From positions 6,820,001-6,884,000 of the forward strand of contig CP075494.1 in NCBI GenBank assembly GCA_021613535.1: 64,000 nt of DNA. The letters run 5' to 3'. This document shows, piece by piece, positions 1 through 64,000 of the stretch. How positions within the stretch are numbered: the stretch's first letter is position 1; each line of letters begins with the position of its first letter. This DNA is from Adineta vaga. Lineage: Eukaryota; Animalia; Rotifera. Below the pieces are notes generated by a model that was not told the origin of the DNA, ran no database searches, and saw only the letters and a list, made by a program, of their open reading frames with translations. The position numbers were made by a program, and so were the translations under genes.

Positions 1-2654
1 TTGTCAAATGAAATTACAAAAATTCCCACTGGATAACCAAACATGTGTAGTTAATATTGGCAGTTGTATGTATCTGATATCGATGATATATATATAACCA
101 CGAAAACATTCTTTGTTTATTTCCAGATGGTTTCGCTACAAATGATTTGGCATTCTTTTGGGATGAAGCTCAAAATGTCAGTGCTATCCGAGTTAATGAA
201 GATCTTGAAATGCCTGATTTTGTCTTAAGTAATCACGAAGCAAGATACTGTAATCGAACAACAGCAACAGGTTTGATTCTATTTCATTGTTTGTAAATTC
301 GATTTACAAAGAAAAAAACTTTCTTCATTTGAGTACACTTTTAATTATATGCTGCAATCTTATATACATATATATGTATTTTCTTTTGTAATAAGTTTTC
401 TTTTCTCCTCGACTGACTCGTAGGAAAATTTGCTTGTATCGAAGTACATCTCGCTTTACAACGCAACATCAATTTATATTTACAACAGCTTTATTTACCA
501 TCAACATTAATTGTTGCTCTATCATTTATCGCATTTTGGATCGACTATAAATCTCATCCTGCACGAACATTATTGAGTCTACTCAGCATTGTTACTGTAA
601 CAACAAAGGCTGAAGGTACAAGAAAAACTTCTCTTTCTTATTGTTTTTTTATCTCTCTCTCTCTCTCATTCTCTTTACTCTAACCTTTATCTTGAGTAAA
701 AAAAGCTCATACACACACGCGCGCGCGCATATTCTGCTTGCACTATCCGTTTGTTTGTTTGTTCGTTGGTTGATTGATTTTTTTTTCTTTTGAGAATCAC
801 CACACGAAAGTTCCATGCACTTTTTAAAAAAATTTGACTAATATTTCATATGAGTTAGCAGCAAAGTATACACAAATGAAGAAAGTTTTTCAATTATATT
901 CGTTTATTTATTTAAACGATCGATATTCTAGGCAGTTTTACATGCCTTCTTGTTGTTCTTCATTTGAAACGTTTATTTGGTTATTATCTTGGTGAGTTTA
1001 GTAAATATGAATTATTTTCTTTTTTTAATATTATATGAGAATGCATCTGAGAAAGTTAAATTTCTATAGTTCAAGTTTATATTCCATCAATGCTTATTGT
1101 GATTCTTTCTTTTGTTTCATTTTGGATCGATCATAAGTCGGTAAGGTCGCCACTAAAGTCGAATAGCACACTTGTATTTCTAATCACTATATTCAGGTTC
1201 CAGCTAGAATATCAGTCGGTCTTTTAACTGTACTTACAGTTACTACTCAAAGCTCAGGTAACTAAATTAATCATTAAAAAAAACCATACAAGTGAATACT
1301 CATCATAATAATAAATCATTTCCATCCATATACACTTATTCACACCATGCTCACTGCTTCCTTTCTTCTTCTGTTCATCGAATGCTTTATTGCTTATTTT
1401 CATAGGGTCTTAGTCAGGAAGACATTTTTCAACTTTTTTTTATAAATATTAAAACATCTTTCTGGCTAACGACCTTGCTTAATGCTTTCACCCTTATCCA
1501 AAACTAAAATGAATATCAATTCGATTCGATTCTAATAGAAGTTTTTTAATCGTTATTTAGGTATACGATCACAATTGCCGCGTGTATCATATATAAAAGC
1601 CATTGATGTTTGGATGTCAGCATGTCTTGTTTTTGTTTTTGCTGGTCTACTTGAATATGCACTTGTTAATGTTATTGCTCGAAAAGGCGAATTAAGACAA
1701 CAAGTTCGTTTTTCAAAAGAAGTAAGTTTAAATATATTTGTATTTTGTTATATTATTGTTATCTCTTTAATGAAGTCTCGTTATATGAATGATAATCTAT
1801 TAATATATATTCATCTGTCTATTTCGACAATATATTGTAGAAAAAAAATCCAGACAGACCACCCAAAGTAACTCTGATACAAAAACTACAGAATGGCTCA
1901 TCTTTTGCTGCTGAGAGAGTAAATCAATTATATTTTTATTTTCATACGTAGTAGTTAATAGAATCTTTTCCCTAAAGCTTCTTCTTATATTTTTCTCACA
2001 TATACACATACACATTTATTTATATATATATATATATATATGTATATATAGTTTTCACAATATTATCATTATAATTATTCTTATTATACATTGATATTAG
2101 ATGATCTTAGTTGTTTTTCTTTTTTTGAAATTATTTTCTCTATCAATATTCCTCTTCAAGGTTATTGGCAATCGTCTTGCTCAAGTGCATTTCTATAAAA
2201 AAGATGATGCACATCAAAGTAGTGCTGAAACGATGGAAACACTTGTTCATAAAACAAGTGGTGCTGAGAGAAACTTAGGTGGAACTACCACTACTTCACA
2301 TGCTCATTATTCTTCAATGTCAAATGCTAATGCACCTTCACCAACACCACAGATTGTCTTGTCACAACCAGCACAATTAGCAAAAGCTGCTAAACCTGTT
2401 CGTGACAGTGCACAATTTGTAAGTGAAATTTAATCATCCAAAATCTTATGTGTTTTTTTTCTTTCTCTTTCTTCTCTAATTAAGGTGGATCTTATTTCAG
2501 CAGTTCTTTTTCCTGTTGCCTTTATTGTATTTAATATTATTTACTGGTAAGAATTTACTTTTGTTTTGTTCTCTATCAACACAATATTTTGCATCTGTCA
2601 TTAATGTTTAGGATGGTTTATCTCAATATGCATGTTGAATATGTTTTGAAATAA
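1..2654 (+). CDS. Cys-loop ligand-gated chloride channel subunit (GluCl/GlyR-like), 5'-truncated by the window edge. Exons <1-65, 127-270, [424-615 OR 932-991+1070-1140+1197-1257], 1561-1721, (1841-1867/1918), 2161-2418, 2485-2546, 2612-2654
   Basis: Cys-loop [15 protein letters not shown]; second loop-C cysteine pair ([10 protein letters not shown]); anion-selective PAR motif before M2; M3 [22 protein letters not shown]; M4 [20 protein letters not shown]; GT-AG junctions in consistent phase. Confidence 0.93.
424..615 (+). other. Alternative pore exon A (beta10-M1-M2), 192 nt, phase 1-1
   Basis: AG at 422-423, GT at 616-617; translates [64 protein letters not shown](G) without stops. Confidence 0.85.
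711..728. repeat. (AC)n(GC)n alternating purine-pyrimidine tract, preceded by (CT)n at ~653-667
   Basis: acacacacgcgcgcgcgc seen directly in the intron between the two pore modules. Confidence 0.8.
932..1257 (+). other. Alternative pore cassette B (three exons 932-991, 1070-1140, 1197-1257; 192 nt total)
   Basis: Translates [20 protein letters not shown]|[24 protein letters not shown]|[20 protein letters not shown](G); canonical donors gtgagt, gtaagg, gtaact. Confidence 0.9.
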
Positions 2655-3288
2655 TCAATAATGACATTTAATCAATAAAACAAAACATTGAAAGTTTTCT
2701 TTTTCTTTTTGTTTAAATCTATCAACGAATGCCATACAATGATGTTGTTTCGTTTTCCCTTTTTCTTTCGTTTTCTTTTTTTTTTTTGAATGTAATGATC
2801 ATCATCGAACAGTGTATGTCTTATTTTTTAATGTGATACATGATGGATGTATTAATGAATATCTCGACAAATAATTCTTATGTATCGAATAAACATTTTC
2901 CTTTTTTTCAATATTCTTGAATGAATGAAAATATAATTGATTTCGACAAACTATTCTCTATAATTGAATGCATAGAATGTTCACATTTTCACGAAGAGAA
3001 AAAACGTCCAACTTTATTTATAATTCTTAATTTTAATTATACGCGTGTTTATCCTTGCAGCTTTAATGTAATCAAGCATTCTTCATTCTTTTTTTCTTAT
3101 ATTTTAATGATAGCATGTCTTACAAAATGAAAACATTTACGTCGTCTTATTTCCGTTCATTTCATCATAGTATAACTGACACACTTTGAAATATCTAAAT
3201 GCTTCCTTTTTTTCTGTAGAATTTTTCTTCACAATGAAAAAAATATGTAATGACACAAAATAAAATGAAATGCTTTGCTTAGTTTCAT

Positions 3289-5152
3289 TCATTTTCCATT
3301 TGACGGATCATTATTACCAAGTTTATTCATAAAATCTTCTCGATTCTTTTCATCTTTACGCTGCATTGCTTGACGTCGTTTAAATGGCGTCCAAAATGTC
3401 CATAATAAAATTAAGATTTGATATAAACAAAAGATGAATGATAAGACATAAAATCCATATCGATCTAAACGACAAAGAGAATATTCAGGATAAAGCGAAA
3501 GATGAAGTGCATTGGTTGCCACGGGTGTTAAATATGACGCTAAATAAATTTGATTATAATAGATATAACTAACAACACCATGGAATACATTGATTACACA
3601 CAAAGCAACGATCGATGCGATTGCATAAACTGAAAAAGAAAAGATTGAAAGAAAAAAATACTGATGAATTTCACGATTAAATTTACCATCTAAAGCTGTG
3701 AGATACGATATTGTTCTAATAGAAAAAGAGGATCAGTTCAATCTTTTATGTATTAATAAAACTTACGGAAGAGATTTATTGACGACCCATCGAAAAGTGA
3801 CTGATGTTAGAAGAAGAGTACATGTTATTTGTAAACGTCCATGTGAATTTGATGGTGGTATAGCAAAAGTTGAAAGTGCAGCTGATGTAATTAAAAAAAT
3901 TAGAAAATATGCATTCCTATTTTTCAAGAAAATCAAAGAAAGTTTCTTTGAAGAAGAAAATTTTTGATTTTTACCAAATATAATAACCACATTTTCTTCC
4001 AACATGACATGTACAAACAAGAACGGGATGTATTTGATCATAATTTAATGAATATTCTTCTCGATATTGTTCAAATTGAAATTCTACATGTTCATATAAA
4101 TGCCAAGATTGTTGGTCGCTGAAAACAGTTCGATTAACGCCTGATGGTTTTTGTTTATTTTCAGCAAAATAAATATCATGTAATGTTAATGGTGTTGTTA
4201 AAGAAATCGATAGTTCTTGAACATCATATGGAAAATGATTCAATTCCATTCGTTCCCAAAACACACCTTTAAATTTATGATATTCAGTTACTTCGAGAAG
4301 ACCATTCTCAGCCGTTTTATTAGTTGCATACCATTTCTATTTTGGGGGAAAAAAGAAAAAGTTTATACAGATATTTAACAAATGAAATCTACATACTTCA
4401 TGTCTTAATGAATCGCCCATATGATTAAGAACAACTAATTGTGGATTAAAATGACCTGGATGAGATTCGGACTTTGATCCACGTTTATGTTCTCGTGTGT
4501 ACCATGTTGCTTCAAAGAAAATCTCACTTGTATACCGTTCATTGAGAGTATCGATTTCTCCAACACGTAGAAAAATGCAACGAACACGAACTTCAATTGG
4601 AAGAGGCTTTTGAATGATATCCGTAGGAATTGTTGTTGTAACATTGGAAAGATAAGTTGATCGTGTATTTTCATCTGGTGATTTATTATTTGCATCATCT
4701 GGTGTTTGAACTTTAGATGAAAGCATATTTGGATTAGAGGAAATCATATTTAATCGACTAAGACTTGTGAATATTTTTTGATCTTTATAATCTGATGATG
4801 AAACAGCAAAAGTCGATGCATTTCGTAATGCAAATTGATCAAGATATGGATATGATGATGATGTACATGGAGATGTTAAAGAAAGTGTATCATCGAATGA
4901 TTGATCAGATGCTGTTAAACGTTGGATTGTGTGAAGAGTTGGTGCTTCAGGAATTGAAGTATGATGATGATGATGATGATTTGTTGATGATTGAGGATGA
5001 TGATAATGAGACGCGCCCACTAAAATCAAATACGAAAAATTTTCTCGATTGTTTTCCTGAGTCGATGACATTAGTTCATATTTGTATATAAATCACAATT
5101 TGATTTCAAATAAAAGAAGAAAAATAACACCTGGAGTTCTATGTTGACTCAT
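3289..5152 (-). CDS. Cys-less (Pro-loop) pentameric ligand-gated ion channel subunit, multi-exon
   Basis: beta1-2 IEVRVRCIFLRVGEIDTLNERYTSEIFFEATW; loop A FNPQL; Pro-loop ERMELNHFPYDVQEL with no cysteines; pre-M1 GRKCGYYIW|NAYFL; M2 GRLQITCTLLLTSVTFRWVVNKSLP; M3 and M4 hydrophobic segments. Start MSQHRTP|VGAS is inferred. Confidence 0.85.
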
Positions 5153-7630
5153 AGATCAGTGAGAATGGTAGAGATAATATTGTCCCATTGCGCTAGGTCA
5201 AAGAATAGTGTAACTTACGTAAAAGATTCGCGTTTCCACTTAATGCCATGTTGTATCAAATCACGTTCCTAGAAAATAACAAAAAGAAGAAATGATATAC
5301 AAAAATCTTCTTCTGATTTTGATATTATCAGGAGAATAGATGTAAACACTTTCTTCTTATCATACATAAAGGTAGACAACAATTCATTTACATAATAAAT
5401 TAGTGGTATTCAAATGATCCTAAATTATCTAAAATAAAAAAGATCAATAATTCCTCCTGGGTTTTTAAAATTTCATAAATAAATGCGATAAATATCAAAG
5501 AAATGATAAACGAATGATACTCATTCATCGAATATATAATCGATTGAATAAAACAGAATCTTAGGAGATTGATCTTAACGGTTACATTTATATAAAACTA
5601 TCAATCTTATCTTATAAAATCATTATAACATTGTTTATGTCATATTCATCTTCTCACATGATGTTATCAACATCTAATCGTCTAAATCAAACTGCTAATC
5701 GTATCTTATTAGACACTATTTATTTATTATTTCTCTCCCAGCGAACATAAATAAACGGTAACTAAATGTTTATTTTCTCTTTCATGCTCAACTTACATCG
5801 ATTTTCCAAATGAAAATGATTTGCTTCCGTATTCTTTTTTTTTCTCACAAAATCATAAACTTTTAATTTCCCTGAGCGAAACAGAAACAAAACAAGTAAA
5901 TACAATATCAATTCTCCTAAGTCATATCATTATTAGTTTTTTTCTTCTTCTATACATCGTTATCGTGATATCAGATAATCGAATACTTACGAATATGGTT
6001 AGATAAAATTCGATTAAGAATATTAATACATTGATTAGATTTCTTACATGGAAAAATATTTCGCATCTCGTTAGAGATTTGTTAACGCTATTTCAATGAT
6101 AATTAGCTGTTTACAACAGAAGTCGTTCGTACGGTTTTCTTTCTGAAAAGAAAAACAATGAGAGATGCAGAGGGAAATATTTCTACAGTAGATCTTCTAA
6201 TGTAACAAGCGGAGTTTTCATTAAGACTTCGACAACAAATATTCCTATGACAGTAAGATGACGGTAGATAATGACAGTAGGAAAACAAATCTTATTTCGA
6301 GATTCTTAATGCTATGCTCTTAATAGTATATCTGGTATTGTTTTTTGTTCTATATTTATTTACATAGAAGAATAAATAGACGTCGATGGATATTATGACA
6401 TTCCTGACACGTTAGAGATATCTCATCTAATGAAATTTCTTTTTCATCTCAAATAAATCTTCTTTGATCTTCAAAATCAAAACTGTGATTTTCTTTTTTC
6501 GAAAAAGGATTTACTTCATATCGATCAAGGTTATATGAAAGGAGTCTCTTGTTAATATACATCGTTTAAAGTGGAAAATATTGTGTTGTTTTCATTTTAT
6601 TATTTCTCGAAGGAAATTGCACTATTTACTATCTTCTACAGATTTATGAATAAATCGACGAAATTAATCTATGTTTTGCCAGACAAAACATTCTTTCTTA
6701 GTTGGGAATATGACCTTTAGAGATATGAAAACAATACATATTTGGTTTCATGAACAGGTCAATGTAGATTGCTGTACTTTACAATCATTAAATTTCATTA
6801 TGTATAGTAAATGCTCACCTGCTATTTCGAATTAATTAAGAAAGAAATAAAATCATAGATACTGTATACATCGATATTGATCGAATGGTTTCAAAAATAC
6901 TTGTACACTGAATTAGCCTTGGATCTGACATTGCACATAATTAAATAGATATTTACTCAAACGAATCATTTTTCAATTTCTCATTTGTCAGATGTGTCAC
7001 GTTTATGAACATGAAAAGAAATTATCTTCCTATTTACAGATCGTGCTATCGTCAAAACTGTATTAACCAAGTTTAGTTTGATCATCGAAATCATATCATA
7101 TAATACGATTGAATATCTCTGACTAAATGCTTGTACTATCGCTATACATTCTGTAAAGACGAGAGGTCGCTGATTGACAGTGCTGTATTTTTCTTTGTTT
7201 ATTCCTATGGTACATCTAAGCAACTAACCGTTTGTTCGTTCTATCGTCTTTATAAAAATGACTCATGAAATGTTTCTCTCGAGTTTAGCGAAAGCTGATC
7301 ATTGATCAAACAATGATAAATACAGAAAATATACTTTTATAAATCGAACGAATTCCAACATGAATTGTATTTCTACAATCAAACTAAATGTTTTTCACCA
7401 GATTACTCGGCGCAATTGAAAAAAATAAGAACAAATCACAAATTACGCATGACTGAATTATGCAGAACAAGTTAAACTTTTAATCGAATGTTCACGTTTA
7501 TGAATGCGATACCGTTTGAAATTAAATAGAACGTTTTATATTACGTAAACATACTATTGACGAATACTAATATCGAAGATTGTTATTATGCATTTCGTTG
7601 GTTTTTTTTAATTTTCTCTTGAAGATATCA

Positions 7631-8958
7631 ATGAAAAGAATATCACATTTTAGTAAAGTTCGATCGAATAGAATCAAATATTTGAAATTATTTCCACTGT
7701 TTATTTATGATATCGATCGAGTAAGTGAAACTATTGAGATTTCTTTTCAAATGAATTTTTGTAAGTTTAGGTTGAAGAAGATGAAGAGCATTGGCCATGT
7801 TATCAAGCTAAAATTGTAGATGACCTTGTTATGATTCCAGATGTTGAACAAGGAGATAAACTTTGTCGATATGTAAGTATAAAACTACTTTGAACATTGC
7901 TGACATTCGTTTCTATAGGGAAGTTTTGGTAAATGTGAATTTGTTCGTACAACAACTCAAGTATCTCCATCGTTACCATTAGAAACAATTCCAAATAGTA
8001 AAAAAGAATACGAAAAACCCTATCGATTACGATCCATTGGATATACAGATACAAGGTTTGTTGTTAATTATTTTTAATAATTTATTGAATTAAACTTTCT
8101 AGTGAACCAATATCTTCTTTTGAAAAAGAATTTCTTGATGAATTAAATCAGAAAATGTTTTTATCATCCGTTGATCAAATTCGTGAACAGAATCATCAAG
8201 AATGTCAAACACGTCTTGAACAAATTCAAATTTATCCATCCACTTCCACGACTGACCCCAAACGACTATTTGATAATCAAATGGATATTTCCTCATCAAA
8301 ATTAATTGTCTACGAACATGTTTATCTTTTACCCGAAGAAGTTTGATTGATGTCATTATTTAATCAGGAAAAATTCCATTTGTTTTTTTCTATAGACAAT
8401 TTTTCTACAACATGCTCTTGGTTGCTTAAACGTCAAAGACGAAACTAATCAGGTACGATAACTATGGAATTGTATTTTCTTACGGTCATATCTCTAGATT
8501 TTATCTCCAGATGATCTATGGCATCGATTTATTTTAAAAGATTCATTATTTCCAATCAAATATGCTGTTTATTATTATTTCCGTAGTAATGGATGGATTG
8601 TGAAATGTGGATTAAAATTTGGTTGTGATTATAGTGAGAATTACTTTGATTTTGAATAAATTAAGATGATCGTCTCTATTCTATAGTGCTTTATAAATTT
8701 GGTCCAAGTTTTAATCATGCTAATTATTGTGTTTCAATTGAAAATTTTTGGAAGATCAATAGTTCAACTTGGTCATTTCTATCGGGTCTAAATCGAGCAT
8801 GTTTAAATGCTGCTAAAACTTTACTTTTAGTTCATGTTGATCAATCAAATATGATTTCGACTTCTATCGAAGAATTTCTTGAACAAACAAAGATAAAAAC
8901 GATAGAAATTCAACGATGGATACCAACACAAAATCAATCTGCCGAAGAAATGAAATAA
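7631..8958 (+). CDS. TSEN2: tRNA-splicing endonuclease catalytic subunit Sen2
   Basis: YGSFGK N-terminal motif; EHVYLLPEE; YYYFRSNGWIVKCGLKFGCDY; catalytic Y/H in LYKFGPSFNHANY and K in AAKTLLL; multi-exon. Confidence 0.88.
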
Positions 8959-8991
8959 TTCTCTTTGTTTCTTTCAGATAGATTCTTTATA

Positions 8992-10438
8992 ATGACGTGG
9001 CTCATGTGGATTTTTCTTGCTAGTTTTGTAATGTGTACGTGAAGCTGCTCTCATCGTATGCAACGATATCTTACTTCCTCAAAATTAACATGTTTTTCTT
9101 TTCTTTAAAAATTTCTAGTCATTCTCTATCTGGTAAATATATACTACGTGTCTGGTACACGATGTCCATCATCAGATCGAATGGATGGGAAAACTGTAGT
9201 AATTACAGGAAGTAATACAGGTGTTGGAAAATACACGGCGATTGAATTAGCCAAACGAGGTAGGGGAGATGTTCGTGTGAGGTTTGATTAATGGAATTTG
9301 TTTTTTGTTATTTAGGTGCACATGTCATTCTGGCATGTCGAGATCGGAAACGAACAGAAGAAGCATTGAAAGAGATATGTAAATTATCAGGAAGTGATCG
9401 AGTAGAAATGGAAATGCTTGATCTTTCTTCATTGAAATCAGTTCGTGAATGTGCTAAACGATTATATAAAAAATTAACAAAATTAGATGTTTTAATTAAC
9501 AATGCTGGTGAGTAAAGAATTAAGAATGAGTTAACTTTCCAAAACAACAACGTATTTTACCTTTTTGATTACATGAAGTATATCATATTCTATATCTTTA
9601 GGCGTGATGATGGCATCAGGAAAGTCTGCCGATGGTTATGAAATTCATTTTGCTGTCAATCATCTGGGTCATTTTCTTCTAACCAATCTTCTTTTGGATC
9701 TAATGAAAAAAGCACCATCAGCTCGTATAATTACTGTTTCATCAGTCAACCATGCTTGTAAATCGTTTATTCATTTTCACTAATAATCTATTTAATTTTT
9801 TTTTCGATAAGTTAGTTTGGAACTTGAAAATTAACTGGGATGATATCAATTTTACAAAACCATACTGGAAAATGAATGCTTATTCTCATAGTAAATTAGC
9901 GAATGTTCTATTCACTAATGAATTAGCACGAAGATTAAAAGGTTTATTTTAGCATTCGAAATCATCCATTAATATTCTCATTGAAATTTTTCTTAGATAC
10001 AAATATTACAGCAAATAGTCTTCATCCAGGTAAATGAATATCTTATTGAATTAATATATTCAGTCAATAATTTTCTAGGGGTTGTTCGAACGGAAGTCAC
10101 GCGAAATATTCTCGGTCGGTATCAAATTGTATTAGATAGTATAATTTTACTGATTACACCAGTATGGTGGTGTTTAACTAAAAGTCCTGAACAAGGAGCT
10201 CAAACATCGATCTATCTTGCCACTGATCGTCAATTAGAACATGTTACAGGAAAATATTTTTCGTGAGTTATGTCTTTTTTTCTCTTCTTTTTCTTACTGA
10301 GATTTTATCTCTAGAGAATGTCAAGAACGTTCTTCATCGAAAACATCACTTGACCAACAAATTGCTGAACGTTTATGGAAATTAAGTGAAGATATGACGA
10401 ATTTAAATGACGCATTGAAAGATATTTCTAATAATTAA
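8992..10438 (+). CDS. Retinol dehydrogenase 11/12/13-like short-chain dehydrogenase/reductase
   Basis: N-terminal hydrophobic anchor; [13 protein letters not shown]; LDVLINNAG; NHLGHFLLT; YSHSK catalytic motif; SLHPGVVRT. Confidence 0.92.
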
Positions 10439-10527
10439 TTAACACGAATTTTCAATTATAAACTGATTTTTTTTTGATAAAAATAATGAATATTTAAAGT
10501 AATAGTTTCAGATAGATTGATTGATAA

Positions 10528-11515
10528 ATGATGACAAATATGAATGAATATTGTTCGAATTGTCAACAATCATCATCATATCCAATGGTTCGTTCAACAT
10601 GGGCAAGAGCTGCTTTAAATAAAATTGAAAATGATCGATGTTTACAAGCAATTGATCGAACAAAATGGTATCGTTTATCTCGACATGATCTTCTAGATGA
10701 TGAATATCAAGAACGATTTTATGAATTAAATGAAGATGAAGATACAAAACAATTTATCAAACAAAGTGAAGAAAAATCTGAGAATGTTTTCCTACAAATT
10801 ATTCATAGTTTCATGACATCTTTATTAACTTTATTTATTACACGAACATCAGGTATGAGGATTGATTGATTTGTTTTTTTTTCCATTGATTTCAATGAAT
10901 CTATTTGTAGCAAATGGTTTAATCGGTCGTGGACGTATGTTTGTCTATTCGACAACTCAATTTAAAACTTTACTTGATATTGAATCGGATTCTAAATCAC
11001 CATATACCACTCTACTTGATATCGGTGCTGGTGATGGTTCAATTACTGAACGGATGGCGAGTATTTTTCAAAAAGTTTATGTTACTGAATTATCTCCAGC
11101 GATGCAATGGCGTTTATCAACATCTGGTTATACAGTACTCGATACAGATCAATGGGGAGATAATCATTTTGATGTTATTACCTGTTTAAATGTTCTTGAT
11201 CGTTGTGAAAATCCTTTACAATTACTAAAACAAATTCATGATCATCTAAATCCTAAAACTGGTCGTTTAATTCTTAGCCTTGTCCTTCCATTTAAACCCT
11301 ATTTTGAATATAGTAACAATCATCGTCCAACTGAATCTTTACAAATCGAAGGTGATCTACCTGAAGAACAAATAAATAGTTTTCTATCGAATGTTATTCA
11401 ACCATTAGGTTTTCATTTGGAAAAATTTACACGTTTACCATATCTATGTGAAGGTGATATTGAGCGAAGTTATTACTTTCTCTTCGATTATGTCTTTGTC
11501 TTTGCAATATCTTAA
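10528..11515 (+). CDS. METTL9: Protein-L-histidine N-pros-methyltransferase (METTL9/DREV), 2 exons
   Basis: TRTS|ANGLIGRGRMFVYS; LLDIGAGDG; FDVITCLNVLDRC; TRLPYLCEGD. Confidence 0.93.
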
Positions 11516-11557
11516 TTGAATATTTCTCTCTTTCAGATATACGCATAGATATATATT

Positions 11558-14289
11558 ATGACTGCAAGTACATTTCAAGATAAATTAAAAGATTTGAATT
11601 TAACTGGTGATGAAGTAAAACGCTTTTCGGATGCATTTCAAAACGAAGAATTTCGTAAGTTATTTATTCAATATGCCGAAGAATTAAACGATCCAGTCAA
11701 TCGTGAATTATATGAAAAAGAAATTCGTGCTGCTGAACAACAACGTGGATCTGATGTTACCTTTGTTCATCCAAATCCAGGTCATGTATTGAAAACAACA
11801 CTCAATGGAAAAACTAAATGTTTTATTAACATTGCAACGAATGAACATGTAGAGAAACCATCTTTTGAAAAAGCCAATGGATCAAATGGCAATAGAGGTG
11901 CACAATGGAGTTTACCACATTGTTTAGCAGGTCCACATGAAGATGTAGATCATGACTCGAAATTATGTACTGTTTATGATGTGATCTACTCGCCGGATAC
12001 CTATAGAATGGGTGAAACGAATGGAAAATTTATGAATATGATTGAGGAATCGGCAATAGATTCAGTTGAAAAGAATTATAATTGTAAATTAGATCGAGCA
12101 AATGTGAAAAGATTGAAAATGAAATTCAAAGGTGTGGCCAAAGCAACAATCATTCGGAAAAAAAACGAGAATTTTCAAGAAGAAACAGAAATGAATACTG
12201 AAAAAGACCTGAAACATGAAACGTAAGTTTGCTAATGCAGTTATTATTTTAATTTATCGATTCTATTTCTTTTCTTCTCTAGCGATGAAATCATTGACAA
12301 AGCTCTATCTAATGCTCAAAATCATAAAGTTGTTCTCTCAAGCCATAATCGTTCATCAAATGCTCCTCCATCAACGAGCGTAACTTCACTCCAAACAAAT
12401 TCACCTAGTACCGATGAAAATGGATTTACAATTCCGACATATCGTATAATTCATCGTGGCGAATTTGATATACAGGATTGTACAAATCCTCTTGTTCCAC
12501 AGATTCATTCAATGCGTCCAAAAGAATTACTTGTAGAAATTGATCTTCCCCTGTGTGCATCAACTAGTAATGTTGATTTAGATGTATGTGAACGTTCATT
12601 GAAACTTCACTGTGATTCGCCGAAATATTCACTTGATTTACCATTATCTTATCCAGTTCGCGAAAGTGATAGTCACGCACGTTTTGATAAAAAACAACGG
12701 AAATTACTTGTTACATTAGCTGTTATTAAAGAAACTCCGTCGATGATGGAAATTCAAACAGACATTCCATCTGAAGAAATAAATGAAGAATCCAATGAAA
12801 TCTATTCAAGTATTCCAACATCAGAATCAATGTCGAGTATTGTAAAGCCTGAAAATATAACTTATTCATCGATTCCATTTGAATATAAGCAAGGTTCAGC
12901 ACATTTAGCACTTGTTCTACATGTTAAAAATGTTGATAAATCAAGTTTAAAATTAGACAATGATGGACAACATATAACTATTCAGTTAACTTCATTAGGT
13001 TCAGGATTTTATCCACTTTCTCACCAACTTTGTGTTGATTTCGATGAACCGAAGACGTTCGAAACCACAGAAAATTCTTCCAGCATAACATTCAATGAAG
13101 ATAATGTTTTAATTCTATTGAAGAAAACTTCAAATAATAAAGAAATAGCTCGATTTTCAACTGGCAGTAACCGTGATAATATGGAGGTAAAAATAAAATA
13201 TTCTTCATAAATCATGAACACAAATATTTGATCATGTCTAACATTTCCACCTGTACATTATGTTTTTTTTTACTTCTCATGTTTAGATCAATTATTCAGG
13301 TGCGTCAAGTAGTACGGCCGATAAGACAAACTCACTATCCAATCAAGTCATGACAAAAGAAGATTTTCTCATAACAAAATCAGATTCATCAGCATCATCG
13401 AATGGTGATCATCCGAAAAAATTAACAAAAAAACAAGCAAAAAAAATGGCCAAAGAAAAGCGGAAGAATTCCACATCAACAACAGATAGTAATGAGAAAT
13501 TATCAAATAAAATTTCGAACATCTCCCTTCAATCGAATACTGACGAAGAGAAAGAAGAAGATAAACTTCCTGATATGCCAAAAAACATTCCACGTCCAAC
13601 AATCTATCGTCGACATATGTCCGAATCGCAAGTTGAATTAGGACCTACGTCAAACGGAGAATTTAAATTAAAAGTAGGAAACTTTGATCGAAATGTTTTC
13701 ATTTGAAAATCTTTCAACAAATTTTCAGGGTATATTAAAAAATTCAACTAAATATCGTTCATATTCAGCATCATTCAGTGAACCATTTGATAACCTTAAC
13801 CATGATGATCATCGTGACGAATCTGTTTTTGAAGCATGTTCAGCTGCTGATGATCTAACTAGTAGCAATGAAAATAATAGTATTGTAACATCACCAGATA
13901 GTGGTGGTAGTAGTAGTTTATGTACAACACCAAATTCATCATTGAATGTTAAACATGTAACTTTTAATAATCAAGTATCGAGAAAAACATTTAAACCAGG
14001 TGGACCTGTTTCGGGTATGAGAAAATTATCATCGAATCAACAACGTAAATTGAAAAAACGTAAACGACAAGATTCTCTGAATTCTCAATCAAGTGATCAA
14101 GACGATTCAACCTCGGACAAAAATAAAGTCGGCCAATCGAATGATTATAAAAATCCTGTTCAATTTCAAGATATGATCGCTCGAGAAGCCAGCGGTATTC
14201 AATCGACTAATCAAGACGGAAATGAAGCATCAACAACTAAATCAGCTGTTCGATTTACTAACCCTCTTATTTTCGAATTAGACAATTAG
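11558..14289 (+). CDS. DNAAF2: Dynein axonemal assembly factor 2 (kintoun), PIH1 and CS domains
   Basis: FRKLFIQYAEEL...FVHPNPGHVLKT..KCFINI..WSLPHCL; RPKELLVEIDLPL; ARFDKKQRKLLVTL; C-terminal NPLIFELD. Confidence 0.92.
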
Positions 14290-14449
14290 TGTGTCAATCT
14301 TTCTTTCTCTTTTTTTTCTCTTCGTGATGTGCATGGTTGTTTAGTGTCTTTGTAAATAATATCATATCTGCCTATACACTGACATTTATTTGGTGGTGTT
14401 TAAAAGAAAAATAACATATTAGATTTTTATGTTGTTTCTTTTCTTTCAG

Positions 14450-16686
14450 ATGTCCGAATTCGATACCATTGACTTAGATACTGTGGTTGGTAAATCACAA
14501 TATGCACTTTATGAATATCATTTTGCCCAAGCTGATCCTCACGATCATGGTATAGTTAGTTCAATAGAAGCAAATAATTATTATCAACGTGCACATTTAA
14601 AACCTGATCAATTGAAAATGATTTGGAACTTAGCTGATCCACATGGTCGTGGTTATTTAGATCGACGTGGATTTTATATTGGATTGAAATTAATTGCCAT
14701 TGCACAGAATAACTTAGATTTTCATGATTATTCCAACTTAACAAAAGATATTGTCCCACCAAATTTAGCTGGTGATATTCCACAAACTATAAGCCTTGCA
14801 GTTGCTGATATTTGGACAATTGGACCAACAGCTCGTTGTACATTTGATGTAGCCTTTGAAAAATTAAGTGGAACAATGAGCAAATTACCTGGTACATCAG
14901 TTAAACCAATATTTCTTAAATCCGGTCTATCTGCTGATCAATTACATAAGATTTGGGAATTGAGTGATATTGATGAAGATGGCGCATTAGATCGAAATGA
15001 ATTTGCTATTGCAATGTTTCTTATACATGGTTTAAAAACGACAACGATTCGAGAATTACCAGATCGTTTACCAACAAATTTAATGCCAATACGTATGCGT
15101 CGTGTATCCGGAGCTGAAATTGGACTTCATATACCAAATATAATGCCAACAGGAACTCAATTACCAACACTATTACCAGCACAAATCTCACCATCGAAAC
15201 GAACGGATGATCAATGGATTGTCAGTTTGGAAGAGAAACAAAAATTTGATATTTTATTCAATCAATTAGATTTAGATAAAGATGGATTTCTTACAGGTGG
15301 TGATGTTTTTCAAACATTTCTTGCAAGTGGCCTACCAAATTTTGTTCTATCACATATTTGGAACATATGTGACATTGGTCAAACTGGTAAACTTAATGCT
15401 GAACAATTTGCATTAGCATCATACTTTATTCGATTGAAATTACAAGGTTTGCTCTTTCATTTCTCCATGATAATATCCTTGAATCTTTTTTTACTAGCAC
15501 CAACTTATCAAATTCCAATGGAACTTTCGCATGATATGATACCGCCATCACTTCGACCAAAAACATTTTCTGTTAGTGAAAGTGATAATGCAGAATTACA
15601 ACGTTTACTAAGTGAAGTCAATGCATTAACAAGCGAAAAAAGTCTATGCGAAATTCAATTCAATGAAAAACAACAAGCAGTTAAAGAAAAACGTGCTGAA
15701 TTATCATCATTGGAACTTCGATGTGGTACTGTTAATGCAACATTAGTTGAACGTCAACAACGCATGACGGAAAAACAAAATGAATTAGGTGATATACAAA
15801 CTCGAAAGGAAAAGACGATTAAAGATATTTACGATGTTGAACAACAAATTAAAGAAGAAAATCGTTTAATTGAACTTGCACGAGAGAAAATCAATGAATT
15901 GTCTGTTGAAACTGATGCACAACAAGAAATACGTCAAACATTAAATAAGATAAAAGATGAAAAAAATACAATTGAAAGTCGACTTTTAAATAAACAACAA
16001 CAATTGAATCAAACTAAATTAGATCTTGAACGATATCAACGTATTGTGGAAGGTCAACGTGCACTTATTGATCAATATATGAATAGTGAACAAAAAGATT
16101 CACTCACAGCTATTAATGAATTGACAGAAAAATTTAAACAGGTAGAAGAAAATATTTTCTTCATCTTTTTTTGTATCAATAATCATCTGTTTTTATATTT
16201 CTTAATTAGTTGGCTGATAGTCCCGTTAAAACAGTTGCTCCTCTACCTATGGCTAATCAATTTGTTACTCCTAAACAACCAACACAAGTGACATCACCAA
16301 CAACTACTTCCGCAGATCCGTTTGGCTTACCAGCCAATACAAATAGTACATTCAATGCATTTCCACCTGTAAATGATCCATTTGGAACTAATCGAGCTAA
16401 TGATCCGTTCTTTTCTGCTACGCCAGCAAGTGGCAATCAAAAATTAGATGAATCTGATCCGTTTCGATCAGGTGATTTCGATGCAGCACATGAATTAATG
16501 AAAAAATCAATGGCTAGTCGTTCGAAAACTCCCGGTGCAAATATGTTTGGTGCAAGTGATTTTAGTCATACTGCTCCGCCACCTGTCAATCGACCACAAT
16601 CAGCAATGCCGTGGGAACCAACTCGTCAAGCTCCCCCTCAACCTGGTACACAAGCATTTAACGATCTTTTTGATGTTTTTGGTTAA
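14450..16686 (+). CDS. EPS15: EPS15/EPS15L1-like endocytic adaptor (3 EH domains, coiled coil, DPF repeats)
   Basis: Three EH domains (IWNLAD, IWELSDIDEDGALD, IWNICD); long coiled coil; four DPF motifs; introns at ~15447-15498 and ~16142-16209. Confidence 0.88.
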
Positions 16687-17489
16687 TAGAGAAGCACTTC
16701 ATTCATTCATTCACCTATATATATATATATGTATTGTCTCTAGTCTTATATTTTATTTTAAATGTTGTCGTAATATTAATGGAAATAGAATCTGTAGTCT
16801 TTGTCGATTTGAAATAGAGAAAATGATATTATTCGTGTAATCAACAAATAAAAGGGCATCAATTCTCCATCCAAGGCCAACTGTGTCTTTGAAATTTCTT
16901 TCTCTTTCTTCTTTCTAAAATAGGTAGGTTGTTTTCGTTCGTTCTCTTCCTCAATAGAACTATGAAAGAAAAGAAGGAGAGAGAGAGACGGAAAAAATTG
17001 CGAGGAAGATTGATTGGCAATCGTAAACGAAAATGAAACAAGGGATGTTCTAATGGCACAAGTTAGACTTTCGTTTTCTTTTTGATACTACTTTCATGTA
17101 GGTGTTGTTATTTTGTCGATGCCAGGTAATGTTCGATAGGTAGAGAAAGAAATGCGAATTGTTAAACATCATCATACACATACCTTTTAAACTTATTATG
17201 GTTATATACAAGTGATTAATGTCGAAAAAATGACGAAGAAGAAGGATAAGATCGTAAATAAGTATATTTATATGTCTGTCAATAGTGTCAATGACTGATA
17301 AGTGAGAAAAAAACGAATGGTATTTACTTTTTCGATATATCGAGAAAGAAAAATGAAATTCTATTCTTTGATCTCTAGACCATTGATAGAAGTATGATTT
17401 CAAGGCGTAGACTAATATTTTCATAACTGATAAGAAAAGAACCTTGTAGAAGCAAAGAAAAATATTCGATTATTTTTGTAGATTAATAA

Positions 17490-18026
17490 ATGACTATTCC
17501 TGACGAAGAAATACTTATTTCTCCATCTCCAGTTCGAGAAAAGCCACCCATTTCACGACTTAATGCGCCTCAATCTATACGTATTGAGTGTCAAGCTGAA
17601 GAACGACATTTTATCAATTCAATTCCATTAAAAATCAATGCTTCTGCAAAACCAATTCGTTTTACAATGAATGATTCAACAAAATCAGGTCCATATCGCT
17701 CAGAAATTATTATTCATAGTAATCCTGATACGGATTTTTATATAAAAAAATTCCGTGTAGCTTATCATACACGCGATGATTTATCCTTAGCACATCCAAA
17801 AACACCTCGAGCATCATCATCACGTAGTCATTCTGTTCATGTTCCATCGCATGAAAAGCAACGTGCTCAACAATCAGGAAAAGGTCGATCCGTTTCATTT
17901 CCACGATCGAATTCTCAAGCAATCTTACATCAATGGATCGATGATATCTGTTCGGATGAAAAATTATTAACAAATGATAATATTTCTTTTTTTCTTAGAA
18001 ATGGTGAATTTCTTGCTAGAATTTAA
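17490..18026 (+). CDS. Uncharacterised 178-aa Ser/Pro/Arg-rich protein
   Basis: Intact ORF with codon usage like neighbouring genes; acceptor ttttgtag just upstream; AATAAA at ~18061; no recognisable domain. Confidence 0.65.
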   Translation: MTIPDEEILISPSPVREKPPISRLNAPQSIRIECQAEERHFINSIPLKINASAKPIRFTMNDSTKSGPYRSEIIIHSNPDTDFYIKKFRVAYHTRDDLSLAHPKTPRASSSRSHSVHVPSHEKQRAQQSGKGRSVSFPRSNSQAILHQWIDDICSDEKLLTNDNISFFLRNGEFLARI

Positions 18027-18191
18027 TCACTTTTTAATGCTTCGATAAGATTATTTCATCAATAAAATAAATAGATTATTTTTTTGCTTATGATATCACA
18101 ATATTTAACCGTTAATCTTTCGAATTATCTGAATTAGATTCGATTTATTTATCACAAAAAATGAACAATGTTAGGAAGACAGAAAAATGCT

Positions 18192-19390
18192 TTAAAATCG
18201 AATGGTAATAACATCAGGAGAGGATGGTGAACATTCACTGGATTTTTGTCGAAGATATTCTACTTTGAGCTTTTCTTCACCTTGTTTTTTCCATGAATCA
18301 AAATGATTTATTAGGTTTTGTTCGTTGAATTCAATTTTATATTCTTTTTCTTGATTTTCAATACGTTGTGCACGAATTTGTCCAAGAACAGAATTGAATA
18401 AATGTTGCCAACGTTCATTTTCTTTTGAATAATGTGAGTCACTATCATCGGAAGACCTACGTTGTTTCGAAGTTGTCTCGCCATCATTTTCATCATCTGT
18501 TCCAGATGTTGTTGATGATCGTCGTTCAATCATATGTGATATATGACGAATCAATTGAGAATGAGAATGTTCTTCTACATGATCACCAGCATTAACTAGT
18601 TGTTTTTTAACTTTGCGTGATTTCTTATCCAAATGTTGAATACGAGATGTATCATGAACATTAATTCCATTGGATTTCCCATCAGTTAATAGACCAGTTT
18701 TCATATACCATTCAATAAACTCATCTTTAGTTATATGATCATCATCATTGGTATTCAATTCATTAAATGCATCGTCAATACGTTTTTGAAGATTCGGTTG
18801 TCGATTCGAATCATCTGCATCGGAATTATGTTGACGTCGTTTTTTATTCGAATTCGTTACTTCAACAAGTGTATGTAACATTTGTGTCATTTCATCTTTT
18901 GTTATTCGTCCATCATTATCTAAATCGAATATACTAAATATTGTTTCTACTAAACGTAAACGATTGACAACGGAAGCTGCAGATAAGGCCATAACAAATT
19001 CTCTATATAGAGACAACGAAATACTAAGAAGATTTCAAATATTCATCTTACTTAAAATCAATAAATTGATTTTTATCTTTATCATAAACATTGAACATAT
19101 GTTTAACATAATCTACCGTCTTTTGTGTAGGTTTACCCATGATTTTCGAATATTCATGTTCGAATTGTTTTAAAGTTAATCGACCATCGGGACAATCTTT
19201 ATAGAAATTTCTAATATAAAGAACACGTTGGATTAAAGAGATTTCCATAAATTAACAAAAATTTAACTTACGAGTGCCATTTAAGTAATTCTTCTTCTGA
19301 AAAACCTGTTTGTTCACAAAGATCATCTATCATTTCTTTACTCATCTGTTCACCGGCCTCGGAATGACGTCGACTTAGTTTTGAACCCAT
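18192..19390 (-). CDS. Neuronal calcium sensor/recoverin-family EF-hand protein with C-terminal extension
   Basis: MGSKLS myristoylation motif; TGFSEEELLKW..FYKDCPDG; EF loops DKDKNQFIDFKE, DLDNDGRITKDE, NTNDDDHITKDE. Confidence 0.88.
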
Positions 19391-20336
19391 TTGATTCCTT
19401 TCTAATGGAAGTATACTTTCAATTAGCACTCCTACACGATCTAAAATAACCAGAGTATTTCTTCATTTCTACTTAATGCCTATTTTCCTTGACATTAATA
19501 ATATTTTTCTTATTTCTTATTTTAACAGAACAGAAATTCATCGAAAAGATGAAGAATGACTAGAAAAATATGCAGTGATTACCCGAAGAAAATATTAATA
19601 GAGAAACGACAACATATGCATTTGTATGCTTTAGATATAATAAATAAAACTGAAGAAGAGAAGAAAAAAAGAAGCGTCGGGAAAGAACAGTCATATACGT
19701 ACCACTCGACGTAGAAAGTATTGAATAGAAATTGAAATTTTCTCTGTTAAAAAACAACAACACATACCTATATTCAAATAAAATCTATGATAATTAAATA
19801 GTTTCATAAAACTTCACACGACGTAATAGAAGGGAAAACATGTGAAAATCTACGACGTATATATTTATTTATTTATGTCGAAAGAACAAATATATCACAT
19901 GTTCAACTAGATAATAATCACCTCGATATAGAGCTGGAAAGAAAAAAACGCACTTGATACATGGATTATATAACATAATATCAATGATTTATAAGCAATA
20001 TTATACAGAAATGTATTCTGTTGATTGAAATAACTAATTTAGCATGTCTTTTCATTGCAAGAAAAGAGGAAAAATATATATGATTTGGTATCTTAGTCGT
20101 TTCTTTTTTGTTAGTAACACGTGTGACTAGTTTGAAAGAGTAAATGTAACATTCGATCATATTTTTTCATTCATAAAACCAAATTAACAAACGTATAGAA
20201 CGAAAGACGAAGAAGAAAAAGAAGAATCAATACGATGATTTGAATGATTGCATGTGATAATATGAATGAAGATGAACATTGCAAAGACAAGAGATAATAG
20301 TTTTACTGGTTAACCGTCATTGCAATTTTTTCCTCG

Positions 20337-21883
20337 TCAGTCTTTACTCGTGATTGATCCTTTTTTAAGACGATGAATAGATGATTGTCTAAGATCATGC
20401 GAACTTTGCCATTGACGTGTTGCAAAATTATATTTTTTAATAATCTGATTCTCGCCTGTTTCGGGTATCGTATCCATCAACAATCTATAAAGAAAATAAA
20501 AGATCATCTTGAGTACATATTTTTTGGATATGCGTACAATTTATGGTTTTTTGTTGCAAGACCATTTGACGTCTTGAAATTCGGTATATTAGCAATTACT
20601 TGCCAAGTTTTCTTCTTTCTATTATATTCTTCAATTTTACCATCTGAATAACATATGAAATTGTGCAATAGACACAACCCAAAAAATAGTCACTTACATG
20701 GAACAACTTTACCTTTTTTATCAAAATTATATCCACCCGCAATAAATAACGCACTATATGTAAAACATTGCCTAAACTAAATAGAATTTTCAAAGATACT
20801 TACGGTGGATCGACATGATCAATTATACTAATTAATGGCCGAGCTCTTGGAGGATGAATATCTATCAATGTTTTCCATTGTTTTTCATCCAAATTCAATA
20901 GAAGTACGTCACTAATGGCAATGAGTATTTCAATAAAATTCTATGACAATCATTACTTTGTCATTACTTACCCATGACATAATATTTCATGTCCAATAAA
21001 ATCAAATCCACCAATAACATAGAGATTGTTATCGATCACACTAACACCTGGACCAATTGTACCATCTTAGCAAAGATGAAATAATTTCAATTTCACGATT
21101 CTTTGATAAATAAACTTACTAGGCATATCTGGTAAATTTTGCCATTTGAATTCTTCTGCTTGTGTATCAAGCATAGTCACATTCGACATTGATTCAAAAT
21201 CAAAATTATGTCCACCAACAATAATAATCTTATTATCATCAGTTGCTGCTAAGCCAAAACCCATGCGACCATTTCCAGGCAATGGAGGAATTGCAACTAA
21301 TTTTTTATTGTTATTATCATAACTAAGTATCAACAATTGTATTTAATTACTCAATCTCTTCCATTCACTCTTACAAATAATCATGTTTTGGTATTGTTTT
21401 TTCTCCTGTTTCACTATCGACAATATAACCACCGATAAGAAAGACTCTATCATCCATTTGCATCAATGCATATCGTTTACGAATTTCTTGCAATTTCTCA
21501 ATAGCTTCATCTTGCATCGTAGTCATCTGTTCATCACTAATCGTGATTGCTGGAGATGAAACGATCGCTGTTGGTCGTCCGATATCGAATGTATCTTTCT
21601 GTTCATGAAATGCTTGGTAATGACTACGTCGAAGACTTTTTTCAAAATATTCATTTAAACAATTGTCGCATTTATTTGAAAGACAATAAATTGATTTCAA
21701 ATCAGGCTTCTTTATATAAGCCTATTGAAAAGTTTACTTTCATTCATGTTCAATCGATAGAATATCTACCTGTAAGATTGGTTCTACAAACTTTTCATTT
21801 ACACATTCATTCGTTTGTTCACAACAACATACAGTTTCGCATCTTGAAATTGGAGATTTCTTCGATTGACATTGATAATTCAT
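20337..21883 (-). CDS. Kelch-repeat protein
   Basis: Kelch blades VFLIGGY, IIIVGGH...WQNLPDMP, LYVIGGF...W, LRVD...YNRKKKTW; multi-exon; start MNYQCQ is inferred. Confidence 0.78.
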
Positions 21884-22021
21884 TAGAAAAACAAAAAAAG
21901 AAGCATTTTTTCCGCGTTTTTTTAGTTTCCTGCATCGTTTAATGAAAAGAAAAGTAACAAAAAATTCACCGGCTCTACTTTATAAGAAAGAAAAAGGAAA
22001 GACTTGATTTGTTCGCTTTTT

Positions 22022-24812
22022 CTATTTAGAAAAAGCATACCAATTCGTTAGAAAATCAGATTCATCATCAATATTTTGATTAAGACAAATTATCTGTTGA
22101 TCGTTTCTTAATTTTTGAATATAAGCTCGAGCCAAAAGTTCGTTTTCAATATAATTATGTGCAATAAGCCATTCGCAGAATTCATTTCCATTAAAAATCG
22201 ATTCCGAAGATTGATTCAAACTAAATAGAAAATGAAGTATTCTACTTTCTATTTCAAGTGACAATACAAATATAAAATGACATTTAAAAAGAATTAAATT
22301 GCAAATTAGTTTTCTTATATAGAAATTCAAACTAAAAGAACAATCATCAAGTTTCATATTCAATATCTAAATAAATCATTGACAATAGAATTACAAAACA
22401 TCGATGAGCAACAAACAAGATAGAAATACATACATGAGGATATTATTCAATATTATTTCTTTAAAAATTATAGTTAATAAAGTTTGAAAGAAAGAAATGT
22501 TTCATACCTTGTATGATGAAGAAATTCAGGTCGAATTCGACATTCAAAATCTAATGTTTCATCATTCTTATTTTGATTTCGAGAACGAATTTGATTAAAT
22601 CGAAAACAATAAAACACTTTCATCATTCTAAACATAAACCAAACATACATTTGATTTTCTTCCATATCTTCTATCTTACTTTCGTGATATTGGTACAAGT
22701 AAATCAGCATCCAATGCGAAGACAAGAAATGTAACAATACCCTAGAGAAAACAAAAGAAATATTCAAACTTAGAAAATATACATACTCAATCTCTTACTT
22801 GTCCGTACAATAAAACTGTATCTAAAAATTGTATTTCATAATAAATACCATCGCGATCACGTGATAAAAGTAACCATAATAAAACTGATACACACTAAAT
22901 CATTCCTTACAAATAGAAATTTTCGTTTTTCAATCGAATATACGTACAATAACAGCATCAATCGTTAATAAAGCAACCAATATTGCATGACGAAATAATT
23001 GTGTATCACCTTCCAACGAGTTGTTCTCTGTAAAAGAAACATAGTCAAACTTACAACTAAATCAAAAGTACCTTTCGGAGTAAATGGTGCTTCAATTTCT
23101 TCATCATTATCATCCATCAATGGTCGTACTTCATTTGTACCTGAATTTGAATCATTTTGATCTGATCGATGATCAGTTAAATCATGCCGTAATCGATATG
23201 TTCGTCGCGCAATACGAAGAAGACTAATAGTGTTAATTAAAATACATAAAACAAGTAATAAAATCGAAAGAATAATTTGAAGTTTGCCCAATTTTCCTGC
23301 TCCTAACAATTCTGGTATGTCTTTTGATTGTTGATTAGCTAACGAACAAAAATAAATTACTAATGATATAGACAATGGTACAATCCATCCAAATATATGA
23401 TAGATCCAAGAATATCGACGAGCAAATTCATTCGAATGACATATTGTAAACATCAAGGCTATCGATAAACTTGTTACCCATGTTCGTGTAGCCAATGCTG
23501 TGAAGAGAGTTCCTAAATCAGCTATGGCTGACATAGTAAATGATAAGGATTGTTTCACATGATGCACAATTATTGTCCAAATAGCTAATGTGATTTGTAG
23601 ACCAACAAAAATAAATGTATATTTATGAATAAAAGATACTCGAAACCAACGATGTCGTAAACAGAATCCAATTAGAACAATAATCGTACAAAGTAAAGAT
23701 AAAATACTAACATCATATGCTGTTTTTGTTAATAAGATTTCATATGATTCTGTTAATTTGACACTTAATGTATGTAGATTAATCATTTTTGCTGAAACAA
23801 GAATAATAGGTCCTGCTAATAGAGTTGATACGACAAGTTCTGTTGATGCAATTGTTTGTAAACCTAACATAGATTCAGGTACATAGAACATCACCGATGG
23901 TGCTGTTGGTGCTGTTCCATATAGAAATCCTAGATTCGAATATTCCAAAGTATAATTCATATTTCCATCTATCGGTTTAACAAGAAAGAAAACAGCTTGA
24001 CGTAATATCAATGGAAAGAGGACTAATTTCAATAAACTAAGTAAGAAAACAGTGATAACAAGATGTGCATGTAAACGATTTAATTTTCCGACCATTGTTA
24101 AACCAAGATAGAAAAGTGCTGTCGCTGTAAATGATTGAGCTAATGGAGTTAGAATACCATCGATTAATTCAGGTAGATGCTGTTGAAATAGTTGATTAAA
24201 TATAACTCCAAGTAATGTACATATAACAATAGGATTTCGAGCAATATTTCCACCTACATTAGATATTAATTGAAAACAAGACCAAGATCTTTCTCGATGT
24301 TTTCGTTGATTATCAAGACGTTTTTGTATTTCAATTAAAATAAGCCCAATTGGATTCAATATAACCAATGATATCGGTGCAATTAAATAAATATATCGAC
24401 TATATTCCGGATGTGATTGTTTATAAACAGCTTGAATGATCGGTAAAATCAATGCAAAATCATTACTTTGTGTTGACATGATAGCATATTGACCCATACT
24501 AGCGAAATTTTTTGGACGTTCAGCTATATATGTTAAAAGAATTGTAATTAAAAATAGAAGAGATTTACTAATTAAAACAGATGTTAAAAATTGCCATGAA
24601 ACACTTTGAAATTGAACATCAACGAGATTTTTAAAGATAACAGCTGGCAAGGCAAAATTACTTATATAACGTGATAAGCCAATGGAATGAGAATTCGTTA
24701 AAAGATTTAGTTGTCCGGCTATATAACCACAACAGATTATGAAGAAACATTGAATAAGTGCTGGATAAAGTTCATTATCAACCGTTAAAGGAACTATTGT
24801 TGTTTCATTCAT
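22022..24812 (-). CDS. GPR155: GPR155/LYCHOS: PIN-like transporter fold, GPCR-like 7TM and C-terminal DEP domain
   Basis: LYPALIQCFFIICCGY; FALPAVIF; TQSNDFALILPI; LYGTAPTAPSV; DEP-like FNGNEFCEWL. Confidence 0.92.
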
Positions 24813-24956
24813 TATCTGAAGGATAAAATAAAACTAGATCGATGAATAGAAAAGTCAAATTTATCATTTAAGTATTAAATATGTATTAACTTGAATAAAA
24901 GTGTCCGTTCTGTTTGTTTGTCATTCTGTTCTGTACTACACTGCACCGTAATAGTT

Positions 24957-24976
24957 AACGAACGAACGAACGAACG
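24957..24976. repeat. (AACG)5 tetranucleotide repeat in the divergent GPR155/RTK intergenic region
   Basis: aacgaacgaacgaacgaacg seen directly. Confidence 0.9.
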
Positions 24977-25146
24977 AATACTGATTCTGGTCACTAGATG
25001 TCAGGTATAATGAATAAATGTATCACAAAATGAATCATGACAGTCGTATAAAAATACAGAACAAAATCAATCATTCATTCGTTCTGTTTTCTTTTTCGTT
25101 TTAGTTTCGATGTGTGAGTAAGCTCGCTGTATCGTATTGTTGAAGA

Positions 25147-28100
25147 ATGTTTCGAATTTTACTTATCTTGGGTATTTTGACTCTTCAACAAGGTAAAATA
25201 AATCCGTATTAATCACTCGAAAAAATTGGATACATTCAAAAATTTTTAGGTATCAAAATCGAATATCCAACTAGTGAATATATAGAAGAACGTATTCGAA
25301 AAGATATTGATTCAATTGATACAATTTTTCGATATTATATCGTTCCAAATGAAATTCAATTTCATACCAATGCAATTAACGATGGTTTACCTTACTTTCT
25401 ACGATGCAAAGGATCGACAAAAGTAATTAACTTTACCGTACCATACTCAGCAACTAAAGTAAGTCGTTCATCTTTTCGATTGGTTCTGTTGAAAGTATAA
25501 CCATTTAGTATTTATCACTTGATCACGATCATAATACTCATACAGTTACTGCAAAATTACGACGAAATCAATTAACATCTGATTTAGTTGGACGTTATGT
25601 ATGTGCGGAATTAATCAAAGATAAAAAACATGAAACAATCGTTCATGTATTTATTCAAGGTATATATTCGATCTATTTAAAGTTTAAAATAAATGTTTGA
25701 ATTTAGATGGACGTTCTGTCTTTACACAAAAACTATATCCATCAATATTTAAACAAACGGGTATTCATTTTTTTAATATACCATGTCAAGGTACGAATTG
25801 GTATGCACGAATGTCATGTCCAATATCATTAAATTCCAAACAATGCAAATTACGTCAATGTAGTGAGAGAGAACGACAAACGAATGAATTGAAATGTAAT
25901 ATACCTGTATGTGATGGTCAAGATCTATGTATACCAGTTTATTACAAACCAACGAATTTAAAACCTGAGGTTGATTTCTTTCGATACAAATGAAAATCTA
26001 TGTTCTATTGAAATTATTTACTTTAGAAAGTATTCTTTGATCCACAGATTGGTTTTGCACTAGAAAATCCGAGTATTCCAAATACATTAAATCAATTTTT
26101 TTGTATGAGTAATTATACACCAAATCAAGAATCTAAAGTTCCTTATGATTCATCGGATCGTATGTTATTTCAATCGATGAGAATGATGAATATATGATTT
26201 ATATTTTCTAGCGGAATTTATACAAATTCATCAACCAAGTTTAACAATTATGCGTGATGAAACTATAAGATTAAGTTGTGAAATTCAATATGGATCGAAA
26301 ATTGATCGAAAAACACCTATACTTTTCTGGTTTGAAGATATCCATAATGTAATAGAATCATTTTATTAACAAAAAAACAATACGAATATAATCTTAATTG
26401 TCTTCGTTTAGTTAAATTTAATATCAAATCAAACGGATAAACCAGATTTTAATCTTAAAGATCAAGTTTTTAGTCGAAATAGTTCAATAACATTACGTGG
26501 CTTTAAACCGAATAAAGTTTATCGCTTTTATTGCGTACGCGTATCAGAACAAGGTCTCTATTCACGTTCGGTTGATATCAATTGTGTTGACGGTATGATC
26601 AATGAAAATTCAATCAATAAAATAATTTCTTTTCTTTCTTTAGCACCATCACTTGATCTCGAAGTAAATCCAAGTGGATCGGAATTGAATGAAAAGATAG
26701 CCTATGGATCCGATGTTGTTTATGATATAAGTATATTCACTATTCCACGTTCTGAAATTATTCTTGAATTATCACGAAATGGTATTTCATTGGGAAATGA
26801 TAAACGTTTTGAATTAGTACCAATGTATGTTTGAAAAATTATGAAATAGAACTTTGTAGATTATATATTTGACTTTTAGAACGAATCAAGAAAATCAATT
26901 CTTTGAATATTCATTAACAATTTATAATATTACATTTGAAGATGAGAAAGATTTGAAAATTACTGCGAAATCATCAACATTAGAAAAGACTGTAGTTATC
27001 AAACCAAATATTATCGGTATAAAAATCATTTCTAAATTTTTAGTTTGTTTTTCATTTGTCCGTTTGATGTAGGTGATCCGGTTGGTCAATTATCCTTTAC
27101 ACCTGAAGGAAATACTCAATCTATTCCATGGCGTCATGAAAATCATAAGAATAAAGTAAATATATATGCTCATGGTATTTTCGAACGAGAATCGTATCGA
27201 ATTATGTGTACAATCCGTCATCGTGCCGATATTAAACAACCATTGAAAGTTTCTATTCGTTATTCTCAATGTCCGATTGATGTCTGTTTAACAAATCTTA
27301 TTGATAAAACTTGTCAATCGTTGTCAAATGAACAATTAATCAGTACAACAACAAATCGTATAAATGATTATCAAACACAATTTGTTAGCAGTTCATCTCA
27401 TACTCTCAATGATCCATCGACTGGTCATCAATATTTATGTTGTTATGAACAGAATGGTTTGATTAGTATTGCAAAAGGAATAACCATTCTATCACACAAT
27501 CGTCAAATGTTTAGTATTGATAAACCAGAATTTAGTTTAGTTACAGGTGATGTTTTAACTTATCGTTGTGAAGGTCATGATTTAGTTTATGATGATTTAA
27601 AAATGATTTATAATGATAATTCAGTTATTTATGAAAGAAATCGTTTTGATCAAGCATGGCGTATTAAAAATACGAATCAAGAGAAACAAATTGATATCGA
27701 TTGGAATGTACCAATTAAGTAAGAAATTTGATCTTGTTGTTATGTTGTTTTTCATTGACATTATTTTCTATGATTTTAGTGAACGTATTCATAGTACAGT
27801 GATTGAAGTAAAAACACCAACATTGAGAGTTATTGGTCCTAATGGATATTTTCAATGTATTGGTATATCAAAACGACCAGATGTTATTCCGAATATGAAT
27901 GATACTTATATGATCCATGTTGACGGTAGGATCAACTAAGTTTTTGTTGTTTTATTTAGCAAATTGTTGTTGTAATTATTTGTAGCTCCTGTACCATTGC
28001 AATTTAAAAATAATGGACCGATAGTCTCTCGATTAAATCGAAAATCGGGAGATAATGTGGTATTTGATTGTGAATTTAATGGCCGACCAAAACCGAAATT

Positions 28101-30451
28101 AGTTTGGCTGAAAGGAAAATTACCATTGAAAAATGATGATTCAACATTACAATTTAGTGAAAATAATGGAAGGTAAATAGAGATCATTATTGGAAAATGA
28201 ATACAATTCATTTGTATTTTCATTCTAGTATATCAATAACTCGTGTTCAGCCATTAGATGCTGGTTACTACACATGTCAATTAAACAATGGCCGTGATCC
28301 ACCACTTCAACGAAGTTTTGATTTAAGAGTTAAAGGTAAGATGAAAACTTTCCGAATAATTCCTATATCCTTAATTCTATCGTATAGGTGCAAATCCATA
28401 TTCGAAATTTGGTCGTTTAGTTGCTATGTTTGTCTTTATATCTGCCATCCTTCTTCTTCTAATGATTATTTTATTGATAATCTTTGTGATTAAATACATT
28501 CGAATGAAACGTCGTGTTCATGAAAGTATTTTTCATGCATTAAATGACACTCCTTTACCTGAAAATTTTGCTTCGAACCCTCAAATTCGTGCACTACTTA
28601 GTTATGTTAATGGTGATAGTTTACCGGCAGACAAAGATGATTTCAAAGAATTAGGTCATGGTCAATTTGGTGTTGTCTATCAAGTTCGTTTGCCCGAAGT
28701 TGGTCTTGTTGCTGCAAAGACTCTTCCTGAAACCATACGAAGAACGGAACGTCGTCGTGATGATCGAAAAAAAAGCCATGATATTGAAGAAAGTGAAGAA
28801 ATGTTATCTCAACGTGAAATTCGAAAGAAAAAAGCAGCAGAAATGTTAATTGAAGAAATCAAAGTGATGCACAAAGCGGGTAAACATGTAAATATTGTTG
28901 CCCTGAAAAAAGTTGCATATCCAGAAACTAAACTTAAATTTGTATTCGTTGGTGGTTTTATGCGAGATGAAGATTCATTTTATCTCATGGAACTCTGTTC
29001 GAATGGATCATTAGAATCCATGTTGAAATATTTTAGTCAATCACCATCGCATTCGACAGAAAACAACAGGTTATCATTGTATCAAACACTTTCAAAACAA
29101 AATGATACAGAAATGACGTTAGCTCAAGCATATGAACAATGTAAATTAACAGATGATGATTTGAAATTGATTGCGTATCAAGTTGCTTGCGGAGTTGATT
29201 ATTTAAATCGAAGACAAATAGCTCATTGTGATATTGCATCAAGAAATGTGTTAGTCACATCGAGATTTATGATGAAAATCTGTGATTTTGGGTAAGAGAA
29301 AGTGTCGATTTTTTTATTCAAGAAAATATTTTCAACACGAAATTCATTCATTTAGTTTGGCGACATGGACAACATATAAGAATTATCGTGAACAATTAGC
29401 AGAACATGAAAGTGTACAACTTGAAAAGAAAAATGTATGTGTATTTCACGAATCGGTTATACAGTGCATGCGATTTTCTTTTTCTTGACTAGAATGAAAT
29501 AGCTACACACAATTTAACACCAGAGCTTGCGAAAACTTTCCTCCGTGCATCAAATGCAGAAGATCGATTATTATTGAATAAATCCTCTATTAAATCTGAT
29601 GTGTAAGTTCATTGATTTCTTTGAATTTTTATATGAATCTTATTCTTAGCTGGTCATTCGGAATCTTTCTGTGGACATTATTTCTTAAATGTAAGTGTCG
29701 TCATTGATATCAATTCGTTGTAAACTCTAGTTATGTGTTTAGGTCGAGTTCGTCCATTTGAGCAGTTAGTACATGAAATCGCAAAACAACCTGGCGGTGA
29801 AAGTTTCTTTCATCAACTTGCTCTAGTGATTAGTGAAGGTCGTGTTCTTAAATATATTAATTACCAATCAGAAATTCCTCGCGATATGTAAGAGAGAAGT
29901 TTCATTTACTTGACGCCAGAGATATAATTTTTTTTTTATAGTTATGCAATTATTCGTGAATGTCTTGTTGAAGAAAATCGCCGTCCAGAAATGACACGTA
30001 TTCGTGCTCTTCTATGTCATTCGAAAATGTTATCACAAAAAGCTTTCGAAGTAAATTTTCTATCGCTAGAATTCAGCACTAATTTCATTCTCTGTAGTAT
30101 TATCGATCAGAATATAATCGTTATCAAGAAGAAAATGCATCGGATGAAAATGTTGAACGTTTTGGTGAAGTTCAAGGTGTTGACGTACTTCCATCATTTG
30201 AGGGAGATCATACAACTGATACTTCTTCTCGTTCCGATGATGTTACATACCGTCCAACAACAACAACAACATCTGATCTATATTATCCACATGATTCTTA
30301 TTTAGCACCTACTGGTGATACTAACTCAGGAAGAACAACAACTACTGATTCAAGTTCTCCACAAGTTCAAATAAAAAAACCAGCACCATTGAGACCAGCA
30401 CCACCACGACCAGCTCCAAAACCAAATGATCGTGATGATAGTTATCTATGA
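25147..30451 (+). CDS. Ig-domain receptor tyrosine kinase (PVR/VEGFR-like architecture) with atypical kinase motifs
   Basis: Signal peptide MFRILLILGILTLQQ; several Ig domains (e.g. VVFDCEFNGRPKPKLVW...DAGYYTC); single TM; LGHGQFGVVY, VAAK, HVNIV, HCDIASRN, KICDFG, KSDVWSFG; Tyr-containing tail. Confidence 0.9.
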
Positions 30452-31142
30452 CATATTCATTTGTTTATAACTTTTTTGCTTTCTAATCTGTGCAGTTAGT
30501 TTATACTAATAATTTTGTTTAATTTTTCATTTATTTAATCAGGGTTTCTTTTCTTAGAACATTATTCTGTGATGTTGTTTAACACTTTTCCGATCAAAAT
30601 ATTTTTCTCTATGATAATCAATTCGTTTTGTAGTTTAATAAAATATTATAACACAAACTATTCAAGAATTACACTTCATAAAAATTGAATGAATTAAAAG
30701 GAATCGATTTCATTCAGTCAACTGTATTTGTGTTTTTATGTATATAGATATAATAAAATTTGTTTAAAATATAGAAGAAGAAAAAAAAACAAAGATACAA
30801 CAGCAAAAGCTGACATACTGTTTTTGATGATTTTGAACAAGAAAAGAAAAGATTTTTTTTCAATTGAAAGAAGAGAAGAAAATCAAATTGCGTAAAATCA
30901 AACTACGATAGAAGAGAAAAACGTTTACATCTGTATATATATATATAAGTGTGTGTGTGTATAATTTCCTTAAGAAATTCAGAGACGAGAAAGAAGAAAC
31001 AAAGCGCAATGATGTGTAAGTGACTAGGGTCAACTAATTTGTTAGAAGAAGAAGATATTTTAATATACACACTATCTGTTATCTGCAATAATCATTCTGA
31101 AATCATTGCAGTGATTGAGAAAGAAAGGAGATTTTCTTTGTA

Positions 31143-33780
31143 TTATACATCTGCTCTTGATGATAAATTTCGTGATGTTATATATGGTGTTAATCGAGGA
31201 AAGTTTGGTGATGTTGTTGGAATATAAGTTGATGATAGAGAAGTAATCGGAATAGATATTGATTCTTCTAGAAATAAAAGTAAAGATACATTATTTTTCA
31301 TTATCGTGTAAAATTACCCGTTTGATTTGTCGGAATATGAATATCACATTCTAGAGTGAGACAAAGAAATGAAAAATGATATTGAAAAACAAAGATTTTC
31401 TACCATCAAAGACTGCAATTGGAGCATTATTAGTTGGATCTATATCTATATTGATTGCTTCATTTAATTGAATATTTGTTCGAATTGAATTAAAACCTGG
31501 TTTAACACCATCACTATTCACGGGATCACGTGGAATTAATTGTGGGACCATATCATTTAATGTTTTATCTATTTTCATAAGAAAATACATAAATATAAGT
31601 TATATACTATTTGAGAAATCTACTTACAACTCATCAAAACAGGTTCCTTCAATTTCGAATGATGTCTTCTTCGTCTTGTCTAAAAATAAATATGATACAT
31701 TCAAATCGAAGAAAATTTTCTTGCTTTTAATACTTTAACATGTCGAACAAGCATAAAACAACAGTAAGCAGGTAGTCCAATTCCAGCACAAACAGCACCG
31801 GCTACCACGGCCAAACATAGAATAACAGGTGCAGCTAAAATTTTTCCACAAAGTATTGAACCTCGTATAAGTCGTCTTTTCAATGGTCGATCAGGATAAA
31901 ATCTATATTTGCAACCGAGAACACTCAATTCACTGTAATGATCGCCTAAAATGAAATGATGTCATTCACAGATCAATGTATCTCATAAGTAAAACTTTAC
32001 CAATAAATTTAATATCTCGAAAACGACTACCACATTTATAACAAAATTCAGTTTTACAACGCAGACAAATGATATGATCACATCCTTTCGTTCGTTGAAT
32101 GTATACCTAAACGAAAAGGAAAAATCTCATTAGTAATGTCAAAAATTAGATATATAATGTCGATTTTTACTTTGCAAGAAGGACATTGTTGAGCATTTTG
32201 TTGTCCATAATGAACTTCTCGTGCCCATTTTTTTAACATTCGATCACCACGACGAAATTCTTTACATTGTATACCATCATGCCATGGTGAATGACATTGA
32301 AAGCACCAAATTAAATTACATTCAACACATTGAACTTTTGTCGGTGCACGACGCATTGAACGAAATACTTCAAGATCTGTCAAAAGAAGAGTTTTAGTTT
32401 GTTCGAATAATGAAATATGTATTTACCTATTTCATGAATATTTGAACATCGTGGACATGTTTTTATATTAATCAAACGATTAGCATCAACGAGAAATTTC
32501 GTCAATTTCTGTCGTAATTCTGGTGATATACATCGTTTATTAATTTCATCTCGATGCATATAAATATGACATTCTTGATTTGGACATTGTATTCGAATGA
32601 TACCTTGTTTAACTTGTTGTTCAACGTAAATATTTAAACATGTCGAACAAGCGTAAAAATTACAACAAGATCGTTTTTGAAGACGTTTCATTTCGCAACA
32701 AATCGCACATTCAATTAATGTTTCTGATGATGTTATAGGATGATTTAGTATTGTAGTTGTTGGATTACTGTCACTGTTTTCTTCATCACTACTATGATCA
32801 AGTTCCGAGGAAATCGAATCATTATCATCATCATCACCATCATTGTCTTCATTTTCTTCTTCAGAATCTTCACTAGATTTGATCATATCAGCTAAAAATC
32901 GTCTGTTTAATGCACTATGATGAGAAATGACTGATGCTGATGATGACGTCGATGATAATGGACGAGTATGATAAAATGGTACACTGTTTTTACGAAGATT
33001 GTTATTAGTCGTTGGAACTGTGGTTGTTTGTTCAGCAAGTGCTGAAAGAGCAGTGCCAGTTGCATCACTTGCTTTACCTGTCAATGGTTGATGATGTGAA
33101 CGACGCGTCGAACGAATATTTGTTGGTGGTTTTATTAATGGATAGTTCATATATCGTTCGAGAACCTGTCGTTGCGCAGGTGTTAATGGTAAATTCGCAC
33201 GAACATTCGGATGACGACTGCCACGCTCGGAATGCCATCGACGTTGATTTCCTGTTGGTTTGATATTTGTTTTTGAATTATTATTAAAATTTGTCGTAGT
33301 AGTTGTTGTTGTTGTTGTTTGTGATGGTGTTGGTAATGTTTTTAAATTATTCCGTAATAAACTATCAAGAATAGCTGTTGAACCGAGAAGAATTTTTCGA
33401 TTTAGTGATTGTGTTTTGGTATCATTTGGTTCGTGACTGCAGCAATTACAACAATTATTAGGAGTTTTATCTCCATCAGCTAATAATGTTTCGGCAACAT
33501 GTTCAAGTTGTGTTGTATAATTCTTTTGTAAGACAACAAATGAACATGAATGATTTAAATGATTTTTATGACAGAAATCATCGACATTCGGTGTTGATGA
33601 TGAACAACAACAACCATCATGTATATTATTATTAACAATATCTTTTGTTAAATTTAATGAATGATTATCATCATTGAAGAGATCCAAATTAAATAATGAA
33701 CAATGTTGCCATTGCTTGATATCATGATGATCGGCAACAGATGGTGAAACAGCATTGTCATGTCCTATGCTGTTAGCCAT
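31143..33780 (-). CDS. RNF217: RBR E3 ubiquitin ligase, RNF217-like
   Basis: RING1 CAICCE..CPNQEC; IBR KTCPRC..WCFQCHSPWH; RING2 CPSCK..GCDHIICLRCKTEFCYKC; RNF217-like SVLGCKYRFYPDRPLKRRLIRG followed by a TM segment. Confidence 0.85.
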
Positions 33781-34703
33781 CTAAAATCAATTTAAAAAAA
33801 AACAATGATAAACTAGAAAACTTTTATGTAAAATCTCATTCATTATGCAACAAACTGGAAGAAAACAAAATACTAACATTGATCATCATGATCATCGGGT
33901 ATGTGTTTTTTTAGTTTCGATAAAGATCATTTGATAGATCTTTGAACCAATCAGAAATGAGTAAACTTGCCGACATAAGATAAGTACTCACAATAGAGGA
34001 ATTGATAGAGTAACTCTATGCATATAGCACGAGAATAGAAAAAATGCTTATGAAAACGACTCATATTCATAATACTCCTGTTCAATTTCTCATATCGATT
34101 GTATATTACTACGACGATATAATTGCAAGTGAAAGTATAAGACTTTATCGTGATTTATGAGAAGATTGCAAAAAATCCTTCAGAGATAAGCGATTGTGTT
34201 ATTAAGTTATATTCAAGATCATCATTGTATATGACGATAAGTATATGTAGGGAGTGGCGAGTTTGAACCTACCGTATTTTTGGTTGACATTATTGAAATT
34301 AAACAATATTCACTTGTTGATTTTCTCGATTATGTTTATTTTTGTTTTTATAAAAAAGAGAGTTAGAAAGACAAAGGTAAAAGTCACGTAGTCTAGAAAA
34401 ATAAACATTCATAAAAGATAAAACATATACAAATAATTCACCATTTTCTCTTTTACAAATATTCTTTTGCACAACTATCAACGACAAAAGACAATGCGAG
34501 TAATTATAAAACAGTGGAAACAAACACTGTGTGTATTACTTCGTAGAAATAGAAAAATAGTTAACGAATGAATAGTCATCCTAAACAAAGTTAGTCTCTT
34601 GTATATTTAATACACTAATTAAAATTATATAAAAGCTCGAATGGAAGTTATTCAGATCAAGATTATATATGAAACAATTATTTTTGATTGTGAAATATTT
34701 GAT

Positions 34704-37841
<3,138 letters not shown>

Positions 37842-37973
37842 AAAGATGCTTAAAAATCAATCACAAAATGTAAAGAATGTCACTTTGAAACACCGGATTC
37901 AGCTTGTTTTTTTGAAATCAAATACAAATCTGTTTGAATATTGAAGTTCATTCTATTTCTGCATGAAACTCAT

Positions 37974-38524
37974 GAGGAAGGTTCACCAACTTGCAAATCC
38001 CTTTCGAGTTCAAACATAGTTAGTCATAGGCAATCGACCATGCTGAATCCGAATATCATGGTCGTTACGGCTAATGCTATGCCGGAGAACCAACATTTTC
38101 TCAAATGTTGTTTTCATTTGCCTCACGTTATAGAGCACATCGAACTGTCTGTGAATCAATATGTTTTTCTTTCTTGCAAGAGTGGTTTTCACGAAACCAA
38201 AAGGAACTTTTGTGTTTTTATATGAAAATGCTATGGTATGCATCCCTCATATGAATTTAATTAACTATCTGTCTTAGAAAAAATCGATATGAAATAAAAA
38301 CAATTATTGTTTTGTAGACATTTCGGTATGCTCTATAATCTCAGCTTATAAAAAACAACATTCGAAATTTTTTGTGGCGTTCTAGAAGTCCTGTTTTCAG
38401 AGAAGCGATTCTCTGACATAGCATTAGCCGTAACGACCATGATATTCGGATTCAGCATGTTCAATTGCCTATGACCAACTATGCTTACACCCGCAAGAGA
38501 TTTTCAAGTTGATGAACCTTCCTC
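37974..38524. mobile_element. Non-autonomous DNA transposon (MITE) with ~130-bp terminal inverted repeats
   Basis: Left end gaggaaggttcaccaacttg and right end caagttgatgaaccttcctc; perfect 43-bp inverted match 38039-38081 vs 38417-38459; no transposase; no clean TSD visible. Confidence 0.9.
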
Positions 38525-38829
38525 GTCAGACATTATTATCTCAACAATGAATGAAATCTTAATCTAAAACAGACGCTATTGAATAATATAATGTATATAT
38601 ATATATATAAGATTATTGATTGATTAGTTGTCTGCTTTTTTAAATATATAAATATTCATTTTATCAGTTAACATACAAAACAAAGAGAAAAAAACAAACA
38701 AAATATTAACATGCGAATATTTGTGAGAGAAAAGGAACGTTTCTATACACACTGTGCTTTTTCTGTTGTTATTTTTTGTTTAAGAGAATAGAAATGCTAA
38801 AAAAGGAAAACTAAATATCACGAATGCAT

Positions 38830-41800
38830 CTATTGAAAGACGAATTTAATATATGGAAATTTTTCTTGTAAAATTTTTCGTTCAATTAAATTGGATACAA
38901 TATCACCCGTTATTGATAATTCTCGTAAATTGACATGTTTTGTTAGGAACTTGTCGATACTATTTAATGAGCATTGTTTACAATTATCTAATGATAAACG
39001 TTGCAATTTCATCAAAGGTTTTTCTGACCATTTTAATAAACAATTATCATTAAAATTATTTATTGAATTGAAATTTACAATTTCTAATTGTGGACATTGT
39101 TCATTCAAGTTTGCTAAGACATCTGTACTTAAATTTGTACAATTATTTAAACTAATCATTCGAAAATTGGTGGTTAAATGATGTAAAGTTTGATCAGTTA
39201 TATTCATACAATCATCAAATATTAAGGTATGTAAATATTTACAATGATCAAATACAATTGTAAGATCATTATCTGTAATTGTTAAGAGATGATCAAAATT
39301 GATATATTCAAGTTTAGACCAATAATGAAAACAAGTGGAATTCGAATTGGTTGAAAGATTTTTAAAACCAATACAACGACTGATATTTAAATGAACTAGA
39401 GTTGGAATACAAATAGCGATTGTATCAAGACTAATCCAAGTTATATTAGTACATGCATGAAGAATTAATTTTTTCAAATGAAATTCAGTTTCTGTACGAA
39501 TGAATATATTAATTAGAAGTGTATCATCTAATGTTTGACAACCGGTTAGATCTAAGGTTTGTAAATGAATAAATTGTGGATAATTAATTAGATGATTTAA
39601 TGTCGATTCAGTTATATGATTCCAACGAAGATTGAGTGAAAGAAGATTCGAACATGTTTGAACGATCAATGGCAGAAATGTATTCGGTGTGAAAGGTTCG
39701 TGATAGAATCCACTCATGGTAAATTCGAAAAGATTCGAACCAATTGTTTGGAAAAATTCATTCCATTTGATTCGATTTGCACTGAAATATATTATAATTT
39801 CGATTTATAGAAAAAGTATTGGAGAAATTTACTGACTCAGATTCAATTGATTGTAGAGTATTTTCTGAATTTTGTTGTCGACCTTCGATAAATGTCAATG
39901 AAATTGGTTTACGTCGAGCAATTACATCAAACCAAAGTTGGTCTAATTGCATTCGACGAGTAAAAATAATTTTATGTTGACATGCTTGATCTTGTGCAAG
40001 TAAATAGAATCGTTTACAAACGTAGGAAAAATTATGTAATTCATTCGTTGTTAAATATGGTAAAATTTTAAACCAAAGTTCTGTTGGCAATTTAAACCAC
40101 GGTGAAAGACGATTATGTGCAAGTATACCATGTTGCAGAATACTTGTTTTTGGTGTTTCCGTTTCAGTTACTAGAGGTGAAGAAGAAACTTCCATCATTG
40201 TGGAGGGAATTCTTGGTGATGATAAAGGTGAATCTTCAGAATGATGATGTAGAACAGAGAATTCTTCATCTAATGCTTCGAAATTCAATAATTCCATATT
40301 TGCTGGTGGTGGAACAGAATTATTATCATTAATTCGGTCATTTTCATGATTTGTCGACATTGATCGTTGTTGTTGTTTCAATGAATGTGCTCTTTGTAAT
40401 AATTCGATTTCATTCGCCAATTCTTTAGCATAAATTATCGGTACTAATTGTGATTCACTAATATCACTATTTGTTTCTAATTCATCTAATTCAAGTAATG
40501 GAACATTATCCATGCGTGTTCGTTGTTCTTTCAATGGTACATAAGAAAAACTTTCATTGCCTTCATCGATTGCATCACTTGTATGAGTCATATCACCTGT
40601 CGGAAATAAATCATCCGTAATAGTTACATTTTCATCATGAAATCCAGATAATCCATGGAGTGTATCAAATGTTTGTTCATGCGCATTCATATCGATATGA
40701 AATGAACGATTTAGACTATTATTATTCTCATCAGAAGATAAATGTGACGTATTTCCATTCGTTGGATGAGTAGGTACAATTGGAGCTAAACGAGCAAATT
40801 TTGATACGAATAATAATGTTGTATCTTCCGTAGGATTTGATGATGATGAAGTTCTTAGTAATGCAACAGATGGTTGTTCACGAACTAAAACAAAACATAT
40901 GAAAGTGTGAAATAATAGAAAATGTGTTTTACCTTGCTTTTCATTGTTAATAGGAACAGTTTCATGTGTTTGTTCAGAATTGAAAAATTGATCGAGTAAC
41001 ACGGATGCTGATGATGAGTTTTGAAGACGATCTTCCGTTGTTGTTGTTGTTGGTTGCTGTATGTTTTTCTGGTTCATGATGATGTGAATGATGAAAATGA
41101 TGTACAACTTTTGCTGTATGTACAGATGTCTGTTGATCATTTGTATGAATTTTTGGTAATGATCGTGGTGGGACACGTTTTGAATTCAATCGACTTGTAT
41201 GACGTGTTGTCGATGAAGTTTCACGTGTTGGTGAATGATTTGATGATTTATGTGTTGTTGGATAGGCAGCAGCACGTAATTCGCGTGATAATTCTGCAAT
41301 AGAATTATCTTCTTGTTCAGTTGCAAGTTTTAATGGTTCGATAGGTTGATATACTGTACGATTGTGTAAAGGTGGTGCAGATGATATGTAATGAGAAGTT
41401 AATATCGTTGATGAATGTGATGGTGGTGGTACAGGAACTGATGGTATTGGACTATCTGATGAAAATGGACGTCGAGTACCATCATTATTGTATTGTTGTA
41501 AGATATGTTGATGATAAGCTAATTGTTGTGTACGATTATGATCTGTGAAAGAAAGACGTCGCTGACGATGATCACTCGAATTATTTACTGTTAATGCTGC
41601 TGTTGTGTGTTGTTGTTGTTGTTGTTGTCGGTAGCAACGGATTTAATTGAGCAAGTGGAGCACGACCTTGTAATTGTGCTGGTAAACGTGTTGGTCGAGA
41701 ACTAGTTCGATTTTTAAGAATATTATAACCCGATGACAATTCTACTCGGCGAGAAAATTTATGTATATCAGGCGTTGTTTGAGTAAAATAGGATTCATTT

Positions 41801-42033
41801 GTAGATGGAATTGGTGTAATTATCGAACGATTAACATCATAAATACTCATCGGTGGTTCAGGTGTTGCTTCTTTATCTGGTAATGTATGATCAAAATTTT
41901 CTCGTTCATTTGTTGTTAAAGCACCACCAATATGTAACGAATCTCGAAGACGATTTGAAAAGAATTTGCCCATCGATGTTGTTGATGGTTCAAATTGTCG
42001 ATTAAGACCAAGACGTTGTCGATAATCATTCAT
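38830..42033 (-). CDS. F-box/leucine-rich-repeat protein with long disordered N-terminus
   Basis: F-box KLPTELWFKILPYL..VCKRFY; many cysteine-containing LRRs (LxxLxLxxCxxIT). Confidence 0.88.
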
Positions 42034-42490
42034 CTAGAAATGTTTGAAGGAAAATTAATTATTTTCTAATTTATATTCTAAAAGAAATTAAATGGCGAAA
42101 CAAAAAAATATTGACTTGAGTTTTTGAAGGACGTAGACATACTTGAATGAAGAAAAAAAAGAAGGGAGAATGAAATAGTTTCATTTTTTTATTCTTATGA
42201 AGAAACAGAAGAGAAGAGAAGAGGAAAAAGTCAATGTACACGTTCACTCGACAACGGAATGGTGGCAGAAGAAGAAAAAATATATATACACTACTAAGAT
42301 CATCAGGGATATCTACAGGTTAAATGTTTGAACCAATTGGAAGTGAAATTGAGAAAGAGATTTTTTATTGGTCTAAAAAGCAAAGTTTATGCTTGTTCTG
42401 TGTGTGTCTGTTTGTCAAAGTTGGCATTTTTTTCGACATAAAGAAAAAAACGAATCAATCGAATGTTCAGTTTTATAATCTAAATAAATC

Positions 42491-45400
42491 ATGTATACAA
42501 AATTTAATCCAACTAATATGCAAATTAAAACATGGTCTGTACAACGAACATTGGATCCATTGATAGCAGAGGTTAGTTATTTGTTCCGACTAATGATTTT
42601 TTTAATTACAATAATAACGTACTTCTCAATTCGAATGAGTAATCAATTTTAGAGAGACTGTCCCATCTATTCATTAGTTGATTGAGAAAACTTTCAGATA
42701 CCTCGATTTATCTGACGGTCTCATTCCATTCATGTCAGGTACTTGATCTATAATTGTATTTTTTCTTTCAGTAAATTACGAATATTTATCAAAGGTCTAT
42801 CAAACATTTTCTAGAGATAACTGTTTTTTATAGGTCGGTTCGTTGGTCTCTGAACAACCATCAGCTATGAAAAAAGGTCGCTCAAAACGAGCCTATCTTT
42901 TAGTGGAGAATGTTATTCAAGCAACGGGAAATTTCATTCATAAAGCCGATGAAATTGTTCATGAAAATCCTGAAATGAGAAATGAATTAATTGAAAGTAT
43001 GAATGAAGTGAAACGAACAGGTAAAAGAATTTTGATTTCATTGCATTTTTGACAGCTTTTTTTTAATGTTATAGGTGATGAAATGGCGGCTTTATCGAAA
43101 GAATTTGCTGATGATCCGTGTTCGAAATCGAAACGTGAAAAAATGATTATTGCTGCTCGTGCTTTACTTTCCTCTGTTACTCGTTTATTAATGTTAGCTG
43201 ATTATGTTGATGTACAACTTATTCTAAAATCGATTCGTTTAGTATGTATACTTGATTATGTATTCAATTGATTTCGATGTATTTTATTTGGTTTTAAGGT
43301 TGAGAATGATTTACAACAAATTCATAATGCAGCTAATCAAGAAGAATTAATTCAATTTTATAAACAATATGGCAAAGATATTAGTACTTTAAGTTATCAT
43401 GCTCAACGACGACAACAAGTAGATTCATATGAAATGTTTCAAGTTTAACTAATGAATTTTGTTTCAATAGGATTTAGTTGATCGTAATGAACAAGAAGCT
43501 TTAGCAGCTGCACGTGCAACAATAAAACGTTCGTCAATGATGTTATTAACTTCAGCTAAAACATATTTACGTCATCCGGAAATACCTTCATCACGTGAAA
43601 ATCGTGATTTCGTTTATAATCAATTACGTGACGCTGTCAATACGATTTCTTCCATAACTCAAGGTCATTCGGAAATCCTTCAACAAGATGCTGCATTGAA
43701 TACAGTTGGAGATTTAACTCGAGCATTGAATGAATTTGATGTAAAATAGTTCGATGTCATGACAAAACATGAAGTAGATCGATTTGTTTTTGTTTATTTT
43801 AGCGAGTAGTAATGATAAAACCACAGAAATTCAATGAACAAATGGTTCGACCACAACTCGAAGAACATCTCGAAAGTATTATTTCAGGTGCTGCTTTACT
43901 AGCAGATTCGTTGTCAACACGAGAAGAACGTCGAGAACGAATTGTTCAAGAATGTAATGCAGTTCGACAAGCTTTACAAGAATTACTTGATGAATATATT
44001 CGATATGTAAGAATAAATTAAAAATATTTCATATGGCATAGAAAATTTCTATTTGTTTGATTTAGTCGAAAAAGAAAAGTTCTGAAGAAAATGTAAATGA
44101 AAAAATTCAATCAATGCAAACGAAAACTCGTGATCTACGAAAACAGGTAAATGAACTATGAAGAGTGCGCCTTTGCGGTGAGAAAGAAAGAATGAGAAAA
44201 AAAAATCTATGAGAGTAGTCTATTCATCTCTTTATACTTTTTAATTGATGACGAGTAGACAGACTAAAATGTCAATATGCATATTGTCATTATCGTTATC
44301 ATCTTTATGATCATCATACGTCAATGATAGGCGACGATTGAGTAATTCATTATGCATCTCTCTTCGGTCGAAATCGTTTGAACATTAAACGAATAGGAGG
44401 AGTTCATTGAAAAATGTATGTCTATCTATGTGATACGTTTCCCAGTCCTACACAAAAGAGTACCAGTATTCGAATGTGTCGAGAGTTATCATCCTCACCA
44501 TCATCATTGGAATCGATTGAATGTTCGTTTTTAACACCAACACGAGTGAAAAACATATCGGTAGATGATGTTTTGAACTTCTTTTTTACTTTGAATTTTC
44601 TTCTGTTCTTTAGCTTCGAAAAGCAGCCGTCGATCATGTTAGTGATACATTCGTAGCTACAAATATTCCACTTGCTGCTTTGATCGATGCAGCACGACGT
44701 GGTAATATTCAATTGGTGGAAGAAACGGCACATGTTTTTATGGAACATGCAACTAAATTGATTGAAGTATGATTGAAAAAGTACATTCTTTCATATACAT
44801 ATATATATATATATGAAAATCTTCTTTCAGGTAGCAAATATCGTCTGTTCAATGTCAGATTCTATTGAAGGAATAAAATTAGTTCGTCTAGCTGCGAAAC
44901 ATATCGAAACTCTCTCACCACAGGTAATTAGTGCAGCACGAATTCTTGCTGCTCGTTCAACATCGAAAGTTGCTCAAGAAAATCTCGATGTTTTTCGTGA
45001 AACATGGGAAAAACATGTTCGTTTACTCACTGAAGCCGTGGATGAAATAACAACAATTGAAGATTTTCTTGCAATTTCGGAAAATCATATCCTTGAAGAT
45101 ATTAATTCGTGTATTCAAGCAATGGTTGAACAAAATGCTGATCGTATGTGAAATCGACATTGATGAAAGAGAAATTGAAGTAAAATTTATGCTTGATTTA
45201 GGTGTTGATCGAACTGCAGGTGCAATTCGTGGACGAGCTGATCGGGTTATTGATGTTGTTGCTGCTGAAATGGATAAATATGAACCTGGAGAATATACAG
45301 AAACTGTTCTCGAAAGTATTCGTATCCTTCGAGATCAAAGTAAAGACAAAATGTTTTGTCCTTATGTTCATCCAAAAGAATTTCTCTTTTTCTTTAAGTA

Positions 45401-46778
45401 ATGCCAAGTTTTGCTGAAAGAATTAAAATATCAATTGAAATTCTTCGAATGAAATCAGCACAGGATGACCGCAAAGTAATCAATAATAGATTAATTTTGT
45501 TCGAAATGAAATTTGTACTTTGATTTTCAGTATGAATTAAGTGAACAAGAACTTATCGAAGCTTCAAGCAATGTCTATCATGGTATTCGAGATATTCGAA
45601 ATAGTATCTTAATGAATCCGGTAAGTTGTATCAGATAAAGTGATGCAAATCTATATTTGATGATTTTGAATAGGATCTTGAATGGCCAAGTGATGATGAA
45701 GAAGGATTCAATGATGAAATCTATGCTCAATCTCAAGCGTCAAGTCATGGACCATCAGTAGATAGTCAACAAACGGATACGGAAATGTATCCAGGCAAAA
45801 ATGATAATCCTAGTCGAGTATGATTAAAAATTGTTTTCTATCTTTTTAATTTATGATTAACTGTTTGAAAAAAAAGGATATGATGAGACGATTACCGAAA
45901 GAAGAACGTGAACAAATTGAACTGCAAGTTGAAGGTTTTAAAAAAACTAAACGTGATTTTGAACGTGAAGTTCTTAAATGGGATGATCGTGGTAATGATA
46001 TAATTGTTCTTGCGAAAAAAATGTGTATGATTATGATGGAAATGACGGATTTTACTCGGTAAGTTCTTTGTCAGAAAAGTTTAAGTTTTGATTCGATTGT
46101 TTGATTTTTAGCGGTCGTGGACCATTACGTACAACAATGGATGTTATTCATGCTGCAAAAATGATCTCGGAATGTGGATCTAAATTAAATAAATTAGCTA
46201 AAGATATAGCTGCACAATGCGTTGAATCTCAATCAAAATCTGATCTTGCTGCTTATGTTGATCGTAAATCAAATCTTTTTATCTTTTGCAATCATGTTCG
46301 TCTTGTTTTCCATAGGTATTACTCTCTATTGCCATCAATTAGATATTACAAGTAAAGTTAAAGCTGATGTTCAGAATATTAGTGGAGAATTAATCGTTAG
46401 CGGAGTAAGTTATTCAAATTTTATACATTTCATTTCATTGAATTGTTTCGTTTCGTTTAGCTCGATAGTGCTACTTCATTGATTACGGCAGCAAAAAATT
46501 TGATGGCTGCTGTTGTACTTACTGTCAAAGCATCATATATTGCTTCAACAAAATATCGTAATAAATCAGGAAATAAGGAGGTAATGTTTTTATTAATTGT
46601 TTTGCATTGATTATTTGTTTTTTTCTTATAGCCAATTGTTCAATGGAAAATGCGTTTACCTGAAAAGAAACCATTAGTTTTAACGGATCGTCAGAATGAT
46701 TCAGATATGCGAGTGAGAAAAGGTGCGACCAAAAAACGACTTGAACCATTACATGTTCTAAGTCAATTTCAAAATTAA
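42491..46778 (+). CDS. CTNNA: Alpha-catenin
   Basis: IKTWSVQRTLDPLI; AARALLSSVTRLLMLAD; LEEHLESIISGAALLAD; TRDLRKQ|LRKAAVDHVSD; KWDDRGNDIIVLAKKMCMIMMEMTDFTRGRGPL; WKMRLPEKKPL. Confidence 0.96.
44414..44560 (+). other. Putative alternative first coding exon of alpha-catenin (49 codons)
   Basis: ATG at 44414 with an in-frame TGA two codons upstream; open 147 nt; GT donor at 44561; 53-nt intron to the phase-0 acceptor of the LRKAAVDH exon. Confidence 0.6.
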
Positions 46779-47819
46779 AATGTCTGATCGCAATTGAAAT
46801 TTATATACATATATTCAATCATCTTCTTTTTATACGTCTTCCTTATCTTATGAGAATTCTGTTTTTCTTTCTTTTGATATGACTTCCACTTTTTTGTGAA
46901 AAAAAATGTAGACTTCCAATTTCTTCTTCTTCTTACATAATGTGCATTAGTCTTCTTCTTCTTCTTTAATCTTATTGCTTCAATTTATGAATTAAAACTT
47001 TCTACTATTAATATAATCATATATTTGCCATAGCAAAATAAAACATATATTACTATCTTCACTATTCCTTGTTATACATCATCGAAACATCGCTTCAATG
47101 ATAATCGCTAGTGTAGCAATTTCGTTGTAATAGTTAAATCAAGAAGAAGTCTCTCTGTACCATATTCCTTGGTTGTTAATTAAATCTGTTAGATTGATTA
47201 GATTGATATGTCATTTCAATGTTGGTCGACGATGGCTAAATTTCATTTTGAATGATATGATCGTGAGTGTACATTTATGTGTCATATCTAATGAATAAGG
47301 ATGATTAATATGAATATTTTCAGATGTTATGTTCGAATTGAATTTAATAATGAATAGATTAAATGTAAACATATATCTTTGTTGTTGTTGACTTGATTGC
47401 TGTGAAGGTGTGAATGTTGATGTGACAAGAATACGATATTGTACTTGAAATATTCGTGTGTACAGTTCGATACGTTATATCGTTAACTAGAACGAATTAT
47501 CGAAGGAATAGTTAGTTGACAAAGTGTACAGAGAAAAACGAAAATAATAGAATTCATTAGAAGCTGATGGTATTCAAAGTGATGTCAACAGGAAAGTGTT
47601 GTTCCTCAAAACGCGAGATCAATGTGCGTAAGTAAAATATGACGCACGATGATTTCTTTGGCTACACAAAGTTGCATGTCATCAATATAAATCTGGATTT
47701 TTATAAAGAGGCATATCAACATACAATTTCAATGCTTATATATATTAGAAATTCTAAATTTAAAAAATATATCATACTTTACTATAAAGTAAGCTGAGAG
47801 CCGAACAGAATATTAATCA

Positions 47820-49441
47820 ATGAACTCCTCTTGTGATACAGCGAAAATGAAACAATTCTACACTGACTCAGACGATGATGTTACGCAGAGATGTTTCAAT
47901 CTTCAAAAAACACAAAACGTAAATTTGATCTGGTTAGATAGTTATAGCATAAATCGTGAAAATGCAACTATACGGCTCCAACAGATTGTTAACACAGTTA
48001 ATTATTTTGATGATAGTGATGAATGTGTCGATTTTATTGAAATTATTACTGATAATAACGTTTGTATGATCATTTCGGCTTCTCTTGACCAAAATATTTT
48101 GCCTTGTATTCATGACAAACCGAAAATGAATTCTATTTTAATTTTCGGTGAGAGCATAATAAATGACAAAAAATCAATCAGAGAATGGTCAAAAGTAAAG
48201 AGCAATTTCATAGAACTACCTCTACTCCGTGAAGCTCTAAAGAACATAACTCGTCCAAATGAGCAAAACGCTATATCAATGAGTTTTGTGGCACCCGATG
48301 AAGAATTAGATAAACTAGATCCGGCATTTGTGTATACACAGATCATAAAGCAAATTCTTCTAACTATAGAGTTCGAAGAGAAACGTATCAAGCAATACAT
48401 AGATTATTGTCGAGATACATTTGTTGACAACGCACAACCTTTAGAACATGTCCGACAATTCGAACATGAGTACTATCAGACAACACCTATCCGGTGGTAC
48501 AGTTCTGAGATTTTTCTGCATACGATGCTGAATCGTGCATTACGAGTAATGGATGGAAGTATCTCAGCTGACATGGGATTGTTTTATTGATGATCTGCAT
48601 CGACAAATTGAACAACTATATAAAGAACAATAAAGTGATAACAATTTGGCTCAGCCTTTCACAGTCTATCGTGGTCAAGGTTTATCTAAGACAAATTTTA
48701 ATCAACTTATAAAATCAAAAGGCGGACTGATTTTATTTAATAACTTTTTATCAACTAGTCGCGATCGCCAGGTATCCGCTGCCTTTGCTGAAAGTAACTC
48801 GCCGATACCCAATTCAGTTGCACTTCTTTTCATCGTGCTAATAGACCCTGTATAATCAACAACACCATTCGCATCTATCATCAAACTTAGTTATTCAAAA
48901 ACCGACGAGGAAGTTCTGTTTTCCATGCACGCTGTATTTCGCATTCATGAGATAAAATTAATGAATGAACATAGTCCAGTCTATGAAGTTAATTTATCAA
49001 TTGCCAATGATACTGATGAATCACATAAAAGCAGAGAGACACTCAAACTATGACGGATGGTACAGATTAAGTGAATTACTAATAAAGATTCATCATCCGA
49101 GCAAAGCGGAAGACATATAAATCGTTACTTAGTCAAGCAAAACACGATCAGAGAGGTCATGGATTTATACTGGATTTGCTCACATAAGACATTTTCAAGG
49201 AATACATCTAGAAGAAATAGCATTTGAAAAAAAATCACTTCCCTCCAATCATCCTGATTTGGCTGCATCCTACAACAACATCGGTTCGATACACCGGGAC
49301 ATCCATGATTACTCGAGTGCACTGTCCTGTTACGAAAAGTCGCTAACAATTAAGCAGCAATCACTTCCACCCAGCCATTCTGATTTGACTATCTTGTATA
49401 TCATAATTGGTGTACTTTGTGCGAAGATGCGTGCCTATTGA
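47820..49441 (+). pseudogene. Disrupted, intronless ADP-ribosyltransferase (R-S-E type) + TPR gene
   Basis: TVYRGQGL, FNNFLSTSRDRQVS, DEEVLFSMHAVFRI; TPR HPDLAASYNNIG..ALSCYEKSL; frameshift at ~48580-48590; in-frame TAA at 48631 and 48853; further lesions downstream. Confidence 0.85.
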
Positions 49442-50491
49442 AAACGCAGATTTCATTTGGGAACAATTATATCCTTCGGATGATTCGATATTTGCTATGA
49501 CGTATGGTCAGTTAGGTAGAGTTCATTGGAAAGTAGATAAATATGGAAAAATGCGCATGTATTCTCCGATGGTTGGAAGTGCTGAAGAAAAATGTTCTCT
49601 GTTGAAGCATGTTTGCTTGTAGATGGTAGTGAACTCCAAAGCAAAAGGTTGTATAAATGTGTACTGTCGATTCAATGAAATAAATAAAAGTGAATAGGAA
49701 AAGCAAAGGTATATGCAGTTGTACATACGAAGGTATTTTCTTATTGTTGAGAGTAAAGGAAGAATGTTGATAATGTTTCAACTTACGAATGAAATTTGAC
49801 TGATGGATCGATCATATTTTAGAAGATAAGAAACAGTTTGGTTTCATCATAACTAATGCTATAGTTAATATTGTGGTTGAAAAGTATATAGTAGCATGAC
49901 GTCTCAATGAACATTGTAATTAAGCTAACAAACGACAATATATGAAAAACAGGAAATAGGCTAAGTTTCTCCAAAGTTCATATATCCGAAGCGTGATCTT
50001 ACATATGAAGTATGAAGGATGTAGTATAAAATTTTGGAGCCACATACCGCAATGGAAAATAGATATGGAATCTCTAAGAAAACTAACATTTTCATGGAAG
50101 TTATATAATCGAGTATAAACTTTATTTTTCATCGTTTTGGAAAGCTGTCATCCGATTGAGTGCAAATGCAGTGCAGCAATGACGAAATTAACGACATTCA
50201 TGACATTTTCACGGTTATATATACATGTATATATATATATATATGTACAACTTGAGATGAAAAGTTTTTAACAGTAATCAAATATATTTAGAATTATGCT
50301 TCATATTAGTTTCGAGTATGCATAGACTCACAGCTATACTCCCGTCGCTAATATGTCTTCATAATTCAGTGTTTATGTAAAAATCATCAAAACATTATTA
50401 TCATTATTATTATTCATTGAAAAGAAACAAATTGTCATTAAAAGCAACTACATTTTGTAACAAATTTGATTAGCATCGAAAAAATTGCTAT

Positions 50492-52806
50492 TTATTCACC
50501 CTAAAAAAGAAATGGAAGAGAATTCTAAATTCAATCTGACTTCAACATGAATTGTCTTACCTGAGCAGTTTGTGCATTACCAAAATTGATATAATCTTTT
50601 CTTGTTGCTGCTCGATATTCATCCATCAGTTGTTGTACAACCTAAACATCAGATAATTTCATCATCGTCAGCTCTTCGAAAACAATCTCAATGATCTATT
50701 TACTTCACGTGCATCATTAAATTCATCAAGATTATCTTTGAACATTGGTAAACGACGAAAATTTTCCACGAAAGCTTCACGTTTAATTAATTTATCATAG
50801 TGATCACACATTCGATCGAATAACTATTAAATAATCAAAAAAATTTTCATATAATTCCTAAATCCCTATTAATTACATACGGATGAAATGCCTGTATGAT
50901 TAGCAAGCATCAATCCACTAACACGATGTTGTGTTGTAACATACGGTGATTTTTTGGATAAAGCAACTTGAATTGATGCTGGACCCCATGGAATAAATTC
51001 AGCTAATTTACGTTCACGAATACGCATTAAACTTTTATGAACCTAATTTAAATTTTCGTGATAATATTAAATAACTAAAAACTAAAATAACTTACTTCCG
51101 ATGGATCAACTTCACCTTGAATTATATTCAAAATTGAAACATAACAATGAGTGATATTCTTATCACGTGATGCTGTCGTAACCATAGCATTTTTTGGTTG
51201 TAATAAACGACGCATGACATCAAGTACCGTAGTTTTACGTACTTCAGATTCCTATTTTATTTATAGATAATTTCATCGTTTGTCGATTCAATTTTTGAAT
51301 CTTACCGTATTCTCAGATGTTAATGGTGTATAAGCGGATATAAGAAAATGTAAACGAGGTGTTGGAATTAATGATGATATCAGACTTATTAAATCATTAT
51401 TCATATAACCTGGATAACGAAGTGTTGATGTACTACCAGACATTATTGTTGATACCTATAATGAAAGGTTTGTTTTTATAATAGAATAGTATAGAAATAT
51501 TATTTGAAAAAATTACTAATTGATTAAGTTCAGCTAATGTTGGTGTTGCCTTTTTCAGACGTTCAGTTGCAATTCGATTGAGTGCAGTATTATCCAAGAC
51601 AACCTTTTTTTGTTGTTATTGAAAGAAAGAGTAGAGAAATTTGAACTGATTTTCTTCGTCAAGATTTTACTTACAGTACAATCAGCATTTTCAGTTAATC
51701 GTTTCAAAGTTAAAACGGAATTGTATGGTTGAACGACAACATCCGCCTATTCAAAGAAAAGAAATCCTCGATGACATGATTCTATCAATTGAGAAGAATT
51801 CAACTAATTTTGGCATTGATTACTACTCTCAATAGACTCCAGATGAAAATCAATGCGACATTCGTTATGCCATTATGTAATTACAAAAGAATGTCGAATA
51901 TGACCTTGCTTTATGATATATATCATAAACAGAACTGATAACGATGATCTCAAAGCGTTTTGATTGGAAAATAGTATTATCATATTTACCACTTCATTGG
52001 TCATTGGAAAAACAGAATAGGTTTGAATTAATTTTTTAGGAAACCGATCATTGAGTTTTTCAAGAATATTACTACCCATTCCTGATCCAGTACCTCCAGC
52101 AATCGAATGACAAAGAACAAAACCCTATATAAATTTAGAGAGAAATGATTATTATTATTATTAAAAACTAACTTCAAGAGAATCACCATTCTCAGCTTCA
52201 CGATCAATAATATCGAATATGTCTTCTGTTAATTTATCACCTTGATGATAACCTTGTGCCCAATTATTACCTATTCAATATCATTATAACATTTAAACTT
52301 ATTTTTCTTAATAGACAACCTACCAGCTCCTCCACCATCTTTTGAAATATAAACATTTTCAGCATTATATAAATGTTTATACGGTGATTTAAGAATTCCA
52401 TCAATTACACGAGGTTCAAGATCGAGTAAAACAGCCCGTGGAATGTAATGTTGATCATCGGCCTATAAGATCAATGAAAGTATTCTTGTATATTTTATTT
52501 CGCTTCTAAAACTAACTTGATAGAAAAAAACATCTTTACGATCAGAACCTTCTTTTGCAAAGGGTTCTAATTTGCCTTCAGGACTTATTCCATGTTCGGC
52601 ACATAATTGTTTCCAAAATTCCATACCAACTAAAAAGAATACATCGAGAAATTATATCTGTTTAAGAACTAAAATCCAACTCTACAAATCTAATAAACAT
52701 CTGCTTAAACATGTCTACAAAGATAAACTATGATTTCTACATGAAACTAATACTTACTTTGATTGCCACATTGTCCCAATTGTAATGTGATAATTTCACT
52801 AGGCAT
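50492..52806 (-). CDS. TUBG: Gamma-tubulin
   Basis: [16 protein letters not shown]; [11 protein letters not shown]; GGGAGNNWA; [10 protein letters not shown]; [17 protein letters not shown]; [14 protein letters not shown]. Confidence 0.97.
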
Positions 52807-53524
52807 AAGTGTTTTCTTTTTTTTGATACTTTCTCTTTCAAAACAAAAAATCAAAATCTTCAAACAAAAGACAACAAAAGTAATAACTGCAAAATCTTTT
52901 TAGTATGTTAGTTTGTTAACTTAATTTCCAGAAAAAAGAAGAAAGCGAAGTAAGACAACACAACAATGCTTAAATAAAGAGAATAGAGAAACCTTTGATA
53001 GATTCATTCGATTGTTTTTTCTCAAACGATATAAAGAAGTTTCTTTCTAAGATAAACATGAATACACAAAGAAAAAGAATTATCAATCAGGAAGGATTCG
53101 TGAAGAACATGACAGAAACTTGTTCATAGTTGTTGTTTTCTTTATAAGTGATGTGGCTTTTCATGACTTATTCTTGTTTGACTTATACGCAGACACACAC
53201 ACACACGCAGAGAGAGAGAGAGAGAGTTAGACACAATACATTGATTATATTGGACAAAGAGAAAGAAATGAACAGTTGAACATGAAAGGAAAGGTTGATA
53301 AAGCGCATTTTAGTAGAAAAGAAAAGATCTTGTCGAATTACACACACCGGAACACGAAGAGAAGAGAAAAATCTAACATTTACTTTTCCTATTCAAAAAG
53401 GTTAGAATTAAACATGTGCGCTTGAAAAAGAAAATATTCGTATTAAAGGTTAGTTTGTATGTGTGTGTGTCTATATAAGAGTATTAGTGTTTGGTTTTTT
53501 TTGTGTTAATATGTATTGTTTATT

Positions 53525-55119
53525 TTAATTGCTACATGAAAAGAAAAAATAACCGAGTGAAAAGCCAAATAATAATGCGATAACAAAAGCCACAAGAACA
53601 AGTTGTTCAGTTAAAGCGATTCCGAAAAGAACGAGACCATTTTGTTTTTGGTTGGATTTCGATCGATCAGTTGAAGTCTGGCCACCTGTTGTCCTTTGTC
53701 GAAGACCACCGTCGAGTTGTTTAAGTTTTTCCTAAGAATTTCAATGAATATTTAAAAAAAGATCAACGAAAGTAACCATTTCATACTCTCAAAGATTCAT
53801 TTTCGCTCTTCAAACGATCAATATCTTGTTGTTTGGGACGTGATTTATTGGTATCATCACCGACATCCTAGAAAATATTCGAATATTAAATCGTAAGTTT
53901 TAATATTTCAATGTTGTGCAGTTAAAAAACGGTTAAGCAAAAGAATCAAAGCAACTCGAACGAAAAAATATATATTTGATTTTTTTGTCTGTGAGAGAGA
54001 ACCTGTTGTCGATCTTGACTTTGAGATTGAACAGAATTTGTTGTACGTGAAACAATTGGAGATAAACTTTGATTGGAAACTGTTGTTGATGCTGCTGGTT
54101 GTGGACGACTGTCGACTACATGCGTTGAATCAGCCTAAACGCGCAGGATTATTTAAGCAAGCAAGCAATTTTGTTTGCAATTAATCAAAGAAAAAGAAGC
54201 AAACAAAAGGGAAAATTCATGCAAAATACTTACGCTACGTGCTGTAAGCTAAAATCAACGAAAAAACAAAGATTTAAAACTTGACTAATTACTCCTACAC
54301 AACTATTAATTGATGTGTCCTCGAACGCATCATGTCAATGTATTTTCTCATTATCATACAGGCAAATACGTATCATAACCGATGAGAAAAGAAACCAGCC
54401 GTATTAACCGCACAGACTAATATTTCTAATGACAGAACAGAAAGAGAAAAAAAAACTAATTACATCCATCTTATCGATTTGTTTTTTAACTGGATAGCAT
54501 TTGTCTGATTGATATTTAATACTACTTGCTAAACCAAAATATCTCTCGAAACTAACTATCTTGAAAGAAATATTTTCTTGATTACATACTGTATCTGATC
54601 CACGATGATCATGTGAATCATTAGGTACAACTGCAGCGGATTGATCTTCAGCAAAGACACATTTTAATTTTGAATCTTGAACATTTAAACTTTTTAAATC
54701 TTGTTTCCACTAAAACAAAATCATATTGATAATTTCTTTACTTTCATCACAAATTTTCACTTACGAAATTATCTACATCATCCGTGTAACTGCTTGGAAC
54801 TGCAACCCATTGTACCATAAATTTATGTTTAGAACGATCATCAGGTTGACCAGGTGCTTGTGGTTGTAACATAACTAAAATGATGACTATATGCGTTTGA
54901 TTTCTATTTCATTTCTCTACTACCTTGAATGTTTGCAGTTGTATGTGAATCGAGAAAACCACTGTTTGGTTTAACGCAATATCGTTTTGGTGCAGTTGTT
55001 TTTATCTTATAAGCAAGGCGTTCATTTCCATTATTACCTAATTTCAATGTTGTTGTCGAAACCGTAGTAAATGGACCTTTAAAAATAAGATCACTATTCG
55101 GAATGAGTTCAAGTGACAT
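53525..55119 (-). CDS. VAPA: Vesicle-associated membrane protein-associated protein (VAPA/B)
   Basis: MSP domain LIFKGPFT..YKIKTTAPKRYCVKPNSG, KHKFMVQ; coiled coil; C-terminal TM; includes a 15-nt microexon 54234-54248. Confidence 0.92.
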
Positions 55120-55665
55120 ATTCTGTTGGTTCTGTCTGGCAAATAGTGTGTTAATTGATGTTCAATTATCAAATGATAAATAGATTGATTTCGATTTTCA
55201 GTTTTATGATAAGGAAAATATCTAGAAATGTGTTAAATATCAATCAGAGCTTCTATCGCATCATGTCACAAAAAAAAGAGTAAATAATAAATATGTATTA
55301 TATAGATAATCAATCAATCGTTTTGCTTAGAAAAAAAATAGCACATCTATGCACTTTGTAAATGCAAAAGATAAAAATATTTTCATGATATTTGATTTTG
55401 ATAAAAATGAATATTTGGATTTTTTTCAATAAAATCTTTTGTTTTTAATGCTAAAATTATGGAGGAGAGAGAAAGAAAATTTTCTTTTTAAAATTAACGA
55501 AGATGAAAAGAGAGAGAGAGAAAGTTAGACAGTCGAATATAAACAAGAATTTATTTTCTTTGACGATATCAAAAGTCTTTTATTATCATCTCTTTCTAGA
55601 ATAATTCAATATCTCTGATAAAAAGAAGAAGTTTTTATTTAAATTAATTTAATTGAAAAAAAACA

Positions 55666-57747
55666 ATGCGTGTTGTGGTTTTACCTGTTTGTTTACTCGA
55701 AACTTATCCACATGTTCTTCTTAAATATGATTTTCGAGTTATTCCACAAACACCATCGTCACCAGCTGTTAATCCTTCAACACCAAGTGGTTCAAGTCAC
55801 AAATCCAATATGCGTTCACAAGAATTTTATTTAACACCTTATTGTTCACCTATTCTTCCATCAGGTTCAATTCATACTGTCTGCGAGATTATCAAAGGTT
55901 CACCTGTTCTTCGACAAATATTCGACGTCAAAAAGGAAGATGAAGAAAATCTCGAAAATAAAGTAAGTCATTCCTTCATCGAGAACATAACTTAAGATTC
56001 CATCTAGATTGATTTCAAAGGACATTGTCGTTTTATTGCCTTTGGTCCTGAAACGGATATTTGTATTTGTGCTTTATATATTCCACATATATCATCACTT
56101 GAATTAAATTATATAAATCAACCGGATCCACCATTGTCACGACAACATTCCAAATTAAGTTATGTTCGTACACCATCAGATACAAATATGAAAGAAATTG
56201 CTTTAGCTTATGGAGGTCCCAGTGGTGAACATTTACCAGCAGCAACATTTGTTACACGTGATCTTGTTCATTTATGGATTTCAATTCGTGATATTCGTCA
56301 TAAATTGGTTCATATTGATCGTGTTCTTAAACAGCCAGGAATTTTATCAAAATTAACACATGTGGAAAGTTGGGTGACATCATACAATGATTCAATTGAT
56401 GAAAATACAATTAAAAAAGAAACGGATGCATCACTTCGACTTATTAAAGCACGTGCACGTACACTTGTGTGGGATGTAATGGAAATGAAAAATGAAATTT
56501 TATATCCACATCCAGGTTTGAAAATTTTCATTAGAAGGTTGGATTTATATGAAAATAATTTCGTTTAGTTCATGGACGTATTCCAAACTTTCGAAATAAT
56601 CCTGATTGTTCAACAAATTTAGCTCAATTGGAAGAATTTCAACGTGCACGCGTTATTGAAATATGTCCTAGTCTAGCTCAAGAACATTTACGTTTATTTT
56701 CATTAGCTGAAGGTATGGAAAGCTCTTTCTTTGACTTTCCCTCTTTCTTATTCATTTTCTTCTAGGCAAAGTACTTCTTACTCCAGCACCATCCATTGAT
56801 AATGCACTTTTTTATAAACTTGATCCTAAATTTTTACATATTCATGATTTATCACGTGCAGCAACAAAATCTGGTAAATTTCAAGAGAAAGAAAAACCTA
56901 ACGTTTATTAATTCTCCAATTCATTATATCTAGGTACTGCTGCTCTTGGTACAATTGTTAATTTAACAGCTGTTGGAAATCTTCATGTTGATATTGTTGT
57001 TGTTGCTTCTGTTGTTGTTAATCCAATCACTGGTGCACGTTTAGGTAAATGAACGATCTACAGAGAAAAAAAATCCTTGCGTGTATACCTTCTAATCAGA
57101 TGATAATGATCAAAGGAAATCAGAAAAGTTTATCAAAACATGTTATTCAAGTAAACAGTACTGCATCTTCAACAAACTTTTGAGTTGAAAAACAACATTC
57201 ATGCGTGACTTGAATTATTTAATCGTAATTATGTATGATTAATTTTCTTTTTTCGTCTGATTACGAAAAGTTTCAGGAAGGAAATACTGTTTACTTCGAT
57301 GAGTCATTTATAGCAGTTGATCAAAACAAGAATATTGCATTCAATTACCTTTCTATTTCATTTTAGGTAAAGGTAAAGGTTATGGTGATATCGAATACGC
57401 AATGATGCGTCAATTAGGTGCCTGTGATGATTCAACACTTGTTGTAACAACTGTACATGAAAGTCAATTACTTGATGATCTTCCATCATCAGTAATGACT
57501 GAACATGATTTGTATGTGATATTTATCTTTTCAATATATATTTTACTTTTTTTTCATTTATAATTGAAATTTTTTTAGACCAGTGAACGTTGTCATCACA
57601 CCACAACGTATAATTTATACACAAAATAAATTTTCATGTCCAAAAGCAATTAACTGGAATGATATTGATAATGAAACAATGCTTAATTTACCTGTATTAA
57701 AAGAATTTAAACGTCTTCAACAACTTCAACAAGAAAGAGCGAATTAA
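55666..57747 (+). CDS. MTHFSD: Methenyltetrahydrofolate synthetase domain-containing protein with N-terminal extension
   Basis: VW..ME...PHPVHGRIPNF; GARLGKGKGYGDIEYAMM; VVTTVHESQL; EHDLPVNVVITP. Confidence 0.88.
57149..57296. repeat. Degenerate inverted repeat (possible decayed MITE) in an MTHFSD intron
   Basis: aagtaaacagta (57149-57160) vs tactgtttactt (57285-57296), with weaker similarity extending inward to aaactttt/aaaagttt. Confidence 0.45.
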
Positions 57748-59338
57748 AATTGTTTCTTAGTCCTCCTTTTGTTCTCTTATCTGTGAAACTTGTGTATTCA
57801 AATCGATGTTTATTTTGATTATCCCTTCTCTCTCTCTCTACTGATATTTTAACTCATTTGTTTTATTTTATCTTTCTTTCTCTCTCTCTCTTCTAACTAC
57901 TAAATGACAGTTAAGATCTTCATGAAAAAAACGCAATCAATCGACTAACAGATAACACATCTTTTTTTTTATATGACGTCTCTTACCGGTGTGACCCGGA
58001 CAACTTGTAGATCTTAGTTTCTTTTCTTCTTTCATTTGTTGTGATATAGAGAAAAAAGATATTCGGTTTTTTTTTCATTTCATAGGTATAAGAAATACAG
58101 AACAGATCAGATATATACAATACATGTACGAATATATACTTTGAAATCTTTTATAAATCATTGATTTGTATCAGCAGTGATGAAAAAACAAGACATGGTT
58201 TCGCTAAACTAAACAGAATTTTTCTTTGTTGATTGTCTTGGCTGTCTGAGCTGATACTTATAAGAATGATTTTTGATTTGCATTCATCTTTTGAATTTTA
58301 TTTTAGAATTGAATATTATTATTATATAATCTATCGTATGTACGATGTAACTATTAGGTGTTACTTATCAGAAGTAAATACTTTTTTTAGATTCGAACGA
58401 AATATTATTACCATTAAAAGAACGTAAGTCATTGATATGGTTGCATTATTTACTTTCAACTTAATTCGTTGCTTCGTAAACCGATGTATATTGTTGTTTT
58501 TCTTTCATTAAAATCCATCGCATATATTTTGCTTTTGATGAATCTTTTATATTGCGTTTCACCACCAGCTATATCACGTCATTTCCTATTAAACATAATA
58601 ATAAACATGGTTCCTTTTATTATAAGAGTACTCTTTGCTTCTCGATTAAATATGAATTGACAAGATAGAATAGTGGGTGTGATATTAATTATATAAATCA
58701 ATTGTTATATTGAATTTCATTTATTAATCCGACTTTTGTTCTTATCTATCGCGTTCGTTCAATTTAATAACGAACGAACTTGACTAACATTAAAAATACG
58801 AAATAATGTTTTTTTAATAGAAATGTGAGAAGGAATATTTTCATCTCTCTCTCCCTCTATTAACGATAATGATGATAATCAAAAGTCGGATCTAGACTGA
58901 CGATACCCCCATGGCCTCTGAATTGCTAATAGGCATTCAAATAGTTTTCTTTTTCTTTTCCTTTTTTTATAAATTGTTCTTTGATTTACATGTCTCAAGA
59001 TCTAGACACTTCTCCTTCTTATCAAACAAACCATGAATATCATGTCTATAACCTCCATCATCTCAGTTAAAAGTATGTGCATGCATGCATGTCACATAGA
59101 AGGAGAGAAAATCAAGGTCAATTATTGATAGTTATTTTCTTATCTTTGTCGATTGTCTTCGTATACACACACATGTTCGAATGAGAGAAAGAGAAAACGA
59201 CAGAGAGAGAGAGAAAAACAAAAAATATTTTGTTTGTAAAAAGAAAATATATTTATTTTTCTCCATTTTATAGAGTCAAATTATGAAATCTTATTTCTTC
59301 GGTAAGAAACAATCAATCAACAGAAGATGTAATTAATT

Positions 59339-63113
<3,775 letters not shown>

Positions 63114-64000
63114 AGGAAATAATTTCTCTTTTTTTAACCCGTGTGAATTTGATTTTCTTTGTGAATATTCTTAACAATCTCTCTCTCTCTCTCTTTAATT
63201 TTAAATCAATGTTTCTATTTAATCTATCCTTTATTGTGAACCAGTAACTCGAAGAGCAAACATACTAAAGCAATTCTATTTTGTGTGTATATAAATTAGA
63301 AAAGAATCTTTTTCGTTGTTTTATTTTTTCTTCTAAATAAACTTTGCTGGTCAAAGATATTTCATGATGAGTTTTTCATGGATGAGTAACTTTGCTTTTT
63401 CTCTATATGAACAAGACCTTCGAATGAATAACAAATCTTGTTCAAGGTTAAATTCATCATTTCTTTAGTTGATTGATAAGCTGATTTTATTAAATTATCG
63501 AGAACGACATCCGTCTGAACAACGATTATACAATGGAACTTTGTTTTATCTTTCTAAGAATAGATTTTTAGTTGTTAATCGAATTTCATGTATGCTCAAA
63601 TCAATATTCGACATTAGATGTGTCAAATTACATAAAAATTTGTTGTCGTCGAATACGCTTGATTGTTTTTCTCCTCTTCTTACTGATATGATTAAAAATC
63701 TCCTGTTTTTTTTTATCGATCAATATTTGATCATTTAGCAGATAAGAATTCGACAAAACAAACAACATACCAATCAATAATGCATAATATTTTCTTTTAT
63801 CCGATAGAATAAGAAGACAATATTATCTACGATTTTGTTCGATTGCTTCTTTTTTTCAAAAGATTTTCTTTATCCGCTGAGGATCAAAAGGTTTTTTTTG
63901 TTTGTCTCATCGTTCTATTTTTCAATCCATTTCGATAATGATTATGAAACGAAAAAGAAACTATTTTTTTTGTATCCAAAAAACAAACATTGAAAGAGAT

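Follow-up and report, generated by a model that had tools for sequence, protein, structure and literature searches.

Two complete versions of the pore-forming segment of an ion channel subunit lie one after the other at the start of the analysed window (the whole stretch of 64,000 nucleotides), which raises the question of whether one gene makes two pores and, if so, what keeps the two versions apart. The locus is one gene, beginning ~650 nt upstream of the window start, and encodes a GlyR/GluCl-type anion-selective pentameric ligand-gated channel subunit of an Adineta-type bdelloid rotifer. Its A. steineri ortholog P0153, in which module B and both shared exons match this gene with identical residues, contains the domains Neur_chan_LBD (PF02931, 1e-44) and Neur_chan_memb (PF02932, 7e-36) and has GlyR alpha (1e-101), GluCl alpha (2e-89) and GABA-A beta (1e-80) as its closest relatives in PDB. 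Exon A by itself scores 31.8 bits against Neur_chan_memb, for which the Pfam cut-off is 28.1 bits. The Cys-loop (C-x13-C) is found in P0153 and at positions 1-65 of the window. A second disulfide, in loop C (C-x10-C), characterises GlyR and GluCl; here it is present with either module and straddles the borders 270|424 and 270|932; loop C here reads TTATG(K/S)F, the GlyR counterpart being HYNTGKF.

Reading and translating the sequence bears out the description in an earlier note of two complete, stop-free 64-codon versions with phase-1 borders. Module A is a single exon of 192 nt with AG|..|GT borders, 63 full codons and zero stops, and module B reaches the same length over three exons (60+71+61 nt), each bordered by AG|..|GT, with outer borders in phase 1 as in A. 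The two align without gaps but are diverged, as had been claimed: they share 33 of 62 comparable residues and are 58% identical in nucleotides. The expected second loop-C cysteine, M1 and M2 are present in both, together with the pre-M1 Arg, the M1 Pro, the FWID motif, M2 up to 16' and, before M2, the PAR motif that is linked to anion selectivity. The A- and B-mRNAs differ solely in 64 codons, from the end of loop C through M2 16'. Among the pore residues, 2' Ser of B is Leu in A and 9' Leu is Val in every lineage (both residues of A deviate from the family consensus), and the C5 clade, to which the present copy belongs, has 14' Lys and 16' Glu in A. From these exchanges we infer that A-type subunits would differ in gating and pore properties, and the A and B products may co-assemble into putative heteromers. 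The features are collected in the table.

Table. Exons of the channel gene and candidate RNA stem arms, in window positions
Feature	Position	Strand	Evidence
Upstream coding exon with the Cys-loop end, truncated at the window start	1..65	+	joint 65>127; match to P0153
Shared exon, loop F to first half of loop C; ends ..YCNRTTAT, phase 1	127..270	+	joined to A and B1 in RNA contigs
Candidate stem arm 1, intron before exon A: 314-341 plus TGCTGC at 351-356; core CTTTCTTCATTTG	314..356	+	
Module A, single 192-nt alternative exon: loop-C end, beta10, pre-M1, M1, M1-M2 loop, M2 to 16'	424..615	+	
Candidate stem arm 2, 41 nt 5' of B1: GCAGCA, core CAAATGAAGAAAG and T-run	857..890	+	
Exon B1 of module B, 60 nt: loop-C end, beta10, pre-M1	932..991	+	
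Exon B2 of module B, 71 nt: M1 and M1-M2 loop	1070..1140	+	
Exon B3 of module B, 61 nt: PAR motif and M2 to 16'	1197..1257	+	
Weak candidate third arm, intron after B3; arm 1-like, could pair with arm 2	1360..1389	+	
Shared exon: M2 17' onward, M2-M3 loop, M3	1561..1721	+	joints in RNA contigs
Independent 78-nt cassette exon, M3-M4 loop, included or skipped	1841..1918	+	joints 1721>1841, 1918>2161, 1721>2161
Shared exon: M3-M4 loop and M4	2161..2546	+	
Last coding exon, stop 2652-2654	2612..2654	+	joint 2546>2612 in four runs

The choice at the 78-nt cassette is mirrored in the A. steineri isoforms P0152 and P0093. Six more independent loci, comprising the ohnologue at 13,001,215-13,004,397 of contig C2 and five other Adineta lineages, have both modules in matching order and with matching lengths, so that the two-module arrangement is not due to chance. 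The earlier note held that co-inclusion would keep the frame, that NMD therefore could not enforce exclusivity, and that an active mechanism would be needed. The frame is indeed preserved by double inclusion and by double skipping alike, and NMD is rejected as the cause of the putative exclusivity; steric hindrance is rejected because the A-B1 intron measures 316 nt, and U12/U2 incompatibility because all splice sites are GT..AG. A candidate answer to the need for an active mechanism is a conserved long-range stem around exon A.

An inverted repeat (314-341 with 863-890) brackets exon A and is the longest one in both ohnologues, at homologous places, with complementarity over 28 nt at 93% in C5 and over 41 nt plus a nested 24 nt in C2. 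Both arms are present in all seven lineages. The 10-nt TTTCTTCATT / AATGAAGAAA is invariant in every one of them and the full 13-nt core in six, the core lying 34-82 nt 3' of the shared 5' splice site and 46-84 nt 5' of B1. The duplex of arm 2 with intron 1 is predicted at -20 to -32 kcal/mol, better than all 300 shuffles in every one of five lineages tested. Predicted pairs number 40-56 in each of the seven lineages, two helices are maintained by differing sequences in the most diverged lineages, and the helix extensions vary from lineage to lineage (e.g. TCACATTTT with AAAATGTGA, or a 20-bp perfect helix in L013). The stem appears in both the MFE and the centroid folds of C5, C2 and L013 (z -3.8 to -4.8). 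Conserved complementary intronic elements are found on either side of the alternative exon, as in RNA-structure-controlled splicing, and a stem looping out exon A is the likely switch between the modules. An origin of the arms as transposon ends is unlikely, since the core is conserved amid introns that have diverged since the genome duplication, and is also countered by the fixed distances between arms and splice sites. In a search of the introns for known RNA families, the only matches were miRNA-like ones at 1398-1482, which at 27 bits fall far below the gathering score of 84.5 and were taken as chance.

Once formed, the stem would loop out exon A, and the 661 nt that separate B1 from the shared 5' splice site would shorten to ~43 + 41 nt; because this is an ordinary intron size in this gene, B would be chosen. 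If the first intron were spliced before arm 2 pairs, A would be the module used, and its 3' end would next be spliced to exon 1561 over the B block. The stem would account for the bypass of A, not for the bypass of the B block once A is used. As a device for the latter, a third arm was considered and set aside as a weak candidate: the energy of its pairing with arm 2 in C5 (E -13.8 to -19.2) falls inside the shuffle range, as does the pairing of arm 2 with the intron after B3 in L017 and L013, and shuffles are exceeded only in L019 (-27.5 to -32.2 kcal/mol, 0/300 shuffles), L002 being marginal. The best duplex between introns 2 and 5 uses the arm-2 segment in four of five lineages, its partner lying in an alignable block. 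A 13-nt pair in C5 (623-635 with 1534-1546), considered as a bridge from the A donor to exon 1561, was dropped since no homologous pairing was found in C2. The distant loci L024, L025 and L026 have an intronic element complementary to the coding stretch for F(F/W)ID(H/Y)K; for an exon-masking element of this type, nothing above shuffles was obtained in the five Adineta lineages probed.

We are fairly confident that the whole explanation consists of two alternatively spliced, selected modules and a conserved bipartite stem reaching from the pre-A to the pre-B1 intron. A more elaborate scheme seems doubtful. It would treat the three-exon B as one choice unit, with a selector before B1 toggling between the pre-A arm and a post-B3 arm, would have the products co-assemble into a mixed-pore chloride channel, and would assign to the distant relatives another RNA device, the intronic element able to mask either exon, the switch having been rebuilt and the choice of pore kept.

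The complementary elements might instead form no stem and be bound by splicing factors, the one before B1 as a purine-rich enhancer and the one before A as a pyrimidine-rich element, exclusivity being set by tissue-specific factors or kinetics. Their cores, a purine motif of GAAGAA type and a pyrimidine motif of CTTTCTTC type, do resemble the elements that proteins typically bind (SR-protein and PTB-type sites); the 10-nt element never varies and thus provides no covariation; and a second stem for the bypass of B is not conserved. We nevertheless regard this reading as unlikely, given that complementarity extends well past the core in both ohnologues, that the pairs predicted in all seven lineages include extensions of differing sequence, and that the stem is recovered by both folding methods in three lineages.

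The preferred reading of two alternative modules is supported by RNA-derived contigs, in which all four junctions named in the earlier note were found. These assembled contigs, from runs of three studies (one a metatranscriptome on record as RNA), demonstrate presence, not absence or proportions, rare forms being dropped. On the A side, 270>424 occurs in run X1 and, with a 134-nt side, in run X7; 615>1561 occurs in X1 and X2 at depths of 12-15, and a contig of X1 spans the whole of exon A with zero mismatches and continues 30 nt into exon 1561. Spliced A transcripts are thereby found in two studies, one of them a wild metatranscriptome. On the B side, 270>932 is present in X1 and X2, with a loose end in X7 (the unitig over this joint is identical in both ohnologues and cannot tell the copies apart), the internal junctions 991>1070 and 1140>1197 are present, and the exit 1257>1561 is spelled by loose ends in X1, X2 and X6. 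A joint 989>1072 with 'CGTA' in between, seen in X1 and X2, was rejected as an odd splice of this gene, being the B1'-B2' junction of the C2 ohnologue.

These joints also bear on the possibility that A is an ordinary optional cassette before a constitutive B, so that the main A product would contain both modules and six membrane helices. The frame would be kept in such a product, and contigs can prove neither its absence nor that of a product skipping both modules, yet neither 615>932 nor 270>1561 is among the best 15 of 18 joints in the RNA contigs, and the depths of 615>1561 in two runs, together with the contig leading from A into exon 1561, establish that some A-containing RNA lacks B, at a level comparable to the B joints. 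Co-inclusion as the rule is accordingly very improbable.

Selection has acted on the two modules to different degrees. A' of the ohnologue is 77% identical to A (local match over residues 2-62; 47/63 by a second comparison), and the B protein does not vary among the lineages and is identical between the C5 and C2 ohnologues; residue differences between the two copies amount to 16 of 63 in A vs 0 in B. Comparison of A with A' gives dN 0.170 and dS 0.818 (ratio 0.21), and B between ohnologues has dN/dS of 0.015. The dN/dS check of exon A proposed in the earlier note indicates purifying selection, with values of 0.06-0.33 in 20 of 21 pairs of lineages (Fisher p down to 7e-12) that are separated by dS up to ~1.4. 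Disrupted or missing copies of exon A, which that note had envisaged as evidence against its proposal, were not encountered: in the ohnologue and the five other lineages, as here, the exon is intact, always 192 nt, AG..GT and stop-free, with no indel and no splice site lost, and includes an invariant stretch of 13 residues, while the introns beside it range from 124 to 391 nt. Purifying selection has kept both modules since before the bdelloid genome duplication, B as the canonical, frozen module and A as a faster-evolving yet constrained one. That exon A is a decaying duplicate (a pseudo-exon) included through splicing noise is hardly credible, for even if it evolves much faster than B, has Val at 9' and Leu at 2' off the family consensus and is used by no annotated A. 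steineri protein of four, its reading frame and splice sites stay whole in seven lineages as neighbouring introns change length freely, its substitutions are constrained, and its spliced transcripts come from two studies. The 90% cluster of P0153 contains four annotated A. steineri proteins, all without A, so that current gene models probably lose half of the output of this gene.

In distant relatives each module is a single exon, and the two introns of B are therefore derived. A tree of 36 modules over 63 columns places A on a long branch within the canonical group; AU tests reject neither a grouping of A with the upstream module of the distant loci (p 0.15) nor one with B-like modules (p 0.37).

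A swap of pore regions by splicing is already known in kind, and the present gene is a further variant with unequal exon numbers. The earlier note placed the alternative exons of Rdl, GluCl and GlyR mostly in the extracellular part or the M3-M4 loop; its list of known cases was incomplete, pore-region swaps being known in nAChR alpha6 (exon 8), unc-49 and avr-14. In insect nAChR alpha6, the mutually exclusive exons 8a/8b/8c change pore-lining TM2 residues (PMC2064938, PMC6393475). As here, a pentameric ligand-gated channel gene has tandem homologous exons in an arrangement conserved across species, used singly there and probably so in the rotifer; in contrast, nAChR alpha6 is a cation channel with one exon per alternative, and residues of TM2 are what its swap is described as changing, whereas the rotifer gene is anionic, its exchanged part begins at the loop-C end and takes in both M1 and M2, and one alternative comprises three exons. 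C. elegans unc-49 (UNC-49A/B/C) and nematode avr-14 (AVR-14A/B) each make several subunits from one gene, and UNC-49B and UNC-49C co-assemble, UNC-49C altering picrotoxin and GABA sensitivity (PMC8841521). These are likewise anion-channel genes with a common ligand-binding N-terminus and different channel domains, and the self-supplied heteromer partner suggested in the earlier note is already realised in unc-49. In those genes, however, several complete C-termini stand in tandem, each with all membrane helices and the protein end, and the N-terminus is joined to one of them, whereas the rotifer gene swaps an internal 64-codon cassette and then returns to shared exons for M3, the loop and M4. 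The alternative exons 3 and 6 of Rdl and exon 3 of GluCl lie in the extracellular domain (PMC2064938); such exons in Rdl, GluCl and GlyR belong to the same branch of the receptor superfamily and share an origin by tandem duplication, but none is described as replacing M1 and M2. With regard to mechanism, docking site/selector splicing of Dscam1, 14-3-3xi, srp and ATE1 (PMC6071210, PMC4691838, bioRxiv 10.1101/2020.06.04.134791) similarly involves complementary conserved intronic elements beside alternative exons; when these elements pair, the exon not in use is looped out and the selected acceptor comes to lie near the constitutive donor. The rotifer gene differs in that one conserved pairing was found (arm 1 with arm 2), a competing second pairing not being conserved, and in that the unit selected by the predicted stem would be a three-exon block.

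The gene provides a natural, selection-tested chimera, whose two products have the extracellular domain, M3, the loop and M4 in common but diverge at the loop-C end and in pre-M1, M1 and M2; among the changes are Leu to Val at the 9' gate and Ser to Leu at the 2' constriction. One can thereby examine directly how gating, conductance and blocker sensitivity in the GlyR/GluCl branch depend on the coupling region and the pore, and ask if self-supplied heteromers like those of unc-49 arose independently outside nematodes. It also presents a splicing choice between alternatives of unequal exon number in a genome of very short introns, where NMD is unable to police the outcome. Because the candidate stem has been kept since before the ancient tetraploidy, the locus would be a compact system for the question of how RNA looping may select a multi-exon block.

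Re-reading and translation of the sequence returned exactly the coordinates and nucleotide counts that the earlier note had proposed for two interchangeable pore modules, with AG and GT at every exon border of both. The modules, described there as alignable without gaps yet diverged, share 33 of 62 residues and 58% of nucleotides. The gene starts ~650 nt upstream of the window (G000 contig C5:6,820,001-6,884,000, in a 100.8 Mb assembly of six contigs). In a protein search, with each exon searched by itself, the closest named proteins come from Adineta steineri, which suggests an Adineta-type bdelloid rotifer as the source. The A. steineri ortholog P0153 (471 aa) contains module B and both shared exons with residues identical to the window, has both the Pfam ligand-binding and membrane domains, and finds its top solved relatives in glycine receptor alpha (1e-101), followed by GluCl alpha (2e-89) and GABA-A beta (1e-80). 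The Cys-loop and the second loop-C disulfide of the GlyR/GluCl type, together with the PAR motif preceding M2 in both A and B, identify the gene by its sequence as an anion-channel subunit of this branch.

Coordinates of the exons and modules in the window and in related loci
Feature	Coordinates	Strand	Remarks
Shared exon	127-270	+	ends after base 1 of a Gly codon
Exon A	424-615	+	192 nt, AG/GT borders
Block B	B1 932-991, B2 1070-1140, B3 1197-1257	+	60+71+61 = 192 nt
Shared exon	1561-1721	+	downstream of block B
Ohnologous gene L002	G000 C2:13,001,215-13,004,397	-	
Distant loci	L024:1-792, L025:500-1760, L026:600-1873		two tandem M1-M2 modules

Assembled contigs from four RNA runs of three studies were placed on positions 1-2700 of the window, with 638-679 skipped as a repeat, and contain all four junctions named in the earlier note as diagnostic of the two forms. 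The 270>424 joint is found in run X1 and also in X7 (a 438-nt contig with 134 nt of the shared exon and 136 nt of A), 615>1561 in X1 and X2, and 270>932 in X1 and X2, with a loose end in X7, and 1257>1561 is spelled from both sides by loose ends in X1, X2 and X6. One X1 contig carries the full exon A with zero mismatches followed by 30 nt of exon 1561. Within block B, 991>1070 is joined in X7 and 1140>1197 in X1, X2 and X7. The unitig spanning 270>932 is the same in both ohnologues. A 615>932 joint does not occur among the best 15 of 18 joints; contigs show neither absence nor proportions. Joint depths in the contigs (5-15 for A and 13-35 for B) are no measure of proportions and tell no more than that both forms exceed trace level. 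The A-containing contigs of run X7, recorded as a plant-associated metatranscriptome, are 3-9% off the window, so that A is spliced in wild relatives as well.

The ohnologue is also transcribed, as X1 and X2 contigs cover its B1'-B2' junction and some of its intron sequence. A 989>1072 joint with CGTA between, seen in X1 and X2, is this junction according to the L002 sequence and does not belong to the window gene; loose ends at 914 and 1727 match L002 too. Separately from the A/B choice, a 78-nt cassette exon in the M3-M4 loop (1841-1918) is both included (1721>1841, 1918>2161) and skipped (1721>2161). A. steineri has an annotated protein of each kind (P0152 versus P0093), and the cassette of its ortholog encodes 26 residues.

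Both modules recur outside the window, as the earlier note had suggested checking: the same layout is present in the C2 ohnologue and in five further lineages from public assemblies and metagenomes (L013, L014/15, L016/17, L018, L019-22). Exon A is 192 nt long, AG..GT-bordered and stop-free in all seven, with adjoining introns of 124-391 nt. The B protein does not differ among lineages, while as many as 16 of the 63 residues of A do, with a 13-residue stretch and the M1 core retained. Comparison of the two ohnologues gives A a dN of 0.170 and a dS of 0.818 (ratio 0.21), compared with ratios of 0.015 for B and 0.05 for the shared exons, and the A ratio is 0.06-0.33 in 20 of the 21 lineage pairs (Fisher p down to 7e-12). 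This purifying selection and the intactness of A in seven lineages mark it as a functional coding exon, judged to be less constrained than B.

By the established M2 numbering, A has Leu at 2' and Val at 9' in every lineage where B has Ser and Leu, and Lys/Glu at 14'/16' in six lineages where B has Gln/Ser (Gln/Ala in A of C2). The modules further differ at the loop C tip (K/S) and over most of beta10/pre-M1; the pre-M1 Arg, the M1 Pro and PAR are common to both. In GlyR, GABA-A, RDL and UNC-49, these positions control gating, conductance and sensitivity to blockers. The A and B products are likely to differ functionally.

Double inclusion and double skipping both preserve the frame, so that NMD cannot enforce the choice, as had been pointed out. 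Steric hindrance is ruled out by the 316-nt A-B1 intron, and mixed spliceosome types by GT..AG at all sites. The longest inverted repeat of window 100-1760 flanks exon A, pairing 314-341 in intron 1 (arm 1) with 863-890 upstream of B1 (arm 2) over 28 nt at 93% complementarity. The homologous repeat, 41 nt long, is also the longest of the ohnologue and is accompanied by a nested second helix (24 nt, 88%). All seven lineages have the same 10-nt stretch of the stem (TTTCTTCATT / AATGAAGAAA), and the complete 13-nt core (CTTTCTTCATTTG / CAAATGAAGAAAG) is found in six, 34-82 nt past the shared donor and 46-84 nt ahead of B1. A second helix follows (TGCTGC / GCAGCA) with lineage-specific extensions. 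In the most diverged lineages pairing is maintained by sequences that have changed: in place of the GAGTACACTTT / AAAGTATACAC of C5, L013 pairs TCACATTTT with AAAATGTGA and forms a perfect helix of 20 bp, and the base pair following TTATATA is G-C for C2 and A-U for L013. The duplex of arm 2 with intron 1 (-20 to -32 kcal/mol) is better than all 300 shuffles in every one of the five lineages compared, and in folds from the shared donor to the B1 acceptor the stem belongs to both the MFE and centroid structures (z of -3.9 for C5, -3.8 for C2, and -4.8 for L013).

We infer a looping switch built by the stem around exon A. The closed stem would hold exon A in a ~520-nt loop and reduce the path from the shared donor to B1 to ~43 + 41 nt, an ordinary intron size in this gene. 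An open or pre-empted stem would leave exon A, as the nearer one, to be used. The model covers the bypass of A; skipping of the B block after A has been used falls outside it. In the intron after B3, L019 carries a near-perfect copy of arm 1 (5871-5897, AACTTTCTTCATTTG) whose duplex with arm 2 has an energy of -27.5 kcal/mol, reached by 0 of 300 shuffles. The competing duplex between arm 2 and such an arm-1-like block is strong in L019 (-27.5 to -32.2 kcal/mol), marginal in C2, and within chance, judged by shuffles, in C5, L017 and L013; the window homologue of the block (1360-1389) is degenerate. A hairpin in the same intron (1398-1482) has sub-threshold matches to miRNA precursor models (best 27.4 versus a gathering score of 84.5 bits), probably by chance. 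The intron after exon A, 212-391 nt long among lineages, contains (CT)n, (CA)n and (GC)n microsatellite runs at 638-740 of the window.

Module B is the canonical one: it reaches 72% identity against flatworm homologues and 60% against vertebrate GlyR alpha, and A no more than ~50% against anything matched outside Adineta. Other paralogues in the same genome match the 64-codon stretch within one open frame. The orthologous gene is also present on three metagenome contigs from more distant organisms (L024, the TARA marine scaffold L025, and L026), with clearly orthologous neighbouring exons. In L024 and L025 both modules consist of one 192-nt exon each; the downstream module has 79% identity with Adineta B, and the upstream module is divergent. 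From these loci, the two-module design is judged to be older than Adineta and the two introns within Adineta B are most simply explained as later gains, making the one-exon versus three-exon asymmetry secondary. In a tree of the 63-residue modules, AU tests rejected neither the grouping of Adineta A with the upstream modules of the distant loci (p 0.15) nor that with B-like modules (p 0.37).

The distant loci have a different element in the intron between the modules, one that complements the stretch encoding F(F/W)ID(H/Y)K. The L024 element (372-394) pairs with a site in either exon, 127-148 and 606-627 (86% and 91% over 22 nt); in L025, 1158-1179 pairs with 810-831, and in L026, 1293-1313 with 1023-1043. 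This element is a possible exon-masking switch; it was not found in the Adineta lineages probed. Another anion-channel gene (P0013, L028:2300-3400) has two tandem diverged M1-M2 exons ~330 nt apart, and the only two inverted repeats of at least 14 nt in this region share the downstream arm 3176-3195, which pairs with 2309-2323 before module 1 and with 2817-2836 before module 2. The layout is docking/selector-like, and its A/T-rich arms may pair by chance. Two diverged M1-M2 segments also occur in single predicted proteins of Hyalella azteca (P0019), Branchiostoma belcheri (P0022/P0034), and Bursaphelenchus and Caenorhabditis bovis (P0014/P0015). The nematode models look like read-through of avr-14-type alternative channel domains, and the amphipod and amphioxus models may represent either fused tandem genes or additional alternative pore exons that annotation has missed.

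Mutually exclusive exons that exchange pore-lining sequence have a precedent in exons 8a/b/c of insect nAChR alpha6 (PMC2064938, PMC6393475), and the production by one gene of subunits with a common binding domain and different channel domains has one in unc-49, whose subunits co-assemble, and similarly in avr-14 (PMC8841521). That mutual exclusion can rest on RNA pairing is well documented, and such pairing tends to arise through tandem duplication (PMC6071210, PMC4691838). Our literature search turned up neither a mutually exclusive M1-M2 cassette described for a GlyR/GluCl-type gene nor a study of rotifer receptors of this type. The new elements are an internal loop-C-to-M2 cassette within the anionic branch, alternatives with unequal exon numbers, the age of the two-module arrangement, and a specific conserved candidate stem.

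Follow-up and report, generated by a model that had tools for sequence, protein, structure and literature searches.

The five genes lying head to tail on the + strand at positions 7631-16686 of the analysed Adineta vaga window (the whole stretch examined, 64,000 nucleotides of contig CP075494.1), in the order TSEN2 > RDH > METTL9 > PIH1/DNAAF2-like > EPS15, form a cluster whose reading as a worm- or sea-squirt-style operon is well supported but unproven. That it is a spliced leader (SL)-type operon of A. vaga is considered probable. RNA polymerase II would start upstream of TSEN2, at a putative single promoter, and read through several or all five genes, and cleavage and polyadenylation of each upstream message would fall between a few and ~50 nt ahead of the next acceptor, with 3'-end formation presumably coupled to trans-splicing. 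The 23-nt bdelloid SL would then be trans-spliced onto the pyrimidine tract plus AG|AT, so that every downstream message would acquire its capped 5' end, SL use being predicted at the three acceptors besides 11537. The original prediction of an SL-resolved polycistronic unit is partly supported, by SL RNA genes in the genome, SL addition at 11537, contigs over two junctions and the conserved gene order and acceptor motifs.

Rotifer operons were given as "ND" (not determined) in 2008 (PMC2481426) and as "not reported" in 2021 (PMC7986045), and none was reported in the literature searched. Documenting an operon in a rotifer would lengthen the short list of operon-bearing animals by one phylum and would be relevant to the question whether trans-splicing comes first in evolution and operons later. 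If the reading is true, rotifers join chaetognaths as a gnathiferan phylum with operons, which reopens the question of single versus several origins. The locus offers one SL junction that is proven and two over which assembled RNA is continuous, and it is therefore a convenient test case.

Gene content, gaps and acceptor motif

Gene identities were checked exon by exon in database searches, and the joined spliced models were translated to check their reading frames. The first gene (7631..8958) encodes a Sen2-like tRNA-splicing endonuclease subunit, TSEN2, in 7 exons; the model was built by hand from inferred introns and frame-checked, PF01974 (tRNA_int_endo) falls on exon 6, and human Sen2 is the best PDB match. 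It is preceded at 7600..7630 by a candidate SL acceptor (outron end) made up of a pyrimidine tract and AG|AT, with the AG at 7623-7624 separated from the TSEN2 ATG by 6 nt. At 8954, the TSEN2 stop codon overlaps with an AATAAT hexamer. Gap 1 (8959..8991, 33 nt) holds the acceptor TTTCAG|ATAGATT, with the AG at 8976-8977, and leads to an RDH11-14-like short-chain dehydrogenase of 332 aa (RDH, 8992..10438, PF00106 (adh_short)). RDH has 8 exons, and RNA contigs show each of its introns as a GT..AG joint. Use of an alternative 5' splice site at 9056 adds 21 nt that include a stop codon.

Gap 2 (10439..10527, 89 nt) has the acceptor TTTCAG|ATAGATT with the AG at 10510-10511. It is followed by METTL9 (10528..11515), a DREV methyltransferase gene of 2 exons and 309 aa (PF05219, E=3e-67), whose intron at 10853-10910 is seen in RNA contigs and whose translation matches an annotated Adineta vaga protein at 100% identity. 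Gap 3 (11516..11557, 42 nt) contains TTTCAG|ATATAC, with the AG at 11535-11536 and the mRNA body beginning at 11537, and precedes a 4-exon gene for a PIH1-domain protein of 838 aa with a DNAAF2/Kintoun-like architecture (11558..14289, PF08190 + PF18201 (PIH1+PIH1_CS)), the 3 introns of which are seen in RNA contigs. Gap 4 (14290..14449, 160 nt) is the DNAAF2 3' UTR and ends in TTTCAG|ATG, with the AG at 14448-14449; comparison of Adineta with Rotaria gives conserved blocks at 14323-14340, 14390-14411 and 14425-14438. The last gene (14450..16686, 3 exons) encodes an EPS15-like endocytic adaptor with 3 EH domains and a coiled coil (PF12763, E=8e-49). Its introns at 15447-15497 and 16142-16209 are predicted, its bdelloid orthologs are named EPS15-like, and contig L023 is a spliced EPS15 transcript fragment, lacking the 5' end, that removes the 51-nt intron. 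The five genes, the gap lengths and the TTTCAG|AT in every gap, all of which the original prediction had described, were confirmed by these coordinates, and the exon-by-exon domain matches upheld the five identities it had proposed.

The distance from stop codon to acceptor is 19, 73, 21 and 160 nt for gaps 1, 2, 3 and 4, respectively. The motif TTTCAGAT lies on the + strand at 8972, 10506, 11531 and 14444, giving AGs that end at 8977, 10511, 11536 and 14449. This octamer is not enriched across the window (7 observed, 10 expected); its placement, one copy per gap within four gaps totalling 324 nt, has a Poisson P of ~2e-8. RNA-supported cis acceptors are TAG in 10 of 11 cases, in line with the earlier statement that most cis-introns here end in TAG, and CAG in one, whereas all four gap acceptors are CAG (Fisher P=0.004). 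Likewise, AT follows the AG at 4/4 gap sites versus 2/11 cis sites (P=0.011). An Rfam scan of the window returned zero matches.

SL addition and RNA contigs

SL trans-splicing has been known in bdelloids since 2005. In the A. vaga genome, 42 copies of TGCTTATTACAACTTACCAAGAG|GT were found (control pattern, 0) as SL RNA genes, and all 42 matches share one exon sequence. The RNA evidence consists of assembled contigs of four A. vaga runs (X1, X5, X14 and X15), which skip GT..AG introns and are therefore RNA. In X14 and X15, which come from two studies, contigs read ACTTACCAAG and CTTACCAAG, then AG, then 11537 onward, and these leader letters are the last 12 and 11 letters of the published bdelloid SL (PMC3795323). 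The + strand of the window holds no SL copy, and the leader at 11537 is therefore supplied in trans. Position 11537 is thus a demonstrated SL trans-splice acceptor of the PIH1/DNAAF2-like gene; together with the 42 SL RNA genes, the SL on this mRNA bears out the bdelloid trans-splicing on which the original prediction had drawn. The SL joints it expected at four acceptors were found at this one (X14, X15), with no SL letters reported at the other three in the A. vaga RNA contigs.

At the acceptor of RDH, contig L019 of a related bdelloid begins AAGAG|ATAGAT, that is, with the last 5 SL letters and the conserved RDH leader. The METTL9 contigs of X1, X14 and X15 apparently begin at ~10504, 8 nt ahead of the acceptor; no leader letters were reported at these starts, and the X14 bin depth near the contig start fits genome-colinear coverage. 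These starts speak against efficient trans-splicing of the SL to 10512. Scanning metagenomes for SL+METTL9 and SL+EPS15 joints gave nothing real (0 and 1 matches), the sole match being a bacterial SHMT gene hit by chance. A common ACGACACGTAT before three X5 contig starts was considered as a second leader and rejected, the joins lying +29, +6 and +3 from the acceptors with no AG. This sequence matches what we take to be a 454 rapid-library tag.

At contig level, RNA is continuous from TSEN2 into RDH in A. vaga and from RDH into METTL9 in other bdelloids, and the contigs examined show no such continuity over METTL9>DNAAF2 or DNAAF2>EPS15. One X14 contig, unbroken over at least 8821-9035, runs from the TSEN2 stop through the unspliced acceptor and past the start of RDH. 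In other bdelloids, three intron-free RNA contigs from three samples (L014, L016 and L019) join RDH to METTL9 through an unspliced spacer, and L019 includes both complete coding regions; the gap-2 acceptor is left unspliced in 3/3 spliced METTL9 contigs of these bdelloids. The contigs of the four A. vaga runs include none bridging 10463-10503, 11496-11534 or 14416-14449. Since the contigs are assemblies, overlapping separate transcripts can merge in them.

Message 3' ends are known as contig ends, with no poly(A) letters reported. Upstream messages end shortly before the downstream acceptor at RDH, where contigs stop at ~10452-10462 (joint 10262>10315, side 138/148), ~50 nt before the acceptor at 10511, and at DNAAF2, where they stop at 14396, 14397 and 14415, 35-50 nt before the acceptor at 14449. 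The starts of X5 contigs lie at 9007, 11543 and 14453, and from these ends and starts it follows that mature messages abut the acceptors. Loose contig ends before 8856 and 10473 (X1, X15) were considered as alternative exons or structural variants and rejected, as both come from one unrelated C1 locus that shares ~16 and 22 of 25 nt with the window at these ends; one before 14304 (X14) comes from another C1 locus with a short shared run. All three were treated as artefacts and left unused.

Conservation in bdelloids and alternative readings

Gene order is conserved in other bdelloid rotifers, a check that had been proposed with the original prediction: Adineta ricciae and Rotaria sp. Silwood2 have the five genes in the A. 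vaga order, separated by 35-175 nt, and Didymodactylos carnosus keeps four (RDH>METTL9>PIH1>EPS15). The environmental contigs L018 and L020 also retain the order; these two, with L015 and L017, are unspliced genomic contigs and were used for synteny alone. The Didymodactylos gaps are 268, ~1,800 and ~7,000 nt, which is not operon-like spacing. A pyrimidine tract with AG|AT is present at every junction examined among the bdelloids: the gap 1 motif is conserved in 3 other bdelloids, the gap 2 orthologues retain the tract and AG|AT, and the AG|ATG of gap 4 is retained also in Didymodactylos. The CAG is not conserved in other species, because some of their sites are TAG. Before TSEN2, both A. ricciae and Rotaria retain the tract with AG|ATNTCA-ATG after it, and the gene upstream of TSEN2 in A. 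ricciae is on the opposite strand, an arrangement that would fit a divergent promoter region before TSEN2. In A. ricciae and Rotaria, the public gene models run TSEN2 and RDH together as a single false protein, and annotation of this kind would be improved by a documented rotifer operon. In A. vaga, DNAAF2, EPS15 and TSEN2 are single-copy, and METTL9 has an ohnolog on C2 (71% identity) where the other four genes are absent; as only METTL9 is duplicated, the whole-genome duplicate gives no independent linkage test. Whether bdelloids possess true SL-resolved operons that date to the bdelloid ancestor, spacer-poor and single-leader, with upstream polyadenylation at or next to the AG|AT, is regarded as evenly balanced.

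The strongest alternative, which we hold to be unlikely, is that these are tightly packed independent genes with promoters inside the last exon or introns of the upstream gene, each making a short outron that SL trans-splicing may or may not remove, the junction contigs being read-through tails or merged transcripts. In bdelloids the SL is added to >50% of mRNAs irrespective of gene arrangement (PMC1925144, citing Pouchkina-Stantcheva & Tunnacliffe 2005), and acceptors before ATGs are therefore expected anyway and alone are no sign of an operon; the same AG|AT acceptor is carried by TSEN2, the first gene, and by the Didymodactylos EPS15, which is 7 kb from its neighbour. Two of the four A. vaga junctions are without a bridging contig, and the Didymodactylos order survives kb-sized gaps, from which it follows that linkage does not require co-transcription. 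Against independent genes stand the 33- and 42-nt gaps, whose stop-to-acceptor distances of 19 and 21 nt provide zero intergenic promoter space; as originally claimed, these gaps are too short for a promoter. The independent intron-free contigs joining RDH to METTL9, one of them over both whole coding regions, and the A. vaga contig running from TSEN2 into RDH also count against it, and their origin by assembly merging would need the downstream gene to start deep within the upstream message.

A partial or hybrid operon is less likely still; here some neighbours, for example TSEN2-RDH-METTL9, would be co-transcribed, DNAAF2 and/or EPS15 would have internal promoters too, as in the hybrid operons of C. 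elegans, and the RDH-METTL9 pair may remain together as one stable RNA of two genes. It is favoured by the restriction of contig continuity to the first two junctions, by the unspliced METTL9 acceptor and by the 160-nt spacer before EPS15, whose blocks conserved between Adineta and Rotaria could include regulatory sequence. On the other side, the gene with proven SL addition is DNAAF2, whose acceptor is 21 nt past the METTL9 stop, which fits operon resolution best, and the conserved gap 4 blocks coincide with the DNAAF2 contig ends (14396-14415) and may therefore simply be 3'-end signals. An SL-type operon is the preferred reading, in which some pairs such as RDH-METTL9 may also persist as stable two-gene mRNAs.

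Comparison with known SL operons

With short or absent spacers and one leader type seen so far, the A. vaga cluster is nearer to sea-squirt and flatworm operons, or to the SL1-type operons of C. elegans, than to the classical SL2 type. It resembles the operons of Ciona, Oikopleura and flatworms in having unrelated housekeeping genes on one strand with very short or no spacers, one leader for operonic and non-operonic genes, and an upstream 3' end at or near the downstream acceptor. It differs from them in phylum and in its unrelated SL sequence, in polycistronic RNA that is contig-level only, and in the longer stop-to-acceptor spacers of 2 of the 4 gaps (73 and 160 nt).

C. elegans operons likewise combine upstream 3'-end formation, then downstream trans-splicing, with conserved gene order. 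In the SL1-type operons the poly(A) site and acceptor abut, and A. vaga gaps 1 and 3 resemble operons of this type. The SL2 operons have an intercistronic region of ~100 nt with a U-rich element, to which gap 4 is similar in its contig end 35-50 nt before the acceptor and in the conserved T-rich block TTTTATGTT between them, a candidate Ur-like element. Unlike in the SL2 type, no specialised SL2-like leader was seen in A. vaga, the letters at 11537 being those of the general bdelloid SL, a comparison that covers the 11-12 letters read, with variants further 5' possible.

In the chaetognath Paraspadella gotoi, operons were defined as same-strand genes <250 bp apart with SL evidence and were documented genome-wide, unlike in rotifers, which that study (PMC12460157) mentions in passing with citation of older papers where rotifer operons stand as "ND" (PMC2481426). 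Chaetognaths are a gnathiferan lineage like rotifers, with prevalent SL trans-splicing, and, as in the A. vaga cluster, they use leaders that are not specific to operons, and their operon genes are enriched in housekeeping functions (PMC12460157).

Gene content and junction layout

Five genes, all on the forward strand, fill window positions 7631-16686, as established by Pfam scans of single exons; all database searches were run exon by exon, and spliced proteins were joined locally for frame checks only. The first gene, TSEN2, carries a tRNA-intron endonuclease catalytic domain and has human Sen2 as its best PDB matches, the second (RDH) encodes a short-chain dehydrogenase, and the third matches the DREV/METTL9 family (E = 3e-67), its exon 2 matching an annotated Adineta vaga protein at 100% identity. 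The fourth has the PIH1 plus PIH1_CS architecture of DNAAF2/Kintoun, with PIH1D1 as its only PDB relatives, and the fifth, EPS15-like, has three EH domains. Pfam and PDB matches agree with the gene identities of the original prediction, and the predicted stop-to-ATG gaps of 33, 89, 42 and 160 nt, each with a TTTCAG-type acceptor, are exact in the sequence. One TTTCAGAT lies in each gap, with its AG ending at 8977, 10511, 11536 and 14449. The octamer is not over-represented window-wide (7 observed against 10 expected), and the chance of one in each of the four gaps (324 nt in total) is P ~2e-8. Cis-introns had been said to end mostly in TAG, and 10 of the 11 RNA-supported cis acceptors do so, whereas the gap acceptors are CAG in 4/4 (P = 0.004); the two bases after the AG are AT at 4/4 gap sites against 2/11 cis sites (P = 0.011).

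Spliced leader and RNA evidence

The 23-nt bdelloid spliced leader (SL) exon, GGCTTATTACAACTTACCAAGAG (PMC3795323, Table 1), followed by GT, is present in the A. vaga genome (100.8 Mb, 6 contigs) in 42 copies that differ from the published exon at the first base only; the reversed control pattern gave 0 matches in the same genome, and no SL copy was found on the forward strand of the window. Many of the copies are arranged as inverted pairs spaced about 157 nt. Clusters of them form two arrays, C5:9884354-9925971 and C5:10912929-10934589, on the chromosome where the window itself occupies C5:6820001-6884000, and copies also occur on C1, C2, C4 and C6 (L001-L004).

Window positions 8800-14700 were compared with Logan assembled contigs (not raw reads) of four A. 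vaga runs from four studies, all of which represent RNA because GT..AG introns are skipped in them. Every intron of RDH, METTL9 and DNAAF2 was confirmed, and the resulting models translate cleanly. The DNAAF2 contigs of runs X14 and X15 carry ACTTACCAAG and CTTACCAAG, respectively, before position 11535 and, including the shared AG, read ...ACTTACCAAGAG|ATATACG, which is the 3' end of the SL attached precisely at 11537. SL addition, proposed for all four acceptors, is thereby borne out at 11537, but the contigs of the four runs yielded no SL letters at 8978, 10512 or 14450. Since METTL9 contigs from three runs (X1, X14 and X15) all start at the equivalent of 10504, with no SL letters reported, SL use at this acceptor may be inefficient; the X14 bin depth fits colinear coverage from there. 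RDH contigs end at ~10452-10462 (acceptor AG 10510-10511), those of DNAAF2 at 14396, 14397 and 14415 (acceptor AG 14448-14449), and contigs of X5, a 2013 run, start at 9007, 11543 and 14453. AATAAT hexamers, candidate poly(A) signals judged by sequence, lie 20-40 nt upstream of the TSEN2-RDH acceptor and of the RDH and DNAAF2 contig ends.

Contig continuity was found at two junctions overall. At TSEN2-RDH, one X14 contig spans at least 8821-9035 (107 letters to the contig end from 8928; bin 8800-8996 fully covered), crossing the unspliced acceptor between the last exon of TSEN2 and RDH exon 1; among the contigs compared from the four runs, none bridges RDH-METTL9, METTL9-DNAAF2 or DNAAF2-EPS15 in A. 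vaga. At RDH-METTL9, three contigs from related bdelloids, L014 (Logan run), L016 (JGI sample) and L019 (a different JGI sample), run from spliced RDH exons across the spacer, its acceptor unspliced, into intron-free METTL9, and L019 includes both complete coding regions. These assemblies show that RNA exists for every 21-31-mer across the junction, from which single two-gene molecules do not follow. L019 starts AAGAG|ATAGAT..., the last five SL letters and then the post-acceptor sequence common to A. vaga RDH (AG|ATAGATT), and genomic acceptors of RDH orthologs at that place are TTCAG or TCTAG, not AAGAG; the five letters hint weakly at SL use at the RDH acceptor.

Two donor sites serve RDH exon 1, one at 9035 and one at 9056, and RNA from several runs shows splicing from both. 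The long form adds 21 nt of RDH intron 1 (9035-9055) including an in-frame TGA, and would encode just a 16-aa peptide or, from the next Met, an N-terminally truncated enzyme. A. vaga, A. ricciae and Rotaria share the first 17 nt of the extension, GTACGTGAAGCTGCTCT, without a difference; in the environmental transcript L019, which has the long form, a single letter is changed, at position 17 (...GCTGCTCA). The double donor resembles a conserved splicing or NMD switch. At window positions 8856-8880 and 10473-10488, the adjoining sequence in RNA contigs of two studies belongs to an unrelated chromosome-1 gene (G000:C1:6366393-6366500, L024), with shared runs of only 16 and ~22 of 25 nt, and reflects either chimeric reads or short spurious alignments.

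Conservation across bdelloids

Gene order in other rotifers, which had been suggested as a check, is conserved: in two assemblies each of A. ricciae and Rotaria sp. Silwood2, TSEN2, RDH, METTL9, PIH1 (DNAAF2) and EPS15 follow one another on a single strand, 35-175 nt apart. Didymodactylos carnosus keeps the last four genes, with gaps of 268, ~1,800 and ~7,000 nt, and TSEN2 was absent within 8 kb upstream. Among environmental bdelloid contigs, L018 keeps RDH-METTL9-PIH1 and L020 keeps TSEN2-RDH-METTL9. A pyrimidine tract followed by AG|AT is present at every junction in every species compared; the same motif precedes the TSEN2 ATG by 6 nt in three species and also lies before EPS15 in Didymodactylos, and it is therefore a mark of bdelloid SL acceptors generally and not of operon junctions specifically. 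Within the 160-nt DNAAF2-EPS15 spacer, Adineta and Rotaria share conserved blocks, located where the DNAAF2 contigs end and immediately ahead of the acceptor.

The cluster genes other than METTL9 are single-copy in A. vaga. The whole-genome-duplicate copy of METTL9, at C2:12991543-12992139 on the reverse strand (L006-L008; 71% identity), is not flanked by the other four genes. Its start codon directly follows ...TTTCTAG|ATG, and 158 nt upstream lies the end of an unrelated ORF on the same strand; the two may form another tight pair. Public annotation of A. ricciae and Rotaria sp. Silwood2 fuses TSEN2 and RDH into models of 596-670 aa with both tRNA_int_endo and adh_short (L009:7126-9899, L010:5781-8554, L011:4487-9922 and L012:4487-9920), gene predictors having been misled by the tiny gaps; annotated A. 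vaga RDH has 297 aa and lacks exon 1.

Operon interpretation and neighbouring sites

The best explanation is that at least part of the cluster probably forms an SL-type operon, as supported by the SL genes, a single exact SL junction, message boundaries beside two acceptors, contig continuity at two junctions, and conserved order and acceptors. Such an operon would have a single promoter, SL use at acceptors other than 11537, and polyadenylation coupled to trans-splicing. It would resemble tunicate and flatworm operons and the SL1-type operons of C. elegans, all of the spacer-poor, single-leader kind. Packed independent genes, each with its promoter inside the upstream gene, appear rather unlikely, and a hybrid or partial operon is less probable still. 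Rotifer operons were listed as 'ND' in 2008 (PMC2481426) and were unreported as of 2021 (PMC7986045); a 2025 paper mentions rotifers in passing, with no data presented, among lineages having trans-splicing and operonic transcription (PMC12460157). A literature search on Adineta operons and bdelloid polycistronic RNA found no report.

The first EPS15 intron (15447-15497; 51 nt) is in frame and stop-free, so its retention would leave ORF 14429-16291 open; the related transcript L023 has the intron removed. EPS15 is followed, 800 nt further on, by a sixth forward-strand gene, a 178-aa ORF at 17465-18026. The sequence leading into it is TTTTTGTAG|ATTAATAA-ATG, again an acceptor of the AG|AT type, and a same-strand neighbour in A. 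ricciae matches the ORF at 75% identity. Another TTTCAG|ATG, at 47318-47328 on the forward strand, may be an SL acceptor at the start codon of another gene.
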